From Duganella rhizosphaerae (GTDB taxonomy: Bacteria; Pseudomonadota; Gammaproteobacteria; Burkholderiales; Burkholderiaceae_D), in the NCBI GenBank assembly GCA_040364205.1, contig BPWK01000021.1: a stretch of 24,000 bases of DNA; one strand, 5' to 3'. Shown in pieces: positions 1 through 24,000 of the stretch. Below the pieces are notes generated by a model. The model was given only the letters and a program-made list of their open reading frames with translations. It had not been told where the DNA came from and searched no databases. Positions within the stretch are counted from its first letter, which is position 1, and every line of letters begins with the position of its first letter. The position numbers and the translations under genes are program-made.

Positions 1-1
1 C

Positions 2-1288
2 GACATCCCCGCCGCCTTGCGCATGCAGGCGCCGCTGGCGATCGCCGCGCCGCATCTGTCCGAGGCGCGCCTCAAGCGCCACGTGGACGGCCTGCTGCGC
101 AAGAACAGCCACTGCGCCGGGCAGCTCAGCTTCCTGGGCGGCGGCTGCTACCAGCACCACGTGCCGGCCGTCTGCGACGAGATCAACGGCCGCAGCGAGT
201 TCGCCACCGCCTACGCCGGCGAACCGTATGACGATCATGGCCGCTTCCAGTCGCTGTTCGAGTACTGCAGCATGATGGGCGCGTTGCTGGAGATGGACGT
301 GGTCAACGTGCCGGTGTACGACGGCATGCAGGCCGCCGCCACCGCCGTGCGCATGGCCGGCCGCCACACTGGCCGCCGCCGCGTCATCGTGGCCGGCCAC
401 GTCAACCCGGACAAGCTGTCCATGATGAACACCTACGGCCGCGCCGATCTCGATTTCATCACCGCGCCGTTCGATCCGAAAACCGGCCTGCTCGACCTGG
501 CCACGGTGAAGCAGCTGCTCGATCAAGATACCGCCGCGTTGTACGTCGACATCCCATCCTTCCTCGGCACCATCGACGACGGCGCCGCGCTGGCCTCCGC
601 CGCCCACGCGGTGGGCGCGCTGTTCGTGGTCGGTGTCGATCCGGTGTCGCTGGGCGTGCTGGCGCCGCCGGCCAATTACGGCGCCGACATCGTCTGCGGC
701 GACATCCAGCCATTGGGCATGCACATGAACTACGGCGGCGGCCAGGGTGGCTTCATCGCCAGCCACGACGATCCCGCCATCGTCATGCAGTATCCATCCC
801 GGCTGTTCGGCATTGTGCCGACCAGCGTGCCGGGCGAATACGGCTTCGGCGACGTGGCCTACAGCCGCACCTCGTTTGACAAGCGCGAAAACGGCAATGA
901 ATTCGTCGGCACCGCCGCCGCGTTGTGGGGCATCACCGCCGGCGTCTATCTCGCGCTGATGGGACCACAGGGCATGACCGAACTGGCCACCGGCATCGCC
1001 CAGCGCACCGCCTACGCCAGGCAGCGCATGGCGAGCCTGCCCGGCGTGCGTGTCACGCATGCGGGCAGCTGTCACTTCCGCGAGTTCGTCGTCAACTTCG
1101 ACGACACCGGCCTGCCGGTGGCCGCCATCAACGCCGCCTTGCTGCAACAGGGCGTCTTTGGCGGCCATGACCTGAGCGCCGCCTTCCCCGCGCTGGGCCA
1201 GTCGGCCCTGTACGCCTTTTCCGAAGTCCACACGCAGGAAGACATCGACCTGCTGTGCGCAACGCTAGAGAAAGTCCTCAACCAATGA
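2..1288 (+). CDS. gcvPA: Glycine dehydrogenase (decarboxylating) subunit 1-like protein (GcvPA family); 5' end cut by window edge
   Basis: The frame is open from base 2 (DIPAALRMQAPL...), so the Met listed at 17 is internal. Length and motifs (FLGGGCYQHHVP, GADIVCGDIQPLG, GGGQGGFIA) fit the alpha subunit of split P-proteins. The stop TGA at 1286-1288 overlaps the next ATG. Confidence 0.85.
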   Translation, partial: DIPAALRMQAPLAIAAPHLSEARLKRHVDGLLRKNSHCAGQLSFLGGGCYQHHVPAVCDEINGRSEFATAYAGEPYDDHGRFQSLFEYCSMMGALLEMDVVNVPVYDGMQAAATAVRMAGRHTGRRRVIVAGHVNPDKLSMMNTYGRADLDFITAPFDPKTGLLDLATVKQLLDQDTAALYVDIPSFLGTIDDGAALASAAHAVGALFVVGVDPVSLGVLAPPANYGADIVCGDIQPLGMHMNYGGGQGGFIASHDDPAIVMQYPSRLFGIVPTSVPGEYGFGDVAYSRTSFDKRENGNEFVGTAAALWGITAGVYLALMGPQGMTELATGIAQRTAYARQRMASLPGVRVTHAGSCHFREFVVNFDDTGLPVAAINAALLQQGVFGGHDLSAAFPALGQSALYAFSEVHTQEDIDLLCATLEKVLNQ

Positions 1289-2871
1289 ACGCCATGGATA
1301 ACATCGCCCACCACCGCAAACAGCAGATGCGCCGCTACCACCAGGCGCGCTGGGACGAACCCGTCATCTTTGAACTGAGCCAGCCCGGTGAACGCGGCAT
1401 CCTGGTGCCGGAAGTGGAGCCGGACATCGTGCGCTTGGCAGGCCAGCCGCTGGCCGGGTTGCCGTCCTCCATGCTGCGCCAGCGCCCACCGGCGCTGCCG
1501 GAGATGTCGCAGAACCGCGTGCTGCGCCACTACCTGCGCCTGTCGCAGGAGACGTTGGGCGCGGACCTCAACGTGGACGTGGGGCAGGGTACCTGCACCA
1601 TGAAGTACAACCCGAAGATCAACGACCAGCTGGCGCGCCAGCCCGGCATGGCGGAGCTGCATCCGCGCCAGCCCGACAGCACCGTGCAAGGCATGCTGGA
1701 GGTGATGGACAAGCTGGAAGGCGTGCTGCGAGAAGTGTCCGGCATGGATGCCGTATCGTTGCAGGCGCGCGGCGGATCGCAAGCGATCTTCGCCAACATG
1801 GCGATGGTGCGCGCTTGGCACGAGAGCCGTGGCGAAGCAGGCCGGCGTGATGAAGTCATCACCACCATCTTCTCGCACCCGTCGGACGCCGCCTGCGCCA
1901 AGCTGGCAGGCTACAAGGTCATCACACTTTACCCGGACGCCAACGGTTATCCGGACCTGGCGGCCCTGAAGGCGGCCGTATCGCCACGCACGGCGGCGCT
2001 GGTCATCACCAACCCTGAGGACACCGGCATCTTCAACGGCCGCATTCGCGAATTCGTCGACGTGGTGCATGCCGCCGGCGGCTTGTGCGTGTACGACCAG
2101 GCCAACGCCAACGGCCTGCTGGGCATCGCCCGCGCGCGCGAGGCGGGTTTCGACCTGTGCCACTTCAACCTGCACAAGACCTTCGCCACGCCGCACGCCT
2201 GCGGCGGCCCGGCGGTTGGCGCAGTGTGCTGCACGGCGGCGCTGGCGCCGTTCCTGCCCGGCCCCCTGGTGCTGCAGAAGGATGGCCGCTACACCCTGGT
2301 GGACGGCGCTGTGCAATCGATCGGCAAGATCAGCAGCTTCACCGGCACCGCCTCCATCATGCTGCGCGCCTATGCGTGGATCATGAACCTGGGCGCCGAG
2401 GGCTTGCGCACCGTTTCCGAGATCGCGGTCCTGAACAACAACTACATGATGCACGAGCTCCTGAAGATCGACGGCATGTCCGCGCCCTACGCGGCAGGCA
2501 AGCGCCGCATCGAGCAGGTGCGCTACAGCTGGGCGGGCCTGACCGAGGCCACCGGCGTGACGTCGGAAGAAATCGGCCTGCGCGCCGCCGACTTCGGCGT
2601 GCACTACTGGACCAGCCACCATCCGTATGTAGTGCCGGAGCCGGCCACCATCGAGCCGACCGAATCCTACTCGCGCGCCGATCTCGATGAATTTATCGGC
2701 GTGATGCGCCACATCGCCGGCGAGGCGCACAGCGATCCGGATCTGGTCAAGACCGCGCCGCACAACTGTCCGGTCCACCGTGTGCAGGGCGAGATGCTGG
2801 ACGATCCGGAGCGCTGGTCCATCACCTGGCGCGCCTATCAACGCAAGCTGGGCGAGCGCGGGCTGGCATGA
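1285..2871 (+). CDS. gcvPB: Glycine dehydrogenase (decarboxylating) subunit 2-like protein (GcvPB family), divergent
   Basis: ATG at 1285 forms an ATGA overlap with the gcvPA stop, so I prefer it to the GTG at 1255 in the ORF track. Motifs are CTMKYNPK, HPRQP..TVQG and the PLP-lysine motif FNLHKTFATPH. The glycine-rich loop after the Lys is atypical (see findings). Confidence 0.85.
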   Translation: MNAMDNIAHHRKQQMRRYHQARWDEPVIFELSQPGERGILVPEVEPDIVRLAGQPLAGLPSSMLRQRPPALPEMSQNRVLRHYLRLSQETLGADLNVDVGQGTCTMKYNPKINDQLARQPGMAELHPRQPDSTVQGMLEVMDKLEGVLREVSGMDAVSLQARGGSQAIFANMAMVRAWHESRGEAGRRDEVITTIFSHPSDAACAKLAGYKVITLYPDANGYPDLAALKAAVSPRTAALVITNPEDTGIFNGRIREFVDVVHAAGGLCVYDQANANGLLGIARAREAGFDLCHFNLHKTFATPHACGGPAVGAVCCTAALAPFLPGPLVLQKDGRYTLVDGAVQSIGKISSFTGTASIMLRAYAWIMNLGAEGLRTVSEIAVLNNNYMMHELLKIDGMSAPYAAGKRRIEQVRYSWAGLTEATGVTSEEIGLRAADFGVHYWTSHHPYVVPEPATIEPTESYSRADLDEFIGVMRHIAGEAHSDPDLVKTAPHNCPVHRVQGEMLDDPERWSITWRAYQRKLGERGLA

Positions 2872-4001
2872 AGATCGGGCTGGTGGTCAATCCCTGGGCC
2901 GGCATCGGCGGCCCGGCCGGCCTCAAAGGCTCGGACGGCGCCGACAGCGTGCAGGCCGCGCTAGCGTCCGGCGTCCTGCCGCAGGTGGCCGCACGCATGG
3001 CCGTCATGTTCGCGGCCTGTGGCGGCGCGGCGCACGCCATCAGCTGGTACACGGCGGACGGCGACATGGGCCTGCACGCATTGCACGCGGCGGGCCTGCA
3101 GGCCAGCGCCGTCGTGCCGGTTGCGTCGCCGTCGCAGGCGACGGATACGCGCCGCGCCAGCTGCATCCTGGCCGGCATGGGGATAGACCTGCTGCTGTTT
3201 GCCGGCGGCGACGGCACCGCGCGCGATGTGCTGGATGGCCTGCGCGACGCCGGCGTGATGGCTACCTTGCCGGTGCTGGGCGTGCCTGCCGGCGTGAAGA
3301 TGCAATCGGCGGTATTCGCCAACCATCCAACCGCCGCAGGGCTATTGCTGCGCCAGTTTCAGCAGAACGGCCTGGCCATCTGCAGCGATGCCGAAGTGAT
3401 GGACCTCGACGAAGAAGCGCTGCGGCGCAACCAGATCGTGCCGCGCCTGTACGGCTACCTGCAACTGCCGCTGGCGCCGTCGCTGACGCAAGGCGGCAAG
3501 TCGCGTCATGCCAGCGGCAGCGGGGCGCAGCGCATGGCTATCGCCCGCAGTTTTGCGGAAGGCATGGAGGCGCGTTCGCTGTATCTGATCGGCCCCGGCT
3601 CGACCACGCAGGCCTTGCTGTCGCTGCTGGGCGTGGACGGCGCCTTGCTGGGTGTGGACGCGGTGCTGGGCGACGGCACGCTGCTGGCGCGCGACGCATC
3701 GCGTCGTGAGCTGGAAAACCTGGCCGGAGACTGGCAATCGCCGCCGCACCTGGTGCTGTCGCCGATTGGCGGACAAGGACTGGTGCTGGGACGCGGCAAC
3801 CAGCAGATTTCACCGAGCCTGCTGCGCGCAGCCGGCAGGCGTGGGCTGCATGTGCTGGCGCCGCAGGACAAGCTGCTGTCGCTGCACGGCGGCGTGCTGC
3901 GCATCGACAGCGGCGACGCGGAACTCGATGCGCAATTCAATGGGTATTTGCCGGTGACGACCGGCTACCGGGAGCAGACCATGTGGCCGGTCTCGGTGTA
4001 G
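2868..4001 (+). CDS. ATP-NAD kinase-fold protein (COG3199 / AcoX-like), function unknown
   Basis: ATG at 2868 overlaps the gcvPB stop (ATGA). N-terminus is MKIGLVVNPWAGIGG, and it carries the NAD-kinase/diacylglycerol-kinase signature LLLFAGGDGTARDV. At 377 aa it matches the AcoX-type family in size. Confidence 0.7.
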   Translation: MKIGLVVNPWAGIGGPAGLKGSDGADSVQAALASGVLPQVAARMAVMFAACGGAAHAISWYTADGDMGLHALHAAGLQASAVVPVASPSQATDTRRASCILAGMGIDLLLFAGGDGTARDVLDGLRDAGVMATLPVLGVPAGVKMQSAVFANHPTAAGLLLRQFQQNGLAICSDAEVMDLDEEALRRNQIVPRLYGYLQLPLAPSLTQGGKSRHASGSGAQRMAIARSFAEGMEARSLYLIGPGSTTQALLSLLGVDGALLGVDAVLGDGTLLARDASRRELENLAGDWQSPPHLVLSPIGGQGLVLGRGNQQISPSLLRAAGRRGLHVLAPQDKLLSLHGGVLRIDSGDAELDAQFNGYLPVTTGYREQTMWPVSV

Positions 4002-4052
4002 CGGCAACAAAGTAAGACAACAAACATAACGATAACTATCTGGAGATTCCAA

Positions 4053-6563
4053 ATGAGACAAAAAACCGGGTTGACCCTTTCGGTCGCCACCCTGGCCCAG
4101 CTGGCGGCCATGCACGGCGCGCAGGCGCAAACAGCGCCCGACGCGGCGGGCGCCACCGACAAGGGCACGCCCATGCAGGAGGTGGTCGTCACCGGCACCA
4201 CCGCCAAAAATCGCACCAAGCTGGAATCCTCGGTCGCCATTACGACCGTGGACCTGGCCAAGTTGGAGAAGCTCGCGCCGCATAGCCTGGCCGATTCGCT
4301 GCAACAGGTTCCCGGCCTGTGGGTGGAAGCATCCGGCGGCGAGGTGTCTAACAACGTCTCGCCGCGCGGCTTGAGCGGCGGCGCCGCGTTCCAGTTCATC
4401 AGCCTCCAGGAAGACGGCCTGCCGGTGATCTACGACGGTGAACTGGTGGACGTTCTGATGCGCGAGGACGTCACCATCAAGCGCTTCGAGGCGATCCGCG
4501 GCGGCACCTCGGCCATCCTGTCGACCAACGGCCCGGCGGCCATCGTCAACTTCATCAGCCAGAAGGGCACGCAAACGCCGCAGGGCGAGGCCAAGGTCAC
4601 CATCGGCGACTACGGCATGGTGCGTACCGAGGGCGTGTATTCGGGCCCGATCGACGACGACTGGACCTACGCGGCCGGCGGCTACTACCGCGAAGGCAAG
4701 GGCGTGCGCCCGATCGGCATCACCGCCGACCATGGCGGCCAGCTTCGCGTGAACCTGACGCGCAAGCTGGAGCGCGGCGAACTGACGCTGTCGGCCAAGT
4801 ACGTCAACGACCACAACACCTTCTACCTGCCTATCCCGCTGACCAATCCCGGCAACCCGACCGGCGTGCCGGGCGTGAATCCGCATTACGGCTCGCTGGA
4901 TGGTCCGGACCTGGCGCACATCACCAACCAGACCACCAATGGTCCCGTGACCACCGACCTCCATACCGGCTTCCACGTGCTGGCCAAGGTGATCGGCGCG
5001 GACCTGCAGCATGAACTGGGCGGCGACTGGTCGTTCCGCAACAACGCGCGCTACACGCGATACGACGTGTCGCCGCAGTCGGTGTTCAATGGTCCCAACA
5101 GCTATCTGGTCCGCGCCAGCAACCGCCTCGATCCGGCACAGTCCAGCGACGTCGCCGCGCTGCTGAAACGCTTCGGCGGCACCGCAAAGCTGGCCTACGC
5201 CGGCAGCGGTCAACTGATCAACGACCCATCCACCCTGAATGGCAACGGCTTCACCACCGACGCAGTGGCCGAGACACGCTTCCGTTCACTGGGCCATTTC
5301 ATTGACAAGCTGTCGGTGACGAAGGAGAACGACAAGAACAGCTTCACCGCCGGCATCCTGTTCGCCGCACAAAAACTGTACGACGATTCCGACTATGGCG
5401 CCCGCATCATCACCGACGTGCGCGATCAACCGAGCCGGCTCGATATCGTCGCCGTCGACGCCAACAACAAGATCCTAGGCTACCTGTCGGACAAGGGCGT
5501 GCTGCGCAACGGCTACTTCTACGAACGCCACAAAGGCGACATGAAGTCGATGTCCTACTTCGTCAACGACGAATGGAAGGTCAGTAACAACCTGCGCCTC
5601 GACGCCGGCGTGCGCTACGAAGTGGCCCGCTACGACGTACAGGACGAAGGCGTGCTGGCGGCCGGCGACGATCTGCCAGGCGACAACCTGACCGAGGGCG
5701 CCATCATCCCCGGCGCCTTCAATGCGGACGGCAGCGACAAGGACAACATCATCGCCAACAACTACATGCGCCGTGCCGGCACCGGCGTGTGGACTCGCAA
5801 GCAGAAGACGATCAAGGAAGCCTCCTACACGGCGGGTTTCAACTACGCCTTCAACGACCACGTGGCCACGTATGGCCGCTACGCCAGCGGCACCAACATG
5901 CCGACCCTGTACAGCGGCGACAGCTTCGTCGACGGCGCCAGCCGGCTCAGTTTCACCGAGGCGGGCGTGCGCTACATTTCGCCGTTCTGGACCACGTCGG
6001 CCACGGTATTCCACACCAAGTTCGACAACCTGTCCTTCGGCGAAACCAACCAGGCCACGGGCGACTTCCGCCAGGTGTTCGTCAAGACGCTGTCGACCGG
6101 CATTGAGCTGGAGGGCATCATCAATCCGTTCAAGCAGTTCTCGCTGGAGTACGTGGCTACCTTGCAGAAGGCCACCATCAACGGCATCGACCCGAACGCG
6201 GAGGAGGCCAAGCAGAACGGCAACCAGGTGATGCGTACGCCGAACACACAGGTGCGCCTGATCCCGACGCTGCATTTCGGCTTCGGCGATGTGTTCCTGG
6301 TCTACAGCCATATCGGCAAACGCTTCGCCGACTTTGAAAACGCGCTGGCGCTGCCGGCCTACCATGTGATCGACATGGGAGCGGAGATCAAGATCGACAA
6401 GAAGTGGAAGCTGAACCTGAAAGTGAACAACGTGACCAACTCGATCGGCCTGACCGAAGGGAATCCACGTAGCGGCTTTAACCAAAGCTCGAACGGTAGC
6501 CTGTTCTACGCACGGCCTATCCTGGGGCGCAACGCCACGGCCTCGCTGTCTTACCGCTTCTGA
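4053..6563 (+). CDS. TonB-dependent outer-membrane receptor
   Basis: Signal peptide ends AMHGAQAQ. Plug-region motif is MQEVVVTGT...ESSVAITTV. The rest of the 836-aa protein is beta-barrel-like and rich in Y/G/N/T. It ends in the aromatic motif LSYRF. A GGAGA Shine-Dalgarno lies 7 nt upstream of the ATG. Confidence 0.9.
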   Translation: MRQKTGLTLSVATLAQLAAMHGAQAQTAPDAAGATDKGTPMQEVVVTGTTAKNRTKLESSVAITTVDLAKLEKLAPHSLADSLQQVPGLWVEASGGEVSNNVSPRGLSGGAAFQFISLQEDGLPVIYDGELVDVLMREDVTIKRFEAIRGGTSAILSTNGPAAIVNFISQKGTQTPQGEAKVTIGDYGMVRTEGVYSGPIDDDWTYAAGGYYREGKGVRPIGITADHGGQLRVNLTRKLERGELTLSAKYVNDHNTFYLPIPLTNPGNPTGVPGVNPHYGSLDGPDLAHITNQTTNGPVTTDLHTGFHVLAKVIGADLQHELGGDWSFRNNARYTRYDVSPQSVFNGPNSYLVRASNRLDPAQSSDVAALLKRFGGTAKLAYAGSGQLINDPSTLNGNGFTTDAVAETRFRSLGHFIDKLSVTKENDKNSFTAGILFAAQKLYDDSDYGARIITDVRDQPSRLDIVAVDANNKILGYLSDKGVLRNGYFYERHKGDMKSMSYFVNDEWKVSNNLRLDAGVRYEVARYDVQDEGVLAAGDDLPGDNLTEGAIIPGAFNADGSDKDNIIANNYMRRAGTGVWTRKQKTIKEASYTAGFNYAFNDHVATYGRYASGTNMPTLYSGDSFVDGASRLSFTEAGVRYISPFWTTSATVFHTKFDNLSFGETNQATGDFRQVFVKTLSTGIELEGIINPFKQFSLEYVATLQKATINGIDPNAEEAKQNGNQVMRTPNTQVRLIPTLHFGFGDVFLVYSHIGKRFADFENALALPAYHVIDMGAEIKIDKKWKLNLKVNNVTNSIGLTEGNPRSGFNQSSNGSLFYARPILGRNATASLSYRF

Positions 6564-6571
6564 TGCATCAG

Positions 6572-13824
<7,253 letters not shown>

Positions 13825-14604
13825 TTATGCCGATCCGGCCAGGCCGCCGCCGTCCACCACCAGCGCGTCGCCGGTGACGAAGGAAGAACGATCCGATGCG
13901 AGGAACAGCACCGCCTGCGCGATCTCGCGTGGCTGGCCCACGCGCATCAGCGGCCGTCCTGCGCCGGCCGTCACCAGCGCGGCTTCCTCAAGCCCCAGCT
14001 GCTGCGCTTCGTTGCGCAGCATCGGCGTATCGGTGTCGCCGGGGCAGACGCAGTTGACGCGGATGTTCTGCGGGCCGTGGTCCACCGCCATCGCCTTGGT
14101 CAGTATCACCACCGCGCCCTTGGAGGCGCAGTAGGACACGGCATCCTTGCCGCCCACCAGCCCCCAGCCGGAAGCGGTGTTGATGATGCTGCCGCCGCCT
14201 TGCTGCTGCATCACCGGCACGGCGTGTTTGCACATCAGGAAAATCGACTTGACGTTGACCGCCATGACCTGGTCCCATTCCTGCTCGGTGGTGTCGATGA
14301 CGTTGGCGCGGCGCGTGATGCCGGCGTTGTTGAACAGGACGTCGAGCCGGCCGTAGCGCGACACGGCCGCCGCCACCGCCGCCGCGCAATCGGCGGCCAC
14401 GGCGACGTCGGTGCGGATGAAGGAGGCGCGCGCGCCGGCCTCGATCAGCGCCGCCACCGCCAGTTCGCCCGCCGCGCCGTCGCGGTCGGCGATCAGCACG
14501 GTGGCGCCTTCGCGCGCAAACAATTCCGCCGTGGCGCGGCCGATGCCGGATGCGCCTCCCGTAATCAACGCCACCTTGCCTGCCAGTTCGCCTTGCTGAT
14601 GCAT
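13825..14604 (-). CDS. Short-chain dehydrogenase/reductase (classical SDR), first gene of the ebg operon
   Basis: Has the TGGASGIGRA cofactor motif, NNAG, and a catalytic Ser...YCASK triad. A GGAGA Shine-Dalgarno lies 7 nt upstream of the ATG. Its stop is 3 nt before the ebgA start. Confidence 0.88.
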   Translation of the reverse strand: MHQQGELAGKVALITGGASGIGRATAELFAREGATVLIADRDGAAGELAVAALIEAGARASFIRTDVAVAADCAAAVAAAVSRYGRLDVLFNNAGITRRANVIDTTEQEWDQVMAVNVKSIFLMCKHAVPVMQQQGGGSIINTASGWGLVGGKDAVSYCASKGAVVILTKAMAVDHGPQNIRVNCVCPGDTDTPMLRNEAQQLGLEEAALVTAGAGRPLMRVGQPREIAQAVLFLASDRSSFVTGDALVVDGGGLAGSA

Positions 14605-14754
14605 GTGCTGTCTCCATTTTTATGGGTTATGCACTATGTTGCCCTTTTTTTGCCAGCGTTGACAAATGAATACTCTGCATGGCATGCATAAGCCCAGCTA
14701 ATGCGTGAAAGCCCGCCGCGCGCAGCGGCAGGCATGCATGGAGTTGATGGATGG
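14605..14754 (-). promoter_or_regulatory. Relatively AT-rich upstream region of the SDR-ebgA-ebgC-permease operon, also the 3' flank of the cyclase gene
   Basis: This is the only non-coding gap before the operon, and it is locally AT-rich with an A7 tract. It holds the palindrome TGCATG-G-CATGCA (14676-14688) and two GGCATGCAT copies (14681 and 14731). I could not place -35/-10 hexamers convincingly. Confidence 0.4.
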
Positions 14755-15744
14755 TCAGGCGGCGTTTTCGGCCGGACGGTCGACGATCACGCAGTCCCGG
14801 CCGGCGCGCTTGGCGGCGTACAGGCAGGCGTCGGCGGCGGCCAGCATGGTGGCGGCGTCAAACAGGCGGTCCTTGTCGTAGGTGGCCACGCCGATGCTCA
14901 TCGTCACGTGCGGGCGGTTGGCGGCCGGCGCGTGCGTGATCTCCAGCGCGGCGATGCGGGCGCGGATCGTTTCGGCGAGCTGGGCCGCCTGCTCCGGGCC
15001 GGTGTCCGGCAGCACGGCGGCGAACTCCTCGCCGCCGTAGCGCGCGGCCAGGTCGGCCGGGCGTTGCAGCATGGCGGCGAAGGCTTCCGCCACCAGGGTC
15101 AGGCAGGCGTCGCCCTGCTGGTGGCCGAAGTGGTCGTTATAGGCCTTGAAGGAATCGATGTCCATCAGCAGCAGCGACAGCTGGCCGTGGTTGCGCTGTG
15201 CCCGGCGCAGCTCGCGGTCCAGCGCGACGTCGAAGTGGCGGCGGTTGGCGATGCCGGTCAAGCCATCCACGTACGATTGCGCGCGCAGCGCCTCGGCCTG
15301 GCCGCGCAGCTGGCGCTCGCGGCCGACGGTGGTGCTGATGTCGCTCACCTCGATCAGGCAGTAGCGCTCCTTGCCCTCGGTGAAGGGCGTGACCGACACC
15401 GCCTGCTCGACCCGTTCGCCGCCCCAGGTGCCGGTCGGGTACAGCGGGAAGGGCGAGCGGTTCAGCGCCGGCGACAGCTGCTGCGGCAGGTTGCTCTGCA
15501 TCGCGCTCTGCACCGCCTGCTCCAGCCGCTGGCCGCGCAGTTCCGGGAATTGTTCGAACAGGTCGCTGCCCAGCACGCGGTGGGCCGACAGGCCGGAATG
15601 GCTGGCCAGCCACTGGTTCCACATGACGATGCGGCCGCTGGCGTCGAGCACCATCAGGCCCAGGTTGGCCAGCCCGAGCACGCGCCCGGACAGGTGGGCG
15701 TGGCTGCCGGCGGCAGGCGGGGTGGCGGTGGTGTTTGCTTGCAT
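14755..15744 (-). CDS. PAS-GGDEF diguanylate cyclase (predicted active, with I-site)
   Basis: The N-terminal PAS-like region is LMVLDASGRIVMWNQW. The GGDEF domain has LTGIANRR, an intact GGEEF and RPAD exactly 5 residues upstream of it (an RxxD inhibitory site). The Shine-Dalgarno is AGGAAAA. Confidence 0.9.
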   Translation of the reverse strand: MQANTTATPPAAGSHAHLSGRVLGLANLGLMVLDASGRIVMWNQWLASHSGLSAHRVLGSDLFEQFPELRGQRLEQAVQSAMQSNLPQQLSPALNRSPFPLYPTGTWGGERVEQAVSVTPFTEGKERYCLIEVSDISTTVGRERQLRGQAEALRAQSYVDGLTGIANRRHFDVALDRELRRAQRNHGQLSLLLMDIDSFKAYNDHFGHQQGDACLTLVAEAFAAMLQRPADLAARYGGEEFAAVLPDTGPEQAAQLAETIRARIAALEITHAPAANRPHVTMSIGVATYDKDRLFDAATMLAAADACLYAAKRAGRDCVIVDRPAENAA

Positions 15745-15768
15745 GCGCTGTTTTCCTGGCGTGGCCGC

Positions 15769-15801
15769 GTAGTGACTCGGTAGTGACTGGGTAGTGACCT
15801 T
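15769..15801. repeat. Three tandem 11-bp direct repeats (GTAGTGACTCG / GTAGTGACTGG / GTAGTGACCTT)
   Basis: Read directly from the sequence. The 8-nt core GTAGTGAC (GTCACTAC on the coding strand) is perfect in all three copies with an 11-bp period. A partial inverted copy GTCACT lies at 15828-15833. Confidence 0.9.
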
Positions 15802-15804
15802 GGA

Positions 15805-15832
15805 ATTATAAGCGCAGCCGCGCCGCTGTCAC
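15805..15832 (-). promoter_or_regulatory. Sigma70-like promoter for the PAS-GGDEF gene
   Basis: On the minus strand there is GTGACA (15832-15827), a 16-nt spacer, then a perfect TATAAT (15810-15805). It sits about 60 nt upstream of the ATG at 15744, just after the stop of the upstream kinase gene. Confidence 0.55.
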
Positions 15833-15837
15833 TCTTT

Positions 15838-17630
<1,793 letters not shown>

Positions 17631-17634
<4 letters not shown>

Positions 17635-18593
17635 GGCTGCCCCGCCGGTGTGCTGTTGAGCGTATTGAGGAACTGGATGATGTCGGCCTTGTCCTGCCGG
17701 CTGCCGCTGCGCCCCAGCTGGAACTTGAACATGACGTCGATCGCGTCCTCCAGCGTGGCGGCCGAGCCGTCGTGGAAATACGGGGCGCTGCGCGTCACGT
17801 TGCGCAGGCTGGGCACCTTGAACACGTGCAGGTCGTCGGGATTGTGGGTGACGGCGTAGCGGCCGCGGTCGGCCTCGTTGGCGCCGCCGCGCTGGGCGAA
17901 GTAGTCGCCCATGACGCCGAATTTCTGGAACATATTGCCGCCGACGTTGACGCCCTGGTGGCAGGCGGCGCAGCCGAAGCGCTTGAACTTGGCGTAGCCG
18001 GCCTGTTCCGCCGCCGTGATGGCGTTGCGGTCGCCGCGCAGGTACTGGTCGAAGCGGGCGTTGGGGGTGATCAGCGTGCGTTCGTAGCTGACGATGGCGT
18101 GGCGCAGGTTGGCGATGGTCAGGCCGTCGCGGTAGGCTTGCGCGAAGCCGTCGCGGTAGGCGGCGTCGCCGGCCAGCCTGGCCAGCACGCTCTCCCACGA
18201 CGATCCCATCTCGACCGGATTGCGGATCACCATGTCGAGCTGGGCTTCCAGCGTGTCGGCGCGGCCGTCCCAGAATTGCTTGAAGTTGAGCGCGGCGTTG
18301 AGCACGGTGGGCGCGTTGACGGCGCCCGGCTTGCCCAGGAAGCCGAGCGATTTGGCCCGCTGGTCGGCGCCGCCGCGCGCGACGTTGTGGCAGCTGCTGC
18401 AGGAGACGCTGCTGTTGCCCGACAGCCGGACGTCGTTGAACAGGCGCCGGCCCAGCGCGGCCTTGGCCGGGTCCTGGTGCAAGCTCAGCGGCACCGGCGA
18501 GATCGGCTCGCTGGCCGGCAGGGCCGGCGCGGCGGCCAGGCCGGTTGCCAGGCACAGCAGGGCGAGGCGGGGGGAAGTGGTGAAGCCACGCAT
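17631..18593 (-). CDS. Periplasmic di-haem cytochrome c peroxidase (CCP/MauG family)
   Basis: Signal peptide is LALLCLATGLAAAPALPA. It has two CXXCH motifs (CSSCH, CAACH), the inter-haem Trp motif QFWDGRA, NPVEM, LRN..APYFHDG, and DVMFKFQLG carrying the likely Met ligand. The Shine-Dalgarno is GGAGAA. Confidence 0.9.
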
Positions 18594-18611
18594 GGGGTTC
18601 TCCAGGGGCGC

Positions 18612-19490
<879 letters not shown>

Positions 19491-19491
19491 G

Positions 19492-21648
19492 TCAGGCTCC
19501 GGCGGCCATGGCCAGCTGCGGCGCCGCTGGTTCCTGCAGGCCGTGCAGCTGCCAGTAGTGGCGGAAGGCGGCGTCGATATTGTTGCGCAAGGTGCGGTTG
19601 TCCCAGGGCTTGGTGTAGAAGCGGTACAGGGCGCCGCGGTTGATCGATTCCATGATCGTGTTCAGGTCGGTGTAGCCGGACAGGATGATGCGGAAGGTGT
19701 CCGGGTACATCTGCTTGATCTTGTCGAGCAGGTCGGTGCCGCTCATTTCCTCCATGCGCTGGTCGCACAGCACCAGTTGCACCGGATATTGCGCCAGCAG
19801 CGCGAAGGCCTGGGCCGCGCCGTTGGCGGTCAGCACGCGGTAGCCGTCCTGGCGCAGCAGGCGCTGCAGCGAGGTCAGCATGTGCGGCTCGTCGTCGATG
19901 ATCAGCAGCGTGCGCTCGGGGGCGTCGCCAGCGTCGTTCGGCAGGCGCAGGCGGACGTCGTCGCGCAGCATTTGCTCCAGCTGCGCCGCCGGCAGCGGCC
20001 GGCTGAAGAAATAGCCCTGGATCTGGTCGCAGCGGTGGCGCCCCAGGTAGGCCAGCTGGGCCGCGGTCTCCACGCCTTCGGCCACCACCTCCAGCTTCAG
20101 GCTGTGCGCCATGGCGATGATGGCGTCCACCACGGCGGCGTCGTCGGGACTGCTGGTCACTTCGCGGATGAAGGCGATGTCGATTTTCAGCGTGTCGACC
20201 GGGAAGCGCTTCAGGTAGGCCAGGCTGGAATAGCCGGTGCCGAAGTCGTCGATGGCGATGTGCACGCCGGTCGCGCGCAGCGCGCTCAGGGTGGCGGCGG
20301 TGCGGCCGATGTCGTCCATCATCGCGCTCTCGGTCACCTCCAACGACAGCAGGCCGGGATCGATGCCGTGGCGGGCGATGGCCTCGGCCACGGTCTGCTC
20401 CAGCCTGGTGTCGGCGAACTGGCGGCTGGCGACGTTGACGGCGATCGGCAGCGGGCCGTTGGCGTGCGGCGCCCAGGCGGCGATCTGGCGGCAGGCCTGG
20501 TCGATGGCCCAGGCGCCGACCGGCACGATCAGGCCGCTGCGCTCGAGCAGCGGGATGAACTCGGCCGGCGACACCAGGCCGTGGCCGGGCCGGTTCCAGC
20601 GCAGCAGCGCCTCGGCGCCGACCATGCGGCCGGTGCCGATCTGCACCTTGGGCTGGTAATACAGTTCGAACTCGCCGCGTTCGCTGGCCTGGCGCAGCGC
20701 GTGCTCCAGCTGGTAGCGCGTCTGCGCCTGCAGGTCCATGGCGTCGGTGAAGTAGCAGCAGTGGTCGCGCCCTTCCTGCTTAGCCTGGTGCAGGGCGATG
20801 TCGGCGTAGCGCAGCAGCGTGGCGACGTCGTCGATGTCGGACGGACAGGCGGCGATGCCGATGCTGACCGTCATCGTGGTCTGGCCGCCGGGCAGGTCGA
20901 ACGGCTGCTGCAGCGCCTCGCGGATCTGGTCGGCGACCGCGCCGGCCTGTGGCAGCTGGGCCGGCAGCAGCAGCGCGAATTCGTCGTTGCCCAGGCGGCC
21001 GATGGTGGCGGGCGGCGGCGCCAGCTGGCCCAGCCGTTTGGCGAACTGGCACAGCAGGGCGTCGCCGGCGGCGTGGCCCTGGCTGTCGTTGATGGCGGTG
21101 AAGCCGTCCAGGTCGACCAGCAGCAGGGCGCTGGCGCGCGGCCAGGCCGCCGCCAGCTGCGGCACCATGGTCTGCGCGAACAGCTGGCGGTTCGGCAGGC
21201 CGGTCAGGTGGTCGTGGCCGGCCATGCGCGGGCCGTAGTTGCGGCTGCCGGTGTAGAGCAGCCGCACTTCCAGCATATTGCGGATGCGCGACAGCAGCTC
21301 GTCGTAGTCATACGGCTTGCAGATGAAGTCCTTGGCGCCGGCCTTGAGCGCGCGCAGCTTGTAGTCCGGCTCGGCGGACACCACCAGCACCGGCAGGTAT
21401 TGCTCGGCCTCGATCTGGCGCAGGCTGTCGAGCACTTCGAAGCCATCCATGTCCGGCATGTTCAGGTCCAGCACGATCAGGTCGTAGTGGTGCAGGCGGT
21501 GCATGGCGGCCACCGCCGGCGCGTCGCTGGTGCAGCTGACGCTGGTGTAGCCGGCGCTGGCCAGCACCTGTTCGAGCAGCGCGAGATTGAGCGGCTGGTC
21601 GTCGACGATCAGGATCTTGGCGGCATGCAGGGGGGTGATCGTGTTCAT
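19492..21648 (-). CDS. Dual-receiver c-di-GMP phosphodiesterase: REC - degenerate GGDEF (GNDEF) - EAL - REC
   Basis: The true start is MNTITPLH at 21648 (ATGA overlap with the upstream REC gene). REC1 has DDQ, LDLNMPDMDG and CKP. The GGDEF domain carries RLGNDEF. The EAL domain has EALLRW, EVTES, DDFGTGYSS, KIDIAF, EGVET and QGYFFSRP. REC2 has IDDEP, LCDQRMEEMSG and YTKPWD. Confidence 0.9.
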   Translation of the reverse strand: MNTITPLHAAKILIVDDQPLNLALLEQVLASAGYTSVSCTSDAPAVAAMHRLHHYDLIVLDLNMPDMDGFEVLDSLRQIEAEQYLPVLVVSAEPDYKLRALKAGAKDFICKPYDYDELLSRIRNMLEVRLLYTGSRNYGPRMAGHDHLTGLPNRQLFAQTMVPQLAAAWPRASALLLVDLDGFTAINDSQGHAAGDALLCQFAKRLGQLAPPPATIGRLGNDEFALLLPAQLPQAGAVADQIREALQQPFDLPGGQTTMTVSIGIAACPSDIDDVATLLRYADIALHQAKQEGRDHCCYFTDAMDLQAQTRYQLEHALRQASERGEFELYYQPKVQIGTGRMVGAEALLRWNRPGHGLVSPAEFIPLLERSGLIVPVGAWAIDQACRQIAAWAPHANGPLPIAVNVASRQFADTRLEQTVAEAIARHGIDPGLLSLEVTESAMMDDIGRTAATLSALRATGVHIAIDDFGTGYSSLAYLKRFPVDTLKIDIAFIREVTSSPDDAAVVDAIIAMAHSLKLEVVAEGVETAAQLAYLGRHRCDQIQGYFFSRPLPAAQLEQMLRDDVRLRLPNDAGDAPERTLLIIDDEPHMLTSLQRLLRQDGYRVLTANGAAQAFALLAQYPVQLVLCDQRMEEMSGTDLLDKIKQMYPDTFRIILSGYTDLNTIMESINRGALYRFYTKPWDNRTLRNNIDAAFRHYWQLHGLQEPAAPQLAMAAGA

Positions 21649-22049
21649 GGACGTGGGCCTCCGGTGAAGGACGCCGCCGCCTGGCCGCAGGCCAGGCTGA
21701 TGGTGTCCAGTAACAGTTGATCGTTGACGGGCTTGCTCAGATAGGCCAGCGGCAGGTGCTGTTGCGCCTGCGCCTGTTCGGCCGGGCTGGGCTGGCCGGT
21801 GAGGATGATGACGCCCACCTCGGGCGCCCGCGCGGCCAGCCTGGCCTGCACCTCCAGCCCGGACAGGCCAGGCATGTGCACGTCCAGCACCACGCAGCAG
21901 GGGCGGCCGCCGTCCAGCGCGACCAGGAAGTCGGCGCCGCCGGCGTAGGCCTGGGCCGGGATGCCGGCCGAGCGCAGCAGGCGCAGCAGCGCGCGCCGTA
22001 TCGCGTCGTCGTCGTCTACTACAGCCACCCAGGGAAGTGAGGTATCCAT
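21645..22049 (-). CDS. Stand-alone receiver (REC-only) response regulator
   Basis: I prefer the ATG at 22049 (MDTSLPWVAVVDDDD) to the TTG at 22100. It has the acidic pocket DDDD, the phospho-acceptor in VVLDVHMPG, then ILTG and SKP. There is no output domain. Confidence 0.8.
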   Translation of the reverse strand: MDTSLPWVAVVDDDDAIRRALLRLLRSAGIPAQAYAGGADFLVALDGGRPCCVVLDVHMPGLSGLEVQARLAARAPEVGVIILTGQPSPAEQAQAQQHLPLAYLSKPVNDQLLLDTISLACGQAAASFTGGPRP

Positions 22050-22056
22050 GACTGCA

Positions 22057-22109
22057 CAATAGCCCGGCGGCAACGGCGCGGCTATTGGACCTTGGGCCAA
22101 TACCGCCGG
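22057..22109 (-). promoter_or_regulatory. Intercistronic element with nested and competing inverted repeats sharing a CCAATA/TATTGG motif
   Basis: Stem A is CAATAGCC 22057-22064 with GGCTATTG 22080-22087. Stem B is TATTGG 22083-22088 with CCAATA 22097-22102. Stem C is CCGGCGG 22064-22070 with CCGCCGG 22103-22109. Together they fill almost the whole 60-nt gap between the FixJ-like stop and the REC start. Confidence 0.45.
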
Positions 22110-22724
22110 CTAGCCGTGGCGCGCGCGGTCGACCAGGCGCACCAGCGCCGTCACCGAGCGCACCTGCATTTTCGCCATCACGCGCGCGCGGTGCACCTTG
22201 ACGGTCTTTTCCACCGTGCCCAGCGCGGCCGCCACCTGCTTGTTGAGCAAGCCTTCGATGATCAGGTGCAGCACCTCGGTCTCGCGCGGGGTGAGTGTGG
22301 CCAGCCGCTGGCGGATCTCGTCGAGCTCGGCGCCCGCGCTGCGCGCCTGGCGGTGCTGGGCCAGCGCCGCGTGGATGGCGGCGATCAGCCGCTCGTCGTC
22401 GACCGGCTTGGTCAGGAAGTCGGCCGCGCCCAGCTTCATCGCGCGCACGCCGGTGTCGATGTCGCCGTGGCCGGTCAGGAAGATGATGGGCAGGGTGCTG
22501 GCGCGCCCGGCCAGCGCCTGTTGCAGCGCCAGGCCGTCCATCTCCGGCATCGACAGGTCCAGCACCAGGCAGCCGTCGGCGCCGTCCGCAGGCAGCGCGT
22601 CGAGGAAGGCGCGGGCGCTGGCGTAGGGCTGCACCGCGAAGCCGGCCGCGCCCAGCAGCCGCGCCAGCGCCTTCAGCACGGCCGGCTGGTCGTCGACCAG
22701 GAACACCCGCTGTTCGCCGCTCAT
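22110..22724 (-). CDS. FixJ/NarL-family response regulator (REC + LuxR-type HTH)
   Basis: The true start is MSGEQRVFLVDDQP at 22724 (ATGA overlap with the kinase stop). It has LDLSMPEMDG, FLTGHG and TKPV, plus the C-terminal HTH LTPRETEVLHLIIEGLLNKQVAAALGTVEKTVKVHRARVMAKM. Confidence 0.9.
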   Translation of the reverse strand: MSGEQRVFLVDDQPAVLKALARLLGAAGFAVQPYASARAFLDALPADGADGCLVLDLSMPEMDGLALQQALAGRASTLPIIFLTGHGDIDTGVRAMKLGAADFLTKPVDDERLIAAIHAALAQHRQARSAGAELDEIRQRLATLTPRETEVLHLIIEGLLNKQVAAALGTVEKTVKVHRARVMAKMQVRSVTALVRLVDRARHG

Positions 22725-24000
22725 GGCGCGCCTTCGGCCAGCGGCAGGCGCAGGTGGAAGCTGGCGCCGCCGTCGGGGTTGTTGTGCGCCCACAGCGTGC
22801 CGTGGTGGGCGGTGGCGATGCTGCGGCAGATCGACAGCCCCAGCCCCATGCCGCGCGCCTTGGTGGTGTAGAAGGGATCGAAGATGCGCGCCAGGATGTC
22901 GGGCGCGATGCCGGCGCCGCGGTCGATCACGCTGAACTGCACGGCGTCGCCGTCGCGCGCGCAGCGCAGCACGATCACGCGGTCCGCGTGCGCCGGCGCG
23001 GCCTGGGCGTCGCAGGCGTTCATCAGCAGGTTGATCAGCACCTGTTGCAGCTGCACGGGATCGGCGCTGAGCGTCAGCGCTTGCTCGTCCAGTTCGGTGC
23101 GCACGGTCAGGCCGTGGTGGATCAGGTCGTTGCGCACCAGGCCGATCACGTCGTCCACCAGCCCGGCGGCGGCCAGCCGCTGGCGCGGCATGTCCTGCTT
23201 GCCGAACAGGCGCCGCAGGCGCTGGATGATGTCGCCGGCGCGCTTGTCCTCGTCGACGATGTCGTCCAGGATCTCGGCCACCTCGGCCAGGTCGGGCGCC
23301 GGCTGCGCCAGGAAGCGGCGGGCCGCCTGGGCGTTGCTGAGGATGGCCGTCAGCGGCTGGTTCAGTTCGTGCGCCAGCGCGCCCGACAGCTCGCCCAGCA
23401 TGGCCACCCGCGCCAGGTGGGTGACTTCCTTCTGCTTTTGCTGCAGCTCCAGCTCGGCCTGTTTGCGCTGGGTGATGTCGAGCGACACGCCGCGCACCCG
23501 CAGCGGCCGGCCCTGCCCGTCGTGCTCGATGCTGCCGTGCGAGCCTATCCAGCGCTGCTCGCCGCCGGCCAGCAGCACGCGGTATTCCATGTCGTAGCGC
23601 GGCGCGCCGTGCTGGGCGTGGCTGAGGGTGCGCTGGACGGCGGCGCGGTCGTCCGGGTGCACCTTGGCCAGCAGGTCGGCCAGCGTCAGCTGTTGCTCCG
23701 GCGCGAAGCCGAACAGCGCGCGCCACTGCTCCGAGCACCAGATCAGCTGGTCGCTCAGCTCGCGGGTCCAGATGCCCAGGTGGGCGGCGTTGGCCGCCAG
23801 CGCCAGGCGCTGCTCGCTTTCGCGCATGTCGGCGCGGGCTTGCCGCACGCTGAGCGCGGCCTCGCGCAGGGCCTGGCCCAGCTGCCTGGCTTCGCGGAAG
23901 TGCAGCGGCGGCAGCGCCAGCTCGGCGCCGGCGCCGACCGCGCGCGCCGGCGCCACCAGCGCCTGCACCGAACGGGCGATGCGCCCGCCCAGCAGCCACG
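22721..24000 (-). CDS. PAS-containing sensor histidine kinase (FixL-like); 5' end probably beyond window edge
   Basis: It has a PAS domain (LGIWTRELSDQLIWCSEQW...RWIGSHGS...VSLDITQRK), H-box LAHELNQPLTAI, N-box LLMNACDA, G1 DRGAGI and G2 GMGLGLSI. The frame stays open upstream of the GTG at 23968 to the window end (..WLLGGRIARSV). Confidence 0.85.
   Translation of the reverse strand, partial: WLLGGRIARSVQALVAPARAVGAGAELALPPLHFREARQLGQALREAALSVRQARADMRESEQRLALAANAAHLGIWTRELSDQLIWCSEQWRALFGFAPEQQLTLADLLAKVHPDDRAAVQRTLSHAQHGAPRYDMEYRVLLAGGEQRWIGSHGSIEHDGQGRPLRVRGVSLDITQRKQAELELQQKQKEVTHLARVAMLGELSGALAHELNQPLTAILSNAQAARRFLAQPAPDLAEVAEILDDIVDEDKRAGDIIQRLRRLFGKQDMPRQRLAAAGLVDDVIGLVRNDLIHHGLTVRTELDEQALTLSADPVQLQQVLINLLMNACDAQAAPAHADRVIVLRCARDGDAVQFSVIDRGAGIAPDILARIFDPFYTTKARGMGLGLSICRSIATAHHGTLWAHNNPDGGASFHLRLPLAEGAP

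Follow-up and report, generated by a model that had tools for sequence, protein, structure and literature searches.

A di-haem peroxidase lineage without the distal histidine is paired almost obligately with DAHL sensor proteins and may serve as their periplasmic co-sensor

A di-haem cytochrome c peroxidase of 320 aa, encoded at 17631..18593 on the minus strand of a 24,000-nucleotide stretch of Duganella rhizosphaerae DNA (called the window below), belongs to a His-less lineage whose genes stand almost obligately beside a gene for a DAHL-domain sensor. It is this near-obligate pairing that stands out; the loss of the distal histidine, which the first-pass annotation had picked out, is, according to the sequence alignments, the normal condition of the protein's own branch of the family. 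Bacterial di-haem peroxidases are usually treated as detoxifying enzymes, and MauG as an enzyme of protein maturation. We propose, with moderate confidence, that the peroxidase is a constitutively open haem protein that serves the DAHL kinase as a periplasmic co-sensor, probably for peroxide, and that the signal feeds c-di-GMP enzymes. Our literature searches brought up no account of a module that joins a peroxidase with DAHL or with a kinase: the network paper on the CCP_MauG superfamily does not mention kinases, and a Geobacter transcriptome paper only lists a peroxidase.

Downstream of the peroxidase gene lies the gene of a DAHL-domain transmembrane histidine kinase (598 aa, 15838..17634, minus strand, as are all features given below), whose ATG overlaps the peroxidase TGA in the sequence ATGA. 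A DAHL protein is encoded directly downstream and on the same strand in 5/5 genomes that were looked up. Counted from the peroxidase, 79 of 80 species-level loci had a DAHL neighbour, with at least six phyla represented, and the curated Pfam model of DAHL matched 77/77 partners scanned. The count from the DAHL side was made on 120 metagenome loci sampled by a hand-designed degenerate DNA motif, all of them HMM-confirmed, and the peroxidase was found directly upstream in 105 of the 107 loci with enough upstream sequence. The spacing of the two genes is mostly -4, -1 or -13 nt, and in all roughly 190 gene pairs were collected. While DAHL stays constant, the outputs of the partners vary (kinase in 75, GGDEF in one, SpoIIE in one), some of them with REC or PAS added. 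A two-way association of about 98% over many phyla suggests that the whole "peroxidase" lineage works in signal input.

Among the controls, no DAHL neighbour was found at the classical His/Trp loci L092-L094, at L091 and L088, at the tri-haem L090 and L096, or at L087. Of six plasmid-borne peroxidases picked blind, only the one from Vitreoscilla pVF1 had a DAHL neighbour, and it is also the only di-haem one of the six without a His in or beside the distal column; two tri-haem controls also lack the distal His, yet have no DAHL neighbour. The exceptions to the pairing are L122 and L127, which carry DAHL with no peroxidase, L087, and a case in Massilia where an orphan DAHL kinase is located 8 kb from the single peroxidase. 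A tblastn search of plasmids with the DAHL domain gave no match, and a homologue search with the DAHL domain alone returned 2 matches only, being apparently swamped by low-complexity words. In the tree a single clade free of references takes in 40 of 46 linked peroxidases; its support is moderate, a clade of at least 30 members being recovered in 155/200 bootstraps. Strict monophyly of the linked peroxidases was rejected, as the smallest clade holding all 46 includes classical and tri-haem references in 200/200 bootstraps.

The gene is located where the first-pass annotation had placed it, and all the motifs listed there (both CXXCH, Trp, Gln/Glu, Ca-site Asn and Met) could be found in the 320-aa product. 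Its membership in the superfamily is clear from Pfam PF03150 CCP_MauG (193.4 bits against a cut-off of 25.6, E 4.1e-57), and against PDB sequences the bacterial cytochrome c peroxidases (bCCPs) were matched with E-values of 5e-75 to 4e-60. A hydrophobic N-terminal segment (residues 10-28) followed by ALPA-SEP has, by hydropathy, the look of a cleavable signal peptide, so that the mature protein would span about residues 28-320. The peroxidatic (P) haem motif is CSSCH (residues 65-69, 18387..18401), whose His69 is the proximal ligand and is invariant in the clade alignments; the electron-transfer (E) haem motif is CAACH (residues 208-212, 17958..17972), with proximal His212 present in 85/85 genome loci and 91/91 independently sampled loci. 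Met288 (17730..17732, in DVMFKFQLG) aligns with the E-haem ligand Met275 of P. aeruginosa and is Met in 85/85 and 91/91 of the same sets, which would give the E haem the His/Met coordination of canonical bCCPs. The catalytic and electron-transfer core, consisting of Trp108 (FWDGRA), Gln118 (LEAQ) and Glu128 (NPVEM) at 18210..18272, is invariant in the clade alignment, with W in 85/85, Q in 84/85 and E in 82/85 loci; in many of the 120 closest homologues the motif around the Trp is FWNGR. The Ca-site Asn93 (VNAPTV) is also kept and, like these three, is invariant or nearly so among homologues.

The distal-ligand loop S82-L-G-F85-L-G87 (18333..18350) departs from this picture of conservation. 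In HMMER and MAFFT alignments Phe85 (codon 18339-18341) occupies the column of P. aeruginosa His71, where His is also found in N. europaea (SIGHKW), S. oneidensis (SIGHHW) and Geobacter MacA (SIGHGW), so that the alignment check proposed by the first-pass annotation puts Phe, not His, at the distal-ligand position. The switch Trp is gone as well: Gly87 stands in the column of P. aeruginosa Trp73. The P. aeruginosa loop that the annotation had given for comparison, SVGHGWQKGPRNSPTV, proved identical to residues 68-83 of 1eb7. Since the loop is neither shorter nor longer than that of the classical enzymes, we deal with a substitution and not with a deletion. The annotation had also stated that no His occurs from CSSCH to FWDGRA, and the full list of the protein's seven His residues (39, 69, 165, 212, 250, 256 and 274) bears this out, as inspection of the whole translation found none between residues 70 and 164. 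The chance of zero His over 37 residues is about 0.47 at 2% His and thus the absence is unremarkable alone; the weight rests on the homologous column and its conservation.

This conservation was examined in homologue alignments made with MAFFT and anchored on PDB sequences. In the 120 closest homologues the distal column reads F86/L22/V7/H1/other 4, in the 85 genome loci F44/I21/V13/L4/M1/A1/T1, and in the 91 independently sampled loci F30/I26/V18/L7/R4/A2/W1/P1. His is thus found in 0/176 kinase-linked homologues, and F, I, V or L in about 93% of them. Gly holds the switch-Trp column in 76/85 and 82/91 linked homologues. The first-pass annotation had implied that loss of the His is rare, which turned out to be wrong for this branch: among the nearest 50%-identity cluster representatives 149/150 are without it, and only one has it. 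The catalytic Gln/Glu, the Trp and the Met are kept in more than 96% of linked proteins (Met in 176/176), an argument that selection still acts on peroxide chemistry.

Since a hydrophobic residue and Gly stand in for the distal His and the neighbouring Trp, the P haem should be permanently accessible and in no need of reductive activation, as far as sequence and model can tell. The best sequence match of the peroxidase, the tri-haem quinol peroxidase YhjA (YhjA/QPO/PerC; 9qdt, E 5e-75), has Val in the distal-His column and Gly in the switch-Trp column and conserves the Trp, Gln, Glu, Met and Ca-site Asn. The P haem of YhjA is reported to be free of any distal protein ligand and to work without reductive activation (PMC10301912); the hydrophobic residue in the same column of our peroxidase is as in 9qdt and would be expected to leave that haem likewise without a protein ligand. 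The YhjA P haem carries a labile hydroxide as sixth ligand (PMC10301912). Therefore, of the open low-potential haem that the first-pass annotation predicted, the accessible haem without reductive activation is what YhjA and the model would lead us to expect, while "five-coordinate" is not guaranteed.

The AlphaFold model of the peroxidase also found its best structural match in YhjA 9qdt (TMq 0.80). For 3/3 enzymes solved in both states the active form is the one it resembles more, namely for MacA (active 4aam/4aan TM 0.75-0.76, resting 4aal 0.67), the P. aeruginosa enzyme (active 2vhd 0.76, resting 1eb7 0.69) and Pp (active 2c1v 0.74, resting 2c1u 0.62). As the model is haem-free and the switch-loop region is of moderate confidence (pLDDT about 60-77), this likeness to the open form could be a bias of the predictor.

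The partner kinase is 95% identical to a "DAHL domain-containing protein [unclassified Duganella]" and contains, according to Pfam, DAHL (3.5e-47), HisKA and HATPase_c. Its DAHL (PF19443) sensor domain, residues 39-262 (16849..17520), lies between transmembrane helices at about 12-38 and 263-285 (hydropathy), so the peroxidase and the DAHL domain are predicted to share the periplasm. Invariant in 77-85 partners are D76, K121, N129, S130 and H213 (the last at 16996-16998); His213 is 99-100% conserved, and Tyr75 and Trp60 are near-invariant too. No literature on the DAHL domain or on a ligand of this Pfam sensor family was found; a DAHL profile run against PDB sequences gave no match at E up to 10. 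AlphaFold structure predictions, made on database homologue sequences, were confident (pLDDT 93.5), and the fold matched the ligand-binding domain of McpS, PilJ and the TorS sensor. The predicted DAHL fold is thus one resembling the helical bimodular (HBM-type) sensors.

A periplasmic His of such constancy invites the question whether the missing ligand has been replaced. A residue of the peroxidase itself or of its partner could fill the sixth site, leaving the P haem closed at rest and some activating event still necessary. Some other loop His is present in 49/120 close homologues and 31/85 loci, often three residues before the Phe (R-x-H-S-x-G-F), and DAHL His213 would be a candidate from outside. 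The present peroxidase, however, has no His at all in the interval in question, no His, Met, Lys, Cys or Tyr elsewhere in the loop that could substitute is conserved across the clade alignments, and YhjA, with the same type of loop, does without a protein distal ligand (PMC10301912). We consider such compensation highly improbable. A related and bolder idea is that the classical intramolecular His switch has become intermolecular: DAHL, for instance through His213, would occupy or gate the distal site in trans, and peroxide or some other ligand arriving at the haem would switch the kinase by displacing this contact of the sensor. This is a long shot, in our opinion. If it were true, widespread two-protein periplasmic haem receptors would be built on the peroxidase fold, and the DAHL family would have gained a protein ligand.

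The first-pass annotation had also compared the protein with MauG and BthA, and this kinship did not hold. Methylobacterium MauG does have Phe at the distal position as well, together with the conserved Trp, Gln and Glu; its axial ligand, however, is a Tyr, and Met288 of the peroxidase is in the same column. The scores lie under the curated NCBIfam cut-offs (MauG TIGR03791, 162 bits against 443.85; MbnH, 178 against 363), and the PDB E-values are 1e-60 to 1e-75 for bCCPs and about 1e-26 for MauG. For 6nx0, which together with 6v59 we take to be BthA, E was 1e-10, with only residues 29-76 (48 residues) aligned. A Pfam scan of the ORFs of the window revealed no mau or mbn genes. Because the Met ligand is kept and the score falls under the curated MauG cut-off, the peroxidase is not MauG- or BthA-like, and we rejected that kinship on the Met/Tyr column, the cut-offs and the E-values.

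The chemistry of MauG might still be imagined here in the form of a peroxide relay, in which H2O2 brings the di-haem protein to a high-valent state that oxidises residues of a protein substrate, likeliest DAHL, and a covalent or redox change of the sensor would be the signal. The common Pfam family CCP_MauG, together with the active-site residues that real MauG shares, would suit this; so close an association with a single protein is reminiscent of MauG and preMADH, and the near-invariant His213, Tyr75 and Trp60 of DAHL could be its targets. But the Tyr that stabilises the bis-Fe(IV) state in MauG is Met in all 176 linked proteins, and by the curated scores the protein is far from MauG and MbnH and much closer to canonical peroxidases, so that we regard the relay as very unlikely.

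It would be logical to suggest that a peroxidase branch found almost always beside one kinase type probably supplies the input of that kinase, and the sensing role which the first-pass annotation had suggested receives strong independent support from the near-obligate pairing. The peroxidase, as the input subunit of a two-protein receptor, would react with H2O2, or take up another small haem ligand, without pre-reduction. The altered haem or conformational state would then be read by the helical bimodular DAHL domain, as TorS reads TorT, and this reading would set the activity of the kinase. In the window the signal might be handed to c-di-GMP enzymes that contain receivers and to a regulator of the LuxR type. 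The data show the substitutions and their conservation, the gene linkage in both directions, the common compartment as judged by sequence features and the fold class of DAHL as judged by its model; the open haem, the physical contact of the two proteins, the direction in which information flows and peroxide as the signal are what we infer.

Gene linkage alone gives no direction of information flow, and the retained catalytic residues suit a plain detoxifying enzyme equally well. The peroxidase may accordingly be thought of as an ordinary, constitutively active enzyme against peroxide, a two-haem counterpart of YhjA, that is merely co-transcribed with the kinase or regulated by it, the kinase sensing something else through DAHL. 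All catalytic and electron-transfer residues are in place for this, YhjA, the nearest characterised relative, is a real peroxidase, and the best structural match of DAHL binds small ligands directly; the polar invariants D76, K121, N129, S130 and H213 could make up a pocket for a small ligand, with no role for the peroxidase. A kinase with an unrelated ligand predicts, however, that DAHL genes have varied neighbours, yet 105/107 DAHL loci have the peroxidase directly upstream, and the pairing persists even where GGDEF or SpoIIE replaces the kinase as output. Across the inspected loci the module has no conserved DNA-binding regulator, and no electron-donor gene was consistently adjacent to the peroxidase in the 5 genome loci inspected, which also speaks against a regulated detoxifying unit. 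The genes that a two-component system controls are, as a rule, not coupled translationally upstream of its kinase, as the peroxidase gene is here. We judge plain detoxification possible but unlikely, and continue with the co-sensor.

Around the module the window is rich in signalling genes. Upstream of the peroxidase, separated from its ATG by 18 nt that include a GGAG, lies the gene of a soluble HisKA+HATPase kinase (292 aa, 18612..19490); this kinase is also present in a Duganella cluster and is not conserved elsewhere among the other genomes looked up. Next to it is a REC-GGDEF-EAL-REC protein (718 aa from Met138 of the ORF, 19492..21648), a candidate output in c-di-GMP turnover, with a counterpart in the Duganella and Massilia clusters. 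A stand-alone receiver (REC) protein follows (151 aa, 21645..22100), whose equivalents in Duganella and Massilia have 131 aa and 128 aa, and then a REC-LuxR(GerE) response regulator (204 aa, 22110..22724). On the other side of the DAHL kinase lies a PAS-GGDEF protein of the diguanylate cyclase type (329 aa, 14755..15744), with a promoter-like site ahead of it at 15832-15805 (11/12, a consensus match only).

These neighbours bring to mind another reading, in which the peroxidase is a co-sensor for a diatomic gas or some other haem ligand (NO, CO, O2, sulfide) in place of peroxide, and the hydrophobic residue caps a five-coordinate haem. Cytochromes c' cap a five-coordinate haem in such a way, and H-NOX/HnoK and NosP/NahK control c-di-GMP. 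The distal column, confined to F, I, V or L in about 93% of the 176 linked proteins, shows no free drift, and c-di-GMP enzymes adjoin the module in the window and at some other loci. On the other hand, these neighbours are not conserved across the family; the acid-base pair Gln118/Glu128 that cleaves peroxide is conserved in more than 96% and would be needless in a pure gas sensor, and the loop residue may sit away from the haem if the enzyme is open as modelled. For these reasons we see a gas as a decidedly unlikely signal.

If peroxide or a haem ligand is indeed sensed by the peroxidase and DAHL together, Gram-negative bacteria would perceive oxidants or haem ligands already in the periplasm, ahead of cytoplasmic sensors such as OxyR. 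In Duganella this signal would act on c-di-GMP and, through it, probably on decisions about biofilm and motility. Pseudomonas, Comamonas, Duganella and Massilia from plants and soil commonly carry the module, in Pseudomonas for example the P. mandelii, P. migulae and P. corrugata groups. Oxidative bursts of hosts and competitors matter for plant and soil bacteria that possess it. The pairing gives a concrete candidate for what DAHL kinases sense, and for enzymologists the clade offers natural two-haem peroxidases without the whole switch, His and Trp together.

Among known peroxidases, the classical bCCPs (P. aeruginosa CcpA 1eb7/2vhd and those of P. pantotrophus, Geobacter MacA and N. gonorrhoeae) have the fold, the size and two c-haems in common with our protein, as well as the His/Met E haem, the inter-haem Trp, the Gln/Glu and the Ca-site Asn. 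They differ from it in the distal loop, where P. aeruginosa His71 corresponds to Phe85 and Trp73 to Gly87, and form a separate clade in the tree; those examined lacked a DAHL neighbour. In the active form of the P. aeruginosa enzyme Gly72 and Trp73 of this loop stack across the dimer (PMC10094543). The CCP of N. europaea (1iqc; 44% identity, TM 0.78) is expected, like the peroxidase, to be active without pre-reduction, but it retains both His and Trp (SIGHKW) and is open by conformation, whereas here both residues are gone. YhjA, for all its likeness, has an N-terminal third-haem domain that the peroxidase lacks, with its two CXXCH motifs in 320 aa and an alignment that begins at residue 124 of 9qdt. 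The peroxidase is probably also without the membrane anchor that YhjA-type enzymes use for quinol oxidation, its single N-terminal hydrophobic segment being signal-peptide-like by hydropathy. The tri-haem relatives make up a clade of their own in the tree, and the two examined had no DAHL neighbour.

On the side of the sensor, the best match of the DAHL model is the ligand-binding domain of McpS (HBM family, 2yfa/2yfb; TM 0.62-0.73), which consists of two stacked four-helix bundles. The identity of McpS and DAHL is only 13-15%, and McpS binds organic acids directly, with no partner enzyme. A stand-alone haem protein encoded beside a histidine kinase and controlling c-di-GMP is known from H-NOX/HnoK and NosP/NahK. 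They resemble our module in that a haem protein gene adjoins a kinase gene, with c-di-GMP enzymes downstream in the window; they are, however, cytoplasmic, with b-type haem and unrelated folds, while we deal here with a predicted periplasmic protein with c-type haems, a peroxidase fold and intact catalytic residues. The closest parallel in arrangement is TorT-TorS, along with LuxP-LuxQ and ChvE-VirA, in which a separately encoded periplasmic protein belongs to the neighbouring kinase. For TorS it is well established that the kinase perceives its signal by way of a separate periplasmic protein, and its sensor has been classed as HBM-like in a review (PMC8050422). The DAHL model matches the entries of the TorS sensor and of the TorS-TorT complex with a probability of 1.0 and a TM of only about 0.44, below that of McpS. 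As in that system, adjacency is conserved (79/80, 5/5 and 105/107 in our counts) and both partners are, by hydropathy, predicted to be periplasmic; the TorT-type partner is a solute-binding protein, whereas the proposed partner here is a redox-active di-haem enzyme.

The di-haem peroxidase is the sole ORF at 17631-18593 (minus strand, 320 aa) and sits, in DNA of 67% G+C, inside a minus-strand run of seven signalling genes: REC-LuxR (22724-22110), REC (22100-21645), REC-GGDEF-EAL-REC (21648-19492), a soluble kinase (19490-18612), the peroxidase itself (18593-17631), a transmembrane kinase with a DAHL domain (PF19443; 17634-15838) and PAS-GGDEF (15744-14755). The ATG of the DAHL kinase overlaps the TGA of the peroxidase (ATGA), and the peroxidase ATG lies 18 nt after the end of the soluble kinase gene, with a GGAG between. 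The DAHL kinase shares 95% identity with an annotated protein of an unclassified Duganella. The soluble kinase (18612-19490, minus strand), found 5' of the peroxidase in the window and in Duganella, has a core that is a close relative of the DAHL kinase core, and receiver-kinase proteins of 465-480 aa with cores about 60% identical are plentiful in the database. A strong sigma-70-like site (GTGACA-16 nt-TATAAT, 11/12; 15805-15832, minus strand), placed after the stop of the DAHL kinase and before the PAS-GGDEF start, overlaps a weak terminator-like hairpin and, as a consensus match only, may give the PAS-GGDEF gene its own promoter. The remainder of the stretch, 17-14604, is unrelated; its housekeeping and carbohydrate genes encode subunits of the glycine-cleavage P-protein, NAD kinase, a TonB-dependent receptor, a YgjK-type glucosidase, an amino-acid permease, a LacZ-type beta-galactosidase and a short-chain dehydrogenase.

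According to our analysis, it is the pairing of peroxidase and DAHL protein that is conserved. In all five genomes looked up (Duganella, Pseudomonas, Polaromonas, Ramlibacter and a soil metagenome) a DAHL protein is encoded directly 3' of the peroxidase and the remaining neighbours vary; the same holds for 79 of 80 species-level loci covering Beta-, Gamma- and Alphaproteobacteria, Myxococcota, Binatia, Acidobacteriota, Verrucomicrobiota and Cyanobacteria, with an estimated spacing of mostly -4, -1 or -13 nt. The curated Pfam DAHL model matches every one of the 77 partners scanned. Sampling was also performed in reverse, with a degenerate DNA pattern from an invariant DAHL motif, which yielded 120 metagenome loci, all confirmed as DAHL; a peroxidase stands directly 5' of the DAHL gene in 105 of the 107 that have at least 400 nt upstream. 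The output of the partner is a kinase in 75 of 77 cases, GGDEF in one and SpoIIE in one, and the gene that follows the DAHL kinase may encode a second kinase core (about half of the loci), REC, GGDEF/EAL or something unrelated. Since outputs and following genes vary, the constant element is the peroxidase together with the DAHL domain. The kinase-core proteins encoded 3' of the DAHL kinase belong mostly to Pseudomonas (loci L012-L062), and those read have a receiver-like N-terminal region missed by the REC probe. Just 5' of the pair in Pseudomonas sp. 2FE (locus L004, 4745-6696) there is a 73-aa CCP_MauG fragment and after it a kinase bearing a Tll0287-like domain, of a family of c-haem PAS-like sensors, so that a second haem-linked kinase may be present in that neighbourhood.

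The exceptions are few: a divergent peroxidase of a cyanobacterium with a binding protein gene after it (L087), a transporter ahead of the DAHL gene (L122), a DAHL gene with no peroxidase identified in front of it (L127), and Massilia sp. Root351 (L218/L219, one contig), where two DAHL kinases share one cluster with a single peroxidase, the second kinase being 8 kb off. The order in Root351 is DAHL-HK, dCache-PAS-HK, REC-LuxR, REC, REC-GGDEF-EAL-REC, peroxidase, DAHL-HK; the window matches it from REC-LuxR on and ends (24000) inside the preceding ORF, and a second DAHL kinase past that edge is possible.

As members of the CCP_MauG family go, the peroxidase is a clear one (193 bits against a Pfam cut-off of 25.6), with a signal-peptide-like N-terminus, and among PDB sequences it matches the solved bacterial di-haem cytochrome c peroxidases (bCCPs) at E values of 5e-75 to 4e-60. 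All the motifs named in the first-pass annotation are found in the translation: the haem motifs CSSCH (residues 65-69) and CAACH (208-212), FWDGRA (W108), LEAQ (Q118), NPVEM (E128), VNAPTV (N93) and DVMFKFQLG (M288). Its histidines are at 39, 69, 165, 212, 250, 256 and 274, and the stretch from the first haem motif to FWDGRA is therefore free of His, as claimed. A run of 37 residues without His is by itself not improbable; the weight rests on the homologous column and its conservation. Alignments place Phe85 at the distal His of the N. europaea, S. oneidensis, Geobacter MacA and P. aeruginosa enzymes, in a loop of the same length, which bears out the reported loss of this ligand; the P. aeruginosa loop given for comparison, SVGHGWQKGPRNSPTV, is exactly residues 68-83 of 1eb7. 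The switch Trp (Trp73 in P. aeruginosa) is Gly87 here. In the active form of the classical enzymes Trp73 is stacked against Gly72 of the partner monomer and steadies the loop that bears the His (PMC10094543). The switch has thus lost both its parts.

The first-pass annotation had treated this loss as unusual, a view that our data do not support. Among the 120 closest database homologues (62-94% identity) the distal column reads F86, L22, V7 and H1, with four others; in 85 loci from species-representative genomes and look-ups it reads F44, I21, V13, L4, M1, A1, T1, and in 91 peroxidases reached independently through their DAHL neighbour F30, I26, V18, L7, R4, A2, W1, P1. The switch-Trp column is Gly in 76/85 and 82/91 of the linked peroxidases (those encoded beside a DAHL partner); these show virtually no variation at H69, W108, H212 and M288, and more than 96% of them retain Gln118, Glu128 and Asn93. 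Because the distal His occurs in only one of the 150 top-scoring representatives of 50%-identity clusters (all outscoring the N. europaea enzyme; 23 are tri-haem), its absence is, by these alignments, the norm across a large part of the family and not a peculiarity of this gene; a His-less peroxidatic (P) haem site is also known biochemically from YhjA. That another ligand makes up for the lost His is extremely unlikely, and the clade alignment reveals no conserved alternative ligand residue in the distal loop.

Other residues of this loop deserve a mention. A His elsewhere in it, often three residues ahead of the hydrophobic residue (R-x-H-S-x-G-F), occurs in 49 of the 120 homologues and 31 of the 85 loci (among them homologues P0006, P0010, P0013 and P0016 and loci L004, L007 and L009) and is lacking in the window protein. 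Four DAHL-linked peroxidases (L111, L143 and two more metagenome loci) carry Arg at the distal column. An N. europaea-like peroxidase of an Azospirillum thermophilum plasmid (L091, 3920-4927; 73% identity) reads SIGDHWQKG, with Asp at the His column and the His displaced by one position.

The top match by both sequence and structure is 9qdt, described as cytochrome c peroxidase YhjA, whose residues at the two switch columns are Val and Gly, against Phe and Gly in our protein. The P haem of YhjA reportedly has no distal protein ligand (His/hydroxide coordination), and substrate binds in the oxidised state with no need of reductive activation (PMC10301912). The haem-free AlphaFold model of our peroxidase (pLDDT 76.8, about 60-77 in the switch-loop region) is nearer to the active than to the resting form of all three enzymes solved in both states: MacA (TM 0.75-0.76, E about 5e-20, against 0.67, 1e-14), P. 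aeruginosa (2vhd, 0.76, against 1eb7, 0.69) and P. pantotrophus (2c1v, 0.74, against 2c1u, 0.62). This fits a permanently open P site, although evidence from a model without haem is indirect.

The suggested resemblance to MauG or BthA was not borne out. MauG entries match at E about 1e-26, and the BthA entries 6nx0/6v59 at 1e-10 across 48 residues only; NCBIfam scores stay below the cut-offs for MauG (162 against 444) and MbnH (178 against 363). The genuine MauG of a Methylobacterium plasmid shares Phe at the distal column, but it has Tyr where the window protein and all bCCPs carry Met, and a MauG-like relay is accordingly a very unlikely role for the peroxidase. This MauG-type Tyr ligand was seen in four cluster representatives (P0166, P0218, P0232 and P0258) of giant multi-haem architecture, about 1080-1190 aa with four CXXCH.

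Lack of the distal His is necessary and not sufficient for the pairing, as the neighbourhoods of control peroxidases indicate. No DAHL neighbour was found for plasmid-borne classical His/Trp peroxidases of Methylocella, Rhizobium etli and Pannonibacter, nor for the N. europaea-like Azospirillum enzyme, the His-bearing representative P0224 and two tri-haem enzymes. Among six plasmid peroxidases picked without looking at the distal column, only that of Vitreoscilla pVF1, with Ile at this column, has an annotated 'DAHL domain-containing protein' downstream (4-nt overlap). Of the 46 linked peroxidases sampled for a neighbour-joining tree, 40, the query and Vitreoscilla included, form one clade free of classical, tri-haem and unlinked references, and the classical and tri-haem enzymes form a separate clade each. 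A reference-free clade with the query and at least 30 linked members returned in 155 of 200 bootstraps, a moderate support. Six linked outliers make the complete linked set non-monophyletic; a single origin is plausible. The Arg-bearing L111 and L143 cluster with each other and lie apart from the main linked clade.

Transmembrane helices of the kinase at about 12-38 and 263-285 place the DAHL domain in the periplasm, as the peroxidase is. The most economical reading, going beyond linkage, compartment and fold class, is that the two cooperate there, the peroxidase providing the input. A P haem accessible at all times would suit a sensor, because no electron donor would have to arrive before it answers an oxidant. 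The peroxide-cleaving residues are retained, which points to peroxide as the signal; a gas sensor is decidedly unlikely. That the peroxidase is a plain enzyme co-transcribed with its regulator is also unlikely, if not negligibly so. Five periplasmic DAHL residues, D76, K121, N129, S130 and H213 (16996-16998), do not vary among 77-85 partners from many phyla and could line a ligand pocket or serve as a contact site for the peroxidase.

In the full-text papers searched, including the CCP_MauG superfamily network paper, we found no description of a peroxidase-DAHL or peroxidase-kinase module, an earlier mention elsewhere being possible, and NCBIfam models neither partner as such. What merits follow-up is the near-obligate, phylum-spanning coupling of a peroxidase lineage to an uncharacterised sensor domain. 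A DAHL profile search detected no relative in the PDB by sequence; a confident AlphaFold model from a deep alignment (pLDDT 93.5, pTM 0.87, seven helices) has as its top structural matches helical bimodular sensors, namely McpS (ligand-binding domain, TM up to 0.73), PilJ and TorS (sensor domain, with TorS-TorT complexes among the entries). Small ligands bind to McpS itself, whereas TorS relies for sensing on a separate periplasmic protein, TorT (PMC8050422). Sensor kinases with a periplasmic partner protein, and haem-based sensing, are both known kinds of system, and the pair described here would involve the two.
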